A stretch of 64,000 nucleotides of DNA. It comes from a virus. A program made the position numbers and the translations under genes. Shown in pieces: positions 1-64,000 of the stretch (position 1 is the stretch's first letter; every line of letters begins with the position of its first letter). The stretch covers positions 1 to 64,000 of IMG/VR virus record IMGVR_UViG_3300021437_000012; one strand, given 5' to 3'. Under the pieces are notes generated by a model. That model worked only from the letters and a program-made list of their open reading frames with translations. It had not been told where the DNA came from and did not search any database.

Positions 1-322
1 GCCGCACCACATCGAGCGTGATGCCGCCCTCACCGCGAGCCCACTTTTCGGCCGTCTCGATTGCTGTGAGTGGCCGCATCTCTCCCTTGGGCACGTATTT
101 GAGCGCCAGCCGCGCGCATGCACACGCGGTCAGAATCAACTCTCGATGCTTCGCTCCGCCTGGCTCGCCGACATGTTTAGCGAGGAGCCATAGCATCCAG
201 TCGCCGCGCTCGCACCTCTTCCACGCGACCGCTAACGACGGCTGCGCCTTGGCCCACTCCACTGCCTCATTGCACGCGTGGAGTTTAACGAGTTTGTCGC
301 TCCAATGCTTAGCGTCCGACAT
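1..322 (-). CDS. Imm5-like domain phage protein (partial, runs off the window start)
   Basis: Not in the ORF track. ATG at 322 with GGAGG RBS. Translates MSDAKHWSDKLVKLHACNEAVEWAK...RGDWMLWLL...LTACACARLALKYVPKGEMRPLTAIETAEKWARGE; the RP..AIE.A..WARGE pattern resembles Imm5-like domains. Confidence 0.6.
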   Translation of the reverse strand, partial: MSDAKHWSDKLVKLHACNEAVEWAKAQPSLAVAWKRCERGDWMLWLLAKHVGEPGGAKHRELILTACACARLALKYVPKGEMRPLTAIETAEKWARGEGGITLDVVR

Positions 323-575
323 AGCCCGCCTCCCTGAGCGCCTTGCAGCGGGCGCACTCCTCGTCGCGCTGAATCGGGAATCCCTCCTCAAACGTACACT
401 CGCACGGCATCTCCTCCACCGCCAGGACCAGCGCGGCGAGGATGGGACAGGACCCACGCCTGTCGGTCACCTGTACGTGACGACCAAGCTTTGTCATCTG
501 GGACAGCCTACCGTCGGCGTGCAAGACATATTGCTTGCCATCGTGATTCCACTCCAGCACCCGCGGCTCGCTCAC
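309..575 (-). CDS. hypothetical protein (Cys-rich C-terminus)
   Basis: Coupled with neighbours, GGAGG RBS, CxC...CxxC residues. Confidence 0.6.
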   Translation of the reverse strand: MSEPRVLEWNHDGKQYVLHADGRLSQMTKLGRHVQVTDRRGSCPILAALVLAVEEMPCECTFEEGFPIQRDEECARCKALREAGYVGR

Positions 576-850
576 GGATTCACCTCCCCGCCAGGCGGCA
601 GCAGGGCGTGGATCCTTCCGGCGTTACACGGCGCACGGATTCTAGCTTCTCGTGTGGCTTGGTGCATCCAGGATTCATACTCCACGTCGTACATTGCCAC
701 TCGGTTGAATCTCCCGGTCGCGTCATCGCAGAGTGAACACACCGCCCGCGCCGTGTCCTCCACCCCGCGACGGTAGGCGTTGGCTGCCTCGGCACGCAGT
801 ATTTTCTCGCGCTCTTGACAAGCATTATGGTCACATTTTATTTCATTCAT
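572..850 (-). CDS. hypothetical protein
   Basis: ATGA overlap with the helicase stop; CxxC motif. Confidence 0.6.
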   Translation of the reverse strand: MNEIKCDHNACQEREKILRAEAANAYRRGVEDTARAVCSLCDDATGRFNRVAMYDVEYESWMHQATREARIRAPCNAGRIHALLPPGGEVNP

Positions 851-2505
851 CGGTTCTCCAATGATAGCAGTCGTGCTATCTCTGCATGTAATTTAGCCTT
901 CTTATTAATTACGTTATATATCGCGTGGTCTACAGTTTGCCCACCATCTTTTCGATTGGCTAGTATATAGTAGTAAGTTACTGGATTACGTTGTCCAGGA
1001 CGATGTAACCGATCTTCTGATTGTGTGATCGTCTCAAATGAGTACGAAACTGACACATAGATTGCATAATGACAATTCACGAAACTTAGTCCGTGGCCAG
1101 CCGATGCGGGATGTGCAATCAAATACTGACTTCGGCCGGCACGGAAGTCCTCAATAGATTGTGTACGTTCTTTTGCAGTCATCCCACCGATTAGTACACT
1201 AGTAGACGCCTTATGTATCTTGTCGATGCGATGCACGATTTGTATGGCTTCAGCCTGAAACTGAATCCATATGATTGCTTGTTGCCCTTCTAACTCTTCT
1301 AGTATCTCGTCTAATTTCTCTTGCTTTGATTCACCGATCTTGTGAGATGCCTTAGTTGCGTCATAAATGAACCCAGCAGTAATCTGGCGCAACTTCATAA
1401 TTTTCGCAATTGCAGCCGGCGCACTTATGTCCATACCGTTCAGTTCCATCGTAAGTGTATTCATCATATCTTTGTACGCAGTTTCTTCTTCGACGTTCAA
1501 AGTACACGTACGCTTCTCACGGATCTTTTCTGGCAGGTCAAGACATTCTGATTTCTTAACGAAGATTGCCACTTTACTGATTCGTTTCAACATTTCTTCG
1601 CGTTGTCCACCCTTAAGTACATACTTTGTCCATTTCGCTCCGATGTTAGAGAACCACCGATTGCGAAATGCGAAGAAAGATGTACCTAAGATCGATCCGT
1701 CAATAGTACGAAGCTGACCCCACCAGTCTAAGTCAGAGTTAGGAGCAGGGGTGCCGCTTAAGCAATACAAACGCTCCACTTGAGGAGAGAAGGCAATTAA
1801 AAGACGAGTGATCTGCGACTTGGGATCTTTTAACTTACTCGATTCATCAATTATCAACCCATCGTACCCAGTTTGAAAAAAGAGCGTCAATAGACTACGG
1901 AAAGACTCAAAATTGATTATACCAATGTTGAAGTCTAACTTATTATGGAATATAAGTGCTTGCATACGTGGATCTCGAAGATTCACCGCGCGTAACTCCG
2001 GTGTGTACTGTTTACACTGATTCATCCATACATCTTCGATGATCGCAAGCGGACATACCACAAGGAACTTAGTTCCTTTTTTCTTAAGATTCAGTTGTCG
2101 TATTACTTCCAACATCATACGAGTTTTGCCAGTACCGGGTTCCATAAAGAACCCAAACCGAGGGTTGTTCCAAGCTAAGTTTACTCCTCGATTTTGGTGG
2201 TTAAACAAATCAGGTGGAAGTACAAGTCCTGACTCTGGTAGGACTAAATTAGATTCTCGCTTAGTGCGTAAATCAGTGACGTATACCTGAGATACGTAGT
2301 CATCGGACTTTAATATCTTAATTAGTTCTTGTGTATCATCAGGAGTGACAATGTAACACTTACGAGCACGATCTAACTTACCACCAAAACTTTTGACTAT
2401 TTCGCGGACTTCTTTGGATTGCTGAAATAAAGCGCGGACTAAAGATTCTTTGTCATGAATCTCGATACCTACCGGAATTTTAGTACCCGCAAAAATCATT
2501 TTCAT
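847..2505 (-). CDS. SNF2-family (SF2) helicase
   Basis: Walker A EPGTGKT, DESS Walker B, SGTP motif III, QSEDRLHRPGQ motif VI. Confidence 0.93.
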   Translation of the reverse strand: MKMIFAGTKIPVGIEIHDKESLVRALFQQSKEVREIVKSFGGKLDRARKCYIVTPDDTQELIKILKSDDYVSQVYVTDLRTKRESNLVLPESGLVLPPDLFNHQNRGVNLAWNNPRFGFFMEPGTGKTRMMLEVIRQLNLKKKGTKFLVVCPLAIIEDVWMNQCKQYTPELRAVNLRDPRMQALIFHNKLDFNIGIINFESFRSLLTLFFQTGYDGLIIDESSKLKDPKSQITRLLIAFSPQVERLYCLSGTPAPNSDLDWWGQLRTIDGSILGTSFFAFRNRWFSNIGAKWTKYVLKGGQREEMLKRISKVAIFVKKSECLDLPEKIREKRTCTLNVEEETAYKDMMNTLTMELNGMDISAPAAIAKIMKLRQITAGFIYDATKASHKIGESKQEKLDEILEELEGQQAIIWIQFQAEAIQIVHRIDKIHKASTSVLIGGMTAKERTQSIEDFRAGRSQYLIAHPASAGHGLSFVNCHYAIYVSVSYSFETITQSEDRLHRPGQRNPVTYYYILANRKDGGQTVDHAIYNVINKKAKLHAEIARLLSLENR

Positions 2506-2536
2506 TCCTTTACGTTAGTACACTTCTAATCCTATA

Positions 2537-2575
2537 ACTGTATCATACGTTGAGAATAAAGTCAAGCTAAATTAG
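2537..2575 (-). promoter_or_regulatory. sigma70-type promoter for the helicase
   Basis: Minus strand TTGACT-N17-TACAGT with extended TG; upstream CTAATTTAGC shared with the promoter at 7344-7382. Confidence 0.75.
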
Positions 2576-3006
2576 TGAATTGTGTCGAATTGGTTGTGCG
2601 ATGTATCACTCGATGAGTATTCATCTAACTTGATTATTTCTAACGTGTTTGTACGTGGATCGTACAGACTAACAAGCATTAAGTCTTTAGTGCCAAGGCA
2701 TGAGTTTAATATAGCTACTAAGACATGTCTACGAAGATCCATTATTTGCTTTTCGTACTGAAAAACTAGATTGCATAAAGCATCTACCTCTTTAGTGCAC
2801 ATGGCATTATGAACTAAAGCTAAAGCGTAAACTTCTGCGTTATTTTTTATCTCCTGCACTATTTTCATAAGTTCTACTTTTGCTGTTTCATCTTCTACGT
2901 ACTTCCCTGTATGAGTGTGTGGTATCGTGTTCTGGCATTTAGTACAACTCATTTCGTATCTCCACATGGATTGATCGGTTTGCACTCTATGATTCGGCTG
3001 TCCCAC
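2572..3006 (-). CDS. hypothetical protein
   Basis: ORF in the minus-strand gene run; start uncertain. Confidence 0.55.
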   Translation of the reverse strand: MGQPNHRVQTDQSMWRYEMSCTKCQNTIPHTHTGKYVEDETAKVELMKIVQEIKNNAEVYALALVHNAMCTKEVDALCNLVFQYEKQIMDLRRHVLVAILNSCLGTKDLMLVSLYDPRTNTLEIIKLDEYSSSDTSHNQFDTIH

Positions 3007-3185
3007 GCTGAACGCACTACAAATCCGCCAGCCTCACCACAACGTCTTACTACAGACTCCTCCTCGGTTTCGTGATGCTCGATAGCGGGCATCGGAACAT
3101 TTGCGTGCCCAGAATATAGGTAGAAGTAAACAACGGCAACCGTAGTTCCTAGAACAAAGAATGCCACGCACTCAAACCACTTCAT
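2949..3185 (-). CDS. small membrane-anchored protein
   Basis: N-terminal hydrophobic helix (VAFFVLGTTVAVVYFYLY). Confidence 0.6.
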   Translation of the reverse strand: MKWFECVAFFVLGTTVAVVYFYLYSGHANVPMPAIEHHETEEESVVRRCGEAGGFVVRSAWDSRIIECKPINPCGDTK

Positions 3186-3493
3186 TCTTCACCTTCCTGC
3201 ATTCTTCGGATCGCCAGTTCTACCAGCGCATCCTCATGAGTTTTTCCGTTACCGAACTCCAGTGCCGGATGCCCCATTGCTTCCGACAACTTATTTAGTG
3301 CTTTGATTGCATCAGTTAGACAATCACGCTTATTCCACCAGTCCTTAGCTTCTTTGTGTGTTGTGAATGTCGCGAATGACTGAAATCCGTAACAGAATTC
3401 GGTAGAACAGCCCACGGATTTGCGCGTACCTGAGACACCATCGACTTCTTCTAACGTCGCCTCACCACCGCAAAACGGGCACGGCTTCAACAT
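3182..3493 (-). CDS. Lar-family (restriction alleviation-like) zinc-finger protein
   Basis: LKPCPFCGGEA...C....C...EAKDWWNKR signature; GGAGG RBS before ATG 3493, overlapping the polymerase stop. Confidence 0.75.
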   Translation of the reverse strand: MLKPCPFCGGEATLEEVDGVSGTRKSVGCSTEFCYGFQSFATFTTHKEAKDWWNKRDCLTDAIKALNKLSEAMGHPALEFGNGKTHEDALVELAIRRMQEGEE

Positions 3494-5901
3494 TATTTTT
3501 CCTCCAACTTCTTCATTGCTGACCCCCATTGTTTACCGATCTTCACATCTACGAAGAAAGGTACAGGTGCATCAAGCCCAAATCGTTGTTTTATGGCCGT
3601 TCGCGCATCCTCCATACACGCTTTTAGTCGTAGTGCGATCTTAGTACGTTGTCCTACGGGAACCTCAAAGACGATAGAGTCATGTATTGTCAATACAGGT
3701 TTCGCTTCTGGTACTTCTTTGGTGGTCTTAATTAGACACATCAGGGTAAGATCCGAAGCTGCTCCCTGAATCGGTGCGTTGGTAGCTTCTCGCAACGCAT
3801 GTTCTTTCAACTTGCGTTCCAGAGACCGTACATTAGACAGTCGTCTCTTACGTCCGAATGGGCTAACAACATAGCCATTCTTGATTGCAAATTCCTTAGT
3901 GTCTGCAATCCACTTTGCAAGTCCTTTGAAGTTGCGGAAGTACCTGCGAATTAGCTCGTCGGCATACGGCACTGTTGAACCGATTTGTTTTGATACACGG
4001 TAAGCTGATGCGCCATAAAGCACTGCGAAATTAGTCGCCTTAGCTCGTTGGCGGAATAGCTTCTTTTCAGCGGCATCATGAGGTTTCGGAAAGACGAGTT
4101 CCGCAGTACCTTGGTGAAAATCCATATGACGGTCTTGAAACAGCCGTATCATCGCATCATCATTTGCGAACCACGCCGCGATGCGCAACTCGGCTTGCGA
4201 GAAGTCACACTCAACGAATGTGTATCCAGGACGTGGAACGAATATTGACTTGACAATCTTAAGTGCGCTTTCTGAATCGTCGCGCGGTATGTTCTGCAAA
4301 TTAGGTTCGCGCGAAGACAACCGGCCGGTGCGCGTCACGTCTAACGTGTAGTCTGTGGACACCACTAACTGATTATCAATTGACTCGCGAGTGTGGCGCA
4401 CCATGCTGGTTATCTTCGATGCGGTACTTGCAACGGATCGAAAGTCTAGGATGTATTCCGCTTCTTTGTAAATAGGCGCGAACTTCTCTAGTGTCGCTGC
4501 ATCCGCAGTGGGCTTATTGTCGCGCCCTAACGGTGCACCGAGTCGGTTGTACAAAAGTCCAGCAACTTGTTGCGGTGAATTCGGGTTGAAATTATCAATC
4601 CAAGGTTGTATCCCGAATTTCTTACGAAGGTATATCTTGAATTCAGTGGTAATCTCCTCAGAACGTTGTTGTAGTGCTTGTACCTGAGATACTGCGCGCA
4701 CTACATCTATACCTATTCCGCGCACTTCCATGTAAGTAATTACAGGCAGCACATCCATGATTAGTCGAAATAAGTTAGAGAATCCGCGCGACTCAATACG
4801 TTCCATGAACCGGCGAGCAATCTTTCGGGTCACTACCACATCCATCTTCGCGTATGGGTAGAGTTTGTCGTCAGGCCACTCAGCAGGATTGCCGTCCGGT
4901 TCGTACCCACCGTGTTCAGTGAACGACCACGCCAATTTCTTTAGGCCGTGCTCGGTTGTTTCGTCGAGTAAGTGGTGCGCAAGTTGAGTATCAAAGAAAG
5001 GCCCTATCCCGGTGCGTAGAGATTCAAGGTCATACGGGCGTGGCGACAGATGGACGAAAGGCCAGCGCACGTCGAATCTAACGTTGTGCCCAATCTTTAG
5101 GATCTTTGGGTTGGTGATAATATGCCAGAATCGCTCCATATCTCGATTGATAAGGTACACGTCGTCACCAGCGAGTGTACCAAATTGAATGCAGCGCATT
5201 TGCGCACCGGGTTCCATAGGATCAAGTCCGGTGGTTTCAGTGTCGTACACGACCGCAGGCGAATTAGCTATTAGGTCAACTGACTCTGGTGGGTCCACTG
5301 ACGCATCAAAGTCATTAGTCGCAGTCTCTTCCATTTTCTTTGCGAACGAAAAAGCCGCGGTCATACCATCAATGAACTTCTTTATATACCCTTGGTTGTG
5401 TAAAGTTGCAGCAGGGTGAATAACGGGCACCACCCACCCCTTATAAAGATCGGTGGTGATTTGTCGCCCGATACCCGATATCTCAGTAATGGAAAATGCA
5501 ACCTTTTTACGCCCATGAAGCGCCTGGAACGCAGTAGACCCCAAAGGGATTATCACGTTCGGTGCAACATCTTCTATTTCCTGCCTTAAGTACGCCGTGG
5601 TGCACGTCTCGTATTCCTCCGATGTAGGTTTACGAATTTCGCCGGGGTAACACTTCACTGCATTGGTGACATATACCTCTTCGCGTGTAAGTCCTAGTTT
5701 AGTCAACTGAGCATTCAATACGCCGCCTGCACGCCCAATGAATGGCACCCCGTATGAATCTTCATCCGGTCCTGGGTATTCCCCGATTACCATTACTCGA
5801 TGTTTCGATGGAACTTTACCAGTCGGTGGAATACACACCGATTTTGCTGATTTGTGTAATGGGCATTTGTCGCAGGATTCATTACGCTGAAAAGACATCA
5901 A
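3493..5901 (-). CDS. DNA polymerase family A with N-terminal family-4 uracil-DNA glycosylase-like domain
   Basis: UDG: CDKC, VIGEYPG, PFIGRAG, TNAVKC, HPAA. Exonuclease: YDTETTG, HNVRFD. Polymerase motifs DFSQAELR, RAKATNFAVLYG, IHDS. Confidence 0.95.
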   Translation of the reverse strand: MMSFQRNESCDKCPLHKSAKSVCIPPTGKVPSKHRVMVIGEYPGPDEDSYGVPFIGRAGGVLNAQLTKLGLTREEVYVTNAVKCYPGEIRKPTSEEYETCTTAYLRQEIEDVAPNVIIPLGSTAFQALHGRKKVAFSITEISGIGRQITTDLYKGWVVPVIHPAATLHNQGYIKKFIDGMTAAFSFAKKMEETATNDFDASVDPPESVDLIANSPAVVYDTETTGLDPMEPGAQMRCIQFGTLAGDDVYLINRDMERFWHIITNPKILKIGHNVRFDVRWPFVHLSPRPYDLESLRTGIGPFFDTQLAHHLLDETTEHGLKKLAWSFTEHGGYEPDGNPAEWPDDKLYPYAKMDVVVTRKIARRFMERIESRGFSNLFRLIMDVLPVITYMEVRGIGIDVVRAVSQVQALQQRSEEITTEFKIYLRKKFGIQPWIDNFNPNSPQQVAGLLYNRLGAPLGRDNKPTADAATLEKFAPIYKEAEYILDFRSVASTASKITSMVRHTRESIDNQLVVSTDYTLDVTRTGRLSSREPNLQNIPRDDSESALKIVKSIFVPRPGYTFVECDFSQAELRIAAWFANDDAMIRLFQDRHMDFHQGTAELVFPKPHDAAEKKLFRQRAKATNFAVLYGASAYRVSKQIGSTVPYADELIRRYFRNFKGLAKWIADTKEFAIKNGYVVSPFGRKRRLSNVRSLERKLKEHALREATNAPIQGAASDLTLMCLIKTTKEVPEAKPVLTIHDSIVFEVPVGQRTKIALRLKACMEDARTAIKQRFGLDAPVPFFVDVKIGKQWGSAMKKLEEK

Positions 5902-6251
5902 TGCACCTGTAATCCCGATTTTTGTGTTGGTGGTCCTATTATTACCTCGACTAATCTATCAGGATCAGCAGAAGTTCCAAAACCTATCGAACAATAAGTG
6001 TCATATTTATACCCAGCTTTATTCAGTGCTTCGTATAGATATCTTTTCGTTGTATCCGCAAGTGTGTCAATCAAAGTATCAGCGAAACTAGTTAAAATCG
6101 GGTCTTGCCCCACTATATCACCTATCTGGTCAAGTCTGTGTGCGAAATCTTTGCCAACTTGATAAAGCGTAACAAATGTAAATGCACTTTTACTGTCTAA
6201 GTAAACGCCTGTATGAATGTGATCTCCAGAATTGTCACATTTATGTTCCAT
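5898..6251 (-). CDS. hypothetical protein
   Basis: ORF directly downstream of a consensus promoter and overlapping the polymerase start. Confidence 0.65.
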   Translation of the reverse strand: MEHKCDNSGDHIHTGVYLDSKSAFTFVTLYQVGKDFAHRLDQIGDIVGQDPILTSFADTLIDTLADTTKRYLYEALNKAGYKYDTYCSIGFGTSADPDRLVEVIIGPPTQKSGLQVH

Positions 6252-6277
6252 TTAAGAGAACCCCCAATCTTTCACGG

Positions 6278-6306
6278 ACTATATCATACTTTTATAGGAT
6301 TGTCAA
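6278..6306 (-). promoter_or_regulatory. sigma70-type promoter for the polymerase unit
   Basis: Minus strand TTGACA-N17-TATAGT with extended TG. Confidence 0.8.
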
Positions 6307-6755
6307 GCTTTGGATTCTGTATTCTTTATTATTGGTGCATCTTTCGCCGCCTCGAACATACCCGCGCGCACCGCAGCTTCGTGTTCGATAAATGCGACTC
6401 TTTGCTTTAATATCTGTTCTGTCATTTCTGCGGGCATCTCCATCCTACGAATTCCGTCGTCACTAATAACGAACCAACCTCCTGTGCGGTATGGATTATC
6501 AAAATTGCCATTTGATTTCGCTTCATCCACAGTTATCACGATGACGCCAAGTTTCATGAATTCTGCGCACTTGTCGCACGGTGACTTATCAATAACTACT
6601 TTGTGTGCAGTTGCCTGTTGTCCATCATCGAATCCTGTTAGACGACGCATTGCGGCGCCTGCAAGAATTAGTTCGTTCTTAGGTTCACCACAAAAGAAAC
6701 AAGTAGGTATCAGTGGATTGACGCCGTGTTTTTCGTGAAGTCTGATGCTGCCCAT
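6303..6755 (-). CDS. conserved phage Zn-finger hypothetical protein
   Basis: KHGVNP...CFFCGE...PCDKC; GGAGG RBS before ATG 6755. Confidence 0.7.
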   Translation of the reverse strand: MGSIRLHEKHGVNPLIPTCFFCGEPKNELILAGAAMRRLTGFDDGQQATAHKVVIDKSPCDKCAEFMKLGVIVITVDEAKSNGNFDNPYRTGGWFVISDDGIRRMEMPAEMTEQILKQRVAFIEHEAAVRAGMFEAAKDAPIIKNTESKA

Positions 6756-6760
6756 TTCTT

Positions 6761-7117
6761 TTATTCCTCCACTTTCGTTGGTTGCAGAGCCCACGTTCCT
6801 TTTTTAACTCGTACGAATTTATAATTTATAGGTACGGCAGTTAGCTTTTGTTTTATAGGTTTATATGGCCGTGAAGATTTTGGCCACCTCTCAGGGTACG
6901 TATTAACGGTGTCATACCGTCTTATAAGAAACTCCCGTTCATCTCCGGCGTGCTGTAGTGCTTTTTTTGTTAAGTGAACTACCCACTTCTTACCGCTAAT
7001 TAATGGTTCGCCCTTTACAGTTGTTAAATTCGGGTTAAGTGGTTCAGGTTCAACAACGATAAGCACATAGCGCCAATACCGTTTACGCGTACCTCGCATT
7101 CTCATTCGGCACCACAC
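6761..7117 (-). CDS. basic hypothetical protein
   Basis: ORF fills the gap in the minus-strand run; start uncertain. Confidence 0.5.
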   Translation of the reverse strand: MWCRMRMRGTRKRYWRYVLIVVEPEPLNPNLTTVKGEPLISGKKWVVHLTKKALQHAGDEREFLIRRYDTVNTYPERWPKSSRPYKPIKQKLTAVPINYKFVRVKKGTWALQPTKVEE

Positions 7118-7320
7118 AAGATTATCCGCAGTTTATGTAGTTGTTCGATCATTGTTTTTGAGGCATAAAGCAATTTACCAGGCGTCTTCAATCGTCTAAC
7201 AGTACAAGTTGTGGAAATTGATGCAGCGAAAGTTTGCGCATACGCTAATGTGGTGCATAACGCGACAATTTCTTCGTTTATGAAGACTCCATATTTTAAG
7301 CGGCTAAATACGTTTTTCAT
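7102..7320 (-). CDS. hypothetical protein, first gene of the early arm
   Basis: GAGG RBS before ATG 7320; the track start at 7353 falls inside the promoter. Confidence 0.55.
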   Translation of the reverse strand: MKNVFSRLKYGVFINEEIVALCTTLAYAQTFAASISTTCTVRRLKTPGKLLYASKTMIEQLHKLRIILCGAE

Positions 7321-7343
7321 CGTTTGGTCCTCGATTCTCGAAA

Positions 7344-7382
7344 AGTCTACCATAAGTTAAGGTATTTGTCAAGCTAAATTAG
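7344..7382 (-). promoter_or_regulatory. sigma70-type promoter of the early arm
   Basis: Minus strand TTGACA-N17-TAGACT with extended TG. Confidence 0.8.
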
Positions 7383-7780
7383 GACGTATAGTACAAATAT
7401 GAGAAGTACGTAAATAACACTGCGCCAACGACTTATGGGAACCGCAGTTGGCATGAAGCGTGCAACGCGCGCGTACACGTACACATTCGCCTCCGCGTGA
7501 ATCCCGGGGTAAAGACCTATAGGGGTCGGTGGGTGATGAGTGGGGTCTAGAGGAGTGGTAATAGTCTTTTATTTCTCCAAGTCTTAATATCCATCCCTAA
7601 TGTGTGGCGGGCGCGAGCGTGCGTGCGCATACACGCGCGAAGATCAAGAATCATACCAAGTTTGAAAAACCGTACCTATGATGATCGTTCTGGGGACGTT
7701 TGGACACCGGGACGTCCTCTGACCTAGACTCACCCCTTAAATCGACCCACAGGCCCCTTATCTCCCCTCACACACGGGGG
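7383..7780. other. divergent non-coding region (candidate ori/pac/control region)
   Basis: About 400 bp with no ORF between divergent arms; contains alternating purine-pyrimidine tracts and G/C runs. Confidence 0.4.
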
Positions 7781-7815
7781 TAGACGAAGAAGTACGGTGG
7801 TGGTAGAATCCCTTC
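7781..7815 (+). promoter_or_regulatory. promoter giving a probably leaderless mRNA
   Basis: TAGACG-N17-TAGAAT with extended TG; ATG begins 7 nt after the -10 box; no SD. Confidence 0.65.
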
Positions 7816-9123
7816 ATGGCGAAGCGCAACGGCGACTCAGACGCGAAAATTAAGGATCTGAAAAAAGATCCTAGAAATGCGCGGTTTCATCCAGCACGCA
7901 ATATGGCGATGCTGGAAGATTCAATGCGCGAAGTCGGCGCTGGTAGATCGATTGTCATTGATGAAGACAATGTGATTTTAGCGGGTAATGGTGCAACTGA
8001 GGCGGCGCAGCGGGTTGGTATAGATAAGGTAAGAATCATCGATGCTGACGGTGACGAGTTAATCGCGGTTAGGCGTAAGGGGCTCACTCCTGAGCAGAAG
8101 ATAAAACTCGCGCTTTGGGATAATCGCGCTCAGGAAACTTCGGAATGGGATCCTGACGTACTTAGATCAATGGAAGCGGAGTTTGGCGAGTCCCTCAAAT
8201 TGAAGGGACTCGGCGGTTTGTTCACTGATAGCGAAATGGAGAAGTTGGTTAAAGAGACGAAGAAGTTGGACATAGATAAAACTCTTCAGGATACACCTGC
8301 ATTTGATAAACAGGCGTTTAACCCAGCTTATGTGTTGAATGTCGGTGCAGTATTTTCTTCAAGCAATGAGTGGGAGATTCCCGATTTTCTCCCGGATAAG
8401 TTCTCTACTAAAATCCCAGTTACGAGCTACTACGGCGAAAAACCGATTGAGCATCCAGAACAGAAATACTTCATGTTCAACAAAACGATGCCAATCGAAG
8501 CAAAAGAAGGGTTAATTGCATTTTATCAAAACGATGATTCTTTTGAATCTATTTGGTTTGAACCAGGGATTTGGTTGGACGACTTCGCTCAAAAAGGCGT
8601 GACTGACTTAGTTATGCCAGATTTTTCTACTTACTTCTCAATGCCGCTTCCTATACGTTTATACAATTATCATAGGTCGAGACATATTGCGCGACTTTGG
8701 CAAGAGGCTGGATTTAATGTAATGCCGTCTCTTTCAGGAACCGGCGTACCTGAAATGCAAAAGTTTACGCTTTATACCTTACCCAAGGAAATGCCAGTAG
8801 TCTCCTGTCAATGTCGAACGCTTGGAACAGAGAAAACTGGTCGTACGCGCAACCAAGCTCTTTTTATTAAGGGTCTTATAGATTTAACTGATTACGCGAA
8901 AATCGGCACAGTCCTCATTTACGGTGGTGGCGATCATGCCGCATGGCTTAAAGCAAATTTGCCAACTGGCCCAGGAAGACCAGAATTCAAACTTATCCCT
9001 TCAAGGCAAGAGTTGCGACGACGCAAAATTGAAGTTAAAAAGAAAGTGCCAAAGGGGAAGATCGTAGTTGACATACCAGACGAATTAGATGATAATGTAG
9101 AAGAAGACGCGGAAACGGATTAA
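7816..9123 (+). CDS. ParB-N-like domain fused to DUF4417-like domain
   Basis: N-terminus DPRNAR.H...SMREVG.GRSIVIDE.NVILAGNG (ParB/Srx-like). C-terminus FYQNDDSFESIW...PDFSTY.SMP...YNYHRSR...WQEAG.NV.P...VLIYGG (DUF4417 pattern). Confidence 0.8.
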   Translation: MAKRNGDSDAKIKDLKKDPRNARFHPARNMAMLEDSMREVGAGRSIVIDEDNVILAGNGATEAAQRVGIDKVRIIDADGDELIAVRRKGLTPEQKIKLALWDNRAQETSEWDPDVLRSMEAEFGESLKLKGLGGLFTDSEMEKLVKETKKLDIDKTLQDTPAFDKQAFNPAYVLNVGAVFSSSNEWEIPDFLPDKFSTKIPVTSYYGEKPIEHPEQKYFMFNKTMPIEAKEGLIAFYQNDDSFESIWFEPGIWLDDFAQKGVTDLVMPDFSTYFSMPLPIRLYNYHRSRHIARLWQEAGFNVMPSLSGTGVPEMQKFTLYTLPKEMPVVSCQCRTLGTEKTGRTRNQALFIKGLIDLTDYAKIGTVLIYGGGDHAAWLKANLPTGPGRPEFKLIPSRQELRRRKIEVKKKVPKGKIVVDIPDELDDNVEEDAETD

Positions 9124-9146
9124 AAACCGCGTAGGAGAAATTTAAG

Positions 9147-9284
9147 ATGGCCAAGAAAACGGTGTCGGCTTCTCGGTATGCCCGTATGGTCAAGCAGGCC
9201 AATGCTGTCCGCAAGGCGGGGGGCCGCGTTAAGGGCGGTGTTCTGCGGACTGCGAAGGGAAACGTCGCGTCGGCTCCCAAGTAA
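9147..9284 (+). CDS. 45-aa highly basic protein
   Basis: Not in the track (<60 aa). AGGAG RBS; MAKKTVSASRYARMVKQANAVRKAGGRVKGGVLRTAKGNVASAPK has no acidic residues. Confidence 0.7.
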   Translation: MAKKTVSASRYARMVKQANAVRKAGGRVKGGVLRTAKGNVASAPK

Positions 9285-9295
9285 GCTATTTTTGA

Positions 9296-9335
9296 CGCAC
9301 GCCTGCAAATACAACATTGCAGGCGTGCGAATTTT
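9296..9335 (+). terminator. 13-bp perfect hairpin (terminator-like)
   Basis: CGCACGCCTGCAA-N8-TTGCAGGCGTGCG followed by AATTTT. Confidence 0.5.
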
Positions 9336-9340
9336 CACTT

Positions 9341-9988
9341 ATGCCTCCTCGTTCGTTGCTTCCTGTTAAATCTGGTGGTCAGCAAAAGTCTGCAAACAAG
9401 ACCGGAAAACGTGTTCCTTGGCAGAATAATCCTCATATACTGGAGCGTCTAGCTAAGGTCGAATATCTTCATCTTGCAGGAATGCGGGTTGAAGAAATTG
9501 CTGCTATGTTGACTGCTCAGACAAATCGGCAGATTAGCCCTAAGTTAATTTATGTCGATTTGAAGCGCCTTGAGACAGTCTGGCGTGAACGTCTTGGGCG
9601 TAAGGTGGAAGTTCAGCGTTTACGGTCAACTGCGAAATATCAGTCTATTCAGCGTCGCGCGTTGGAAAATATGCGTAATGCAGTCGGTGGACTAGAAAAG
9701 ATTGCGTGGACTCGACTAGAAAAAGATTGTGAAGATGCGATTGTCAAAATTCAAGGAACGCTTGCACCACTAGAAATTGACTTAAATGCGAAGTTCGCGC
9801 CAAGAGAACAAATTGCGGCGTCAGTGCTGGAGCGTCTGGCTGTTTCATTCAACGGTAAAATGCCAGATGTCATTGATGTGGAGGTTGTGAAGCATGGCGA
9901 CTCCAGCGGAGGTAATGGAGTTAATAAAGACGGGGCAGTTGTCGAAAATAAAGACGATATTGGAGAACCAATCGATTGCGGAGATTGA
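9341..9988 (+). CDS. terminase small subunit (putative)
   Basis: HTH-like segment (LAGMRVEEIAAML), helical, directly upstream of and overlapping the large subunit. Confidence 0.7.
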   Translation: MPPRSLLPVKSGGQQKSANKTGKRVPWQNNPHILERLAKVEYLHLAGMRVEEIAAMLTAQTNRQISPKLIYVDLKRLETVWRERLGRKVEVQRLRSTAKYQSIQRRALENMRNAVGGLEKIAWTRLEKDCEDAIVKIQGTLAPLEIDLNAKFAPREQIAASVLERLAVSFNGKMPDVIDVEVVKHGDSSGGNGVNKDGAVVENKDDIGEPIDCGD

Positions 9989-11405
9989 TCAACTAAATTC
10001 TGATTTACTCGAACTGATTAAGCAGCGATCTGTTGTTGATATTGGTACTTACGGTTATTATGTGCATGGTTGGGCTCCGTACTTCACACATATTCGTACT
10101 ATCACCCGTGCGTTGAATGCAATGGAGCGCGGGCATGATGGGGATCGATACGTTATTGTAGTAGCTCCTCCTCAGCACGGTAAGACGAATTGGTCTTCGA
10201 TTGCACTTAGCTCGTGGTATCTCGGGCGGCATCCTGATCGGCATGTCCTTCATATCTGCGCGACTGATGATCAGGCGTTACTTAATTCAACCGCGATTAA
10301 AGACACCGTACAAGCGTCTTCACGATTTCGCGAGATTTTTCCACGCGCACAGTTGGACGGACTGAAGCCTCAAGGTGGCGCGACGTGGTTCCTTCAACGT
10401 AAAGAACTTGGTGATAAAGACCCGTCATTTGCAGCTTACGGTTCAGGGTCAAAAAAGATTCTCGGTCGTGGTACGCAGATGTTGATCGTTGACGATCCTT
10501 GCGATGAAGAGAATACGGGGACTAAGTATCAGCGAGATAAGTTGTGGGATTGGTTCAACTCGAAGGTGCTGTCTCGACTTCATCCCGTACTTGGTCGTGC
10601 GATTATCATTATGCACCGATGGCATGATGAGGATTTAGTGGGCAAATTACTTAAGACTGAAGGTAATGTAAAAGATGGTGGACGATGGAAACTGATTTCT
10701 ATGAAAGCTGTGCAGGATGACGGGACTGCACTTTGGCCTGAATTTCAACCTCTTGATGCACTTATGCGCGCACGAGCGCGTAATCCACTTATATTTGAGT
10801 CTCTGTGGCAGGGTAATCCTTCAGCCCTCGCAGGGCAAATTATTCATGGAGATACGTTGCAAGACGTACCAGGCGATTTTCATCCAGTGCGCGCGTGTAT
10901 GGGCATTGACCTTGCTATTTCTCAACGCGAATCCGCTGATTATACGGTAATTGCGGGAGTCGCGTTGGATAAGGACAATCGTGGAGCAGTGATGTTGATG
11001 AGGCGGGGACGGTGGGGTTTCATGGAGCAAATAAATCAGGTGGTGACTGCATACGATGAATTTAATGCAATTTTGCGGCCTTGGGAAGTTAAAGTTGAGT
11101 TGGTTGGAGTCGAATCAGTGCAGTATCAGAAAGCAATGGCCGATTTTCTTAATGCGCGATCTTTGTTGCCTGTTTACGAAGTTGGAGTAATGAAGGATAA
11201 AGTATCTCGTGCCCGTCCTTGGATTGCCCGAGCAGAAACGGGGAATTTCTTCGTTTCCCATAAAGTAGACTTATGGCCTGATTTTCTTTCAGAGGCAGTC
11301 GCGTTCGGTGGTACGCGAACCGAGCATGACGATATGATTGATGCGGTTTCAGCGGCGTGGCAAACTCTTGAGTATTCAGGGACTTCTGGGATTATGGTGG
11401 TCTAG
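9894..11405 (+). CDS. terL: terminase large subunit
   Basis: Walker A APPQHGKT, Walker B LIVDDP, nuclease GIDLA and HDDMIDA. Confidence 0.95.
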   Translation: MATPAEVMELIKTGQLSKIKTILENQSIAEIDQLNSDLLELIKQRSVVDIGTYGYYVHGWAPYFTHIRTITRALNAMERGHDGDRYVIVVAPPQHGKTNWSSIALSSWYLGRHPDRHVLHICATDDQALLNSTAIKDTVQASSRFREIFPRAQLDGLKPQGGATWFLQRKELGDKDPSFAAYGSGSKKILGRGTQMLIVDDPCDEENTGTKYQRDKLWDWFNSKVLSRLHPVLGRAIIIMHRWHDEDLVGKLLKTEGNVKDGGRWKLISMKAVQDDGTALWPEFQPLDALMRARARNPLIFESLWQGNPSALAGQIIHGDTLQDVPGDFHPVRACMGIDLAISQRESADYTVIAGVALDKDNRGAVMLMRRGRWGFMEQINQVVTAYDEFNAILRPWEVKVELVGVESVQYQKAMADFLNARSLLPVYEVGVMKDKVSRARPWIARAETGNFFVSHKVDLWPDFLSEAVAFGGTRTEHDDMIDAVSAAWQTLEYSGTSGIMVV

Positions 11406-11437
11406 CGGATTATTTCTACTTTAGGGGTACGAGACAC

Positions 11438-11477
11438 TTGACAACCATATTGAACTGTGGTACAGTGTAACCACAGT
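11438..11477 (+). promoter_or_regulatory. sigma70 promoter with overlapping palindromic operator
   Basis: TTGACA(11438)-N17-TACAGT(11461) with extended TG; inverted repeat ACTGTGGT-N8-ACCACAGT at 11454-11477; GGAGG SD follows. Confidence 0.8.
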
Positions 11478-11491
11478 CGGAGGAAATTGAC

Positions 11492-12034
11492 ATGGATACA
11501 ATGACAATCACCGAAGGACTTGCCGAATTGAAGACTATCGGTAAGCGGATTGAAAAGAAACGCGCCGCAATCCAGACTTATTTGGTACGGCCTGCGGTGG
11601 TGAAAGATCCTTTAGCTGCGCAAGGCGGATCGGCTGCTTACGTTAAGCAGGAAATGCAGTCGATCTATGACTTGTTAACGAGATTCGCCACAATTCGACA
11701 TGCAGTGCAGTCGAAGAATCTTGGCACTCAACTTACCATTGAGGGACTTACGCGCACTGTGCAAGGGTGGTTGAATTGGCGGAAAGAGATTGCGCCGATC
11801 TACACCAAGCATCTGCAACAAATTCGCGCCAATATAGACGCGGTGCGGAATCAGACACATAGGCAGCAGGGTCGGGTTTTGAAGGAAGATGCGCAGGACG
11901 CTAATCAGACTGATGTGCTGATCAATCTTGATGAAGTGGTGTTGAATCAGGATCTTGAACGCATCGAAACGATCTTGGGAACTTTGGACGGCAAGTTAAG
12001 CTTGCTGAACGCGACGACTACAATAGAAGTGTAA
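11492..12034 (+). CDS. coiled-coil protein resembling the DIP1984/DUF6847-like family
   Basis: MTITEGLAELKTIGKRIEKK N-terminus and LDGKLSLLNATTTIEV C-terminus; family recognised from memory only. Confidence 0.6.
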   Translation: MDTMTITEGLAELKTIGKRIEKKRAAIQTYLVRPAVVKDPLAAQGGSAAYVKQEMQSIYDLLTRFATIRHAVQSKNLGTQLTIEGLTRTVQGWLNWRKEIAPIYTKHLQQIRANIDAVRNQTHRQQGRVLKEDAQDANQTDVLINLDEVVLNQDLERIETILGTLDGKLSLLNATTTIEV

Positions 12035-12040
12035 AGAACA

Positions 12041-12297
12041 AAAATCTCCATTCGGTAGCGAAGAGGGAAGAACAGGAAACGGCCCACATCAGGGCTCCAT
12101 TGGTAGAGCACTGGATGTCAAGCAACATCTTAAAGCTGAAAGATGAAAGTTCATAAGCTGCTTATCTAAAAGCTGATAAGATGAAAGAGTATAAGTTGGT
12201 TAAAATCCGTCGTTCAACTGAAATTCGTGGAGACATGAATTGCGCGGTTTCTTGTCCGCGTTCTCTGGTTGACGGCAGCGACTTGGATGGAGATTTT
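12041..12297 (+). ncRNA. putative structured RNA with tandem AAG heptamers
   Basis: Ends pair perfectly (AAAATCTCCAT / ATGGAGATTTT). Internal hairpins include a GAGA tetraloop, there is a possible pseudoknot, and eight heptamer/octamer repeats; no ORF. Confidence 0.65.
12132..12198 (+). repeat. eight imperfect (A/T)AAGNNN repeats
   Basis: AAAGCTG AAAGATG AAAGTTC ATAAGCTG [CTTATCT] AAAAGCTG ATAAGATG AAAGAGT ATAAGTTG. Confidence 0.8.
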
Positions 12298-12302
12298 AAG
12301 TA

Positions 12303-12554
12303 ATGTCAGATCATCCGTATAAAGGTAAGTGGATTGCGTTAAGTCCGACTTTGCAAGTTGGTTTTGACGATGAAGGAAAGCCTGGATTTCGGACTCCTGA
12401 GAAAATGCCAGAACTTAGTGCGATGATGGAGCAGTTAATTCAAGGTCGAGAGATCAGACTTCAGCAACTTGGGTTGATTCAGGCGTTTCTTGTTGCGTCA
12501 AGTGGGGAGCAGGAAAAGCGAATCGTACCTCCACCGCCGGGACTTAAACTTTAG
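12303..12554 (+). CDS. hypothetical protein
   Basis: GGAG SD lies inside the 3' closing stem of the RNA. Confidence 0.7.
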   Translation: MSDHPYKGKWIALSPTLQVGFDDEGKPGFRTPEKMPELSAMMEQLIQGREIRLQQLGLIQAFLVASSGEQEKRIVPPPPGLKL

Positions 12555-12562
12555 GAGTTAGT

Positions 12563-12748
12563 ATGACTGATCGTGACGGCGTACAACTTCATGTGGGTGA
12601 TAAAGTCATGGTGACTTTGAGTAAATTAAATGTTGAGGGGCGTGTTGTAGAAATTAAGAAAAGGTCGTTCACTGTGCGACTGGATAGTGATAAGGTAGAT
12701 AAGCATCAGATTATCACTCGTAGGTCGCATCAAGTCAAGATAATTTAG
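12563..12748 (+). CDS. small KOW/SH3-like protein
   Basis: AGGAG RBS; LHVGDKVMV...GRVVEI pattern. Confidence 0.65.
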   Translation: MTDRDGVQLHVGDKVMVTLSKLNVEGRVVEIKKRSFTVRLDSDKVDKHQIITRRSHQVKII

Positions 12749-12754
12749 CAAACA

Positions 12755-12837
12755 TCCGTACCCGATGGAGTAAGTACGTACCATCCCGACCTCCAATCAT
12801 GCTGTTAGGGCCGACGTTACTGCCCATCGGGTACGGA
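12755..12837. repeat. intergenic 14-bp perfect inverted repeat (long hairpin)
   Basis: TCCGTACCCGATGG ... CCATCGGGTACGGA, extended by AGTAA/TTACT. Confidence 0.8.
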
Positions 12838-12846
12838 GTTATTTCA

Positions 12847-13098
12847 ATGAAAAAGAAGGTAGATAAAATGGCGATGGGTACAGTTAAAATTCGAGTGGCA
12901 GTGTGTGTTGGAGCGACAGGAGCATGGGCTGCGTGCGGTGGTGATGGGATGAACGATAAAGGGGCTCTTGATATTGCAAAAGATGGTGTTGAGGAAAAAG
13001 ACGTAATTAACGGTGAGTTAGTCTTTTTTCTTGAGGCTGTAGTCCCAGTTCCAAGAGCGCAGACCGTGCAAGCGCGGGTGAGTAAACTAGGTGATTGA
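12847..13098 (+). CDS. hypothetical protein
   Basis: ORF in the accessory run; start at 12847 or 12868. Confidence 0.6.
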   Translation: MKKKVDKMAMGTVKIRVAVCVGATGAWAACGGDGMNDKGALDIAKDGVEEKDVINGELVFFLEAVVPVPRAQTVQARVSKLGD

Positions 13099-13312
13099 GA
13101 AAGTTCGCTGTATGCATGGTAAGTGTGGGAAAATTCTCACTGCGGTTGAACGTATTGAATCTTCAACGAGTGTTGAGTTTGTGTATGAATGTCCGAAGCA
13201 CGGCGTGCAGCTAATCGAGAGTCTTAATAAAAAAATTGAGAGTCAAGGAATTCAAAGTAAGCGAGCGGATCAGGTAAGGCGAGTAGCACTGAAACAAAGG
13301 CGGCGGGCGTAA
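13091..13312 (+). CDS. Zn-ribbon hypothetical protein
   Basis: C..GKC...ECPKHG. Confidence 0.6.
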   Translation: MIEKVRCMHGKCGKILTAVERIESSTSVEFVYECPKHGVQLIESLNKKIESQGIQSKRADQVRRVALKQRRRA

Positions 13313-13358
13313 AAATGATGTTCTGGACCGACATCGTTCATGTTTACGCTCGCCGCCT
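13298..13358. repeat. 16-bp inverted repeat hairpin
   Basis: AGGCGGCGGGCGTAAA ... TTTACGCTCGCCGCCT with an inner ATGATGT/ACATCGT stem. Confidence 0.75.
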
Positions 13359-13414
13359 GTTAACTTAAGCGTGGCGCATTCGATAACTATATAAATTCAT
13401 TAGGAGACGCTTAT

Positions 13415-13633
13415 ATGCCGTCAGGACGAATGTTACGCGCAAGGGGACGCATTGTGACGAGCGATTTAGTGGCGAAAGAAGGGCTGTATCCTGCGTGTCC
13501 TGAGTGTAAGGCGGAAGCTGGTGCCCCTTGTAAAGTTGCACCAACGCGAAAGTATAAAATTCACGCCAAGCGACGTAAATTGTACGTAGCGCAGACTATA
13601 GCTAAAGCTCATGCGCCAAAAAACGAGGAGTAG
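13415..13633 (+). CDS. Zn-finger protein
   Basis: CPECKAEAGAPC...H..RR; AGGAG RBS. Confidence 0.7.
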   Translation: MPSGRMLRARGRIVTSDLVAKEGLYPACPECKAEAGAPCKVAPTRKYKIHAKRRKLYVAQTIAKAHAPKNEE

Positions 13634-14483
13634 TATGACTAAAGCCTTATTTAGAAAATACGCACGTCGTAAATTGAATCAAGTAATAAAGTCGAGTTCT
13701 TCGAGCTTCAGAATTAATAATATAGCGTGTCTTCAAAGTGAAATCAGTTTAGCGTTTGATGTAGGTAAGAGCATTAACAAACGTATGAGTCATGTGGCTC
13801 AATGTTTACGTTGGCTAATGCACATTGATACTGATGTAAGCAAAGGTTGGCTTAACCCTACCTTAGCGACAATGAGCGCAGGGCAATCTGAATATGCGCA
13901 TGGCGTAGATAATGCGTTTGACAACTTCGAGCGTCTTGCAGCATCTATGGGTCTTACTCGCGATCAAGTTCTTCGTGTGTATCTTCAGAAGCATATCGAC
14001 GGTATACGCGCGTGGATGGAAGGGCACAAGTCGCAACGCGAGTCTGTGCGCGGGCGTATTCAGGACGCGATTGTGTATTTACTTCTTTATTCTGCAATGT
14101 TGCACGAAGATTCAGAGCCCACTGTAGCTGATAAAGTAGACCATTCTTCATTGACGATTCAAGAGCTTATTCAAGATTCATGGCAAACTGCGGAAGACAA
14201 GGGATGGCATGAGCGCACTCGTGAAGTGCCGGAACTTATTGCGTTGGTGCACTCGGAGCTTTCGGAGGCGTTGGAGGAATACCGTAAGCCTAGCACGTAT
14301 GAAACTGATTTTTACATAGGGGACTGTGGTAAGCCAGAGGGTGTAGCGGTAGAGTTCGCTGACGTTGTTATTCGTATTGCGGATGCAGCCTGTTGCCTTA
14401 ATTTACCTTTAGAAAACGCACTACGAGCAAAGCTGGCGTATAACAAAACTCGTGAGCATCGACATGGGGGTAAAAAGGTATGA
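13611..14483 (+). CDS. nucleotide-modification-associated (DUF1599-like) domain fused to MazG-like NTP pyrophosphatase
   Basis: EYA...AFDNFER...KHIDGI...RIQDAIVYLLL, then KGW...ALVHSELSEALEEYR...EFADVVIRIAD...KLAYNKTR; true start uncertain. Confidence 0.75.
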   Translation: MRQKTRSSMTKALFRKYARRKLNQVIKSSSSSFRINNIACLQSEISLAFDVGKSINKRMSHVAQCLRWLMHIDTDVSKGWLNPTLATMSAGQSEYAHGVDNAFDNFERLAASMGLTRDQVLRVYLQKHIDGIRAWMEGHKSQRESVRGRIQDAIVYLLLYSAMLHEDSEPTVADKVDHSSLTIQELIQDSWQTAEDKGWHERTREVPELIALVHSELSEALEEYRKPSTYETDFYIGDCGKPEGVAVEFADVVIRIADAACCLNLPLENALRAKLAYNKTREHRHGGKKV

Positions 14484-14959
14484 ATGGCATATATTACGCC
14501 TTTATTGTATTTGGTTTAGCCGCTGTTTTTGTCGAAGGTACATTGTTAGTGGCAAATACCTTAATTTACCCTACGATGCCCTTACTGGGTAGACTTGGAT
14601 TTCGCTGCGCATTTTTCACGGGAACGTATTGGGCAGTAAGTCGATTCTGGCGTACCCCGCTAGCTATTTATTGGTGTGGTGATACCTACGAACAGCAAGA
14701 GAAGGTGGCAAAGGCTGTTGCACTTGGTGTACTTCCTATAAAGGACTATAGGTGTAATAACATGGAGCTTATGGTTAAATCGGTAGGAACTGGTAAGCCA
14801 TGTTGGCCTGATTTTTTGTCGTACGCAGTTTTAGGCGAACCTGGCAATTTGTATATGCCTTCGGTGGTGCGGGTAGAAGAGGAGCTTACTAAAACGCAGA
14901 TAGACGATCTTCAAGCACAGTGGGAAGATTGGTATAAAAAGTCCTTAGCCATAAAATAG
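14480..14959 (+). CDS. membrane protein
   Basis: Two N-terminal hydrophobic segments; C-terminus resembles a portal segment. Confidence 0.6.
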   Translation: MNGIYYAFIVFGLAAVFVEGTLLVANTLIYPTMPLLGRLGFRCAFFTGTYWAVSRFWRTPLAIYWCGDTYEQQEKVAKAVALGVLPIKDYRCNNMELMVKSVGTGKPCWPDFLSYAVLGEPGNLYMPSVVRVEEELTKTQIDDLQAQWEDWYKKSLAIK

Positions 14960-14967
14960 GTGCACGT

Positions 14968-15195
14968 ATGAATGCAAACTTCGCATTATGCCCTTCCTGC
15001 GTCGAACAAAATGGGAGAGTTGCTAAAAATAACCCCGAGATAGAAGGTGCTTTAATTGGTCGATTGTTGCCATTTGGTGAAAGCCCATTAGTTATTGGTG
15101 TTTTGCGTATAAGCATGTATGTCTGTTCTCGTTGTGGCTACACAGTATCTCCATCTAAGCTAAATTTGCATGAATCGAAAGAAGTAGTTAAGTAA
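14968..15195 (+). CDS. Zn-ribbon hypothetical protein
   Basis: CPSC...VCSRCGY. Confidence 0.6.
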   Translation: MNANFALCPSCVEQNGRVAKNNPEIEGALIGRLLPFGESPLVIGVLRISMYVCSRCGYTVSPSKLNLHESKEVVK

Positions 15196-15500
15196 TGCAC
15201 GTCCTTTTCATCGACGGGCCTAAGAAAACGCAAATTGAGAAGTTTCCTTTTGACCGTCGAGTGATTTATATTCCAGTGCTGAAGGAACCCAGTTTCGTGT
15301 CGATGGACATAAATGACGAGATTCCTGAAGTTATGGCAAATGTTGTCGAATACTATGATACTAGTTGTTATATGGAGATTAACAAGATTCGTTTTCATGC
15401 GTTTTCGACCAACTCTCGGCCGATAAAAGAACTTGTTGAAACTATCTTGTTTCAGTTTAAGCGTGATATGATTGAGTACGTGATTCGAGGGCTTAGGTAA
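15195..15500 (+). CDS. hypothetical protein
   Basis: TAATG coupling; LFIDGP N-terminus. Confidence 0.65.
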   Translation: MHVLFIDGPKKTQIEKFPFDRRVIYIPVLKEPSFVSMDINDEIPEVMANVVEYYDTSCYMEINKIRFHAFSTNSRPIKELVETILFQFKRDMIEYVIRGLR

Positions 15501-15733
15501 TGACCACCGCTATCGCAGAACTTCCACCGCCCATCAATCATCTATGGAAGCGTCATCCTTCATTGTCTATTGTCCAGATTTGTCAACGCAAAGGATGTAG
15601 TGCATGGCGGCGTAGAAAGAATATGGCGTATTACGAATATGCGACTGCTGAGTTACCTACTAAATGGGATGTTTTAGTACCACCGTGTACAGGAGAGCGG
15701 ATTAGGAATTTGCAAAAGGGCGTGGAGGAATGA
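15500..15733 (+). CDS. hypothetical protein
   Basis: TAATG coupling. Confidence 0.6.
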   Translation: MTTAIAELPPPINHLWKRHPSLSIVQICQRKGCSAWRRRKNMAYYEYATAELPTKWDVLVPPCTGERIRNLQKGVEE

Positions 15734-16032
15734 GTTATGCCACCTTGATTTATTGGTGTTTAATCGAGTGTCTTCTTCTTTACGCGCTAGTGCGCACTCT
15801 TACTCTTCACTCTCAATCCCTTAATCTTTTAATTCAGCAGCTTCTCATTGATGAATCTCGATTTAATATTCCGCCCGCCGGACTTTATAAGAACGCCCGT
15901 AACGCTAAGATACGAATCTACTTTGTTACTTGCGGAATTTTCCTCATCGTGATATCCTGCCAATGGGCCATTTTCACGTCGAGGATTCTGTCATGGACGC
16001 TCCGCTTTGTCAGTGGTGTGGTAGAGCACTAG
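15730..16032 (+). CDS. two-TM membrane protein
   Basis: GGAGG RBS, ATGA overlap, two hydrophobic helices. Confidence 0.55.
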   Translation: MSYATLIYWCLIECLLLYALVRTLTLHSQSLNLLIQQLLIDESRFNIPPAGLYKNARNAKIRIYFVTCGIFLIVISCQWAIFTSRILSWTLRFVSGVVEH

Positions 16033-16181
16033 GGGGTCTTCGCCCCGCAGTGCAAGCTGGATTTGTTTTTGACCGCGAAGGCAAACAAGTTCCTATCTTT
16101 GAATGTCGTAATCAGCGACAGTGTGGGTTAGCTGATAAGATAGGCGCTCCTCCTGTTGTAGAGGATGTGTCTACGCGATGA
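15993..16181 (+). CDS. Zn-finger hypothetical protein
   Basis: GAGG RBS; CQWCG...ECRNQRQC. Confidence 0.55.
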   Translation: MDAPLCQWCGRALGGLRPAVQAGFVFDREGKQVPIFECRNQRQCGLADKIGAPPVVEDVSTR

Positions 16182-17680
16182 GCATGTCATTGCTTCCTTC
16201 GCTTTATCGATCTATTAAGCCTGTCTCTCTTTTACCACCCCCATCGGATTACGTAGAAAAAGCTTCTACTGTAATGGCCGCAGTTGCACAAGCGGCAGTT
16301 TATGAGACTGGACCTTTGGGCCTCGCACAGCCCGAAGAGTTCCTTAAGTTTATGCGCGTTTTCTCTAAACAACCCACCGTGTATCGATGTGTGACTGTTA
16401 TTGCAAATGCGCTTGCTTCAGTAAATTTGAAGTTCTACGAAGTTAAGGAAAATACGGATGACCGCAAAGAATTGCCTTTCAGTCATCCCTTAATACAGTT
16501 ATTCAGAAAACCTAATCCTCTCATGACTGGGCATGAGTTAAAACTGCATTGGGGGTTGAGCTTAGAGTTAACAGGCAACGCTTACTGGGAAATTGCGGTA
16601 GGCGTTAACGAACATACTGGCGAAGAGAAGTTAGAACTATGGCCTATTAATCCGGGTAATACACGAATTGTGCCTGATAGATTTCGTGGTGTGCGTGGGT
16701 ATATTTACACCATTAATCGCAAACCTATTCCGCTGCCCATTAAGAAGGTTTTTCATACGCGATACATAAATCCTAATCACGAATTTTATGGCATCGCGCC
16801 TATGGTTTCTGCGTCTCGTGCACTAGATGCAGAAGACCTTTTGATGCGACATGCAAATGCGTTGCTTAAGAATTCTGCGCGTCCGTCCGGCATTCTCATG
16901 ATTGATGGTGATTTGACCGGGCCGCAGCAAGAGCGCCTACGGACTGAATGGGAACAGTTATACCAAGGCGCGGACAACGCTGGAAGGACTGCCATCGTTT
17001 CGCGTGGTAAATCCTACACAACTATCACAATGACCCCTGAGCAGATTCAATTGATCGAAACTCGTCAATGGCACCGGGATGAGTTAATGGTTGCTTACGG
17101 ACTGTATCCAATCTTCTTCGGTATTCTCGAACGTGCGACATTAGAGAATGCTGAAATGCAATGGAAGATGTTTTGGAAGACGACGATGGAGCCTAAGTTA
17201 GCGATGTTGGAAGACCAGATTACTGATTCACTGCTTCCGCGCTTTGGAATTCATAACGTCGTCGCTGAATTTGACCGCACTGAATTGGACGCTTTCAAAG
17301 ATGAAGCGCGCGAAGAAATGCTTAGTCTATTACCTGCGTTGGACCGTGGCGTTATTACGATCAACGAAATTCGTAAAGATACTTTGAAGAAACCTCCGCA
17401 ACCGTGGGGCGCTAAGCCTTGGATGTCTTCAGGATTGGTGCAGCTTGGTGCTGATAACGCAATGCCCGCGCCAACGAGTCTGCTGCAAGGCGAAAGTGGG
17501 CAGACTACGCCTAATGCACCAAAATCTGAAGCATCGTCTAAACTTACTTCTTCTATGGGTGGAGCAAGTGCTGCAATCAGTGCACTTGATATGCACGCGG
17601 CGTTTACTGGCACCGCATCGGCAGCGGAATCTACAGCTATCGCGTCTTCAGGCGCCAGTGGTGCGGAGTCAGGGCCTTAA
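16178..17680 (+). CDS. portal protein (HK97-like)
   Basis: VYRCVTVIANALAS, HPLIQLFRKPNPLMT, LTGNAY, YGIAP, NSARPSG, TINEIR. Confidence 0.95.
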   Translation: MSMSLLPSLYRSIKPVSLLPPPSDYVEKASTVMAAVAQAAVYETGPLGLAQPEEFLKFMRVFSKQPTVYRCVTVIANALASVNLKFYEVKENTDDRKELPFSHPLIQLFRKPNPLMTGHELKLHWGLSLELTGNAYWEIAVGVNEHTGEEKLELWPINPGNTRIVPDRFRGVRGYIYTINRKPIPLPIKKVFHTRYINPNHEFYGIAPMVSASRALDAEDLLMRHANALLKNSARPSGILMIDGDLTGPQQERLRTEWEQLYQGADNAGRTAIVSRGKSYTTITMTPEQIQLIETRQWHRDELMVAYGLYPIFFGILERATLENAEMQWKMFWKTTMEPKLAMLEDQITDSLLPRFGIHNVVAEFDRTELDAFKDEAREEMLSLLPALDRGVITINEIRKDTLKKPPQPWGAKPWMSSGLVQLGADNAMPAPTSLLQGESGQTTPNAPKSEASSKLTSSMGGASAAISALDMHAAFTGTASAAESTAIASSGASGAESGP

Positions 17681-19044
17681 TGAATTTTCTGTTGGTCGAT
17701 GCAGTATCTAAGATTGACCCTCAGACTAAGTATGTAGAAATTCCTTCAGACCCCCGTTGTCCGTTCGACTATATTATTGGTACACGGGACGGTCGAAGAA
17801 TTGGCTGTGATGTGAGGCTTCAGTATGTGGGTGTACGTGTAAAGTCCATAGACCTTACATTAGCTGCGCAAGATCGTCGTATTGAGTACGCGCGGGAAAA
17901 TAAATTGCGTGCTCGTATTGTGGTCATGGAATTTGATCAGGCGAAATTAGTACTCAGAGTATACCGCTTCGATGGTGGTGTGCAGGCCGTATCAAAAGAT
18001 CAAATGACTTATTGCGGCGATGTGAGCTTGCAAGAAAAGATCGTCGCGCGTTCCTTCGATGTGCGTACTGCGAAAGGCGACCAGCTTACGTGGTTGCGCA
18101 ATGGGCTTCTGAAATTGAAAGGCGGTAGAGGATCGGGGAATTATGGGCACGCCGGCCGTCCCGGCGAAGTTGGCGGGTCAAGCGGCGAAGGTGGATTTTC
18201 ACATAAGAACTATCATCAGGCTGTCCATGATGGCACTAAATGGACGTTGGCTGACGGTAGTCCGCTACCCGCTCATTTGGAAAAAGTTCGCATTCCGCCT
18301 GCGTGGAGATTTGTTTCAGTCGCGAAAGATCCAAATGCTGCTTTGTTAGTGCGCGGTGTGGATAGTAAAGATCGTGTACAGTCGATCTATAGTGCTACAT
18401 ATGCAGGACAACAGGCAGCAGCGAAGTTTGAACGGACTAAAGAACTACTTTCAAAGCTTGAACAGGTGCGTAAGGACAACCAGGAGAATTTCAATTCACG
18501 TGATCCTAAGACGCGCGATGCTGCCATCGTGACTGAGTTAATCGCGGCAACAGGAGTTCGGCCTGGAAGCGATAAGAATACTGGTGGTGAGAAGCAGGCG
18601 TATGGTGCAACTACCTTACTTGGTAAGCATGTTGTGAAAGACGGCGGTTCTGTGCGGCTGCAATTCACTGGTAAGAAGGGCGTTGATTTAGATATCGAAG
18701 TTCCTTCAGGGAAAGTTGCGGATATTATTCAGCAACGAGCGAAAGAGGTGGGATCTAACGGTCGTCTTTTTAGTATTACCGATTCTGAATTACGTGATTA
18801 TGTAGCTGATCAGGCCGGTGATGGTTTTCATCCAAAGGATTTGCGCACTGCACGTGGGACTTCTGAGGCGCTGCGTACTGTAAAAGATATACCTATACCT
18901 AAGAACGCGAAAGAATATAAGAAAGCAGTGCGTGAGGTTGCGAAACGGGTGAGTAAGGTATTGGGCAATACGCCTACGGTTGCGTTACAATCTTATATAG
19001 ACCCTCACGTTTTTGCGAAGTGGAGAGAAGCAGCCAATGCCTAA
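17680..19044 (+). CDS. tagged DNA topoisomerase IB (bacterial/poxviral type) with N-terminal extra domain
   Basis: IPPAW, G.DSKDR.Q.IY, catalytic R(PGS), GKKG, KDLRT, GNT, SYIDP; preceded by the GG tag. Confidence 0.9.
   Translation: MNFLLVDAVSKIDPQTKYVEIPSDPRCPFDYIIGTRDGRRIGCDVRLQYVGVRVKSIDLTLAAQDRRIEYARENKLRARIVVMEFDQAKLVLRVYRFDGGVQAVSKDQMTYCGDVSLQEKIVARSFDVRTAKGDQLTWLRNGLLKLKGGRGSGNYGHAGRPGEVGGSSGEGGFSHKNYHQAVHDGTKWTLADGSPLPAHLEKVRIPPAWRFVSVAKDPNAALLVRGVDSKDRVQSIYSATYAGQQAAAKFERTKELLSKLEQVRKDNQENFNSRDPKTRDAAIVTELIAATGVRPGSDKNTGGEKQAYGATTLLGKHVVKDGGSVRLQFTGKKGVDLDIEVPSGKVADIIQQRAKEVGSNGRLFSITDSELRDYVADQAGDGFHPKDLRTARGTSEALRTVKDIPIPKNAKEYKKAVREVAKRVSKVLGNTPTVALQSYIDPHVFAKWREAANA
18121..18180 (+). 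repeat. GG tag copy 1
   Basis: LLKLK|GGRGSGNYGHAGRPGEVGGS. Confidence 0.95.
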
Positions 19045-20230
19045 CGACCAAATTGATGCGGATGTATATGTAGGGTCAGCAGGAAATGTCGTTGAGGATT
19101 GGCGCACCGTTCTCAACAGCGACGAAGATCCGGATGATGAAGAATTAGCGCATACGCCTGATGATGTTATCGCGGCGTTGGGGTTTGATCCGCTAGACTT
19201 TGATACTGAAAACGACGGTATTCAAACTGTAACCAAAGGTGGCGCGGGTTCGGGTAATTTTGGCCATGCGGGTAGGCCCGGAGAAGTTGGGGGAAGTAGT
19301 GCAGATGTCACTATTTCTCATGACGTAGCTATTTCAGCAAAACCCGTTGTGGCATCGGCCTCCTCTAAAGTAGGCGTACCAGCTAGTTCGGTGCCTACTA
19401 AAGTTCCCCGCATTGCGAATTTACCTAAAGAGTTAGCTGCTGCACAAGAGAGATTCGCGACTAAGTATGAATCGAATCCGCAAGGTGCGTACGATGAATA
19501 CTACAAAGCTGCAATGACTCATCCTACGGAGCCCGCGGTATTTAACGCTGACAACGCAAAGGCGATGTCGGAAGACTATCGTAATACGGGCTCGTTAGAA
19601 TCTCGTGCGCAGTATAATGTCGCAGTTCACGCAACAGCAGACGCAATCGCCAAGGGTGCATTTCTCAAGAGACTTGACGAAATTGCAAAAATGCCCGTAG
19701 ACCAGCGCAATATACTCGTTACGTCAGGTGGCGTTGGTGCAGGTAAGTCTTCAGGGCTCCCTTTTATTCCTAAAAGTGTCGGGTTCAATGCAGTTTGGGA
19801 TTCAACTGGTGAGCTAAACTCTACTGAGAATGAATGGGTGCAGAAAGAAGCGGAGAAGCGCGGTATCGATGTAACGCACCTTTTCGTACATGCCGATCCG
19901 CTAACCGTATGGCCTCGTGTCATTGAGCGCGGAATTAAAACTGGGCGTATGGTAGATGCTACTTTATTTGCAGAATCTTACAATGATGGTGCGCATAACT
20001 TCGCATCGTTTAATGAAGCTCAAATAAATAACCCGCGTGCGCATTTTTACTTTGTGGACAATTCAGGTAAGCCTGAAGATCGTAAGGCATTATCGGCGTT
20101 TCCTTCACAGGCACTTAAGGTGCGGAAAGAAGAGTTGAGGGCCTACGCGCAGCAAAAGTTACGTGAATCAAACGCACCAGATTGGGTGAAAAAGTATGGC
20201 GACATCGGAAAAGATATCTGGAAAGACTGA
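19037..20230 (+). CDS. tagged zeta-toxin-like P-loop kinase with acidic N-terminal leader
   Basis: GGAG RBS before ATG 19037; TSGGVGAGKSS, VWDST, FVHADP....RV.ER...TGRMV. Confidence 0.8.
   Translation: MPNDQIDADVYVGSAGNVVEDWRTVLNSDEDPDDEELAHTPDDVIAALGFDPLDFDTENDGIQTVTKGGAGSGNFGHAGRPGEVGGSSADVTISHDVAISAKPVVASASSKVGVPASSVPTKVPRIANLPKELAAAQERFATKYESNPQGAYDEYYKAAMTHPTEPAVFNADNAKAMSEDYRNTGSLESRAQYNVAVHATADAIAKGAFLKRLDEIAKMPVDQRNILVTSGGVGAGKSSGLPFIPKSVGFNAVWDSTGELNSTENEWVQKEAEKRGIDVTHLFVHADPLTVWPRVIERGIKTGRMVDATLFAESYNDGAHNFASFNEAQINNPRAHFYFVDNSGKPEDRKALSAFPSQALKVRKEELRAYAQQKLRESNAPDWVKKYGDIGKDIWKD
19238..19297 (+). repeat. GG tag copy 2
   Basis: TVTK|GGAGSGNFGHAGRPGEVGGS. Confidence 0.95.
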
Positions 20231-20375
20231 CGTGCCCGAATGGCTTCAGGCTTATATCGACGGTCTTAAGTGGGAGGCCGAAAATAAAGATGAAGCTATT
20301 GCAAAGGAAGTTGCCGCCGTTGAGGCTAATTTGGAGCGCGCTGGTATGAAGCGGGTAGAGGATACAAAGAAGTGA
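20196..20375 (+). CDS. 59-aa helical protein (candidate antitoxin)
   Basis: Not in the track; MATSEKISGKTDVPEWLQAYIDGLKWEAENKDEAIAKEV...; overlaps the end of the zeta-like gene. Confidence 0.6.
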   Translation: MATSEKISGKTDVPEWLQAYIDGLKWEAENKDEAIAKEVAAVEANLERAGMKRVEDTKK

Positions 20376-20737
20376 TTCAGTATAAAGGCGCAGATATTTG
20401 TACAGTAGAGGAGTTTATGGGACTTCTTCAGGCTGTACGTGTGGTCGGCAAACAGATTCCGTATATTGCGAAGTTGGGTGTCGATACACCGAAGGAAGTT
20501 CATTTGCTTGACGAACTTACAGGCATAATTCGAGATGGACGATTGAATGAGGATATACGTGTCATTGCAAGGAAAGCGTACCATCGTGTGCGCAATGCGG
20601 GTGGGACTACGCAGAGTGTAGCTAAGGTGTACAATGTAGCAGAAGTGGAGAAGGTTTACTTGGGCGACGAGTGGGACGCTGACGATTATGTGGTGAAGAG
20701 TGGGCGTGTTAAGGTTAAAGAAGGGGGAAGCATTTAA
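20372..20737 (+). CDS. hypothetical protein
   Basis: GTGA overlap with the previous ORF. Confidence 0.7.
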   Translation: MIQYKGADICTVEEFMGLLQAVRVVGKQIPYIAKLGVDTPKEVHLLDELTGIIRDGRLNEDIRVIARKAYHRVRNAGGTTQSVAKVYNVAEVEKVYLGDEWDADDYVVKSGRVKVKEGGSI

Positions 20738-20877
20738 TGTCGGAGCAAGAACAGATACCGCCAGCTAAAATCACCGATGTCTATTTGACATTTATTTCCC
20801 CTGATGCAACGGACGATGAAATTAACGCTTTTATTGAAGGCATACTAGGTGAGGACGATGAAGACGGCAATCGATGA
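20737..20877 (+). CDS. 46-aa acidic protein
   Basis: Not in the track; TAATG coupling; ...SPDATDDEINAFIEGILGEDDEDGNR. Confidence 0.6.
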   Translation: MSEQEQIPPAKITDVYLTFISPDATDDEINAFIEGILGEDDEDGNR

Positions 20878-21019
20878 ACGGCAGAAATTCTTAAATGAAC
20901 AGATGGCGGTATTGGCTACACTGGACAATATTAAGAATTTGTTGGTGGAGGACTTACGGAAAGCGGGACAAGAGATGGAAGCAACTAAGTTAGAAAAAGA
21001 GTGGCAAGAACTTGGCTGA
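20858..21019 (+). CDS. 53-aa helical protein
   Basis: Not in the track; GGTGAGG RBS; MKTAIDERQKFLNEQMAVLATLDNIKNLL... Confidence 0.6.
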   Translation: MKTAIDERQKFLNEQMAVLATLDNIKNLLVEDLRKAGQEMEATKLEKEWQELG

Positions 21020-23627
21020 TTTATCGTTTCTTCAGGCTAGTTTAATTAAGCTTAAGGGTGGTTCGGGCAGTGGTAACTTTGGGCATTCAGGTAGGCCCGG
21101 AGAAGTAGGTGGGTCAAGTTCGAGTGGAGAATCGTCGCCACATGTGCGTGCGTTGCGAAATCTCGCTGCACGAGTGCCTGTATTACGTGGAGAGTTAGAC
21201 CCTAGAGCAAATGCGGACAAATTAGTTAACCAAGCAAAAGTAAGTAGGTACGGGTATTCAAGTCTTAACCCTGCGAGCTTACAAGATTGGCAAGCAGAAG
21301 TTAATAAGCAGTTTGAAGAACTGAAAGCTCAACCACTTATTCATGGAGCTTCTATTCCTTTATTACAAGAGATTGACAAAAATGGGTTGAAATCTAATAG
21401 GCTTGTAAATGGTGTGGCGCAAACAAAATACAACAAACTTATGGAAACTGTAACTAAATTACAAGTACTGCGAGATAAAGGTATACTTTCATCGACGCAG
21501 TATCATAAATATATAGCTGACATGACACAGGTGAAACAGCAGTTAGAGCTACAAGCTGCCGCTGGCTCTACATATGAAAAGGATCGTAACGCTGGGTTAG
21601 ATCAATTTGTATTTATGTCTCATGGTAGCGCAAATCCTTACGGTGATGTTAAGGTTGTAATTGATAATTCGGTGCTTGAATCACCGAAGACTTTCGCTAC
21701 GCCGAAAGACATCGCTCAGATGTATACTGACTTTGATCCACCACATGCTTATGCGGATAAAACTCAAGAGGAATATCGAAAGAGTGTAGTCAACGATGGT
21801 GGATACTACGAAGCCGCAGCAGCAGAGCGGGTTAGAAGTCATGCCGATGAGCATGGTTCATTTGAAGTTAAATCAGCGGATGTAATACCGCCCGATAAGA
21901 TACTAGGTTATGTAGCGCCTGTAAACGCCGAATTGCCTAAATTAAATCATCCGGTAATTACCTACTCGCCTAAAGTATACGGTAACGTTGACATAGGCGC
22001 TGATTTTACCGTATTGGATTTCCCTAATGGTACAAAGTTAAATGAATGGAATCTACGCCGTGAGATATACAAATTAATGCAGTCTGGTGAATATAAGAAG
22101 TACCTCGGACGCGGTGCAGCCCGGAAAGCAGCGTATGACGCAGGTAAGCGGTATCACTTTGGTAGGCCGACTTCTGACACTGTGGAAGAAGACCCGAAAA
22201 ATGCTTTTCTTGATGTGGCGTTGATCAAGTTAAAGGGGGGTGCGGGTAGTGGTAACTTCGGGCATGAAGGACGGCCTGGTGAGGTTGGTGGGTCTAGTGT
22301 GGGCGGCGGGCGCAGTCGTGCGGCGTTAGCAAAGTTGAAGGAACTTCGACCGGAGGCGATTAAGAAGATTGATGAAATAGCACAACATACTAAAATTGGT
22401 GATACATGGGAGCAACTCGATTTAGGGCAACAGCGTGATGCTGAAGAACGCTTTACGCAATTTAGTAAGGGGGACATACAGAGCATTATATACGGCAATC
22501 TGCACCATATGTCCGATAAGGAAGTTGTCGGACTAAAAACTAATCGGTTAGCACTACACGCGGCAGAATCAGAAACTCGTGGCATGTCTGAGAAGTTTGA
22601 TATTGACAGTAAAAAATTAGTGACTTTACGCGCAGGTCTTTCGTCAAAAACTGATTTATCTACGTTTGATTTTTCTAGCTTGTTAAGAAATCCTGATGTA
22701 CTTAGTGATGAGGAAAAAGTAGCCTTTAATAAACAACTACAAAAAGCAGCCGGCGCAGAAAAGTTGTCAGCAGACCAGTATATTTCTGGACAATCTGAAG
22801 ATTACTTTAGTACTGTGCGCAGTAATTTAGAAGTTGATTTAACGTACGACGTATTAGAGTCTAAATGGAATGCTAAGACCGACGAAGAAAAAATGAAGTA
22901 TTACAGTGGGTCAAGTACAGAACTTCTTCGTTCGACGGTAGTTGCTCGCGCCGCAGAACTCAATCCAATGTCCAAAGACTGGCTTGCTAAATCTAACGAT
23001 AATTTATGGGGTACATGGAAGTCTGCGAGTCAATCTCCTGATGCTCTTATTATTCAGAACGCCGCTATGCACACATTTGGGGTTAATCCGCCGTATAAGT
23101 GGGCTGATAGGGTTGAGGATTTTGACAAAGAGTACGGACCTTTGTATGGGCATAGTGCACCAGATGTGATTAAAGAGAAATCTGCACTTCTCAAAGCCCA
23201 ATGGGAGACTACGCAATGGCTGCTGAAAGATAAACCCGTACCAGACTATCTCTACCGTGCTGTATACGTAGATAAAAGTAACTTCGAGTCTACAATTAGT
23301 GAAGCAGAAGCAGGGCTTGACATGACGGACCACTATGCTCAAGCCTTAGCTGAACGGCGACTCGAAGGAACTAAATTAGATAACTTACAACTCATGCGTA
23401 ATCCGATGAATTCTTTTACTTCCGATCTAAGCGTCGCTAATACTTGGGATGGCGTCGGCGAAATACCCAAAGGTGCAGTGCGCGTTGTAATTCGTGCTAA
23501 GATACCTAAAGAGGCGATTTTGTCTACACCTGAATTTGGGGATAATGCATACAATGAATCAGAGTACGTTGTGTTGGGAACGCCTTGGGAGTGGGAGGCG
23601 TTTTATGATAAGGCGCCAAGTGCATAA
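21012..23627 (+). CDS. doubly tagged polyprotein with two ADP-ribosyltransferase-like domains
   Basis: Unit 1: LIHGAS...GLKS...FVFMS...YG...FEVK...IPPDKI. Unit 2: LYRAV...SFTSD...NESEYVV (R-S-E with ExE). Confidence 0.7.
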   Translation: MADLSFLQASLIKLKGGSGSGNFGHSGRPGEVGGSSSSGESSPHVRALRNLAARVPVLRGELDPRANADKLVNQAKVSRYGYSSLNPASLQDWQAEVNKQFEELKAQPLIHGASIPLLQEIDKNGLKSNRLVNGVAQTKYNKLMETVTKLQVLRDKGILSSTQYHKYIADMTQVKQQLELQAAAGSTYEKDRNAGLDQFVFMSHGSANPYGDVKVVIDNSVLESPKTFATPKDIAQMYTDFDPPHAYADKTQEEYRKSVVNDGGYYEAAAAERVRSHADEHGSFEVKSADVIPPDKILGYVAPVNAELPKLNHPVITYSPKVYGNVDIGADFTVLDFPNGTKLNEWNLRREIYKLMQSGEYKKYLGRGAARKAAYDAGKRYHFGRPTSDTVEEDPKNAFLDVALIKLKGGAGSGNFGHEGRPGEVGGSSVGGGRSRAALAKLKELRPEAIKKIDEIAQHTKIGDTWEQLDLGQQRDAEERFTQFSKGDIQSIIYGNLHHMSDKEVVGLKTNRLALHAAESETRGMSEKFDIDSKKLVTLRAGLSSKTDLSTFDFSSLLRNPDVLSDEEKVAFNKQLQKAAGAEKLSADQYISGQSEDYFSTVRSNLEVDLTYDVLESKWNAKTDEEKMKYYSGSSTELLRSTVVARAAELNPMSKDWLAKSNDNLWGTWKSASQSPDALIIQNAAMHTFGVNPPYKWADRVEDFDKEYGPLYGHSAPDVIKEKSALLKAQWETTQWLLKDKPVPDYLYRAVYVDKSNFESTISEAEAGLDMTDHYAQALAERRLEGTKLDNLQLMRNPMNSFTSDLSVANTWDGVGEIPKGAVRVVIRAKIPKEAILSTPEFGDNAYNESEYVVLGTPWEWEAFYDKAPSA
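21057..21116 (+). repeat. GG tag copy 3
   Basis: LIKLK|GGSGSGNFGHSGRPGEVGGS. Confidence 0.95.
22236..22295 (+). repeat. GG tag copy 4 (internal)
   Basis: LIKLK|GGAGSGNFGHEGRPGEVGGS. Confidence 0.95.
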
Positions 23628-24500
23628 ATGCCCATAATCATTGACCTAGGCGACGAAACGCAGACAGGGCCGGGAAACTGGTTGACGCATTGGGTTAACC
23701 AGCAGAAGGCTAAAGCGAAGCCTGTCATACAAAATCCGCACCACAAACTTACTTCGGCAACTATCGCCAAAGCACAACGTAAATCCAATGTAGACCGTTT
23801 ACTCGAATCCATCGACCTTATGCCGGATGATGTTACGTACTCTCACTTTGCAGACCTATTCGAGTCTGTAATAAAACAGTCCGCGGCACGCGCTATACGC
23901 AATATAAACCTCGATATTAGTGTTGATGACATTGACGAAGATATGCTGCGACAAATGGCGGAAGACCGCGTCGATAATTTCTTCGCCCAAATCAATGCTA
24001 CCACTGAGAACCAAATTCGTCGCGCGGTGGAAGACGGTATCAGTCAAGACGATTCCACGGATGAGCTAATTTCGCGCATTCAGGATGTCATTGAATCTCG
24101 GGCTAATAATGCGTGGAACATGGCGCAAACTCAGACTAATGGGCTTTCAAACTTTGGTGCGTTGTCAGCATATGATGAAGCAGGGGTTGAAGCTAATGGT
24201 TGGGGGACAATGCAAGATGAACGTGTACGGGATTCGCACGCTGAAATTGAAGGTGAAGAAGTTCCTGTTGGTGCGCAATTTTCAATTGGTGTTGCTTATC
24301 CTGGCGACCCTAGTGGAGATATTTCAGAAATTGCTAATTGTCGTTGCTTTCTGTACCCCGTAACCAAGTCCCGTGGCAAGTTGTACACTGCTGAAATTGA
24401 GAAGTCACATGACGATGCGTTGGATGTTAATACGCGGCGTATTGCGATTGCGGTAAAAAAGGTGATTCGTGGACAGATCAAGTTGATTCGATTGCGCTGA
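23628..24500 (+). CDS. MuF / SPP1 gp7-like minor head protein
   Basis: INATT...W.TMQDERVRDSH...GE.VP.G..F...YPGDP.G...EIANCRC. Confidence 0.9.
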   Translation: MPIIIDLGDETQTGPGNWLTHWVNQQKAKAKPVIQNPHHKLTSATIAKAQRKSNVDRLLESIDLMPDDVTYSHFADLFESVIKQSAARAIRNINLDISVDDIDEDMLRQMAEDRVDNFFAQINATTENQIRRAVEDGISQDDSTDELISRIQDVIESRANNAWNMAQTQTNGLSNFGALSAYDEAGVEANGWGTMQDERVRDSHAEIEGEEVPVGAQFSIGVAYPGDPSGDISEIANCRCFLYPVTKSRGKLYTAEIEKSHDDALDVNTRRIAIAVKKVIRGQIKLIRLR

Positions 24501-24540
24501 TGTTGTATTCTGGTAGTGCGGCGGTCAGCGCACCCGCCGC
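24483..24540 (+). promoter_or_regulatory. candidate promoter and 5' hairpin for protease/capsid
   Basis: TTGATT-N17-TATTCT, then a GCGGCGG/CCGCCGC stem and GGAG SD. Confidence 0.5.
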
Positions 24541-24555
24541 TTTGGAGCACCTAGA

Positions 24556-26484
24556 ATGTCCGTCTCTCTAGCTTATAAGGAATTCGACGCTGCGGCGGTC
24601 GCGAAATTCGCGCCGAGTCCTAACTCCAATGATAGCCGCGTTTTCCGCAACGTCCCTATCACTTCTGAGAATCAGGATAGGGACGGCGATGTAGTGCGCG
24701 TAGATGGTATCAAGCTGGACAATTTCCTGCGTAATCCCGTGCTGCTTTTCGTTCACAATAAGTTGCCTGGAATGCCCGTGTTCCCGGTTGGTAAAGTGTT
24801 GTCATTCAAGAAGGGTGCGCTAGCCGATGGAACTAAGGCGCTATTTGCCGATATTCAGTTTGCCAACATTGGCAATGAATTCATCGATACGCTTTACAAG
24901 TTATGGCAAGAGGGTTACATGTCGGCAACGTCGATTGGTTTTAAACCGATCAAGGCGCGATCGATTGACCAACGTGGACGCCCGCTTACCGATTTAGTTC
25001 CTGCTGGAAACGTTACGATGGATGCCGACATTGCTTCTAAGTTTCAGGCGATGATGGGTGGTCCTCGCGAATATCTCGAATCCGAGCTTGTTGAACTTTC
25101 AGTGGTGCCTGTCGGTTCTAATACTGACGCGGTATATCAGCGGTTCTTCACGCCTACGGTTATGAAGTCCTTTGAGGCGCTTGTCCATAAGACGATGGAT
25201 ACTCAGAATGGACTTGTCGAGGCGGGTAACGTTGCTGAAAAAAAGTGCGTTGGAACACACTGCCCCGACTGTGCGACCAAGGATGCTCACGGTTCTGCGC
25301 ACTGCGAAAAATGCACTGCACCCGATGTTATAAAAGAAGTCACTTGCGGCGGCGCGCACTGCGAAGGATGTGTGAACAAATCGCACGAGACTACGCATTG
25401 TGAAATGTGCGCGACCAAAGAAGTGACTAAAGGCGGCGCTGGCTCCGGTAACTTCGGCCATTCCGGTTCCGACTCTTGGGACGCTGCCTCGGAAGTTAAG
25501 AGCGCATCTACCGACGATCTAAATAAAATGTGCGCGTGGGTCGCAGACAAGCCCGACGCCGACCTAACAAAGTCGGATTACAAACTCCCGCACCATGAGC
25601 GCGCTGGGTACAAAACATCGTGGCCTGGAGTTAAAGCTGCGATGGGCGCACTTCTCGGTGCGCGTGGCGGCGTCGATATTCCGCAAGCGGATAAAGACGC
25701 CGTGTACAACCATTTGGCAAAACATTATGCAGAGTTTGACAAAAAGCCACCGGAAAACAAAGACTACACTCCTGCGCAGTTGAAGCGACTTTTCTCGAAT
25801 TCTTCACCTTCGGAAGTGGCGCGCGTTCTCAAGTCTCTCACCGTCGAAGAATGCCCGAATTGCAAAACCATCGCTACTGCATCCGTTGAGTGTGGTGGAT
25901 TCGTACCACACACTTCTGAGGCTGGTGAACTTTGCAACGGCCCCGATGAATTCGGCGCGCGTGGTGTGCCGGTTAAAACGCTTGTGCGTTCACTTGCACA
26001 TTCCCACTTCAAAGACTTCGCAGGCGAGCGCGAGAAGTTACTTTTAACTGGTGCAGCGAGTCTTACTTACAAAGAATCAGCTACTCAGTTAATAGCGCGG
26101 GCTGCACAATTTGTGAATTCGCTCGCACATAAGATGGAAATTGAACCTACTCCAATGGCTGATAACGACGGTGATGAGGATAAGGGTAACTTCACCGACG
26201 AAGATTATGCTACACTAACAGAGTCGATAGAAACTTTGAATCAGGTATTGGACGCTCTCCGCGTCGTCCAAACCCGGGCCAGTCAGACGCGGGTAACGCA
26301 ACCCTCGGGTGGCGACAATCAAGCGATGAACCAATTAAACGCAGAAACTCCAAATAAATCGCTATCGTCGTCCGAAATCGCCAAGTCGGTTGCGTCTAAT
26401 CCCGCACTTCTTAGTGCTGTGACTACACTGACTGAACGACTGACGACGGTAGCCAACGAGGCTACCAGTGGCAGACGAGCTTAA
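24556..26484 (+). CDS. HK97-type prohead protease with long C-terminal extension
   Basis: DRDGDVV, NPVLLFVH, SIGF, ELSVVPVGSN; then Cys/His repeats, truncated tag, KLPHH...GARGG domain, helical tail. Confidence 0.9.
   Translation: MSVSLAYKEFDAAAVAKFAPSPNSNDSRVFRNVPITSENQDRDGDVVRVDGIKLDNFLRNPVLLFVHNKLPGMPVFPVGKVLSFKKGALADGTKALFADIQFANIGNEFIDTLYKLWQEGYMSATSIGFKPIKARSIDQRGRPLTDLVPAGNVTMDADIASKFQAMMGGPREYLESELVELSVVPVGSNTDAVYQRFFTPTVMKSFEALVHKTMDTQNGLVEAGNVAEKKCVGTHCPDCATKDAHGSAHCEKCTAPDVIKEVTCGGAHCEGCVNKSHETTHCEMCATKEVTKGGAGSGNFGHSGSDSWDAASEVKSASTDDLNKMCAWVADKPDADLTKSDYKLPHHERAGYKTSWPGVKAAMGALLGARGGVDIPQADKDAVYNHLAKHYAEFDKKPPENKDYTPAQLKRLFSNSSPSEVARVLKSLTVEECPNCKTIATASVECGGFVPHTSEAGELCNGPDEFGARGVPVKTLVRSLAHSHFKDFAGEREKLLLTGAASLTYKESATQLIARAAQFVNSLAHKMEIEPTPMADNDGDEDKGNFTDEDYATLTESIETLNQVLDALRVVQTRASQTRVTQPSGGDNQAMNQLNAETPNKSLSSSEIAKSVASNPALLSAVTTLTERLTTVANEATSGRRA
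25432..25467 (+). repeat. GG tag copy 5 (truncated, in protease)
   Basis: EVTK|GGAGSGNFGHSG. Confidence 0.9.
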
Positions 26485-28153
26485 GACTCCCGATCCGGCG
26501 CAGAATCTTGCGGATGCGCTCAACAATCTTGCTACCGTCACTAAGGCGGTAAGCACGCAACCCACCCCTAACGCGACTCCTGCCGAGCAGAAGCCCGTTT
26601 CGACCGAAACCAAAGTCGAGCAGACTCCGGTTCAGGCGTTCAAGTCGTATCTCAATCTCGCAAATCAGCAGCTTGATTTGGCTACTTCGGAAGCCGATAA
26701 GGCTGCAATTCGTGCGGGGTTGAATGACACTCTTACGAAGATCGACGCCGACGTTAAAAAAATGCCGGTGGGTGACTACGTTAAGAAAACCGAATGGGGC
26801 GTTGAGGAAGCGAAGAACTACCTTGCTGAAATTGGGGGCATCCCGAAGACGGAAGTGAAGGGTATTTTTTCAAACCTCGGGGCACAACGTACTGCATCCG
26901 CAGATTCGTGGCGTGCTCAGTTCGGCAACCGTACTCCCCTTGACGTTCTTTTCAAGGGTGCGATGATCCCTGACACTTCCGGTCCTTACGAGAAGGCTAA
27001 GCCTCTTATCGTTAAGGATGACATGCTGGAGCGTGCGCGCGATCTGCACGATCAGGTTTTCGTGTGGATGCTACACAAGCAGGCGCAGAACGGCGGCATG
27101 GGTGTTGACCCGCGTACACAGTGCCGCATTTGGCCTGAGTACGCAAAGGCGATGGAGTACGTTGGTAAGGCGCTGGATACCACCGACACTGCTAACTGGG
27201 TGCCGACTGGGTTCACGACTGACTTACTCGCTCGCTACGATCTTGATCGTAACGTTAGCCGTCAACTGCGTACTTTCCAACAGCCCCGCAACCCCTTTGA
27301 TTATCCCGTCATGGGGGCGCGCACGACCACGTACAAAATCAGTGAACAGACTGCGGATATTGAGTCGGCTACGGCTGTCACGACTTCTGACATGACGCCG
27401 CTGAAAATCACGTTAACACTCGCTTCTCTCGGCGCTCGCACGTCTTGGAGCTACGAGTTAGACGAGGATTCGATCATCGCAATCGCTACTGAGGCCCGCA
27501 ATCAGTTGGGAATCTCGATGGCGTACTCGGAAGAAGACGCGCTTATCAATGGTGATACCACGGGTACTCACCAGGATGCGGACGTTACTTCTTCGAGCGA
27601 TATCCGCAAAATCTGGAAGGGTTTTCGTAAGTACGCGATTCAGCAGTCGTACACCACGGACGGTTCCGCGAAGGTCGTTGAGACGCTGACCGGAATGATC
27701 AAGTCGATGGGTAAGTACGGCGCGCGTCCTGCGGATCTTTTCTGGGTTTGCGCTCCTGGGCTGCGAGCGGACTTCTTGTCCCTTAAGGACACCAACAACA
27801 ATCCTGTAATGATCGGCCTTCCTGTCATGGGCGCGGGTAACAGCCCGATGGTCATGACGTTGGCTGATGTGCCACTTCTTCTCGGATTGCCGTTGGTCGT
27901 TTCTGAGGCTTTCCGCTCGGACTTGAACGCGTCGGGCGTTTTCGACAACACTACCACGTCTAAGACGGGTCTTTTGCTCGTCAACCGCAAGGGTTGGATC
28001 TATAGCTACTCGAATGAGCAGCCGCTTATCGAGTCGCAGCGTTGGATTCGCACCCGGCAGATCGAGATCGTTGCTTCGATGCGGCGTGCGTTCAACCCGA
28101 TCTTCGCCATTGCATCGAACAAGACGGTTTGGTACGATTACAACATGGCCTAA
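26468..28153 (+). CDS. major capsid protein (HK97 fold) with N-terminal scaffold/delta region
   Basis: Position after the protease; K|ALDTT..WVPT, ELDEDS, EEDALINGD, LLGLPLV; strong codon bias. Confidence 0.9.
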   Translation: MADELKTPDPAQNLADALNNLATVTKAVSTQPTPNATPAEQKPVSTETKVEQTPVQAFKSYLNLANQQLDLATSEADKAAIRAGLNDTLTKIDADVKKMPVGDYVKKTEWGVEEAKNYLAEIGGIPKTEVKGIFSNLGAQRTASADSWRAQFGNRTPLDVLFKGAMIPDTSGPYEKAKPLIVKDDMLERARDLHDQVFVWMLHKQAQNGGMGVDPRTQCRIWPEYAKAMEYVGKALDTTDTANWVPTGFTTDLLARYDLDRNVSRQLRTFQQPRNPFDYPVMGARTTTYKISEQTADIESATAVTTSDMTPLKITLTLASLGARTSWSYELDEDSIIAIATEARNQLGISMAYSEEDALINGDTTGTHQDADVTSSSDIRKIWKGFRKYAIQQSYTTDGSAKVVETLTGMIKSMGKYGARPADLFWVCAPGLRADFLSLKDTNNNPVMIGLPVMGAGNSPMVMTLADVPLLLGLPLVVSEAFRSDLNASGVFDNTTTSKTGLLLVNRKGWIYSYSNEQPLIESQRWIRTRQIEIVASMRRAFNPIFAIASNKTVWYDYNMA

Positions 28154-28182
28154 GTCTTCCTCCTGGACTTAGAGCTTGCACG

Positions 28183-28221
28183 GCGGCGCGCTGAAGTAAC
28201 TAAGGCGCGCCGTTTTTATTT
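28183..28221 (+). terminator. rho-independent terminator after the capsid gene
   Basis: CGGCGCGC...GCGCGCCG followed by TTTTTATTT. Confidence 0.8.
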
Positions 28222-28427
28222 GGTTTGAATCCTACTTTTTTAGTTAGTCCTGGCTGTATAGCTAAGCTGCTTTCATAGAACCATTCTACTGTGCGCCTTC
28301 CTTCAATCCACCACGTAATTTCGTAATATGGAGCCTGATTGTTTATTATCGAAATTGCGGTAACAGTGCCTTGAATCCTGCTATCTTCGATGTAAACCCT
28401 TGTGTCTAAAGGAATTATCTGGATCAT
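28200..28427 (-). CDS. small antisense-oriented protein
   Basis: AAAGGAG RBS before ATG 28427; beta-rich MIQIIPLDTRVYIE...YEITWW. Confidence 0.65.
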   Translation of the reverse strand: MIQIIPLDTRVYIEDSRIQGTVTAISIINNQAPYYEITWWIEGRRTVEWFYESSLAIQPGLTKKVGFKPNKNGAP

Positions 28428-28448
28428 GCTGTGGGCTCCTTTCATCGG

Positions 28449-28477
28449 TTGACAACTGAGTTATGCAGGAGTATAGT
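28449..28477 (+). promoter_or_regulatory. sigma70 promoter, glyco-island unit 1
   Basis: TTGACA-N17-TATAGT. Confidence 0.8.
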
Positions 28478-28486
28478 ATGGTTACG

Positions 28487-29200
28487 ATGAATGAGTCAAC
28501 GCTAGTTTGTGTAAGCGGGTTTAATGATGGCGCACAAATGTTGCGCGAATGTGTACAATCCGCCAACGCACTTGGTTTTCATGTTCTGTATATGGACGGT
28601 GCATACCCGCTGTTCTTAGATGATCCCGACGAAGACGTGTGGACTTCAGACGAAGCCTTACAAAAAGCGCTAGTTGATCTTCACGTTGATGAAGGTGATC
28701 ACGAATTTCGGTGGACAAGCGAAGCTGATAAGAAAAATGAAGTTCTGCGTCAGGCCGAAACACTGCGCACACCTAGCGGTGGTTGGTACAAGTGGGCACT
28801 GTTTCTCGACGTAGACGAAAGACTAGAGGGTACATACTACAATTTTACACCAGAGGACCACTACAAATTAGGTGATCCTACTGAGTTATGGTGGATCAAC
28901 ATGTATCGCTACGATGTTCATTTACCCCATAATCCGCAAGGTTTCCCGATGCCGAGAATGTTGCGCTTGCATCCGTCCCTGCACTTCAAACCACCGCGTG
29001 ATTACGACGTGTATCGCGAGGAGAAACAAATCGCTTTCATGGACGGCGCTACTATACCGTCTTATTGCGAAGGACATTATGCGCTGTTAGATCCTGGCAT
29101 TCTTCGTATTCGGCACGAGCGCAATAAACGCACCGATGAGCGGCGCAATAAAGCGGGGCGTTATTATCAACGGCAACGTGGTGATGTGAATGTTAGATAA
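28487..29200 (+). CDS. GT-A (GT2-like) glycosyltransferase, paralog A
   Basis: DGAY, E..K.N, FLDVDER (DxD), IRHER. Confidence 0.65.
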   Translation: MNESTLVCVSGFNDGAQMLRECVQSANALGFHVLYMDGAYPLFLDDPDEDVWTSDEALQKALVDLHVDEGDHEFRWTSEADKKNEVLRQAETLRTPSGGWYKWALFLDVDERLEGTYYNFTPEDHYKLGDPTELWWINMYRYDVHLPHNPQGFPMPRMLRLHPSLHFKPPRDYDVYREEKQIAFMDGATIPSYCEGHYALLDPGILRIRHERNKRTDERRNKAGRYYQRQRGDVNVR

Positions 29201-29552
29201 CCAACTTCAAGTAACTAAGATGGGTTTTAAGAATGCTCGTAGCTACGAAGTTGGTGATCTTCCTTGGCTTGAAGATTTATTCGACTTAGCGAGGAAGCAG
29301 ACGAACTTCTTACCTTATGCCCACAATTTTCCGGTCAAGACTTCGTGGAGCTTATCTGAGCTTGGGGCACATAACTTACTAACTAAAGACATAGTTAATG
29401 AGGTAGCTAACACACTCGCGCGTGAAGAAGAGGACATGATTATCAATGGTGATCGTGGCGGACTCCTTGTGCGTAACTGGAAGATGCCTGAAATCAAATC
29501 CAATGGCAGCCTCATCGGTAACTATTCCGTAGGATTTAGGAGCAACACATGA
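29190..29552 (+). CDS. small protein with a capsid-protein-like segment
   Basis: KTSWS...LAREEEDMIINGD mirrors the capsid RTSWS...MAYSEEDALINGD. Confidence 0.55.
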   Translation: MLDNQLQVTKMGFKNARSYEVGDLPWLEDLFDLARKQTNFLPYAHNFPVKTSWSLSELGAHNLLTKDIVNEVANTLAREEEDMIINGDRGGLLVRNWKMPEIKSNGSLIGNYSVGFRSNT

Positions 29553-30529
29553 AATTCCAAAAACAGAACATTCTCATTACTGGTGCGGGTGGTTTTCTTG
29601 GTTGGCATCTTTCTGAATACTTGCACGCGCAAGGTCACAACGTAACTGGTATCGATCTACACACTGCCAAGTATGCTCCTCATTCGTCTACTCAATTGTT
29701 AATTCGAGACGTAAGAAATCCTGGATGGGTGCCTGGAGCTAAATACGACGTAGTGTACGCGCTAGCAGCAGATATGGGCGGTATGGGGTACATCTCGCAA
29801 CACTCCGCGGAGATTCTTGCCAACAACCTTAGAGTGAATCTCAGTACAGTAGAGGCTGTACGCTTGCATAAAATTTCGCGCGTTGTGTTTGCATCTTCCG
29901 CGTGTGTCTACAACGAATTGAAACAAGATGGGGCGGACTCCAAACCGCTCACTGAAGACGATGCGTACCCCGCACTGCCCGATACAGAATATGGTTGGGA
30001 GAAGCTAATCTCGGAACGTCTGTATCAAGCCTACGCAAAAGCTTACGGATTCACTGCGCATATCGTAAGGTTTCACAACGTCTTCGGACCTTACGGATCG
30101 TGGAATGATGGGCGTGAGAAAGCACCAGCCGCTATTTGTCGGAAAGTCGCGGAGCATAAAGCAAAACGTACTAAAGAGATTGAGGTTTGGGGTGATGGGC
30201 AGCAACGTCGGTCATTTTTGTATGTGGGTGACTGGCTTAAGGGGTTGCAAAAACTTGTCGATGGTAACATTGTGGGGCCTATCAATCTTGGGTCTGCGGA
30301 TGACGTGTCTATTGCGGAGTTAGTAGCTCAGGTGTGTGAAATTGCAGGTGTAAAAGATCCTGTGATTAAGTTCATCCCTGGACCGCAAGGTGTGCGAGCA
30401 CGTAACTCTGACAATACACTTATTAAGAAGTTAACGGAGTGGGAACCGCCTGCGAATACGTTGAATCGTGGGCTTAAGGTGTTGTACCCTTGGATTGAGG
30501 AGCAAGTATGGAACGTGCGCAAGACTTAA
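29549..30529 (+). CDS. NAD-dependent epimerase, GDP-mannose 3,5-epimerase-like
   Basis: GAGGFLG, LAADMGGMGYI, SSACVY, YGWEK, GREKAPAAICRK, GVRARNSDN. Confidence 0.88.
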   Translation: MKFQKQNILITGAGGFLGWHLSEYLHAQGHNVTGIDLHTAKYAPHSSTQLLIRDVRNPGWVPGAKYDVVYALAADMGGMGYISQHSAEILANNLRVNLSTVEAVRLHKISRVVFASSACVYNELKQDGADSKPLTEDDAYPALPDTEYGWEKLISERLYQAYAKAYGFTAHIVRFHNVFGPYGSWNDGREKAPAAICRKVAEHKAKRTKEIEVWGDGQQRRSFLYVGDWLKGLQKLVDGNIVGPINLGSADDVSIAELVAQVCEIAGVKDPVIKFIPGPQGVRARNSDNTLIKKLTEWEPPANTLNRGLKVLYPWIEEQVWNVRKT

Positions 30530-31164
30530 CACATTCAGAGATTGCGTCTTTCGTTGGGCACGCTAGTCCACTGATTCTTGAAATCGGCGCTAACGATGGC
30601 GCTGATACTGCACAGTTTCTTGAACACTTCCAAGGTAGACCGCTTATCTACTGTTTCGAGTGTGATCCACGCGCGATTGATAAATTCAGAGTCCGCAATT
30701 TTTCACCCGAGCGCGTAATCCTCACTGAAATCGCACTCGCCTCAAAGTCCGGCACACACGAGTTTTACCAATCTGGTGGTACGCCCACTATGGATCGCTC
30801 GATTGATTGGGATAAGTCTGGCTCTTTATTTCGTCCTACTGGACATCTAGTCTATTCGCCTTGGTGTAAGTTTGATAGCAAAATTGAAGTGCCTACCATT
30901 ACACTTGATGAATGGGCTGAAGAAAATATACCAAATGAGCCCATAATCGACTTTATTTGGATCGATACGCAGGGTGCCGAACTAGATATATTTCGTGGTG
31001 GTTTGCATACTCTAGCAAAGACACGTTTTGTTAAGACCGAATGCCACCGCACAATTATGTATGAAGGAGCACCAACTGAGGGAGATTTGCGCGGATTTTT
31101 TTATGAGTGGACCTATATAGGACGTTACGCTGATGATCTTCTTTTTAGGAATGATGCAGTATGA
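30508..31164 (+). CDS. FkbM-family methyltransferase
   Basis: EIGANDG, FECDP, TLDEW, IDFIWIDTQGAE. Confidence 0.88.
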   Translation: MERAQDLTHSEIASFVGHASPLILEIGANDGADTAQFLEHFQGRPLIYCFECDPRAIDKFRVRNFSPERVILTEIALASKSGTHEFYQSGGTPTMDRSIDWDKSGSLFRPTGHLVYSPWCKFDSKIEVPTITLDEWAEENIPNEPIIDFIWIDTQGAELDIFRGGLHTLAKTRFVKTECHRTIMYEGAPTEGDLRGFFYEWTYIGRYADDLLFRNDAV

Positions 31165-32129
31165 CGAGTAAAGAGCTACGCGCATTACGAGACGTTACTA
31201 AAAATATCGAGGGTGTTACTGATTTATTTGATATAGCACTGCAAGAATTAGCAATTAAAGAGCAGATGAACGCAGATTTACGTGAAACATACGAAACCTT
31301 AGTTGACCAGCGTAATCAAGCTGAACTTGAGCGCGCTAGTATTCAAGCTAGTTTTCGCGGAGTTGAGCGCGAACGTGATAATTCTCAGATTGCTCTTTTT
31401 GAGTCTCGTCGCGAATTGTTTCAACATTATGGAGCTTCTGATGCTTCGTTAGTTACTCGCATATTTGGTGAACCTGGGTATTTGGCAATGGTACGTGCAG
31501 AAAAAGCCCATCTCGTTAGTTTGAAATTAAATTGGGATAATAAGTCTGCATTAGAGGTAGGTGCGGGAATTGGGGAGCATACATCATTTCTTTTAGATCG
31601 TAATTGTGTTGTAACTACTTCCGATGGGCGGGAAGATAATACGGCAATCCTACAACGTCGTTGGGGACATCGTACACGAGTACGTAAATGGGATGTAGAG
31701 AATGTGCAGGACTATGACGCTAGTCGATATGAAATTTTGCACGTGTACGGACTTCTTTATCATTTGAAAGAACCTGCGCTAGCAATTAAATTACTTAGTA
31801 GATTATGCACTAATTTTATGGTACTTAGTACCTGTGTTCAATCAACTGATGGCGAATCTGAATTTATGTTGGCAGAAGACCCTGCTGATTTGCGTAATTC
31901 TGTAAATGGCTACGGAGTACGACCTTCACGTCAATGGGTATTTAACGAGCTTCTCTGCCATTTTCCTTATGCTTATTACACTACTACACAGCCAAATCAT
32001 ACGGATTACCCATTAGAATTTAAAACTCCAAAATTGGGACTTACTCGTGCTGTATTTGTCGCTTCACATACGTCGCTTAGTAATTCGTCACTTTCTACGT
32101 TAAAACCTGATGTGTATGAGCGCATATAA
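31161..32129 (+). CDS. class I SAM methyltransferase with N-terminal coiled coil
   Basis: LEVGAGIG, GLLYHL. Confidence 0.8.
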   Translation: MTSKELRALRDVTKNIEGVTDLFDIALQELAIKEQMNADLRETYETLVDQRNQAELERASIQASFRGVERERDNSQIALFESRRELFQHYGASDASLVTRIFGEPGYLAMVRAEKAHLVSLKLNWDNKSALEVGAGIGEHTSFLLDRNCVVTTSDGREDNTAILQRRWGHRTRVRKWDVENVQDYDASRYEILHVYGLLYHLKEPALAIKLLSRLCTNFMVLSTCVQSTDGESEFMLAEDPADLRNSVNGYGVRPSRQWVFNELLCHFPYAYYTTTQPNHTDYPLEFKTPKLGLTRAVFVASHTSLSNSSLSTLKPDVYERI

Positions 32130-32908
32130 TGCCTAAATTTGAGCTAGGGACGTTAGATACTTGGTACGTTAATCTTGATTCAAGGTTAGATCGTCGTGAG
32201 CATGTAGAGAATCAGTTAAAAAGAGTGGGTCTTCATGCACAACGGCAACGTGGTTATCTGCCCACTGAGTGGAACGGACCACAAGAAAAAATTCGGCGTA
32301 TGTATGACCGCACTCCTGGTGCAATTGGCTGTCATATGAGTCAGACTGCAATTATTGCGCGTAGTCTTTTAACTCATCGCAATGTATTGGTATTAGAGGA
32401 TGACGTTGTATTTTGTACTGATTTTATGGCGCGTATTAACTATATAGAAAATTTTCTTGACGGGTGTGAATGGGACATCTTTTGGCTGGGGGCTACTTTT
32501 CATTGTAATCCTCCGGTTTGGCACGCTATGGATGTATCAGATCCTTTGATGGCGCACATCGGACGCGATGTTGAGTTAACTGACGATCCCCGAATTCTGC
32601 GAACATATGGCATTTGGTCAACGTATGCGTACATTGTAAATGCAGATAGCGCGCATAAAATCTTGACTCTGTTTGACCAAAATCTCCATTTGTCAATCGG
32701 AATCGATTATTTAGCAATTATGTTGCAGCCCAAATTAAATACGTTCTGCTTTGTACCAGGGTGTGTAGTACAGTATGATAACCAAAGTAATATAGGCACT
32801 GGAGTTACAACGTTTTCTAACTTTAAAGCGCTTGGGCCTTACTGGTACGCAGACCGTATGACAGATTTTGACCCAGTTACTTTTAATTGGGCAGAGGCAC
32901 GAGTATGA
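32129..32908 (+). CDS. GT25-family glycosyltransferase
   Basis: VNLDSRLDRR, GAIGCHMS, LVLEDD. Confidence 0.85.
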   Translation: MPKFELGTLDTWYVNLDSRLDRREHVENQLKRVGLHAQRQRGYLPTEWNGPQEKIRRMYDRTPGAIGCHMSQTAIIARSLLTHRNVLVLEDDVVFCTDFMARINYIENFLDGCEWDIFWLGATFHCNPPVWHAMDVSDPLMAHIGRDVELTDDPRILRTYGIWSTYAYIVNADSAHKILTLFDQNLHLSIGIDYLAIMLQPKLNTFCFVPGCVVQYDNQSNIGTGVTTFSNFKALGPYWYADRMTDFDPVTFNWAEARV

Positions 32909-33765
32909 AACGTGTTATCGTCTTAGTCGCTGATGATAACTATGTAGATCATGCTAAAGCTCTTGTTATGTGCTGTAAAAAGTATGGTAGTTGGATTGAT
33001 GATTTTGCGTTTGTTTGCCCGTCAAATTCACGAGCGGCAGAGACGTTCTCACAAAAGGGGTTTAAGGTATGTCTTCGTGAAGCGGAGTCGTTCTTACAGA
33101 AATTTTATGTTTTTGATGATTTTTTTCGGCAGTGGGACCAAGTTCTATACATGGATTGTGACGTAATTGTACAGAGTGATCTATATAGACTTTTTAGTTT
33201 ACTTGCTTCGTCTGAAAAGCCTATATTGATGGATACCGAAGACCTTACGACTCTCGAAACATTTTGGAGAGATGAGCACAAAATTCGCAATGCACCATTA
33301 TATGCACGTATGCAACTTGAATTCCCTCACATTACGCAGCGTACATTTAACTCTGCATTTATGTTGTTTCGCCCAAATGAGTTACCCGTAAATACTGTAA
33401 ATAAATTGTTCGCAGTGCAGACATGGGTAAGTCCAGCTAATGTAATAAATTCTGAGAAGGATTCGTGTGGAATTTTGCGCGGGGGTGGTACTGACCAACA
33501 AATTATCAATCTTGTACTTTATTCTTATATAGCAGCTATTCCTAGTAAGTTCGTTTGTTATTGGGCTTTCGATGAAGGTGAATCTCGTGTTGTACCTTCG
33601 CGTGGATGGACTGGTACTGAAATTCCAGTAGCTTTACACTATTCGCGTTGGTACGCCCCTTGGATTGAGAAAGTACCCCACGCGGGAGCTTACATGGTGC
33701 ATAGATTAGAGGAATCCGCATACAATATTTATCAAGAAAATCTTAAGGACTTTGAAGCACTATAA
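32905..33765 (+). CDS. GT8-like glycosyltransferase
   Basis: DDNY, VLYMDCD, FNSA, DQQIIN, LHY..PW. Confidence 0.8.
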   Translation: MKRVIVLVADDNYVDHAKALVMCCKKYGSWIDDFAFVCPSNSRAAETFSQKGFKVCLREAESFLQKFYVFDDFFRQWDQVLYMDCDVIVQSDLYRLFSLLASSEKPILMDTEDLTTLETFWRDEHKIRNAPLYARMQLEFPHITQRTFNSAFMLFRPNELPVNTVNKLFAVQTWVSPANVINSEKDSCGILRGGGTDQQIINLVLYSYIAAIPSKFVCYWAFDEGESRVVPSRGWTGTEIPVALHYSRWYAPWIEKVPHAGAYMVHRLEESAYNIYQENLKDFEAL

Positions 33766-34337
33766 TGGCGACTTTCGGTCTTGATTTACGTACTCGCCGC
33801 AGCCTAGTGGCCTCACTTCCTCACAACGCTTGTGTTGCAGAAATAGGTGTACTAGCCGGGGACTTTTCTTCTGTTATTTTTACCGAAACCCATCCTACTG
33901 CGTTGTACTTAGTGGACTGCTGGCAGACACAAGATGCAGAGGTGTACGGACAAGACCCTGCTAGTGCAAATTCACAAGCGTACTTAGACGCTTTGTACAA
34001 AGAAGTATGTGCCAAATTTGCAAATAACCGGGAAGTAGTAGTAATACGAGATTTTTCTATTAAGGCTGCAATAAAATTTGCTAGTGAGTCTCTTGATTGG
34101 GTGTATATTGACGCAAATCATCTTCGTGTGCGTGAAGATATTGAAGCGTGGTGGCCCGCAGTAAAAAGTGGTGGATGGATTACAGGGCACGATTTTACTA
34201 ATACGGTGGGTATCACAGTAAAGACTGATGTTACAGCTTTTACTACTTCGCGTAATCTACCTCTATTTGTAACTACAGGTGAAGGTGGCGGTATATACGA
34301 AGTTAACTACCCATCTTGGGCTTTTCAGAAACCGTGA
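33765..34337 (+). CDS. class I SAM methyltransferase (Methyltransf_24-like)
   Basis: AEIGVLAGDFS, LDWVYIDANH, GGWITGHD. Confidence 0.85.
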   Translation: MATFGLDLRTRRSLVASLPHNACVAEIGVLAGDFSSVIFTETHPTALYLVDCWQTQDAEVYGQDPASANSQAYLDALYKEVCAKFANNREVVVIRDFSIKAAIKFASESLDWVYIDANHLRVREDIEAWWPAVKSGGWITGHDFTNTVGITVKTDVTAFTTSRNLPLFVTTGEGGGIYEVNYPSWAFQKP

Positions 34338-34344
34338 GGTTGGT

Positions 34345-34959
34345 ATGAAATCTTTCAATGAAATTGGTGCATTTTATGGTACAGATAAAGCTGACATATC
34401 CCTACATGGTCACTTTGCTGGTAATCCTGGGCATAATTATATGCGGTATTATGAGCGTATGTTGGGTACTTACCGCGCAGATGAACTTACGATAGTTGAA
34501 ATTGGTGTACAGTACGGCTATTCATTACAAGCATGGGATGAAATTTTCCCTAACGCAAATGTGCACGGGATTGATAAAAGTCCTTTGTGTGCACAAGAGC
34601 ATATGACACGAGCTAAGTTACATACTTTTGATGCAACTAATTTGGAGGAATGTACAGCGTTCTTTACTAAGCTCGGGCCTGTCGATGTTCTTATTGAGGA
34701 CGCATCACACCAAAGTCAAGAGCAGGTGAACTTATTTCATGCCCTGTTTCGTTATGTTCGATCAGGCGGGTTCTACGTAATTGAAGACATTGGCTGCGGC
34801 TATCAAGAATACTATGGGGGAGGACCGGACGGCGGTGTTACTATCCAAATGGTCCGCTCATTCATTGATGATATCCACAATGGGTGTAGTAAATCGAAAA
34901 TTACGGATATAGCAGGAGTTCATCTTTTTCGTGATATAGCTTTTGTGGAGAAAGCATGA
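34345..34959 (+). CDS. sugar O-methyltransferase-like protein
   Basis: YGTDK, HNY..YY, EIGV, DASH, GGFYVIED. Confidence 0.8.
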   Translation: MKSFNEIGAFYGTDKADISLHGHFAGNPGHNYMRYYERMLGTYRADELTIVEIGVQYGYSLQAWDEIFPNANVHGIDKSPLCAQEHMTRAKLHTFDATNLEECTAFFTKLGPVDVLIEDASHQSQEQVNLFHALFRYVRSGGFYVIEDIGCGYQEYYGGGPDGGVTIQMVRSFIDDIHNGCSKSKITDIAGVHLFRDIAFVEKA

Positions 34960-35582
34960 ATTGGATTGAGCGGCTGTACGAGATTAAGAACAAAGATCTG
35001 TATTCACAGAACGGAGAAGGACTGTTATTAGAACACATCTCTAATGCGTTAGGCTTTAACACTGGAACTATTGATGATATCGGCGGCGGGGATGGCTTGT
35101 ATCTTAGTAATAGTAGGCATTTACAAAATCTAGGGTGGGACAGATACGTTATAGACCGCGAACGTGGACAAACTGTTACAGTAGAGAATATTCTTGATAT
35201 ACCATTATTTTTGTTTGAACGAAATACGGCTACAGTACTGTCTATTGATATTGACGGCAATGACTACTGGATACTTGATACAATCTTGCAACATCGTAAG
35301 CCGTCCATCATCGTTGCTGAGTTTAATGCTACATATACTAACTCTCGTACTATCGCGTATAATCCTGATCATGTATGGGCAGGGGATAGCTATTACGGAT
35401 TTACTTTTGCCGCTGGGTGCAAACTTGCTGAACGATTCGGATACCGTGTTATTTTTCAAGTCGCAAATATGAACATGATCATGGTACGTAGCGAATTAGT
35501 AACAGTGCGTGTACCTTCAATTACAGTCAAGCAAAATCACTATTTCAAAATGTCTGATCGCACTGATTGGGTAGACGTATGA
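34956..35582 (+). CDS. FkbM-like methyltransferase
   Basis: YSQNGE, DIGGGDG..LSNS, LSIDIDGNDYW. Confidence 0.75.
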   Translation: MNWIERLYEIKNKDLYSQNGEGLLLEHISNALGFNTGTIDDIGGGDGLYLSNSRHLQNLGWDRYVIDRERGQTVTVENILDIPLFLFERNTATVLSIDIDGNDYWILDTILQHRKPSIIVAEFNATYTNSRTIAYNPDHVWAGDSYYGFTFAAGCKLAERFGYRVIFQVANMNMIMVRSELVTVRVPSITVKQNHYFKMSDRTDWVDV

Positions 35583-36244
35583 AAATAGCTTTGCTTACGT
35601 CTTATTTTGGTGTGTGTCCCTACGAATTTTTGTTTATGGGGGCCGCTACAGAATACTGCACTCGACACAGCTACAATTTAATAAGTATACGCGGGCAGTA
35701 TGATGTTGATCAGAATTTTAATTTTGGTATACCGTTTAAGACAAGCTACGGCGGCGAACCTTGGATATGGTGGTATAAACAATCGTTAATTTCTACGTAT
35801 TTGCCGCTATACGATTACGTTCTATGGATTGATATGGATTGCTTGCTGCTTAATATGAGTCTATCAATTCAGACTCTTATAGAAGAATTCGGAGATAACG
35901 ATTTGCTTGTAGCAGACCATCGTGGTATTCCTGATACGGGCCTTTTATTGTTTCGCAATTCAGTGGCCACGCGAGAATGGGTTAGATATTGGATTGAGTA
36001 CGGCTACACTAAATTTGCCACCGCAGCGTGTGTTCCGCATAACAATCATGCTGCTTTTGAGTCTATGTATGCTACTGGCGCACTACCTGCAAATTCTAAA
36101 GTCGTAGTGTCGCCACAATTTGGTGTTGGGCATGGATTTATGGATGGTCAACTAAGTACAACATTAGCTATGCATGTTTATGGAACGCCAATAGAGGAGA
36201 AAGTACAGATTATGGCTGCTTTCCAGAATCGAATACGCCGATGA
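35579..36244 (+). CDS. GT34-like (GMA12/MNN10) glycosyltransferase
   Basis: Y...H.Y, W.K, YDYVLWIDMD, TG.LLFRN. Confidence 0.7.
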   Translation: MKIALLTSYFGVCPYEFLFMGAATEYCTRHSYNLISIRGQYDVDQNFNFGIPFKTSYGGEPWIWWYKQSLISTYLPLYDYVLWIDMDCLLLNMSLSIQTLIEEFGDNDLLVADHRGIPDTGLLLFRNSVATREWVRYWIEYGYTKFATAACVPHNNHAAFESMYATGALPANSKVVVSPQFGVGHGFMDGQLSTTLAMHVYGTPIEEKVQIMAAFQNRIRR

Positions 36245-36762
36245 TGCGTTCTGGAGTAGAATTTGGGTTTTCCAAGGTTGGGGAAGACGTGTGGGTATCA
36301 GATAAGGCAAGCATCTATAGCGCATCAAAAATCAGTATTGGGGACCATGTACGTATAGACGATTTTTGTATTCTCAGCGCGGGTGAGGGTGGTATAGCAT
36401 TAGGGAACTTTATTCATATTGCTTGTTACTCGTCTTTAATTGGTCATGCTTTGATCCAGTTGCACGACTACGCAAACATTGCCGCGCGCACGTCTATTTT
36501 AAGTTCGTCCGATGATTTTTCAGGACGCCACTTAATAGGCCCGACAGTCGAAGAAAAGTATCGTAAAGTTACTCATAGAGAAGTAACTATCGGAGCATAT
36601 TCTGTTATTGGTGCGGGGTGTGTGGTTTTACCAGGGTCACATATCGGTGCAAATGTTGCTGTTGGAGCTATGAGTTTGGTACGTGGGTACTTAGAAAATG
36701 ATAGTATTTATGTAGGTGTGCCAATAAAAAGGATCAAAGGCCGTGAGCGAAGGTGTCTATAA
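36241..36762 (+). CDS. hexapeptide-repeat sugar acyltransferase (VioB-like)
   Basis: IGDHVRIDDFCILS, IGAGCVVLPG, VGAMSLV. Confidence 0.85.
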   Translation: MMRSGVEFGFSKVGEDVWVSDKASIYSASKISIGDHVRIDDFCILSAGEGGIALGNFIHIACYSSLIGHALIQLHDYANIAARTSILSSSDDFSGRHLIGPTVEEKYRKVTHREVTIGAYSVIGAGCVVLPGSHIGANVAVGAMSLVRGYLENDSIYVGVPIKRIKGRERRCL

Positions 36763-37369
36763 AATTACTGAAATGTTCGAGCAATCTCTGTGTGAGTATA
36801 CAGGGGCGCCGTATGCTGTTACCTTTGATTCTTGTAGTAGTGCGTTATTTACAGCCTTATCATACCTAAAGTTAAATGGGGAGTTTATTCGCATCCCATC
36901 GCATACGTACATGAGTGTTCCTTGTGCAGTAAAACAAGCTGGGGGACGGGTTCAATTCGTAGAAAGTAGCCCTATTTTAGTTGGAGCGTATAGGTTATTG
37001 CCCACTAACATCATAGATAGTGCTCTACGGTTTACGGCAGACATGTACGAATTTGGAACAGAAACGTGTTTGTCATTTACAGGCCCATTCAAGCATCTTA
37101 AACTTAGTAAGGCGGGTGCCATTTTAACGGACAGTCCGTGTAAAGCTGAATGGTATCGTAAATTTCGGTTTAACGGGCGTAACGAATGTTCGTATCATAC
37201 TGATAACTTTACAATGTTGGGATGGAATTTCTACTTGTTACCTGAAATTGCTGCGCGTGGTGTTTTGCTTATGCGACAATTCTATAATCTTGATGGTACA
37301 AAAAAACACATGCAGGATATTGCACTGCCGTATCCTGACCTTAGCAAATTCGAGGTATACACAACATGA
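36743..37369 (+). CDS. short DegT/DnrJ-family aminotransferase
   Basis: FEQSLCEYTGAPYAV..DSCSSAL, IIDSA, CLSF...K. Confidence 0.8.
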   Translation: MSEGVYKITEMFEQSLCEYTGAPYAVTFDSCSSALFTALSYLKLNGEFIRIPSHTYMSVPCAVKQAGGRVQFVESSPILVGAYRLLPTNIIDSALRFTADMYEFGTETCLSFTGPFKHLKLSKAGAILTDSPCKAEWYRKFRFNGRNECSYHTDNFTMLGWNFYLLPEIAARGVLLMRQFYNLDGTKKHMQDIALPYPDLSKFEVYTT

Positions 37370-38157
37370 TCACCTTCGCAGTCACAGCATACAACGAATC
37401 TCTCCGCGGACGCACTCCGTTTCAGTGGATTCGGGAGTGTATTACGCCAGCATTATCGCATAACTATGTTAGCGAGATTTTAGTGTACGACGACGGCTCT
37501 GACGATTACCCACAGTTATACCATACACTGAAAAATTACCCTAAAATTAATATGCACTTCGGAGAACAGAATCTCGGCGTTTTCGGAGCTAAACTAGAAT
37601 CCGTGTTTCGCACGGAAAATGAATGGGTGATGATGGCAGATTCTGACAACGTGTTTGACTCTGCATATCTTGATCGATTGGAACGTATGGATAGACTAAG
37701 TGATCGTACATTTGTCTGTCCTAGCTTTGGACTTCCGATGTTAGACTATAGGCACTGCGTAGGTATGTGGTCTATGGATAACATAGGTCGATTGTCACGT
37801 ATGAAAGCGTTTGACTGCGTTGTGAATACAGGCAATCAATTTGTGAATCGTGAAACTTTCATGACGCTATTCGCACCCTACCGTGGACCTCGTTTCGATC
37901 TGAAGTTACCTGATTACCTAAACGTAGGTGATCGTTCCAATATTCGCTGGCGTAAGATCTACGACGCATGTGATAGCTTGATTATCAATTCCATCGCGTT
38001 AAAAGCTGATGTTTCACTGTGGGTCGCACCTGAGTTAACCTATACTCATGGCTCACTAATGCCCGAGCACAAAAACATCATGCCGTCTTCGTGGGAACAG
38101 GCACCGCCTGAAAAAGAACAGTTATCCAAGATTCTCATTCAGGAGTTACTTAGGTGA
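37366..38157 (+). CDS. GT2-like glycosyltransferase
   Basis: TAYN, EILVYDDGS, NLG, WVMMADSD. Confidence 0.8.
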   Translation: MITFAVTAYNESLRGRTPFQWIRECITPALSHNYVSEILVYDDGSDDYPQLYHTLKNYPKINMHFGEQNLGVFGAKLESVFRTENEWVMMADSDNVFDSAYLDRLERMDRLSDRTFVCPSFGLPMLDYRHCVGMWSMDNIGRLSRMKAFDCVVNTGNQFVNRETFMTLFAPYRGPRFDLKLPDYLNVGDRSNIRWRKIYDACDSLIINSIALKADVSLWVAPELTYTHGSLMPEHKNIMPSSWEQAPPEKEQLSKILIQELLR

Positions 38158-39050
38158 GCGTCGTACAGATGACCAACTTCGGTCAAATGGGGCGATGGGG
38201 TAATCAGATATTTCAGTACGCTTTCTTGAATTTATATGCTGAAAGGTACGGTGCAACTGTTGAAATTCCAGCGTGGGCTGGTGATGCTATTTATGGGGTG
38301 CCTCGGCAGTCACCTACAGAAAAACTCCCGCTTTACTATAATCGCAAAGGTGAACGGCATTACGAATATCCGCCGATAGGCAATGAAGTTGTAGATCACG
38401 ATTATTGTGGATATGGGCAGTTCCATACGTCATGGTACGCACTACATAAGGACAAATTTCGCAGCTACTTCCAACCAAATCAATCAATTGTGCGCCGGCT
38501 TGCTCCTGCATTGAGCAGACTACAGCGGCATAATACGACTGTGGGATTACACATTAGGCGGGGAGATTATGGCCGTTCGATTTTCTACATAACTCTTATT
38601 GCGTGGTACTTGCAGCTTCTTTCACATATCTGGCCATTGTTGAACGATCCTATTTTATTTATTGCAACGGAAGACTTGAGTTTAACCACGGAGTTCAACG
38701 CTTATCTCCCGGTTACAACGCAATCATTGGGCGTTGATCTTAACAGTGCACCTTTGATGCACTACAATTATTTACCTCATGACCTACAGACTCACGAGCT
38801 TGTGCAGATGGATTTCTTCCCCGACTTTTACTTTTTGTCACACTGCGATATTGTCATTGCGCCAAATTCTACATTCAGTTTTGCTGCGGCGATGATGAAT
38901 CCACACCTTCAGAAGTTTTACCGATCTGAGTTAGAAACTCAGCGTTTTGTGGAGTTAGATGTATGGAATTCACGTCCATTGACCCATGTTAATGTCAATG
39001 AATTTCCCGAAGTGCCCGGCGTTCGTCTCGACTCTAATCCGTGGTGGTAG
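38154..39050 (+). CDS. GT11 alpha-1,2-fucosyltransferase-like
   Basis: GRWGNQIFQYA, HIRRGDY, NSTFS. Confidence 0.88.
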   Translation: MSVVQMTNFGQMGRWGNQIFQYAFLNLYAERYGATVEIPAWAGDAIYGVPRQSPTEKLPLYYNRKGERHYEYPPIGNEVVDHDYCGYGQFHTSWYALHKDKFRSYFQPNQSIVRRLAPALSRLQRHNTTVGLHIRRGDYGRSIFYITLIAWYLQLLSHIWPLLNDPILFIATEDLSLTTEFNAYLPVTTQSLGVDLNSAPLMHYNYLPHDLQTHELVQMDFFPDFYFLSHCDIVIAPNSTFSFAAAMMNPHLQKFYRSELETQRFVELDVWNSRPLTHVNVNEFPEVPGVRLDSNPWW

Positions 39051-39053
39051 GGC

Positions 39054-39082
39054 TTGACATGTTTATAGACTCCTGGTATAGT
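39054..39082 (+). promoter_or_regulatory. sigma70 promoter, glyco-island unit 2
   Basis: TTGACA-N17-TATAGT with extended TG; ATG 10 nt downstream, no SD. Confidence 0.8.
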
Positions 39083-39092
39083 TTCGCCCAAC

Positions 39093-39803
39093 ATGAGCTT
39101 GGCACCTACCGTTCTCGTGTGCGTCTCAGGGTTTAGGGATACGGCGCTACTGCGCGGGTGTGTGCGGTCGGCCAACGCACTAGGATGGCCTGTGCTGTAC
39201 GCTGATGGCGCTTATAGGACGTTTCTTGACCGTCCCGACTCTGACCCTTGGGTGACGTCATCAGATGAGCTACGCGAGGCTACAGAAGGGTCTGATGTAG
39301 CCTTTATGCCAGCATTGCAAAAACAACCGTGGCCCGATGAGCCAACAAAGTTGAATGCAATTTTAAATCATGTTTCAGCGCACTACGATATTTTTTATCG
39401 TCCAACTTGGTTAGTATTTCTTGACTGTGATGAACGGCTAGAGTGGGTAAATCCGCGTGAAGAAGTTACCGGCTTTTTATACGCGCTACTTTCTATGCCT
39501 GAAATTAAGTGGGCTACCATTAAAACGTATCAGCCAAAATCTGGTGTCATTTCGTCCGTTGCCCGGTTTTTTAAGTTCGATGAGCATATTCGTGAGAATT
39601 TAGCGTTTAGTTCTATTCCGCCGTTTCCGTTGTTATGGGATGGGGCAGCGTTGTGTGCGCCATGTGAATCATCCTACACCGGACTTCGGACAAATTGCGT
39701 TAATATACCATATAGTCTTCTAAGAATTCGGCATGAGTGTGGAAGACAGACTGCGGAACGTAAAGCTCAACTAGCGAGGTATCGTGCAATTATACGTGTT
39801 TGA
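39093..39803 (+). CDS. GT-A glycosyltransferase, paralog B of 28487..29200
   Basis: LVCVSGF.D...LR.CV.SANALG..VLY.DGAY..FLD.PD, FLDCDERLE, LRIRHE shared with paralog A. Confidence 0.7.
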   Translation: MSLAPTVLVCVSGFRDTALLRGCVRSANALGWPVLYADGAYRTFLDRPDSDPWVTSSDELREATEGSDVAFMPALQKQPWPDEPTKLNAILNHVSAHYDIFYRPTWLVFLDCDERLEWVNPREEVTGFLYALLSMPEIKWATIKTYQPKSGVISSVARFFKFDEHIRENLAFSSIPPFPLLWDGAALCAPCESSYTGLRTNCVNIPYSLLRIRHECGRQTAERKAQLARYRAIIRV

Positions 39804-40362
39804 TGATGTACTTCAGATTTACCGCAAATGGCGGCGAGATGAGCTTCAAGGAATTTATCTACAGTATGCAAGTAATGTAGATGCTTTATACAACTTAGTT
39901 TGGTGCAAAGGGTATGGGTATTCACCTGTTGTAGATGCAGTACAACGAGATACGCCTGTGGGTGACGCATTAACGGAGAATTCAGTGCTGACATTTGCGG
40001 TCGCTTATGGTGTAGTGGACTCATTATGGCTAAATGGAACTACTTGCCAATTAGTTACTAAGGCGCCCTATGTATATAAAGTTCCACTTAATTTGGAACA
40101 ACAAGCTGGGCTACCTTCGTTAAAATCAGGATGGTATGCTTTATTGGATTGGAGTTATTTCGCACCAAAGTGGGAAACAGACGATTCTATTGATAAGTCT
40201 ATGGATCTTTTCTTTTCGTTCAACCATGGTGTACCAGAAACAATCTACTTACTAACTCCATGGCATCGTTGCAGTTCAAATTTAGCAAAATTCGCACAGT
40301 TCACTTCTCGTTTAAAAACAATGTATGGCGTAGACACCATCAACTGTCGAGGGATAAAATAA
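39784..40362 (+). CDS. hypothetical protein
   Basis: Overlapping ORF in the operon. Confidence 0.6.
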   Translation: MQLYVFDDVLQIYRKWRRDELQGIYLQYASNVDALYNLVWCKGYGYSPVVDAVQRDTPVGDALTENSVLTFAVAYGVVDSLWLNGTTCQLVTKAPYVYKVPLNLEQQAGLPSLKSGWYALLDWSYFAPKWETDDSIDKSMDLFFSFNHGVPETIYLLTPWHRCSSNLAKFAQFTSRLKTMYGVDTINCRGIK

Positions 40363-40365
40363 ATC

Positions 40366-41061
40366 ATGTTACCGTACACACCCACTATTACTCAAATCCT
40401 TGATGTAATTAATAAGCCATTTCTTGTTAAATGGAAAGTGGAAAACGCGCAGGCTATAACTGCAAAGTTAGCTGCTGAAATGTATAGTGACGCATCATTT
40501 ACAGATCATATAAAGTTTCATCAAGCCTTAACTAATAAAGTCACTGCTATTACACAACAATCGCAAACAGACATTTCATCTCGCGGCACGTCTATTCACG
40601 ATTTAATTAGCTACGCATTACTAACTAAAATGAAAAAAACTGATGGGTTAGTAAAACCAGAACCTACGGATTCAACTAGAATTGCTTGGGAAAATTGGAG
40701 AACTTGGGCTAACAAGGTAAAACCAAAACCTCTTTATATTGAGCATCGTATTCAAAGCGACGTACATAAGTATAGAGGTAAGTTGGACGCCATAATACAG
40801 CTTGGTAAGATAGTAACGGTCGTTGATTGGAAGACTGGTAAAGCAGTGTATCCTGAAGCTATTATGCAAGTGGCCGCTTATGCACGTGCAGCAGCAGAGA
40901 TGAAATTAGTTAAACCTGGGTATGAATGTGCTGTAATTCGTATTTCTAAAGATGACCCTCGTGATGAGGTTGAAGTGGTTAAGGTAGATAAGGCGGAGGA
41001 AGTAGCAGCATTCGGTGCTTTTTTGTCTGCACGGCAACTGTGGGGCTACTTAAATGCCTGA
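40366..41061 (+). CDS. PD-(D/E)XK exonuclease-like protein
   Basis: RGTSIH, YRGKLDAI, VDWKTG, QVAAY. Confidence 0.85.
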   Translation: MLPYTPTITQILDVINKPFLVKWKVENAQAITAKLAAEMYSDASFTDHIKFHQALTNKVTAITQQSQTDISSRGTSIHDLISYALLTKMKKTDGLVKPEPTDSTRIAWENWRTWANKVKPKPLYIEHRIQSDVHKYRGKLDAIIQLGKIVTVVDWKTGKAVYPEAIMQVAAYARAAAEMKLVKPGYECAVIRISKDDPRDEVEVVKVDKAEEVAAFGAFLSARQLWGYLNA

Positions 41062-42037
41062 ATTAAAGTGTGTAGTTCTTGCAAATAAGCAGTATGAAAC
41101 CTATATGTCCAACGAAGGTTGGCAGTTACAGGAGGGATTGCAGTTAGCAGGGTGGAAACTACGTGGTTATGGGTATGAAGATAATTCGGTTGACGTGCAA
41201 AGCATTATAGATCAAGACCATCCTGATGTAGTGATGATTCAAGATGTACGGGATTGGGCTAATGGGGATTCTCCCGTTAAATTCTGTAATACACAAATCT
41301 TAAGAGAACACAGCAGTATCTTCAAAGTGATGGTACTAAAAGACCCTTGGTATTGTTCAGATTTTCAATCTATGTACATGGGATTGATGGGTGTTAAGGC
41401 GTGTGTGGTTTATTACCAGCAAGATACAGTACGCCAACATACTACATGGCTACCACAAAATATGTCACTTATTCGTACATACCATAGCGTTGATCCAACA
41501 CAAGCGGCTAATGCGTATAATGTCAATTTACGTAGAGAAGATGGTTTAGTTTCTGGGACTTTGGAGCCGTATGAAACCTATCCCATGCGTAACTGGTTTG
41601 TGCGTAATTGTGCTGAATTAGATTTACGTGTACTACCTCATCCGCAGTATTACGTACAAGCCAAATCAGCAACTAACGCCTATCTACGTATTCTTAGTCA
41701 ATTTAAAGTACATGTAGCTACTGCTAGTATTTACCAATGTGCGTTACGTAAGATAATCGAGTCAATTGCAACTGGGTGCATTCCAATCACAAATTTATCT
41801 AGTAATGATAAATTGCCTATGATTGATTCTGCTATTTGGCGCGCCCGATTTGATCAAGATGTGTATAGAATGCACAATGTACTACAATTGGCTAAAGAAA
41901 ACTGGCGTAAAGACCGTGCACTTCACTACGCACGTCTTGCATGGGAACACTATTCTTACATAAATCAAGGTAGACTTTTGTCCGAAGAAATTAAGAGGCA
42001 ATACTATGCGCATTTTCGGCATCGTAACGTGTGTTGA
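41054..42037 (+). CDS. GT-B-like glycosyltransferase (putative)
   Basis: YP.R, HPQY, Y...L...K, KIIES.A.GC.PIT. Confidence 0.6.
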   Translation: MPELKCVVLANKQYETYMSNEGWQLQEGLQLAGWKLRGYGYEDNSVDVQSIIDQDHPDVVMIQDVRDWANGDSPVKFCNTQILREHSSIFKVMVLKDPWYCSDFQSMYMGLMGVKACVVYYQQDTVRQHTTWLPQNMSLIRTYHSVDPTQAANAYNVNLRREDGLVSGTLEPYETYPMRNWFVRNCAELDLRVLPHPQYYVQAKSATNAYLRILSQFKVHVATASIYQCALRKIIESIATGCIPITNLSSNDKLPMIDSAIWRARFDQDVYRMHNVLQLAKENWRKDRALHYARLAWEHYSYINQGRLLSEEIKRQYYAHFRHRNVC

Positions 42038-42686
42038 CTATTCTGGTTTTCTTGAAAAGAGTTTATCTATATGGCAAGCAGGACTAGATAAGTTGGTCGT
42101 GGTAACTTCGCAAGAAGATAACCGCACTCAGCAACTTTTAGATTCTCCTGAATATTCGCAAGTTATCTTGCATCCTACTAATGCGTTTTGGCAAGACGGT
42201 GCATTATTCAACAAAGCTGCGGCTCTAGAAGAAGCTTATATAACACTGCGAACTTCAGCGGATGAATGGGTTTTATTTTTTGATGCTGATGTTATTCCAC
42301 CTACTGGGTGGCGGCAGGATATTGAAGAAATTGGACAACTTGAATTGGGTTGCATATATGGTGCTATTCGTCGTACTGAAGACTATAGGCTGATACGTGA
42401 TACGGAACTAGCTGGATTTTTTCAGCTATGGCATCGTCGTGATCCTGTTGTTCAGACTTTGCCATTATTAGGTTCATGGCATAATGCTTCTGGTTACGAT
42501 TCTGCATTTGCCACTCGGTGGCCTAAAACTAACCAACGTTGTGCACCAATTAGCTTAATACACCAAGGAAACGTCGGTAGAAATTGGTGCGGGGTAGGCC
42601 ATGATTCTGACATGGGCGAAGTTTTTGCAAATCGACGACACAAAGGCGGATTTCTTCACGAGCGACTGGACAATATAGGGCGTTAG
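42006..42686 (+). CDS. GT-A glycosyltransferase (putative)
   Basis: TCVDY..FL, FNK.AA, WVLFFDAD, GFFQLW. Confidence 0.7.
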   Translation: MRIFGIVTCVDYSGFLEKSLSIWQAGLDKLVVVTSQEDNRTQQLLDSPEYSQVILHPTNAFWQDGALFNKAAALEEAYITLRTSADEWVLFFDADVIPPTGWRQDIEEIGQLELGCIYGAIRRTEDYRLIRDTELAGFFQLWHRRDPVVQTLPLLGSWHNASGYDSAFATRWPKTNQRCAPISLIHQGNVGRNWCGVGHDSDMGEVFANRRHKGGFLHERLDNIGR

Positions 42687-42695
42687 TGGTACACT
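42667..42695 (+). promoter_or_regulatory. sigma70-like promoter upstream of an sRNA/leader
   Basis: TGGACA-N17-TACACT with extended TG. Confidence 0.6.
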
Positions 42696-42700
42696 TAAAT

Positions 42701-42794
42701 TGCCTAGATCCTCTAGGCACGTCAGTTTCTCCTCTGTATAGGTGCATCGTCGTACCCATTAACTCGGACCCACTATGACGATGCACCGTTTTTT
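42701..42794 (+). ncRNA. candidate ~95-nt small RNA or attenuator leader
   Basis: 5' hairpin TGCCTAGA/TCTAGGCA, CU-rich linker, 14-bp stem followed by T6. Confidence 0.45.
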
Positions 42795-42800
42795 CAATAA

Positions 42801-43427
42801 ATGAACTACGATACAGCACTCATAACTAGCGAAGACTTCAAATCGTACTATGGTATATTGTCTTCATCTACAGGATCAGATAGCTTAATAGCTCTATTAA
42901 TAGAAAAGTGCTCTTCGCTTATAAGTGAATTTTGTGAACGAAAATTTCAGTCTGCTAGCTATACTGAATATTTCGATGGTAGAGGTAAATCTGATTTATT
43001 TGTAACGCACTACCCAATTGCAAGCCCGTTGTCTGCGACTACTGGTGGTGGTTTGTGGGATGACCCTCAGCGTACTTATTCTGATTCGTATAAGTTGACA
43101 GAGGATGTAGGCCAGGGCACTGGTGATTTTGTTGTATACCCTTCGGAAGAAGGTCAAGGCAAAATATCACGTATCAACGGTGTTTTTTACGTAGGGCGTC
43201 GAAATATAAAAATAACGTACACTGGTGGGTATACGCAAATACCTAGACAAATTCAACTTGCTTGTTTTCGTATGGTTAGTAATGAGTACCAAAAAACACA
43301 AAAAGATACCTTTGGGCAAAGTTCTCAATCAATCCACCGAGATTCAACTACTTATATAGCACCTAAAGATGTACCTCTTGATATTCGGGAAATGTTAGAA
43401 CGCTGGAGAAAGTGGTCGTTTAGATGA
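42801..43427 (+). CDS. head-tail connector (adaptor) protein
   Basis: LIEKCS..I.EFCERKF..YTEYFDG, YTGGY..IP..IQLAC, IREMLERWR. Confidence 0.85.
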   Translation: MNYDTALITSEDFKSYYGILSSSTGSDSLIALLIEKCSSLISEFCERKFQSASYTEYFDGRGKSDLFVTHYPIASPLSATTGGGLWDDPQRTYSDSYKLTEDVGQGTGDFVVYPSEEGQGKISRINGVFYVGRRNIKITYTGGYTQIPRQIQLACFRMVSNEYQKTQKDTFGQSSQSIHRDSTTYIAPKDVPLDIREMLERWRKWSFR

Positions 43428-44032
43428 ACTTTGGCGTTAATGTACAGATTGATAGTACAGTAGCAGAAATGCTTAATAAAATAAGTGGTGGGCTTCCTGA
43501 AGCGGCACGTAAAATTGCGCTTGGTGTGCTTTCAACCGTCGCAATGGAAGTGTCAGATAACGCGCAGAGCGGAAGACCGTATTTAAACCGAGGGTATGGG
43601 GTGTTATCCGATGCTTGGAAACTTTCGGCAAGTGGTCAGCATAACATAAATTCTGAACTACGGGTTGAATCTACTACGGATGGTGTAGAAGTATCTTTCG
43701 CTCCTGACTTACCATACACTTGGATTCATGATACTGGCGGAGAAATTACGCCTAAGAATTCACAGTACCTTGCTATTCCTTTAGGTAACTTTGGTGGGTT
43801 AGGCCCTCGTGCTTTTGGTGATTTGTTTGTAATACGTACAAAAAATAACAATTTACTTCTTGCTAGACGTACACGAAATAAAGCATTAGAGTTTCTTTTT
43901 GTGTTAAAGAAACGTGTTGAAATTCCTGCACGTCACTATATTTCAGATGCTATTGCAGTAGCTTCTGAGACCGCTACTTATGTAGGTGTTGGGGTGTTAA
44001 ACGACTTAATTCGCGAGGCAACCAGTGGCTAG
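43424..44032 (+). CDS. neck/tail completion protein (virion morphogenesis-like)
   Basis: PY..IHD.GG.I.PK...L.IP...V.IPARHY. Confidence 0.75.
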   Translation: MNFGVNVQIDSTVAEMLNKISGGLPEAARKIALGVLSTVAMEVSDNAQSGRPYLNRGYGVLSDAWKLSASGQHNINSELRVESTTDGVEVSFAPDLPYTWIHDTGGEITPKNSQYLAIPLGNFGGLGPRAFGDLFVIRTKNNNLLLARRTRNKALEFLFVLKKRVEIPARHYISDAIAVASETATYVGVGVLNDLIREATSG

Positions 44033-44498
44033 TTCTGTTAAAGAAGTTGGGCTTGCTGCGATTAGAACGGATTTATTGGGCATTAACGCTATAACACCAT
44101 ACAATTTTAAGGTAGAGATTGTGTCGCGAGATGTGGCACCGCCTGAACGGTTAAAAGTAATTTCAGGGGATGTCGCAGCGATAGCTATGCTAGACGGTAT
44201 TGAAACTAAACACCGACAAGTTTCTAATCGAGTTATTGTATGGAGAGTACCAGTTACTTTACTTTGTTACATCAAGCGTAATCCAGATGAGTCTGGGTCT
44301 GCTACTCTGAATAAATTACGTTCCGATGTGTTTATTGCACTGTATTCTTCGAGTAAGTGGAATCATAGCGGTAACGTGATACTAACTGATCCTTTATCAT
44401 TCGACCCACTTGCTGTTGCTGGTGTTGACCTTCTTTGTCTTATTGTGGATTTTTATTTTTTGTGCTCTCATACGTGGGATGATCCGACTACAACATGA
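44025..44498 (+). CDS. tail terminator-like protein
   Basis: Size and position before the tail tube gene. Confidence 0.6.
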   Translation: MASSVKEVGLAAIRTDLLGINAITPYNFKVEIVSRDVAPPERLKVISGDVAAIAMLDGIETKHRQVSNRVIVWRVPVTLLCYIKRNPDESGSATLNKLRSDVFIALYSSSKWNHSGNVILTDPLSFDPLAVAGVDLLCLIVDFYFLCSHTWDDPTTT

Positions 44499-44725
44499 GT
44501 AGACGATATGGGCGTATTGGAGAAGCTGTATCATTGATTCTTTCTGATATGACAGGAAAAGACGCTTCTTGCTTCATTGAGTCTGATGATAACGGACCCT
44601 ATGTTGACTTAGACACCAGACGTGTTAAACTGTTACTAGCGGATGTAACTCTAGTTACACTCGAAGAATCTGAAGCGCCACCAACATCCGGCGTCTGTAA
44701 CTCAGGAGACAAAAAGTGTCCGTAA
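44495..44725 (+). CDS. hypothetical protein
   Basis: ATGA-coupled ORF. Confidence 0.55.
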   Translation: MSRRYGRIGEAVSLILSDMTGKDASCFIESDDNGPYVDLDTRRVKLLLADVTLVTLEESEAPPTSGVCNSGDKKCP

Positions 44726-45813
44726 TAAATCTCGCTGTAGGCGCCCCATTTTATGGTGGTTTTAAGCAGGTTACTTCTGCCCCCGATTGGGATGGCGTGA
44801 TCACCACTCAGGGAGTACTTTTAGGATCTGGTGATGGGTTAGAAATATTGCCTACAGGCGTCCCAATGACAAAATTGGGATTTGTTGAAGACAACTCGCT
44901 TAATTCAACCGGCGTGCAACGTAAGCGCCAACTTCGTACTATTGATTGTGAAGGCAGCATTCAGGTTCTTTGTCGGTATCGTGGGTGTGAACGTTTAATT
45001 TTTGGTTGGTTTGGTACGGATACAATGACTGGGCCAACTGATACAGTAGTCTACACACATAAGGCTACTATCAACACCATCAATAAAGGTAACATCTTTA
45101 ACTTTGCAGCTTACGACAACCTTGTATGTCGTGATTTTCCTGTTTGTAAAGTTGAACATCTTAAGATGGAATTCGCGGAAAATACGCTCAGCGTGCTAGA
45201 AGCGGGGTTAGTTGCGAAACGTGAACTTCAGGATGGTTCTGGGCTTAATACAACTTCTACCATTACAAGTGTAACGCTACCATCACCGAAAGAGTACGTT
45301 GTGCTTTCTGCTGCTTCGACTGTTCTTCGTATGAAGACAGTTACGGGAAGTGAAACTGCACTCGGGTCGAATGACATTCTGTATCCGTCAAAGATTAGTT
45401 TGACGTTCGCTCGTAAATATAAGAAGCGTCGTTCAACGCGCAACAATCCGTACATTGATGAGCCCGTTGCCGGTGCTTGGTTCTTAATTGGTGGTTCTTT
45501 TACATTGCCAATCGACGACGCCACTGCGTACTGGACTGATATCGTAGGCGCCTCCGAAAAGAAAATGGACATTACATTTACAGGTGGTGCAATCGCAGGA
45601 TCAGCGTCAAGTTTTTACACGTGGTTGTTTGAGTATCCGTCTATGATTATTGAGTCTGGCGGGTTGCCGAACATCAACACACCGGATTTACTCGAAGTAA
45701 CTTTTCCGTTCACTGCACATCGTGCAGACGCTAACCCTGGTGGCATGTCTTTCCAGCTTCCTCAGTTCACTTGTAAGAATCTTGTTAGCACGTCTTTCCT
45801 TAACGGAGGATAA
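44716..45813 (+). CDS. major tail tube protein
   Basis: Position before chaperone and tape measure; beta-rich; YTH motif. Confidence 0.75.
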   Translation: MSVINLAVGAPFYGGFKQVTSAPDWDGVITTQGVLLGSGDGLEILPTGVPMTKLGFVEDNSLNSTGVQRKRQLRTIDCEGSIQVLCRYRGCERLIFGWFGTDTMTGPTDTVVYTHKATINTINKGNIFNFAAYDNLVCRDFPVCKVEHLKMEFAENTLSVLEAGLVAKRELQDGSGLNTTSTITSVTLPSPKEYVVLSAASTVLRMKTVTGSETALGSNDILYPSKISLTFARKYKKRRSTRNNPYIDEPVAGAWFLIGGSFTLPIDDATAYWTDIVGASEKKMDITFTGGAIAGSASSFYTWLFEYPSMIIESGGLPNINTPDLLEVTFPFTAHRADANPGGMSFQLPQFTCKNLVSTSFLNGG

Positions 45814-45814
45814 C

Positions 45815-46183
45815 TTGAAGATTGATATTCGTAAAGGTAGGCTTGTTGAGTGGGCGCCGCCTGGTGAGTTGAATGTAGTTAAGTTGTACATTCGTGGAGT
45901 GCCTATTGCAAAGCAGATTGAACTTGTAGAGCGATTTGTAGGTCCACGAGCTAATGAAGAAGGGACACCAAAGTTTGATCCTAAGACGATTGGCGAGATC
46001 CAGCAAGTTGTAGTCGAAGCTACTTCTTCATGGGAAGGTGTAGACGAAGGCGATAAACAAGCAGAGTGCAATGTAGAGAATAAAACGGCGTTTTATGAAA
46101 TGTACCCGGATGCGCGAGATACCGTTTTTCGTGCGCTACTTGCAACCACGTCTACAAATACTTCGGAAAAAAAAGTTCATTAG
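45815..46183 (+). CDS. tail assembly chaperone (G-like)
   Basis: GGAGG RBS with TTG start; ends at a slippery A8 run. Confidence 0.75.
   Translation: MKIDIRKGRLVEWAPPGELNVVKLYIRGVPIAKQIELVERFVGPRANEEGTPKFDPKTIGEIQQVVVEATSSWEGVDEGDKQAECNVENKTAFYEMYPDARDTVFRALLATTSTNTSEKKVH
46166..46176 (+). other. -1 programmed frameshift site
   Basis: GAA AAA AAA GTT; the -1 frame reads AAA AGT TCA TTA GAG ATT TGG GTG into ORF 46192..46587 with no stop. Confidence 0.8.
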
Positions 46184-46191
46184 AGATTTGG

Positions 46192-46587
46192 GTGAGATTT
46201 TGCTTGTCTCATCCGACTATTCGGTGTTGGGAAGTTACTGCGGCTGATGGTACTAAGTATGGGTGTGATCATTTAAAAGTGGTTGCGCCGGAGCGCGCGT
46301 ACAAGTGTTCCACATGTCCTTTACCTAAAGCGGACCCTGGCCCCGAAATCCGCTCTATATATACGTTATATAATTTTATATTTGCATTCCCTGAAAATTC
46401 TATCTTCTTTAAAGATAGATGGGCGCGCGTACGTCGTAGTATGCCCACAGAACAGTGGGATGACCTACTTAGCAGTTTCTATGTGATTCGTGCTATAGTG
46501 GATCGAACTAATGTGGCTGCTCAAGCAGTCGCCCAAGCGCAAATAGAAGCGAACTTAGCGCTGAAAAAGCGCCAATCTAGGATTTAA
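46192..46587 (+). CDS. tail assembly chaperone frameshift extension (T-like)
   Basis: In the -1 frame relative to the chaperone, directly before the tape measure gene. Confidence 0.7.
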   Translation: MRFCLSHPTIRCWEVTAADGTKYGCDHLKVVAPERAYKCSTCPLPKADPGPEIRSIYTLYNFIFAFPENSIFFKDRWARVRRSMPTEQWDDLLSSFYVIRAIVDRTNVAAQAVAQAQIEANLALKKRQSRI

Positions 46588-46588
46588 C

Positions 46589-49438
46589 GTGGCTGATAAC
46601 GCAAACGTTAATATCAAAGTCACAGCTACTACGGGTGACGCCAATGCGTCTATTCAGGTGCTTACTCAAACAGTACAGCAGCTTGCGTCAAATATGCAGA
46701 CTGCGTTTATATCTGCGTCCGCGGCTACTGCGCAATTAGCAGATCATATTCAGGGGCTTGGGCAAAAGCATGAAGAGGCGGGGCATAAAACAGAAGCTCA
46801 CAGCGTTGCACTCGGAATGCTTATTGCGGAAGGTGTTGAAAAGTGTATAGAGAAGGGGCGTGAATTAATTGAAACTTTACGTGAATGGTCACACGAAGCC
46901 GCTGTAAATGAACAGGCTAATATTCTTCTTGATAATGCTCTGCGCGCCCAAGGTAGTTTTACTCCTGAATTGTCCGCACATTATAAGGAATTAGCAGACC
47001 ATCTTTCTAACGTAGCGGGTGTTGCAGATAATCAAGTTGTTACTGCGTTAACTGGACTTATTACTATAGGTAATGTGTCAGCAGTAAATATGGATCGAGT
47101 TACCAAAGCTGCTATGAACTTTGGTGATCAGATGGGCTATTCACTACCGCAAGCAATGAGTATGGTGGAACGGGCGGCTGCCGGCCATACAACAATGTTG
47201 CATCGTATGGGACTTAATTTCGTTGAGACTGGTGATAAGGTAAAGGACTTCAACCATGTTCTTGAAGCTATGGAACAAATGAGTCGTGGCGCTACAGATT
47301 CTATGCAAACTTCCGTTATTCGTATGGAAGCACAAATGAACATATCACTTGGTAAGATGGAGGAGACTATAGGTAGTGTAGTTAATGATGGAATTAAACC
47401 ATTCATTATTGTTATTCGAGATGCAGCACAAGAAGTGCAGAGATTCGTAGAAGAACATAGAACCGAAATTCTTAACGACTTCAAAACTGCACTTGAACTT
47501 CTTGTACCAATTTTGACAGTGTTAGCAAAACAGGTGGTGGTTGTAGGTCTTGAAATCGCAGAGTTAGCTGACACTATACATAGATTTGGTGGGCCTATAA
47601 AAGAATCAGTCGAATCATTTAACTCGTGGGGTAATGCCTCCCATTCGTTAATTATGGCTTTAACGCCACTTGCAGTACCACTGCAAGTTTTGAATTTTGC
47701 TATAGACAAAATAAGCAGTGGTCTGCAAATTCTTTTGCAGGGGTTTGCAGACCTTACTTCAGGATTGGCTGAAAATCCTATGTTTACAGGCGCAATAGCA
47801 GCTAAATTAGGTATTACTAAAGACGGGTTAGAGAATCTTTCTGGAGGCTTTCAAGATTTAGCTGATAGGGTTAAGAATTCTTCAGCAAAACACGAAGATT
47901 TTAAAAAGAAATTAGAGGAGATAGGTACAACTATTAATGGCAATATTGACGAAACAATGACTAAACTACAAAAGTTATTAGCCGATGTAGGTAAAGAAGG
48001 TATGAATGCAGGCAAAGGCGTTAAGGATGGCGCGGATTTAATGGGGCCTTCGCTATCAAGTGTACCGCCAATTATTCAACAGATAGGGGACCATGTTTTC
48101 ATAGTAGGTAAGCAGTTCGACGACACATTTACTCGAATCAAAAACTTAACACGCGATGAAACGCAGTTACTTGGCTCTTTACGTGATGCTTTACCCGATG
48201 TACTCGCTGAAAAAGTCGATACTTTAGAGCAGCGCTTTGCTCTATTGACTAAAACTTTAGGGGATTCAACCAAAGCTTCGATATTGCTTAAATCTGAAGC
48301 TAAGGGGATAGCTGATAAGTACAAAGAAATGGGGGAAATAGTCCCTTACTCCGTACAAAAAATTATTGATTATAGTGGCGCCGCAGAAAAAGCTGCCAAA
48401 ATGCACGCTGCGGCAGTTAAGCAAGTTACAGATAACTTAAAGGAACAGGCTAAGGTTGCGGAAGAAGCAGCGAAGTCTGCTGGTAAGGGTTATGACATGA
48501 CTTCACCCGCAGGTCTTGAGGCAACTAAGAAAGCTGCTGATGCAGCCGCTGCGGCTTATGCTAATGTTGCGCAAAGTTCCAAGAATATGGGTAAAGAAGC
48601 AACAGAAGCGGCGAAATCTGCTGCGCAACAAATGGTTCAACTTGTGATGGGCACCGCTAAGTTCGCAAATGAGTTAGAGCGTATCAAAGCTGTAACAGCA
48701 TCTATAACCATTACTTCGGATGAAAAAGTTGATATAGACCCAAAATCTGGCCCTATAAAAAATATCCTTGACGACATCAATACTATGGTTAAGAACAATG
48801 CGCCCGGTGCTCAATGGTTAAAAACGTTTGCAGAAAATCTTAAGTCCGGCGATCTTGGTGCAATGAAAAAAGAAGTTGATATGTTAAATCAGCAACTTCA
48901 AACTTGGGTTGGCGCTGGTTATGACCACATTTCGGGAGATTTAAAGAACTTAGTTTTTAGTCTTCAGAATAAGTTAAACGAAGCCCAAATTGCAATTGGT
49001 AATCAACAGAAAGATGTCATACAGTCTTCGGCCGATGTGCAAGATGCAGGGGTAGATGCGTACCACCAAATTGGTGATGCAGCAACTTACGCAGCCCGCG
49101 CGATTAATGGAGTTGCGCAAGCTAATCGTTCAGTGATCGGAGAACCTACTACTGCAAACAAAGTTCGAGGCGGTGGTGGGCTTCGTGATGTTGGGCCTGC
49201 GGATACTCAGGGTGGGTTGATAAATGCGACAGTAGATAATACAAAAGAGCTTGGTGGACTTCGTAATGATACCCGTAGTAGTGCTGATAAGATTGTTAAA
49301 TCTCTGGGTGAAAAAAATGATACGATGATTAAACTTTTGCGCGGATTAGTGGATAAACCGGCTATTGATGCAGGAACACTTACGACTGTATTAGCAAAAG
49401 CGCAACGTCAGGGTCTCGCAAAGCCAGGTAATCCATAA
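46589..49438 (+). CDS. tape measure protein
   Basis: 949 aa, Ala-rich and helical, canonical position. Confidence 0.9.
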   Translation: MADNANVNIKVTATTGDANASIQVLTQTVQQLASNMQTAFISASAATAQLADHIQGLGQKHEEAGHKTEAHSVALGMLIAEGVEKCIEKGRELIETLREWSHEAAVNEQANILLDNALRAQGSFTPELSAHYKELADHLSNVAGVADNQVVTALTGLITIGNVSAVNMDRVTKAAMNFGDQMGYSLPQAMSMVERAAAGHTTMLHRMGLNFVETGDKVKDFNHVLEAMEQMSRGATDSMQTSVIRMEAQMNISLGKMEETIGSVVNDGIKPFIIVIRDAAQEVQRFVEEHRTEILNDFKTALELLVPILTVLAKQVVVVGLEIAELADTIHRFGGPIKESVESFNSWGNASHSLIMALTPLAVPLQVLNFAIDKISSGLQILLQGFADLTSGLAENPMFTGAIAAKLGITKDGLENLSGGFQDLADRVKNSSAKHEDFKKKLEEIGTTINGNIDETMTKLQKLLADVGKEGMNAGKGVKDGADLMGPSLSSVPPIIQQIGDHVFIVGKQFDDTFTRIKNLTRDETQLLGSLRDALPDVLAEKVDTLEQRFALLTKTLGDSTKASILLKSEAKGIADKYKEMGEIVPYSVQKIIDYSGAAEKAAKMHAAAVKQVTDNLKEQAKVAEEAAKSAGKGYDMTSPAGLEATKKAADAAAAAYANVAQSSKNMGKEATEAAKSAAQQMVQLVMGTAKFANELERIKAVTASITITSDEKVDIDPKSGPIKNILDDINTMVKNNAPGAQWLKTFAENLKSGDLGAMKKEVDMLNQQLQTWVGAGYDHISGDLKNLVFSLQNKLNEAQIAIGNQQKDVIQSSADVQDAGVDAYHQIGDAATYAARAINGVAQANRSVIGEPTTANKVRGGGGLRDVGPADTQGGLINATVDNTKELGGLRNDTRSSADKIVKSLGEKNDTMIKLLRGLVDKPAIDAGTLTTVLAKAQRQGLAKPGNP

Positions 49439-50955
49439 TGATATACGGAGCTATACAGTGTTTATCCGAGGTGCAAGCACATGGTCGATTGGCGGATACT
49501 GCTTCTTTACATCTTACGGATATGAGTGCAGAAATAAAAGGATTGCGCGTTGATGTTCAACCTAGTGGTACGTATGCCATATTGTCAAAAGGTGGATTAA
49601 ACGCTACTGACAAGGCAAATTATTGGATTGGTTACTACTACTCATCAGGTGCCTACTATCTTAAAGCGGGCTTCATGACTAGTGCTGGCGTCGAGAAATC
49701 TCTTACGTACCAAGTGACTTTGAATATTGGGCAGTGGTACGCTGTTTTATATACGTTCAATAATACGACTAAAGCGTCTGCTCTATATCTTGCTATTCGT
49801 AAAAGTTTTACTAATCCGGTAAGTACGTATACACAAGTTGCTACTGGAGTACATACCGCAGCAACACCCAACGCAAGTACAGCTATGTTACGTATTGGTG
49901 CGGATACTGATGCAACGGGTGTACTAGCAAATACAGCAAATATTAGTGTAACTGAAGTTGGTGTATTCCCGCAGGCTTACGCAATGGGGGATTTAGACTC
50001 ATTTTTATCCACTAGATTTCAGTATACAGCGCTAACTGCTTCAGTTTTGTACGCTTGCGATGAGGGTTCAGGAAATACATTATATGATCGTAGTAGCAGC
50101 GGACTTAATATGGAACTTGTCGCGAGTCCACCTTGGACAGATGGGCCTCCTGATTTATTCTATTCTACAGGCCAAGTTGATGGACCACTAATCGGCGTAC
50201 TTAGTGCTACACGTCGTCCTCAAACTGTGATCACATCTGATGATGAAGATGCTAGTTACCCGGTTACAGAGTTAAAAGTACCACGTTGCGACCACGTTAC
50301 ACGCACTAATAGCGCTACTGGTGGTAAAACTTGGATATTTAATTTTAACCAACCATATACTATAGTAGCAATTTCTATACGTAACCACAATTTTTCGAGC
50401 AAGAGCGCAGTTCATGCAGAACTGAGTTCTTCAAATTCATGGGGTGGTCCGTCTGAATGTAGTGAAGCGTTAACGTACGCACCGAACAACTATAACCATA
50501 TTTTTCAGCGTCATCATCAAGCACAATGGGCACGATTAACAGTTAGTGATGATACAAATTCCAATGGCTATTTGTCTGTAGGCACGATTGATTGGTGGTA
50601 TTGTTGGGAGTCTAGTGAAGGTATTGAGTTAGCTTCAAAAACGATCACTATTCATGATCCATCAAAACTTACTCGTACAAGACAGGGGGATGCTACGCTT
50701 CGTGAATTGGATATTTTTACTAGCGTTCAGCTAGATTTTACTTTTATACAACGTGACGCTGCATTAGAATTTAAACGACTTTTTAATCTAGCTGTAGGTT
50801 CTGCTGGGTATGTTTTTGTATGCGATGAACCTAAGCGTAATTTAGCGCACGCAATCTATGGTCCGATTATATCGTGCGCTACTGAAGTTCCTGAAGATGC
50901 AGCTTTTCAAGAAACTCATCTTAGTACGTTAGTGATTGCAGAGGATAAAGCTTGA
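49438..50955 (+). CDS. distal tail protein with LamG-like domain
   Basis: GQWYAVLYTFNN...LRIGA...EGSGNTLYD.S. Confidence 0.65.
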   Translation: MIYGAIQCLSEVQAHGRLADTASLHLTDMSAEIKGLRVDVQPSGTYAILSKGGLNATDKANYWIGYYYSSGAYYLKAGFMTSAGVEKSLTYQVTLNIGQWYAVLYTFNNTTKASALYLAIRKSFTNPVSTYTQVATGVHTAATPNASTAMLRIGADTDATGVLANTANISVTEVGVFPQAYAMGDLDSFLSTRFQYTALTASVLYACDEGSGNTLYDRSSSGLNMELVASPPWTDGPPDLFYSTGQVDGPLIGVLSATRRPQTVITSDDEDASYPVTELKVPRCDHVTRTNSATGGKTWIFNFNQPYTIVAISIRNHNFSSKSAVHAELSSSNSWGGPSECSEALTYAPNNYNHIFQRHHQAQWARLTVSDDTNSNGYLSVGTIDWWYCWESSEGIELASKTITIHDPSKLTRTRQGDATLRELDIFTSVQLDFTFIQRDAALEFKRLFNLAVGSAGYVFVCDEPKRNLAHAIYGPIISCATEVPEDAAFQETHLSTLVIAEDKA

Positions 50956-52100
50956 TTATCGCGCCGTGGGAGTGGAGCTTACTTAATGCTGCTGGAGCAT
51001 CAGTTACTACTTCTACCAGTTCGTTTGAATTAGCATTTCCTGCGTCCAATTTATTCACGGCGGATAAACGTCAACCAGCAGTTTTTCGTGGTGGATTTTT
51101 GGTAGTTACTGGGTCTAATGATAAAATTGATTTTCGTGGTAATACAAAACATGCAACATTAAATGCTGGCTGGTATCGTTCTCCTGCGGAGTTTGCGCAA
51201 GAAATTGCTAGAGCTATGACCGCCGCTGACACAGTAGAATGGCGTTGGTGGTGGAAACAAGGCTCTACAGACAGACATCGGTTTGAAGGCGGACCAATTA
51301 CAGGCACGTCTACACTTGATATCTTAACTGGGACTAGTCATACTAAGAATTCCTTAAATTTGCTTGCAGGATTCCGTAATCAAGACCGCACTGCTGCATC
51401 TACACATACAGGGGATTTTGCTGCTATTCATTCGCGGGACCAAGTGGTTGTGGATTTAGGGCTTACCGCTACGGCCCATGCATCTTTCATTGTTGGGTTA
51501 AAATCTTCTCCTGATGCAGTAGTTTGGTTACAAGAGGATAGCGTCGATCCTCCTACAGCGTCAGACGGTATTTATTTTCCAGGACATGCTGATGAATCAA
51601 TTCTTGCGCTATACAATATCGTGGGTAGTCTTCATCGATATGTAGGACTTAATATAAATGATGCAGCTAACTCCGCTGCACAACGTACTCAAATAGGTGC
51701 GTGGTGGTACGGTCCTGTTTTCAATACTATGCGCACTACTTTGTATAGTATCGAATGGGAATGGCAAAGTTATAAGCGCAAAGGCGAACTACATCGTGCA
51801 GAAGTTGATGGTGTTTTAGGCCGTCCATTTTTTTCTGAAATGGCACCAGGGGAGACATTTAGTGTATCTTTTGCTTCTGCTCCAGGACTTAATCCTGAAC
51901 TTATTGCTCCTGCACAGAGTCTAATGGAAACTTTAGGTAACCATGGGTTAGCTTTCGTAGGACTTGATCCTGTTAATGAACCAATACGTGAAACTAGGCT
52001 ATGCTATCTAACACCATCACCGATTCATCGCATTGAAGGTGGAACATTAGATGGCTGCTATTCAATGAATTTTGATGGTATAATTGCTGAGGTAGCTTAA
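50952..52100 (+). CDS. minor tail protein
   Basis: Position; FPASNL motif similar to YPVTEL in the preceding gene. Confidence 0.6.
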   Translation: MIIAPWEWSLLNAAGASVTTSTSSFELAFPASNLFTADKRQPAVFRGGFLVVTGSNDKIDFRGNTKHATLNAGWYRSPAEFAQEIARAMTAADTVEWRWWWKQGSTDRHRFEGGPITGTSTLDILTGTSHTKNSLNLLAGFRNQDRTAASTHTGDFAAIHSRDQVVVDLGLTATAHASFIVGLKSSPDAVVWLQEDSVDPPTASDGIYFPGHADESILALYNIVGSLHRYVGLNINDAANSAAQRTQIGAWWYGPVFNTMRTTLYSIEWEWQSYKRKGELHRAEVDGVLGRPFFSEMAPGETFSVSFASAPGLNPELIAPAQSLMETLGNHGLAFVGLDPVNEPIRETRLCYLTPSPIHRIEGGTLDGCYSMNFDGIIAEVA

Positions 52101-52480
52101 TGGCACTTGCAACACCTGTATGGATTCAACCAATTGCTGATGAAGCGGATTTACGGCTTGATGAGCGTATCTTATTTCAATGGACTAAAATTAGTGGCGG
52201 CGGGAACTTTAAGTACTACCGAATCTTATTTTATTCCGATTCTGGTGGCACTACTTTAGTGCATGACACGTTATGGCAACCTACACACGCACAACGCGGT
52301 GGCGATGGGTGGGCAACTCGTGAAGCCTCAGCACTTGGGTTTACATCTGCAACATCTTACTGGCGTAAAGTTGGCGTACGAGATGATGCGGCAGCAACTT
52401 CAAGTTATTCTACATTGTTCAAATTTACTATGGAAACAGTAAAGTTGTCTGCAACTAATTGGGAGAAAGCGCAACCATGA
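52100..52480 (+). CDS. Fn3/Ig-like minor tail protein
   Basis: FQW...YRI...SYWRKVGVRD...FKFT. Confidence 0.55.
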   Translation: MALATPVWIQPIADEADLRLDERILFQWTKISGGGNFKYYRILFYSDSGGTTLVHDTLWQPTHAQRGGDGWATREASALGFTSATSYWRKVGVRDDAAATSSYSTLFKFTMETVKLSATNWEKAQP

Positions 52481-55400
52481 ACCGACGTGGTTCGCGTCCC
52501 GGTGCAGATTCTACTACGGTATTACTGCTTGATCGGTTATCAGGTACTCCTCGCGATTTAAGTTTATACGAACAAGTAATTACAGTGGAAAATACTTCAG
52601 GGGAACTGCCGCAGCCCGGACTTGGGTACTTCGGAGATGGTGTTAGACTTGGTAATATCGGAGTTTCGCCAGAAAATGGGTTACCTAGAATTAAAATTGC
52701 GCAAGCAGCTAGTCTAGATTTAGGTACATTACTTACTTTTGAAACTGCTTACTACCGTGCAAATACCGCGGATGCTACTTATTACATTGCATCGCGTAAA
52801 GATGGGTCCAATAATCTTTCTTGGGAAGTGAAACACGCTAACTTTGCAATTACGTTTGCGATAGAGAATCCGTCTGGAACCGGGGATACACTTTCAATTA
52901 GCGTGCCTATAGGTCAAAATCTTACTACTCTTGCACGTTGGTACTATGTACGATTTGTAGCCGACTTAAACAATGGGTGGCTCTACGGGTTCCTTAATGG
53001 AAATTTGCGCGCGAAGAAAAGTACAGCGTTAGTGGCTTTACGTACGGCAAGTTTAGGGCCGTTATACATCGGAGCTAATGCTAGATTAAGCTCGTCACTA
53101 GATTATTCGTTTGGTGGGCATATCTCTAATGTCAAATTACGCAATGTTGCCGATTTTGATGAAACTACGCTCCCACAAAATATACTCCTTTCAGACCACA
53201 TTACTACTAAACAAACTCGTGCGTTGGAATACGATTTAGGTGAGATTGTTGAAAGTAACACTTGGGTAGACGATACGGCTGGTGGATTTTATACTAGTGC
53301 AGCTAGTTTAGGTCTAATTAATTTTTTGGTGGATGACACCGATTTAGCAGGATTTACGCTTACTACTTCTGGTGGTGTTACCACAACACTTACAAAAGTG
53401 GGTAATATAACTGATGTAGATTCTACAGCTAATACGTATTGTTACGACGCAGCAAGTAATCGAATTTACGCAAATCCGAATCCATCAACGTATGCCACTG
53501 CACTACTTCGAGTTACTTATAGGTGTGCAGATCATACTCTAGCTATAGCAGGTCGTAATTATCGAGGTACTTTAGTAGTTTCTGATGCTGGGCATTTAGC
53601 TACTAATTACATATTCGCACCATTACCATTATCAAGTGGTGGTCGTATCGCTATATCTAGACAACATCCAGATCATCCCGCGTCGTTCGGTGGAGAATCT
53701 AGTAGTAAGATTGTGTGGCCTGGCGCTCCTGTACGATTATATAAAATTTTTGATCACGGGTCTTGGAGTGAAAAAATACCAATTTTTACTGGGTACGTAG
53801 AAACTTCACCTGCTGATGACCGCGATGTTATTGCTGTTAATATTGGTCCTCGTCATATGAAACTTGATAAAGTTGTCGTAGAGCCACATACAATCAACGT
53901 AACGGATTACCCATACGCACCTAAAGAGGCAATTGGGTATAAATTCCCTACAATCTGGGGTGTAGGACATCTACGTGTACCTGCTCCATGCGTAGATGTA
54001 ACTCCTACAGTCATAAGTGGAGTTACTTGTTACAAACGTAAAATTTCAGCACGGGCAATAACTTCAATTACTCAACTAGGTTCAGGTAACTCAGCTTTAC
54101 TTTATTTCACCAATGTTGATCTTAGCGTAGGTACTCTTTATTCTTCAGAAGCCCCCACGACAGAATTGTGGGCAAACGTTTCAGGTTATGGAACTCCATC
54201 TAGCGCTACTAGTGCAGCAGGTATATTTATTAAGTCGTTTAGTACTCCAACAGAAGCTATTACAGATCCTATGACGTGGCTAAAGACATGGTTATCATTA
54301 CTGATTGATTTACCATCGTCAGCAATGAGCGATTCAACATGGGCGAATACTGCTACACGAGTACTACTTGGGCGTCGTTTCTGTGAAGTAATGGACGGAT
54401 TAGGTAGCGGTGCTGCGGAACTGCAAAGATTTTTTCAAGAAACAGTTACTTTTTTACGGCCTTATGTAGATGGGACTTATGGGTGGTCTGACGTAGATAA
54501 AACTACAGTAAGCAGTGGCGTACTACGAGATTGCAATATTATTTCTGACTTATGGTATAACGACATTGATAAATTAAGTAGACGGGCGGATGGGGAGTGC
54601 TACGAATACCAATTAAGAAGTGATGGCACTACCTCTAGCAGTGCGCCTTTCTCACTAAGTCCGTTAAAATCCGATGTTCGTTATTTGCTTAATCCTGGTT
54701 GGAATCCTCCAGGTGGAAAAACTAGATTTATGTCCACCGGCAGCGCAAATAACTGGCTTCAAAATATGGTTCGTAGATTTCTTGAGGAAGTTGGGCAACT
54801 TAGGGATATAACGGTAAGTCCTAAGTACGCTTCAATTAAAGTGCTGGACGTACTTACCGATTATACGAGTAACTCTCAAGCTGGTAATGGAGCGAGACTT
54901 CGAGTCTTTAGTCGCGAAGAAACACCAGAGGGTAATCTAAAGTTAATCGTAGTTCCTGAAACTTTATTTCCGGCAAATGGTGCTCAACCTTACGATATAC
55001 GAGATTCTTACGGTCCACAACGACATTTTAGTTTTGGTAAATCTAGTGGACAGTCAGTTTCTTCCGCTGGTGTTTGGAGTGTGGTTGGCGATTATACGAA
55101 ACTCTTTCAAGGTTCAGTGTGTCGCTTTCCACCCTCTGGTGTATCACACCGTTTAGCTATACGTGCACAACGCATCGGTGGAAGTAATGATACGGATTTA
55201 GCTTTTAGATTACGCACTGCTAGTGGGCATACTATCGCCAGCATCGCGGGTGTGACCACAGCGGCCCAGTTCGTCTCTACAACGAGCTTCACTAACATAC
55301 CGACGATTGATGAATTGATTTGGTTAGAGGTACAGACTAATTATGGTGCGACCGGAACGGTGTGGAGCGCGTCATGGGAAAGCGAAGAGACGGCCGCGTC

Positions 55401-56643
55401 TCCTGGCGACCCGATAAGTGGCACGACGTTGTGGGAGGCAAGCCTCGGCGTGGCGGGCGCGACGCTCGGGACAACTAACCGAGTAGGGCTCAAGCCTACG
55501 CACCATTTCAGTTACGGTAATAGCGCGGGCACGGCGCTCGCTGCAACCGCTGGCGCGTGGGCGACGGTGGACAATTGCGAGCGGTTGTGGCAAGGCGGAT
55601 TCGGAACGTTCCCCGTGGGCACATCTCACCGGCTCCAAGTGTACGCCAGCGGAAGTGCGGGAACGACGCAATTCCGCATTTACGACTTCACTAATTCTCA
55701 AGTCGTCATGGGTCCGGTGACAGGCGTTGGCGGACTGGCGCTGTATCAATCGACCACGGCCGGGACGATACCGGAGAGCAACGCTAGACTCAGGCTTCAA
55801 TACCTGACTGTCGGCGCTGAGACGGCGGTGATTTACTCGGCGGGATGGGAGGCGAAGGAAGCCGCGACGCCAGCGAGTGAGCCTGTAGTGCCGGAGGTTA
55901 TCTACTCTGATGGTAATTCCGCTGGTGTGGCGTGTGCCACGACTGGCTCTAAGACTGTGTGGAAGAACGTCCCGCTGCGAGCCGGGCAGGTAGTGATAAA
56001 CAGGGCATACCATGAGACGCTAGGCGTAACCTATCAAGCGGCTCTGTATTGCGACCCGGGCGCTGCGACGGACTTCGCTGTTAGGCTAAGGATGAGATGG
56101 TATTTCGGCGGCACGACATTCGACCAGACTATGGACTTCGGAACGCTAACGACGGCAGGACTGTATATAGCAGGGCTGTACCTTGGAAGCGGGACGAGTC
56201 AGGCGCAAATGGCGATGAACGACTTGCAAGTGACGGTGGAGTATTCCTCGACCGCCAACACGGCTACGGTCTACTCTGCCTCATTGGCCGCGCTGTATAC
56301 GTATGATGTCACGGCGGAAAAGTACCTGACTGTTCCTGGCAGGGCCGGGGCGTTCATCACGACTCCGATGCCTGTAGGAGCGCGCCATCGTTGGGCAATT
56401 CGCGCGAATGGCACTGGGTGCTCTGGATTCAGGCCAGTTATCGTGTCAACAGACGGGCCAGTGGTGGCAAGCGATACGCTTAAGGTTATAGCCGACTTCG
56501 GTGTGATTACAACGGACGGCGTATTTGTGACCGAAGGGTTGGATAACCTAGCCGGATTGGGCGTCGAGCTTCGCTACTCTAACGGCTCAGGTTCTCCGGT
56601 GGTGTATGCCGCGAGCCTTGAGGCTCTGTATCCAGAGGAATAG
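52477..56643 (+). CDS. large tail tip/hub protein with LamG-like N-terminus and repeated C-terminal modules
   Basis: About 1390 aa; LYIGAN...FGGHISNV; C-terminal ~130-aa repeats. Confidence 0.7.
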   Translation: MNRRGSRPGADSTTVLLLDRLSGTPRDLSLYEQVITVENTSGELPQPGLGYFGDGVRLGNIGVSPENGLPRIKIAQAASLDLGTLLTFETAYYRANTADATYYIASRKDGSNNLSWEVKHANFAITFAIENPSGTGDTLSISVPIGQNLTTLARWYYVRFVADLNNGWLYGFLNGNLRAKKSTALVALRTASLGPLYIGANARLSSSLDYSFGGHISNVKLRNVADFDETTLPQNILLSDHITTKQTRALEYDLGEIVESNTWVDDTAGGFYTSAASLGLINFLVDDTDLAGFTLTTSGGVTTTLTKVGNITDVDSTANTYCYDAASNRIYANPNPSTYATALLRVTYRCADHTLAIAGRNYRGTLVVSDAGHLATNYIFAPLPLSSGGRIAISRQHPDHPASFGGESSSKIVWPGAPVRLYKIFDHGSWSEKIPIFTGYVETSPADDRDVIAVNIGPRHMKLDKVVVEPHTINVTDYPYAPKEAIGYKFPTIWGVGHLRVPAPCVDVTPTVISGVTCYKRKISARAITSITQLGSGNSALLYFTNVDLSVGTLYSSEAPTTELWANVSGYGTPSSATSAAGIFIKSFSTPTEAITDPMTWLKTWLSLLIDLPSSAMSDSTWANTATRVLLGRRFCEVMDGLGSGAAELQRFFQETVTFLRPYVDGTYGWSDVDKTTVSSGVLRDCNIISDLWYNDIDKLSRRADGECYEYQLRSDGTTSSSAPFSLSPLKSDVRYLLNPGWNPPGGKTRFMSTGSANNWLQNMVRRFLEEVGQLRDITVSPKYASIKVLDVLTDYTSNSQAGNGARLRVFSREETPEGNLKLIVVPETLFPANGAQPYDIRDSYGPQRHFSFGKSSGQSVSSAGVWSVVGDYTKLFQGSVCRFPPSGVSHRLAIRAQRIGGSNDTDLAFRLRTASGHTIASIAGVTTAAQFVSTTSFTNIPTIDELIWLEVQTNYGATGTVWSASWESEETAASPGDPISGTTLWEASLGVAGATLGTTNRVGLKPTHHFSYGNSAGTALAATAGAWATVDNCERLWQGGFGTFPVGTSHRLQVYASGSAGTTQFRIYDFTNSQVVMGPVTGVGGLALYQSTTAGTIPESNARLRLQYLTVGAETAVIYSAGWEAKEAATPASEPVVPEVIYSDGNSAGVACATTGSKTVWKNVPLRAGQVVINRAYHETLGVTYQAALYCDPGAATDFAVRLRMRWYFGGTTFDQTMDFGTLTTAGLYIAGLYLGSGTSQAQMAMNDLQVTVEYSSTANTATVYSASLAALYTYDVTAEKYLTVPGRAGAFITTPMPVGARHRWAIRANGTGCSGFRPVIVSTDGPVVASDTLKVIADFGVITTDGVFVTEGLDNLAGLGVELRYSNGSGSPVVYAASLEALYPEE

Positions 56644-57081
56644 ATGCCAGGGACGCGCAAGTACCATATAGCGACGGTATCGTGGGGGGCGACTCAGGGC
56701 GCGAGCCTCGCCGCGTCATCTACCGTCGAATTGGCCGCCACTGGTGCTGGCACATGGGCAGCCATAGACGGCCACGAGGTTCTACGCGAGGGCGGATTCG
56801 CATTCGCCACGGGCTCGCCGATGGTAACACATTACCTGTATGTGCGCTTCGCGGTGTCGCTGCTGGCGGACACAACGCTATCGTTCCGCCTGCGGGACGT
56901 GAGCAATTCTCTGACGATTGCGACGGCGACGCCAGAGAGCATAGGTGACACGTCGGCATACTCGACCACATTCTCAAACCTTCCGGCGTCGGATGCTAGG
57001 GTAGAATTGCAATACACGCTCGTCGCGCCGAGGACGTGCTTGTTCTACTGGGCGCTGTGGGATATGAGCCGATGGCTATAA
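56644..57081 (+). CDS. single-module tail protein
   Basis: FRLRDVSN...NLPASDARVELQY, paralogous to the hub repeats. Confidence 0.65.
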   Translation: MPGTRKYHIATVSWGATQGASLAASSTVELAATGAGTWAAIDGHEVLREGGFAFATGSPMVTHYLYVRFAVSLLADTTLSFRLRDVSNSLTIATATPESIGDTSAYSTTFSNLPASDARVELQYTLVAPRTCLFYWALWDMSRWL

Positions 57082-57524
57082 GGTTCTACCAGTTAGCGCT
57101 TATGGACTGGGGAGTCACTCAGGCCGCTGGGTCAGACATAAGCGCTCCTACAACTGCCAACCTGGCTATAACAGGAAGCGGAGCGTGGGCTACGGTTAAC
57201 GCACAAGAGTGCTTGAGGCAGGCGACGTTCTCAGTCCTGGATACAGACGGGAATGTAGCGCACTCGCTACGCGTGAACGCCTACCGCGGGCCGCTTGTAA
57301 CGGACCTATGGTTTCGACTACAGAACGTCACGTCTAGCACTACCATCGTCAGCGGAACGGCCAAATGGGCGACGTCCGCTAATCCAATCACTATCTACGC
57401 AATCGATGCGGCAAACCTGCCGGCGGCAGATGCGCGAGTCGAATTGCAGTATTGGCTAACCGGGTCAGGCGCCGGGCACGGGTCTTTCCTCGCAGCGTGT
57501 TGGCTGATGGAGCGCACCCCATGA
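57072..57524 (+). CDS. single-module tail protein
   Basis: FRLQNVTS...NLPAADARVELQY. Confidence 0.65.
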   Translation: MAIRFYQLALMDWGVTQAAGSDISAPTTANLAITGSGAWATVNAQECLRQATFSVLDTDGNVAHSLRVNAYRGPLVTDLWFRLQNVTSSTTIVSGTAKWATSANPITIYAIDAANLPAADARVELQYWLTGSGAGHGSFLAACWLMERTP

Positions 57525-58327
57525 CACCTGAAATGCAAGACATCCTACGCCGCCTCAGAGACCTTGAGAACGGGCATATACCGGCGAACGTGCTTCGCCT
57601 CGGGAATGGAGACGCGAGCGAGGACAGGCGCATAGAGTTCGTCACGGGCTCTGATGTGAACACCGATTCTACATCATCGCACTTACGTCCTGGTATTGTG
57701 TATGCTGTTAGTACGGGCAAAGTCAGTGTAAGTCAAGATGGAGTAACTTCTGGGCAAATCATAGGTGCTGGAGATATCAACGGTGACGCGATTCCAGTAT
57801 TTGGTGGTATTGTGCCGTTTCGCGTTAAATCAAGTGCCGAAGTTCCTTTATTGAATGCAGCTACAGTAGGCAATTTTACAGCACACGATCTTCTTTTGTT
57901 TGAAAATCATGTGGGAACACTAACCGTTCCTTTGGGATTTACTTGGACAAATAGAAGTAATTATCAGCTTCGTGAAGTAAGTTCAACTTACGGGTCCGGC
58001 GTATCTTTACTAGATTCATTATCATTACCTGGAACTGATCTACTTGGGTTTACGCCGTCTCTTGCACAGTTAATTATCCGGTATACTACTGGTGCATCTC
58101 CGGCAGCAACAACGTACAGTATCAGAGTACGAGATAAAACCACAGGAGCAACCCTAGGAGAAATAACAGGAATTGCAGTAGGTGGTACGAATCTGCTTGC
58201 CAATGCAGTGACTACCACTACTTGGCCCATTGATGCTACAATGGACTGTGCCATCGAGGTAAAGCATTCGACTGGCGCATCGGGCACTGTGATAACGATT
58301 CACAACCTCTTACTGGTAGCGCGATGA
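57521..58327 (+). CDS. tail-associated protein
   Basis: GGAG RBS; ILRRLRDLE coiled N-terminus; C-terminal module similar to the repeats. Confidence 0.6.
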
Positions 58328-59094
58328 AACGCATTATCATTATACTTACTATTTTACTTGTTGCAACAATTGTGTGGTCGCAAGGATTTTTTGATTTTAC
58401 CGCTGCACGTCTTTTATTACCGCAAGGAACAAGTTGTGCAGGAAGTACATTAGAAGGCGATACGTGTTGGGACACTGACGACGATAAATTTTACATAGGG
58501 ACTGGATCTGCTGCTTTACTAATCGGTCCTGGTGCTGGAGCAACAGGGAGTACTGGCCCTACGGGTAGCACTGGACCTTCTGGCCCTAGTGGACCGTCCG
58601 GTCCTACTGGAGCAACAGGATCAACTGGTGTTACTGGAAGTACAGGTACACAAGGATTAAGTGGTCCGAGTGGTCCCGCGGCGTACAAATTTTTATGGGG
58701 TGGTGGAACGGGGAACACCACACAAACTGTAGGCGTTGGTGGAGCTACTTTCTATGGTCCTATGACCGGAACACTTGCAACTTTAAGTGCAAGTGATACA
58801 TCAGCAGGTACACGCTCAACAACATCCTATGCTATAACAACCTGGAGCAATCTTTGTTATACTGTAGGTGCAGACCCCGGCAACACAAAGACTTTCACGA
58901 TTACGGCAATGAAAAATGGTAGTGCACAATCAGTTACATGCACTATAACGGGTGATGGTTCAACACACAAAACTTGTTGTGATAATACGAATAATTTTAG
59001 TTCATCTGCACAAGATGAAGTTGGAATAAAAATTGTGGCATCAGCAAGTGCATCAACCACGATTCATTCATGGGGGGTTTTAGCAACGTTTTGA
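58324..59094 (+). CDS. signal-peptide collagen-like fibre protein
   Basis: [19 protein letters not shown]|Q; about 16 G-X-Y triplets ([18 protein letters not shown]...). Confidence 0.8.
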
Positions 59095-59236
59095 TGTATA
59101 AAAACTTAGATTTTCCTGCGTATATAGAAGATACGTGGACGCTAAACTGCAAACGGTCAAGCGGTGCGGGCAGCGTGACGCTCGGCGAAGGAAGCGCGCT
59201 CGCGGCATACGTGGCAAAATGAATAGGGGAGGAAAC

Positions 59237-59947
59237 ATGAAGAGACTCGCAGCACTCGTTCTCGCACTCGCGTTGGCTGGCGCGGCTGCTGCGCAGAATC
59301 CAACGCCGGAGCCGACTCCTACTCCAACAACGACTCCCACGCCAGACCCTGCTCCGCCTCCTGGCATACGCGAGGACGGTGACAGCGGCCCTACAGTGAC
59401 TTCCCAGAAAGCTCCCGATGACTATCGCGCCAATCGCGATAGGGGCACAGTGCGCTACGATGCGGATCGCCTCAATTACAGCTTCCATCGCGTATTGTTT
59501 CCAGCCGTTAGACCTATCGCAATCGCCGGAGTGAACTTCACGCAAGGGCAGGCGAATACCGTCGTATTCTGGGGGCTCCAGGACCAGGGCCTTGCCAGCA
59601 CCTTAGCGAACGCCGTGCGCGTCCGACCAGGGCCAGGGCACATCGTCACCGATGCAGAGATAGGAATGCGTCTGCGCCTACAGGGAACTGGCGTCACGCG
59701 AGGAGTCTACGTTATCGTGGCGACAGTGACCGTGAATGGCGTCAAGGCGTGGGTGGTTGACCGCGCCCCCGCATCCCCAAATACGTCTGGCATGTCGTGG
59801 CAACTCATCGGCCCTATCAGGGACTTTACGGGGATAACGTTTGTCGGTTGCAACCTACGCAACGTGTGGCTTCCGTCATCCACATATCGTCCTACCGTGA
59901 CAGCGTGCAACACATACCAGTCCGATCTAGATCCAGAGACGCCATGA
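59237..59947 (+). CDS. signal-peptide protein with Pro/Thr linker
   Basis: GGGGAGG RBS; MKRLAALVLALALAGAAAA|QNPTPEPTPTPTTTPTP. Confidence 0.75.
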   Translation: MKRLAALVLALALAGAAAAQNPTPEPTPTPTTTPTPDPAPPPGIREDGDSGPTVTSQKAPDDYRANRDRGTVRYDADRLNYSFHRVLFPAVRPIAIAGVNFTQGQANTVVFWGLQDQGLASTLANAVRVRPGPGHIVTDAEIGMRLRLQGTGVTRGVYVIVATVTVNGVKAWVVDRAPASPNTSGMSWQLIGPIRDFTGITFVGCNLRNVWLPSSTYRPTVTACNTYQSDLDPETP

Positions 59948-61686
59948 GGCTAGCAGCGTTTGTCATCGCGATCCTTCTCGCCTCATCGGCGCTGGCCGCT
60001 CTCAATGCCGGCCTGGCTTGGGATGTGAGGACTACAGCCACAGCGTCGAACATAAACGGAGGTGCGTTCCGCAACGCTGACAACGTGGCCACGCCTAGCG
60101 CGCCATCCGTGTCTTGCCCGACTACCGGCGGAACAGTGGCGGCCAATACGTATTACGTAGTAGTGGTGTATGTGTCGGCGTTTGGGCGTGAAGGGCCAGC
60201 CAGCGCGGCTACTTCCGTGGTATGCACCGGCTCCACGTCCAGCATCGTCACCACGTCTCCGGCAGCGAGCGGAGTTGGTGTATCGACCGCCGTGAACTAT
60301 CACGTCTATATCGGGACGGCCAACCTTCCCGGGCCGTGGTTTGCCAACCCAGGAACGGACGTGGCGATTGGCACCAACTCGACGCGCACTACAACCCCAG
60401 CTACCAGCGGGACCAATCCTCCAGGGGCCGATCTCAGTCAGTCGAACGGATCGACCAAGAGCTACACCGATATCATAGTAGGAGGGACGACCACAACCGC
60501 CACGTCGGTAGCGCGCCCATTCGTTCCAGCGGACGTTGGCAACCTAATCAACGTCGCCTCTGGTTGCACGGTTCAAACGGTCGAGATAACGGCGGTGAGC
60601 GCGACGAACGTCGCGACATTCGACAAGTCTCTTGGCACGGCCGCGTCTACATGCGTCGGAGAGCTGGGAGGCGCCAAGCTCACGCTATCTGCGACGGAAC
60701 TGTTGGCGGTAGCCGGAAACCGCATCAATGTGAAGTCGGGAACGTATACCGAGACCCTAACCATGACTATCTCAGGAGGGGCCGGAACGCCGCGCAATTG
60801 GGACGGCTATCTATCTAGCCATCTGGACGCGCCGAGCGGCACTGACAGGCCGCTGATTGACGCTACATCGTTGACGAATGGAGTGGCCGTCGTGGCGACC
60901 ACTGGGAACGCATTTTCCTACCTTAGAATCGCCAACGCCACCGGAGCCAACGTCACCGGGACAACTGGCGGCTCGTTGTGGTATCGCTGTAAGTCGAGCG
61001 GGGCCGCAGGGGACGGATTCGCTGAAACGACAAGCGGGAACCTTACACTTGACGAGTGCGAGTCGGCGTCGAATTCAGGCTATGGTGTGTCGGCGAGCGG
61101 TACGCAGCTCGTAGTCATCGGGTCATACATCCACGACAACACTTTGGCTGGCGTGCTTTCCACGTCGGTCGGAAGCCTGTTTATGTGCCACGACATAGTT
61201 GAGATGAACGCCGCTTCAAACGTCTCCATCGCGTCTCCGACCGTTGCCATTGTGACAAACAGCACGATTGATGGAGCATCAGGCGGTACGTCTGATGGGA
61301 TACAATTGGGCACGTCATCTACTGGCCGCTTCACTGTTCTGGCGGATAATGCCATCACAAATAGCGGCAGGTACGGCGTCAACAGGACCGCACAGACAAG
61401 CGGCGGGTATGGCGTGGTGGACTATGACGGCTACTACGGGAATTCCACCGCGGCGCGAAACAACGCGCCTTCAGGATCAGCAGACTTGAGCACCAATCCC
61501 GCCTATACGAATGCCACCGGAGGCGACTTCTCTATCGGCACAGCGGGCTGGAAGACAGGCGGTAGTCCTGGTGCATTCCCTGGAGGCGCGAGCACTGGCT
61601 ACATGGCGATTGGAGCGGTGGGGCCGCAGTGTAGTGGTGGCGGAGGACTTATCATCCCGCCAGGGCTTAACGGAGGCATACAATGA
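59944..61686 (+). CDS. signal-peptide beta-helix (pectate-lyase-like) protein
   Basis: MRLAAFVIAILLASSALA|A; AG..I.VKSGTY, repeated N...G beta-helix pattern. Confidence 0.75.
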   Translation: MRLAAFVIAILLASSALAALNAGLAWDVRTTATASNINGGAFRNADNVATPSAPSVSCPTTGGTVAANTYYVVVVYVSAFGREGPASAATSVVCTGSTSSIVTTSPAASGVGVSTAVNYHVYIGTANLPGPWFANPGTDVAIGTNSTRTTTPATSGTNPPGADLSQSNGSTKSYTDIIVGGTTTTATSVARPFVPADVGNLINVASGCTVQTVEITAVSATNVATFDKSLGTAASTCVGELGGAKLTLSATELLAVAGNRINVKSGTYTETLTMTISGGAGTPRNWDGYLSSHLDAPSGTDRPLIDATSLTNGVAVVATTGNAFSYLRIANATGANVTGTTGGSLWYRCKSSGAAGDGFAETTSGNLTLDECESASNSGYGVSASGTQLVVIGSYIHDNTLAGVLSTSVGSLFMCHDIVEMNAASNVSIASPTVAIVTNSTIDGASGGTSDGIQLGTSSTGRFTVLADNAITNSGRYGVNRTAQTSGGYGVVDYDGYYGNSTAARNNAPSGSADLSTNPAYTNATGGDFSIGTAGWKTGGSPGAFPGGASTGYMAIGAVGPQCSGGGGLIIPPGLNGGIQ

Positions 61687-64000
61687 AGCGCATCGTTATA
61701 CTTCTGGCGCTCCTCATCGCGCCGTCCGTTCTGGCCGCTCCTATCGCGTGGGTCGCGGGCACGACGTCGCGCACCATCGATCTGAAAATACTCGACTCGT
61801 CATCGACCACGGGCGCTGGACTATCTGGGCTCGTCTACAATTCGAGCGGCCTTGTGTGCTCATACACACGCGAGAAAGCGGCGCGCGTTGCAATCACGCT
61901 CGCAACACAGACCGTAACTGGTGCATATTCCAGCGGCGGGTTCGTTGAGATTGATGCTACGAATTTCAAGGGGCTTTACCGTCTTGACATACCCGATGCG
62001 GCCCTCGCAGCCGGCGTTAACTTCGTCGTATTGGAGTGCTATGGTGCGACTAACATGCTGCCAGTGGACCGCGAGATTCAACTAATCGGGATGAATTTCG
62101 AGGACGCGGTAGCTGGCGGTATGTCGATGGTCCCGACCGATGTGAAGAAATGGAATGGCACAACGGTAGCGACTCCGGCCACTGCTGGCGTCCCGGATGT
62201 CAACGTCAAAAACGTCAACAATGTCGCCGCGGCTACTCCAGGAGCGAGCGGCGGCATGCTCATATCGGGAAGCAACGCCGGCACTACGACGCTTGGCGCT
62301 CTAACCGTGACAGGCACTACGACGATGAGTGACGGCCTCGTTGTCAATCGCTCCACGTCTAACAGCGACGCGGTATCGCTCACGGCAAGCGGTTCTGGCG
62401 TCGGCCTCAAGGCGACGGGTGGCGCGGCGAGCGGTGCGACGGCCGGCGGCGACGGGATCAAGGCGATAGGCGGCGCGGCATCGACTACGGGCGGAGGCGT
62501 AGCCGGACGTGGCGTGTATGCACTAGGCGGCGCGGGGGCTGCCACGACTAACACGGCGCGCGGCGGATTCCGCGTAGAGTCTGGCGCTGACAATGGGGCC
62601 GGCGGCGATGTTGGAATGCGCATGGTAGGCGTCGGCGCGTTCCCTGGATTCGAGGCGGATGGCGGAGCGACCGGGGCAGGCGCGAAGTTCGTCGGCGGCG
62701 CCACGAGTGGAGATGCAATCGACCTCACTACCACGAGCGGCGATGGTTTCAACTCCTCGCCGACTGCCGGCAACGCGATGGTCCTCGCGGCCAACGGAAC
62801 ATCGAAGCACGGACTTGTCGCGACGGGCGGCACCGCGGGGACAAGCGACGGAATCAAGGGCGTGGCCGGAACCGGTGGCGTGCCGATTCGCGGAAATATC
62901 ACGGGGAATATCACCGGTACTATCGACACTGTTACGACTCTGACAAACCTACCAGCAATTACGACTAACTGGCTCACCGCTTCCGGCATCGCGGCTGGTG
63001 CGCTCAACGGCAAGGGCGACTGGTCGACATACGCCGGTGGTGACACGAGCGGAACGACCACGCTCTTGTCTCGGCTCACGTCTACGCGTGCAGGATATCT
63101 CGACAACTTGAGTGGCGGGGCTGTGGCTTTGGCGTCCACGGCCCTCAGTACGGCGCAGTGGACTAACGGGCGCGCGGCGAACCTCGACAACCTCGATGCT
63201 ACGGTTAGCAGTCGCCTCGCAAGCTCAGGCTATACCGTGCCCCCTACCGCGCTAGCGAATGCAACCGCGGTTTGGACTGACCTACTAGCAAGCTCTGACT
63301 TCTCCACCGTCTCAAGCGTGGGCAAGCTCCTCAAGGACGATATCGACGCCGCGGTATCCAGCCGCATGGCGACATACACTCAACCCACCGGATTCCTCGC
63401 GGCTACGTTCCCAGGAACGGTTGCGAGCACAACCAATATCACCGCCGCCACGGGCATCACCGTCGCGACAAACAGCGACAAGACGGGCTATACGCTCACC
63501 GTTACTCCACCCACAGCGGCGACCATTGCCACGACGGTATGGCAAGACTCAACGGCCGGTGACTTCACAACAGCATCGAGTATCGGTAAATCTCTCTATA
63601 ATGCCTTTACTCCAAATACCAGTGTCTACACTACAGCTTCATTAGCTAATGCACCTACAGGCGGATCTAGTGGGCCAACGTTAACTCAAATAGTTAATGG
63701 AGTTTGGGATGAGCCTAACGCGAGTCACGTCATTACAGGTAGTACAGGCAAAAGTCTGTCTAATTCTGGTGCAGCATCAAACCCTTGGGACATAGATATA
63801 AGTACGTATGCTAGCCCTACTGCGGGCCATACAGTTCAGAGTATCCGCAACGAATTAAGTGCAGCAGCATTAACTTTATCATCCGCAGTTTCAACAAACG
63901 GAACATCCATAAAGTTCGTCCAAGGTGATGACAGGCTACACGCAGACTCCAAGGAATTTGCGTTTACTTGTAGTGCTTCTATATGCCCTACGCTGTCATC
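61683..64000 (+). CDS. signal-peptide Gly/Ala/Thr-rich fibre protein (partial, runs off the window)
   Basis: Not in the track (no stop). MKRIVILLALLIAPSVLA|APIAW...DSSSTTGAGLSGLVYNSSG...; open to position 64000; repeated IA..VW...S.GK units. Confidence 0.8.
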   Translation, partial: MKRIVILLALLIAPSVLAAPIAWVAGTTSRTIDLKILDSSSTTGAGLSGLVYNSSGLVCSYTREKAARVAITLATQTVTGAYSSGGFVEIDATNFKGLYRLDIPDAALAAGVNFVVLECYGATNMLPVDREIQLIGMNFEDAVAGGMSMVPTDVKKWNGTTVATPATAGVPDVNVKNVNNVAAATPGASGGMLISGSNAGTTTLGALTVTGTTTMSDGLVVNRSTSNSDAVSLTASGSGVGLKATGGAASGATAGGDGIKAIGGAASTTGGGVAGRGVYALGGAGAATTNTARGGFRVESGADNGAGGDVGMRMVGVGAFPGFEADGGATGAGAKFVGGATSGDAIDLTTTSGDGFNSSPTAGNAMVLAANGTSKHGLVATGGTAGTSDGIKGVAGTGGVPIRGNITGNITGTIDTVTTLTNLPAITTNWLTASGIAAGALNGKGDWSTYAGGDTSGTTTLLSRLTSTRAGYLDNLSGGAVALASTALSTAQWTNGRAANLDNLDATVSSRLASSGYTVPPTALANATAVWTDLLASSDFSTVSSVGKLLKDDIDAAVSSRMATYTQPTGFLAATFPGTVASTTNITAATGITVATNSDKTGYTLTVTPPTAATIATTVWQDSTAGDFTTASSIGKSLYNAFTPNTSVYTTASLANAPTGGSSGPTLTQIVNGVWDEPNASHVITGSTGKSLSNSGAASNPWDIDISTYASPTAGHTVQSIRNELSAAALTLSSAVSTNGTSIKFVQGDDRLHADSKEFAFTCSASICPTLS

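What the first reader, a model, noticed from the sequence alone, without database searches (positions are those of the whole stretch)
11438..12297. Autonomous promoter + coiled-coil protein + structured ncRNA cassette inside the packaging module
Seen: a consensus promoter with operator, a 180-aa helical protein, then 257 nt whose ends pair (12041-51 with 12287-97). The RNA contains a hairpin at 12086-12118 and an 8-bp GAGA-tetraloop hairpin at 12222-12241. A further hairpin at 12242-12261 has a loop region GTTTCTTGT that can pair with ACAGGAAAC (12072-80) as a pseudoknot. From memory the protein resembles the DIP1984/DUF6847-like family, and I know of no described RNA partner. Inference: a ribonucleoprotein or protein-RNA toxin/antitoxin-like module.
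Basis: partly seen in the sequence, partly recalled or inferred. Interest (0 to 1): 0.82.

Follow-up and report, generated by a model that had tools for sequence, protein, structure and literature searches.

The report
Phage helical protein with partner RNA
Just after a small helical-protein gene, this freshwater phage encodes a real, knotted non-coding RNA of about 257 bases; the same two-part module, whose job is unknown and which I found in no RNA catalogue or paper searched, recurs in hundreds of phages, with weak matches reaching model phage T5.

Summary
Window 12041-12297 (+) is a structured RNA. A closing helix, a three-way junction, a GAGA-loop hairpin and the predicted pseudoknot all covary across 25-67 homologous loci.

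A covariance model built on 25 loci found one full-length copy in the window, in 71 viral loci and in 13 of 13 independent MAG loci. Every copy lies beside a homolog of the 180-aa gene. No other neighbouring gene is conserved, so the unit is protein plus RNA, and its place between terminase and portal is incidental.

The family RNA has:
- an invariant AGCGAAG motif;
- about seven A[AC]G-cored units per RNA at 7-nt spacing (AAAGNUN; eight in the window);
- in about a third of members, a real tRNA of varying isotype. The window keeps only a D-arm relic.

The protein is a four-helix bundle. Its only full-length structural match is PDB 3KDQ, and DUF6847 matches are sub-threshold.

Rfam 15, PADLOC and the literature searches gave nothing. 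I found no support for a toxin-antitoxin reading. An RNP is inferred, not shown, and there are no expression data.

This scan has already reported the same module on other DNA, in at least 28 genomes. This window holds the shortest member among the 52 loci measured.

The parts
11438..11466 (+). sigma-70-like promoter candidate (TTGACA, 17 nt, TACAGT, with upstream TG)
   Evidence: 10/12 matches. Such matches are at chance frequency in this region, and only 13% of homologs have one upstream.
11454..11477 (.). 8-bp perfect inverted repeat (ACTGTGGT / ACCACAGT) overlapping the -10 hexamer; possible operator
   Evidence: I7. Conservation was not tested; its function is inferred.
11492..12034 (+). 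gene for a 180-aa four-helix-bundle protein (remote DIP1984/DUF6847-like fold), SD GGAGGA 8 nt upstream
   Evidence: The family has 1615 clusters at 50% identity with E<=1e-3. AF2 model pLDDT 96.7.
12041..12297 (+). the whole structured ncRNA (about 257 nt), starting 6 nt after the stop codon
   Evidence: Covariance model R1: 178.6 bits, E 1e-54; the only hit in the 64-kb window. nhmmer searches of the whole 88.6-kb genome found a single match to the 5' motif and to the 3' domain.
12041..12059 (+). closing helix P1, 5' strand (pairs with 12278-12297)
   Evidence: Of the 13 P1 pairs counted on 67 sequences (two helix segments), 10 show compensatory changes; 92.5% and 93.1% of cells are paired.
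12057..12071 (+). near-invariant 5' motif AGCGAAG followed by a purine run. Conserved as sequence rather than by covariation, so it may be a protein or tertiary contact site.
   Evidence: one match per locus where it is found (53 of the sequences searched), always + strand, usually 6-24 nt after the gene's stop.
12072..12080 (+). pseudoknot 5' strand (ACAGGAAAC), pairs with 12247-12255
   Evidence: 21 of 25 loci have >=6 complementary bases. The sequences differ completely between loci but stay complementary.
12086..12118 (+). hairpin in the variable linker; its inner part looks like a tRNA D-arm, read as a relic of an embedded tRNA
   Evidence: ARAGORN finds no tRNA here. 24 of 67 homologous RNAs hold a real tRNA at this position.
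12132..12198 (+). two rows of four 7-8-nt units with an AAG core (AAAGNUN), predicted unpaired
   Evidence: Across the family, lag-7 pairs number 133 against 11.7 expected, and lag-14 pairs 92 against 9.9.
12207..12219 (+). junction helices P2 (12207-11) and P2a (12216-19), 5' strands; partners are 12271-75 and 12267-70
   Evidence: 99% and 95% of cells paired; 8 of 9 pairs have double changes.
12222..12241 (+). hairpin HP1, 8 bp, GAGA loop (GAGA/GAAA-type loop in most relatives)
   Evidence: all 8 pairs covary.
12242..12261 (+). hairpin HP2, whose loop (12247-55) forms the pseudoknot
   Evidence: all 5 stem pairs covary.
12267..12297 (+). 3' strands of P2a, P2 and P1. Includes GGAG (12289-92), which lies 10 nt before the ATG of the next gene (12303-12554).
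   Evidence: The GGAGG-type 3' strand sits at SD spacing from a start codon in only about a quarter of loci (my reading of the tails printed).

Best explanation
A self-contained two-part phage module. A 180-aa four-helix-bundle protein is paired with a cognate pseudoknotted non-coding RNA of about 257 nt, encoded directly after the gene, probably on the same transcript as a 3'-UTR-borne RNA.

Shown: the RNA is conserved as a fold. P1 closes its ends, P2/P2a form a three-way junction with two hairpins, and a pseudoknot ties the 5' segment to the HP2 loop. The RNA travels with this gene and with nothing else.

Inferred: the protein binds the RNA, most likely along the two single-stranded rows of AAAG heptads, several protomers per RNA, while the knotted core makes a compact and stable particle. 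Copies of the same unit in the translation start region of many homologs suggest that free protein represses its own translation.

The variable linker is a permissive site. It holds a real tRNA in about a third of members. If RNase P and RNase Z cut that tRNA out, the two RNA pieces would stay joined by P1 and the pseudoknot. The window's copy has lost the tRNA.

The cellular target is unknown. The frequent placement in or beside phage tRNA arrays points to translation or tRNA biology. In this window the 3' strand of P1 also buries the SD of the next gene; I read that as a local side effect.
For: Structure.

Linkage:
- The RNA 3' domain is present in 70 of about 72 viral loci that encode a homolog, one copy each, always on the same strand.
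- The covariance model gives full-length hits in 71 loci plus the window, and in 13 of 13 independent MAG loci, 104-159 bits.
- Pattern scans that ignore the protein returned only RNA copies that had the gene beside them.
- In two loci the order is swapped. In L066 the RNA ends about 40 nt before the gene's start; in L026 it lies about 680 nt upstream.

No third partner: neighbour clustering finds only the protein itself. The next largest clusters are its antisense shadow ORFs, and the rest are in <=7 loci. Downstream ORFs are essentially all singletons.

Co-inheritance: protein and RNA distances correlate (Mantel rho 0.28, p 0.001).

Heptads: 7-nt periodicity. The unit is enriched in the gene's own leader: heptad-spaced pairs in 14.7% of homologs against 0.2% of control genes, Fisher p 1e-8.

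tRNA link: tRNAs of many isotypes are embedded. In Bcp1, Xoo-sp15 and pVp-1 the gene follows a tRNA array, and in all three the unannotated gap after the gene ends in a terminator-like hairpin.

RNA rather than DNA: G-U pairs are conserved on the + strand only, and the fold is strand-specific.
Against: - No binding, expression or phenotype data exist here. No RNA run holds the stretch.
- The protein has no recognised RNA-binding domain and no functional annotation.
- The window's own leader lacks AAAG units.
- The leader-enrichment test does not correct for relatedness of the loci.
- The Mantel correlation is modest.
- Tight linkage would also fit a purely cis-acting 3'-UTR element.
- About half of the members, the window included, show no tRNA-like feature in my motif search, and this phage's only two tRNAs lie about 60 kb away. 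So the tRNA link is not universal.
- A later check of the same claim on other DNA upheld only the conserved-RNA-plus-gene observation and priced a bolder functional reading at 1/100.
Confidence: 0.62

Rival explanations
1. A purely cis-acting 3'-UTR element. The fold stabilises the protein's mRNA or controls its own expression, with no function in trans and no stable particle.
For: The RNA starts 6-24 nt after the stop codon in most loci. A terminator-like hairpin follows it in Bcp1, Xoo-sp15 and pVp-1. AAAG units in the gene's leader fit autoregulation.
Against: A 250-350-nt fold with six covarying helices, a pseudoknot and an optional tRNA is far more than a stabiliser needs. In two loci the RNA lies upstream of the gene, and in several it lies 100-1000 nt away.
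Confidence: 0.15
2. A translational operator for the downstream gene. P1 sequesters the GGAG Shine-Dalgarno of gene 12303-12554 and is opened by ribosomes terminating at 12034, giving long-range coupling.
For: In the window GGAG (12289-92) lies inside P1 and 10 nt before the ATG, and P1 starts 6 nt after the upstream stop codon. About a quarter of loci have a start codon at SD spacing after the conserved GGAGG (my reading of the tails printed).
Against: Downstream ORFs are unrelated between loci (51 ORFs, 49 clusters). The distance to the next ORF ranges from 9 to more than 100 nt. Terminator-like hairpins follow the RNA in the cultured phages.
Confidence: 0.06
3. A protein-RNA toxin/antitoxin or abortive-infection module, type III-like, in which the repeat RNA neutralises a toxic protein.
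For: A repeat-bearing RNA sits next to a small protein gene, in variable genomic contexts that look mobile.
Against: No PADLOC or Pfam toxin model matches. The fold is a helical bundle, not a ToxN/AbiQ-type RNase. The units are 7 nt rather than about 36 nt. The gene order is reversed. The module is kept in hundreds of virulent phages such as T5 relatives.
Confidence: 0.04
4. Chiefly a carrier or processing platform for phage tRNA genes. The conserved flanks would direct expression or maturation of the embedded tRNA.
For: Real tRNAs of many isotypes sit at one fixed position. The module lies at the end of tRNA arrays in cultured phages.
Against: Only 24 of 67 members carry a tRNA, and 30 of 67, the window included, show no tRNA-like feature in my motif search. 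The conserved core lies outside the tRNA.
Confidence: 0.06
5. A DNA-level site (replication origin with iterons, or a pac site next to terminase) rather than an RNA.
For: Eight short direct repeats, a single copy per genome, and a position next to TerL in this window.
Against: The covariation keeps G-U pairs that would be A-C mismatches on the other strand. The fold is strand-specific. The terminase context is not conserved. A 7-nt period does not fit the DNA helical repeat.
Confidence: 0.02

Closest known systems
Ro60 (Rsr) with YrlA-type Y RNA (Rfam RF02553)
   Same: A protein gene lies next to a dedicated structured ncRNA that carries a tRNA-like module. From my own knowledge, such pairs also occur in some phages.
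   Different: The protein is a 180-aa helical bundle, not a TROVE ring. The YrlA model does not match this RNA; its only weak hits fall on tRNA arrays. Here there are heptad repeats, and in some members a real tRNA rather than a mimic.
ROOL and GOLLD large ornate phage-associated RNAs (Rfam)
   Same: Structured RNAs of unknown function found in phages. From my own knowledge they often lie near tRNAs or contain them.
   Different: No Rfam match. This RNA is much smaller (245-350 nt), and it has an obligate neighbouring protein gene, which those RNAs lack.
Repeat-track RNA binders: TRAP on GAG/UAG repeats, CsrA on CsrB/RsmZ GGA repeats
   Same: Evenly spaced short single-stranded units that could each bind one protomer. 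Copies of the unit at the regulator's own start site would allow autoregulation.
   Different: The unit (AAAGNUN, period 7) and the protein fold are different. Binding has not been shown. The units are embedded in a knotted scaffold.
Type III toxin-antitoxin systems (ToxIN, AbiQ/antiQ)
   Same: A protein and a repeat-containing RNA are encoded side by side.
   Different: See the membership test: repeat length, gene order and protein fold all differ.
RAGATH-19 / RAGATH-27 orphan motifs (RF03096, RF03100), named by earlier agents of this scan as catalogued fragments of related RNAs
   Same: According to those notes they overlap relatives of this RNA in other phage groups.
   Different: They give no hit at E<=10 in the window or in T5, nor at E<=1 in 11 related loci.
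Phage T4 band C / band D stable RNAs of the tRNA cluster
   Same: Phage ncRNAs of unknown function, described as the only small RNAs known from a virulent phage (PMC4933390). That they lie in the T4 tRNA cluster is my own knowledge.
   Different: No homolog of the protein turned up under T4-type names in the organism tally. I did not compare the sequences.

Membership tests
Any Rfam 15 family (incl. ROOL, GOLLD, YrlA, tmRNA, RAGATH-19/27) | Covariance-model score at or above the family's gathering threshold | tested here: not met
   Zero hits in the window at gathering score. At E<=10 on 11400-12700 there are only two chance snoRNA rows. In 17+8+3 related loci only tRNAs pass. T5's copy gives none.
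tRNA | Cloverleaf recognised by ARAGORN or by Rfam RF00005 | tested here: not met
   None in the window. Hairpin 12086-12118 keeps only a D-arm-like stem-loop. 24 of 67 relatives do contain a bona fide tRNA there.
DUF6847 (PF20935) / DIP1984-like proteins | Pfam or NCBIfam HMM score above the curated cut-off | tested here: not met
   No hit for the window protein even at E<=10. Three of 28 family members hit PF20935 weakly, best E 0.005.
DUF6847 (PF20935) / DIP1984-like proteins | Shared fold with the solved C. diphtheriae protein (PDB 3KDQ) | tested here: inconclusive
   3KDQ is the top and only full-length match: Foldseek E 2e-3, TM 0.49/0.57; VIA Z 11.0, 152/152 aligned, rmsd 6.4. For helical bundles a Z below about 13 can be a generic arrangement. 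That 3KDQ is DIP1984 is my recollection and was not checked.
Type III toxin-antitoxin (ToxIN-like) | Toxin is a ToxN/AbiQ-fold endoribonuclease | tested here: not met
   The model is a four-helix bundle. There are no PADLOC or Pfam toxin hits.
Type III toxin-antitoxin (ToxIN-like) | Antitoxin is a tandem array of repeats of about 34-36 nt upstream of the toxin gene, separated from it by a terminator | tested here: not met
   The units are 7-8 nt and lie inside a knotted RNA located after the gene.
Type III toxin-antitoxin (ToxIN-like) | The protein is toxic and the RNA neutralises it | not testable with these tools
   Needs expression tests.
The recurrent phage 'helical protein + heptad-repeat knotted RNA' module reported earlier in this scan | Homolog of the protein with a structured RNA directly beside it, bearing 7-nt-spaced units and end pairing | tested here: met
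   Weak but consistent matches of my model in T5 (E 5e-4) and Bcp1 (E 2e-3), with the same features visible by eye in T5, Bcp1 and pVp-1.
Ribonucleoprotein (protein binds this RNA) | Direct physical binding | not testable with these tools
   Only genomic linkage, co-inheritance and shared AAAG units in the gene's leader.

The most novel reading that the evidence does not exclude
The pair forms a previously undescribed class of phage ribonucleoprotein particle. Several protomers of the helical protein would line the AAAG heptad tracks of a knotted, nuclease-resistant RNA that presents a tRNA or tRNA-like arm. The particle would act in trans on the host's translation or tRNA-directed immunity, for example as a decoy or sponge for tRNA- or A-rich-RNA-cleaving defence nucleases, or as a platform for phage tRNA maturation.
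Probability: 0.12. Interest if true: 0.9.

Novelty: categorically new. Interest (0 to 1): 0.7.

Why it matters
Phage genomes are packed with coding sequence, yet hundreds of unrelated tailed phages keep 250-450 non-coding bases behind one small gene. They range from uncultured freshwater and soil phages to T5-like, Bastille-like and jumbo phages. Here the two parts are shown to move together as the only conserved unit, and the RNA's fold is backed by unusually rich covariation.

Neither part has a known function, and the RNA matches no Rfam family. A conserved protein-RNA pair of this spread may be a missing piece of phage biology, plausibly touching tRNAs, translation or defence evasion. It is directly testable because E. 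coli phage T5 carries the protein gene, followed by a gap that matches the RNA model only weakly.

The window's copy is the shortest found. It has no tRNA and so outlines a minimal core, which would suit structural and binding work.

The label 'categorically new' rests on the absence of any matching family or description. It does not rest on a demonstrated new mechanism.

Tried and rejected
- The 40-aa ORF 12181-12303, which overlaps the next ATG as TAATG. ORFs over the 3' domain occur in 22 of 52 loci, which is about the chance rate, so I do not read it as a gene.
- A multi-copy phage promoter as the explanation of the 5' motif. Rejected: nhmmer finds one match per locus and one in the whole 88.6-kb genome.
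- Conserved neighbours. TerL, portal, the ProQ_C-like gene, MazG and the others do not recur near homologs.
- Protein-independent pattern scans of viral contigs. They gave mostly chance matches, and every genuine RNA copy had the gene beside it. The scans were narrow, so this is only a weak test of 'RNA never without protein'.
- PAK_P3 sRNA1/sRNA2 (PMC4933390) as expressed relatives. PAK_P3 has neither the protein nor the RNA.
- Literature searches for DIP1984, RAGATH-27, T5 transcriptomes and small stable RNAs of tRNA clusters. None described this pair. The 2023 catalogue of 10,006 viral candidate RNAs (PMC10690425) may contain it unnamed; I could not check.
- Expression. No RNA holder was listed for this stretch, only three freshwater DNA runs.
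- Direct DNA similarity to cultured phages: none. A single-sequence scan of viral contigs found nothing until an alignment was used.
- Sequence search of solved structures: no meaningful hit.
- A k-turn reading of AGCGAAG was considered by eye and dropped, because the position after GAAG varies.
Full report
**Setting.** The window is the first 64 kb of an 88.6-kb IMG/VR virus record. Three freshwater metagenome DNA runs hold the stretch. The finding lies between the large terminase (9894-11405, phrog_38, E 4e-84) and the portal (16178-17680, phrog_12, E 1e-74). About ten small genes sit between them.

**Observation.**
- Promoter-like site TTGACA-17-TACAGT with TG at 11438-66.
- An 8-bp inverted repeat over its -10 hexamer (11454-61 / 11470-77).
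- A 180-aa ORF at 11492-12034.
- Then 257 nt whose ends pair (12041-51 with 12287-97, extendable to about 15 pairs).
- A hairpin at 12086-12118, a GAGA-loop hairpin at 12222-41, and a hairpin at 12242-61 whose loop is complementary to 12072-80.

The + strand folds with z -4.2, and 0 of 200 shuffles fold as well. The - strand gives z -1.55. Promoter-like matches in the region are no more frequent than in shuffles, so the promoter is plausible rather than shown.

**Relatives.**
- The protein has about 200 close-length homologs at 43-53% identity.
- A profile search finds 1615 clusters at 50% identity with E<=1e-3.
- An alignment-based scan returned 76 viral loci.
- In most of these loci, 200-400 nt after the gene's stop codon hold no ORF of 55 aa or more, and these stretches resemble each other at the DNA level.
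- Iterated nhmmer finds a roughly 165-nt 3' domain in 70 of about 72 loci. There is one copy each, always on the gene's strand, usually 100-500 nt after the stop, and twice upstream of the gene.
- A 25-nt 5' motif with a near-invariant AGCGAAG also occurs once per locus where it is found, and once in the whole 88.6-kb genome.

**Architecture.** From 5' to 3' the family RNA has:
1. the P1 5' strand;
2. AGCGAAG followed by a purine run;
3. the pseudoknot strand;
4. a variable linker;
5. two rows of three or four AAAGNUN units;
6. AAAAUCC;
7. P2 and P2a;
8. hairpin HP1 with a GAGA/GAAA-type loop;
9. hairpin HP2, whose loop forms the pseudoknot;
10. UUCUCAGG;
11. the P2 3' strand;
12. GGCUGC;
13. 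the P1 3' strand, usually GGAGG.

Lengths run from 245 to 350 nt, and the window's copy is the shortest of the 52 measured.

**Covariation.**
- RNAalifold on 25 MAFFT-aligned tRNA-less members predicts 38 pairs, 32 of them with compensatory changes.
- Counting pairs with the pseudoknot included gives 89.2% of cells paired, against 62.4% after shuffling (0 of 500 shuffles reach it) and 35-45% when partners are slid. 36 of 41 pairs show double changes, and the covariation score is 0.714 against 0.207.
- The pseudoknot strands differ completely between loci yet stay complementary. Cognate pairs average 6.9 bp against 4.8 bp for non-cognate pairs, permutation p 2e-4.
- A covariance model built from the 25 (288 positions) gives full-length hits of 63-216 bits in 71 loci and 178.6 bits in the window, one per locus.
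- On 67 model-aligned sequences, 94.4% of cells are paired and the score is 0.82 against 0.20. This alignment is fitted to the structure, so it leans towards it.
- Prospective test: 13 loci found through the protein in bacterial MAG assemblies, none used in building the model, all carry a full-length hit (104-159 bits) just after the gene.
- G-U pairs conserved on the + strand, together with the strand-specific fold, argue for RNA rather than double-stranded DNA.

**What belongs to the unit.**
- Clustering every ORF of 70 aa or more in about 85 loci gives only one real conserved family, the protein itself. The next two clusters are its antisense shadow ORFs, and all others occur in 7 loci or fewer.
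- Downstream ORFs are essentially all singletons.
- None of the window's neighbours recurs near homologs.
- Protein and RNA distances correlate modestly (rho 0.28, Mantel p 0.001).

The module is therefore protein plus RNA, and it moves between genomic contexts. The packaging-module position here is incidental.

**tRNA connection.**
- In 24 of 67 members the linker holds a bona fide tRNA: Arg, Ile, Gln, Ser, Val, Lys, Thr, Leu, Tyr, Asn and others. Rfam tRNA scores for six of them that were scanned are 43-70 bits. A few have odd anticodon loops. 36 of 67 have at least a T-arm-like hairpin.
- In the window only a D-arm-like hairpin remains (12086-12118). ARAGORN finds no tRNA in the window, and the genome's only two tRNAs lie about 60 kb away.
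- Distant homologs (about 27% identity) occur in cultured phages. In Bacillus phage Bcp1, Xoo-sp15 and Vibrio phage pVp-1 the gene directly follows a tRNA array. It is itself followed by 370-535 unannotated bases. In Bcp1 and Xoo-sp15 these hold AAAG-type repeats, an AAAAUCC...GGCUG core and a terminator-like hairpin. pVp-1 shows the core and the hairpin, with AAAG-type units visible by eye only; neither nhmmer nor the covariance model matched it.
- With the pVp-1 protein as query, 744 phage records match, T5 included. In the T5 record the gene is annotated on the opposite strand. T5's gap shows the same features and a weak model hit.

**Heptads.** In the 90 nt before P2 there are about seven A[AC]G units per RNA. 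Pairs at lag 7 number 133 against 11.7 expected, and at lag 14, 92 against 9.9. The same unit is enriched in the 45 nt before the protein's own start codon: heptad-spaced pairs occur in 14.7% of homologs against 0.2% of control genes (Fisher p 1e-8, not corrected for relatedness). The window's own leader lacks them.

**Protein.**
- The AF2 model is confident (pLDDT 96.7): four long helices capped by a small sheet.
- The only full-length structural match is PDB 3KDQ, an uncharacterised C. diphtheriae protein.
- BFVD returns only uncharacterised phage proteins.
- There is no Pfam, NCBIfam or PADLOC hit. PHROG 1491, labelled 'tail fiber', matches at 7e-18, a label with no support here.
- DUF6847 appears only sub-threshold.

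**Downstream gene.** GGAG of the P1 3' strand lies 10 nt before the ATG at 12303, and P1 begins 6 nt after the upstream stop codon. Termination could therefore open P1 and couple the two genes. Only about a quarter of loci have a start codon at SD spacing there (my reading of the tails), and the downstream genes are unrelated. I treat this as a local side effect.

**Interpretation.**
- Shown: a conserved, knotted RNA that is inherited with one protein gene.
- Inferred, confidence about 0.6: the two form an RNP, with the protein on the heptad tracks and possible autoregulation at its own start site.
- The function is unknown. The tRNA association hints at translation or tRNA biology.
- The toxin-antitoxin reading fails every testable criterion.

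**Prior knowledge.**
- Rfam 15 has no matching family.
- The papers searched describe nothing like it.
- Earlier agents of this scan reported the same module in at least 28 other genomes. A later check upheld the conserved-RNA-plus-gene observation (94/100) but not a bolder functional reading (1/100).
- Their suggestion that RAGATH-19 and RAGATH-27 cover fragments of the RNA is not borne out for this subfamily or for T5.

Noticed in passing
window 12563-12748 (+): A 61-aa protein with a ProQ C-terminal (Tudor-like) domain (PF17516, E 1.7e-6, above the cut-off) lies two genes after the RNA. It is an RNA-chaperone-type domain in a phage. It is not conserved near homologous modules.
   Followed up: partly
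window 12181-12303 (+): A 40-aa ORF lies inside the RNA's 3' domain and ends in TAATG with the next gene's start. Comparable ORFs occur at chance frequency in relatives.
   Followed up: yes
L007, L024, L052, L063, L066 (tRNA inside or beside the RNA): ARAGORN reports tRNAs with 2-nt or 4-nt anticodons (tc, atcc, tt, taaa, aa). They could be degenerating tRNAs or frameshift-suppressor-like tRNAs.
   Followed up: no
L062 1435-1796: A tmRNA gene (tag ANDNVEQVAQRLAA) lies on a 132-kb viral contig about 2.2 kb upstream of the module.
   Followed up: no
L220 (phage T5, AY692264 35159-35956): The T5 homolog is annotated on the opposite strand as T5p083. Long antisense shadow ORFs over this gene recur in about 44 loci, so misannotation is probably common. 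In other records the family is labelled 'tail fiber protein' without evidence.
   Followed up: partly
window 7816-9123 (+): A ParB-like domain fused to a DUF4417 nuclease (phrog_940, E 3e-47) lies upstream of the terminase region.
   Followed up: no
window 13611-14483 (+): A 290-aa protein with a C-terminal MazG-like pyrophosphatase domain (phrog_3301, E 4e-35).
   Followed up: no
window 9296-9329 (+): A strong terminator-like hairpin (13 pairs, 9 of them G-C) lies just before and overlapping the start of ORF 9317-9988, which precedes TerL.
   Followed up: no
window 12026-12040 / 12060-12074 and 12127-12139 / 12164-12176: Short direct repeats. The end of the gene resembles part of the 5' motif (GAAG...GAAGAACA), and the two heptad rows are imperfect duplicates of each other.
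   Followed up: no
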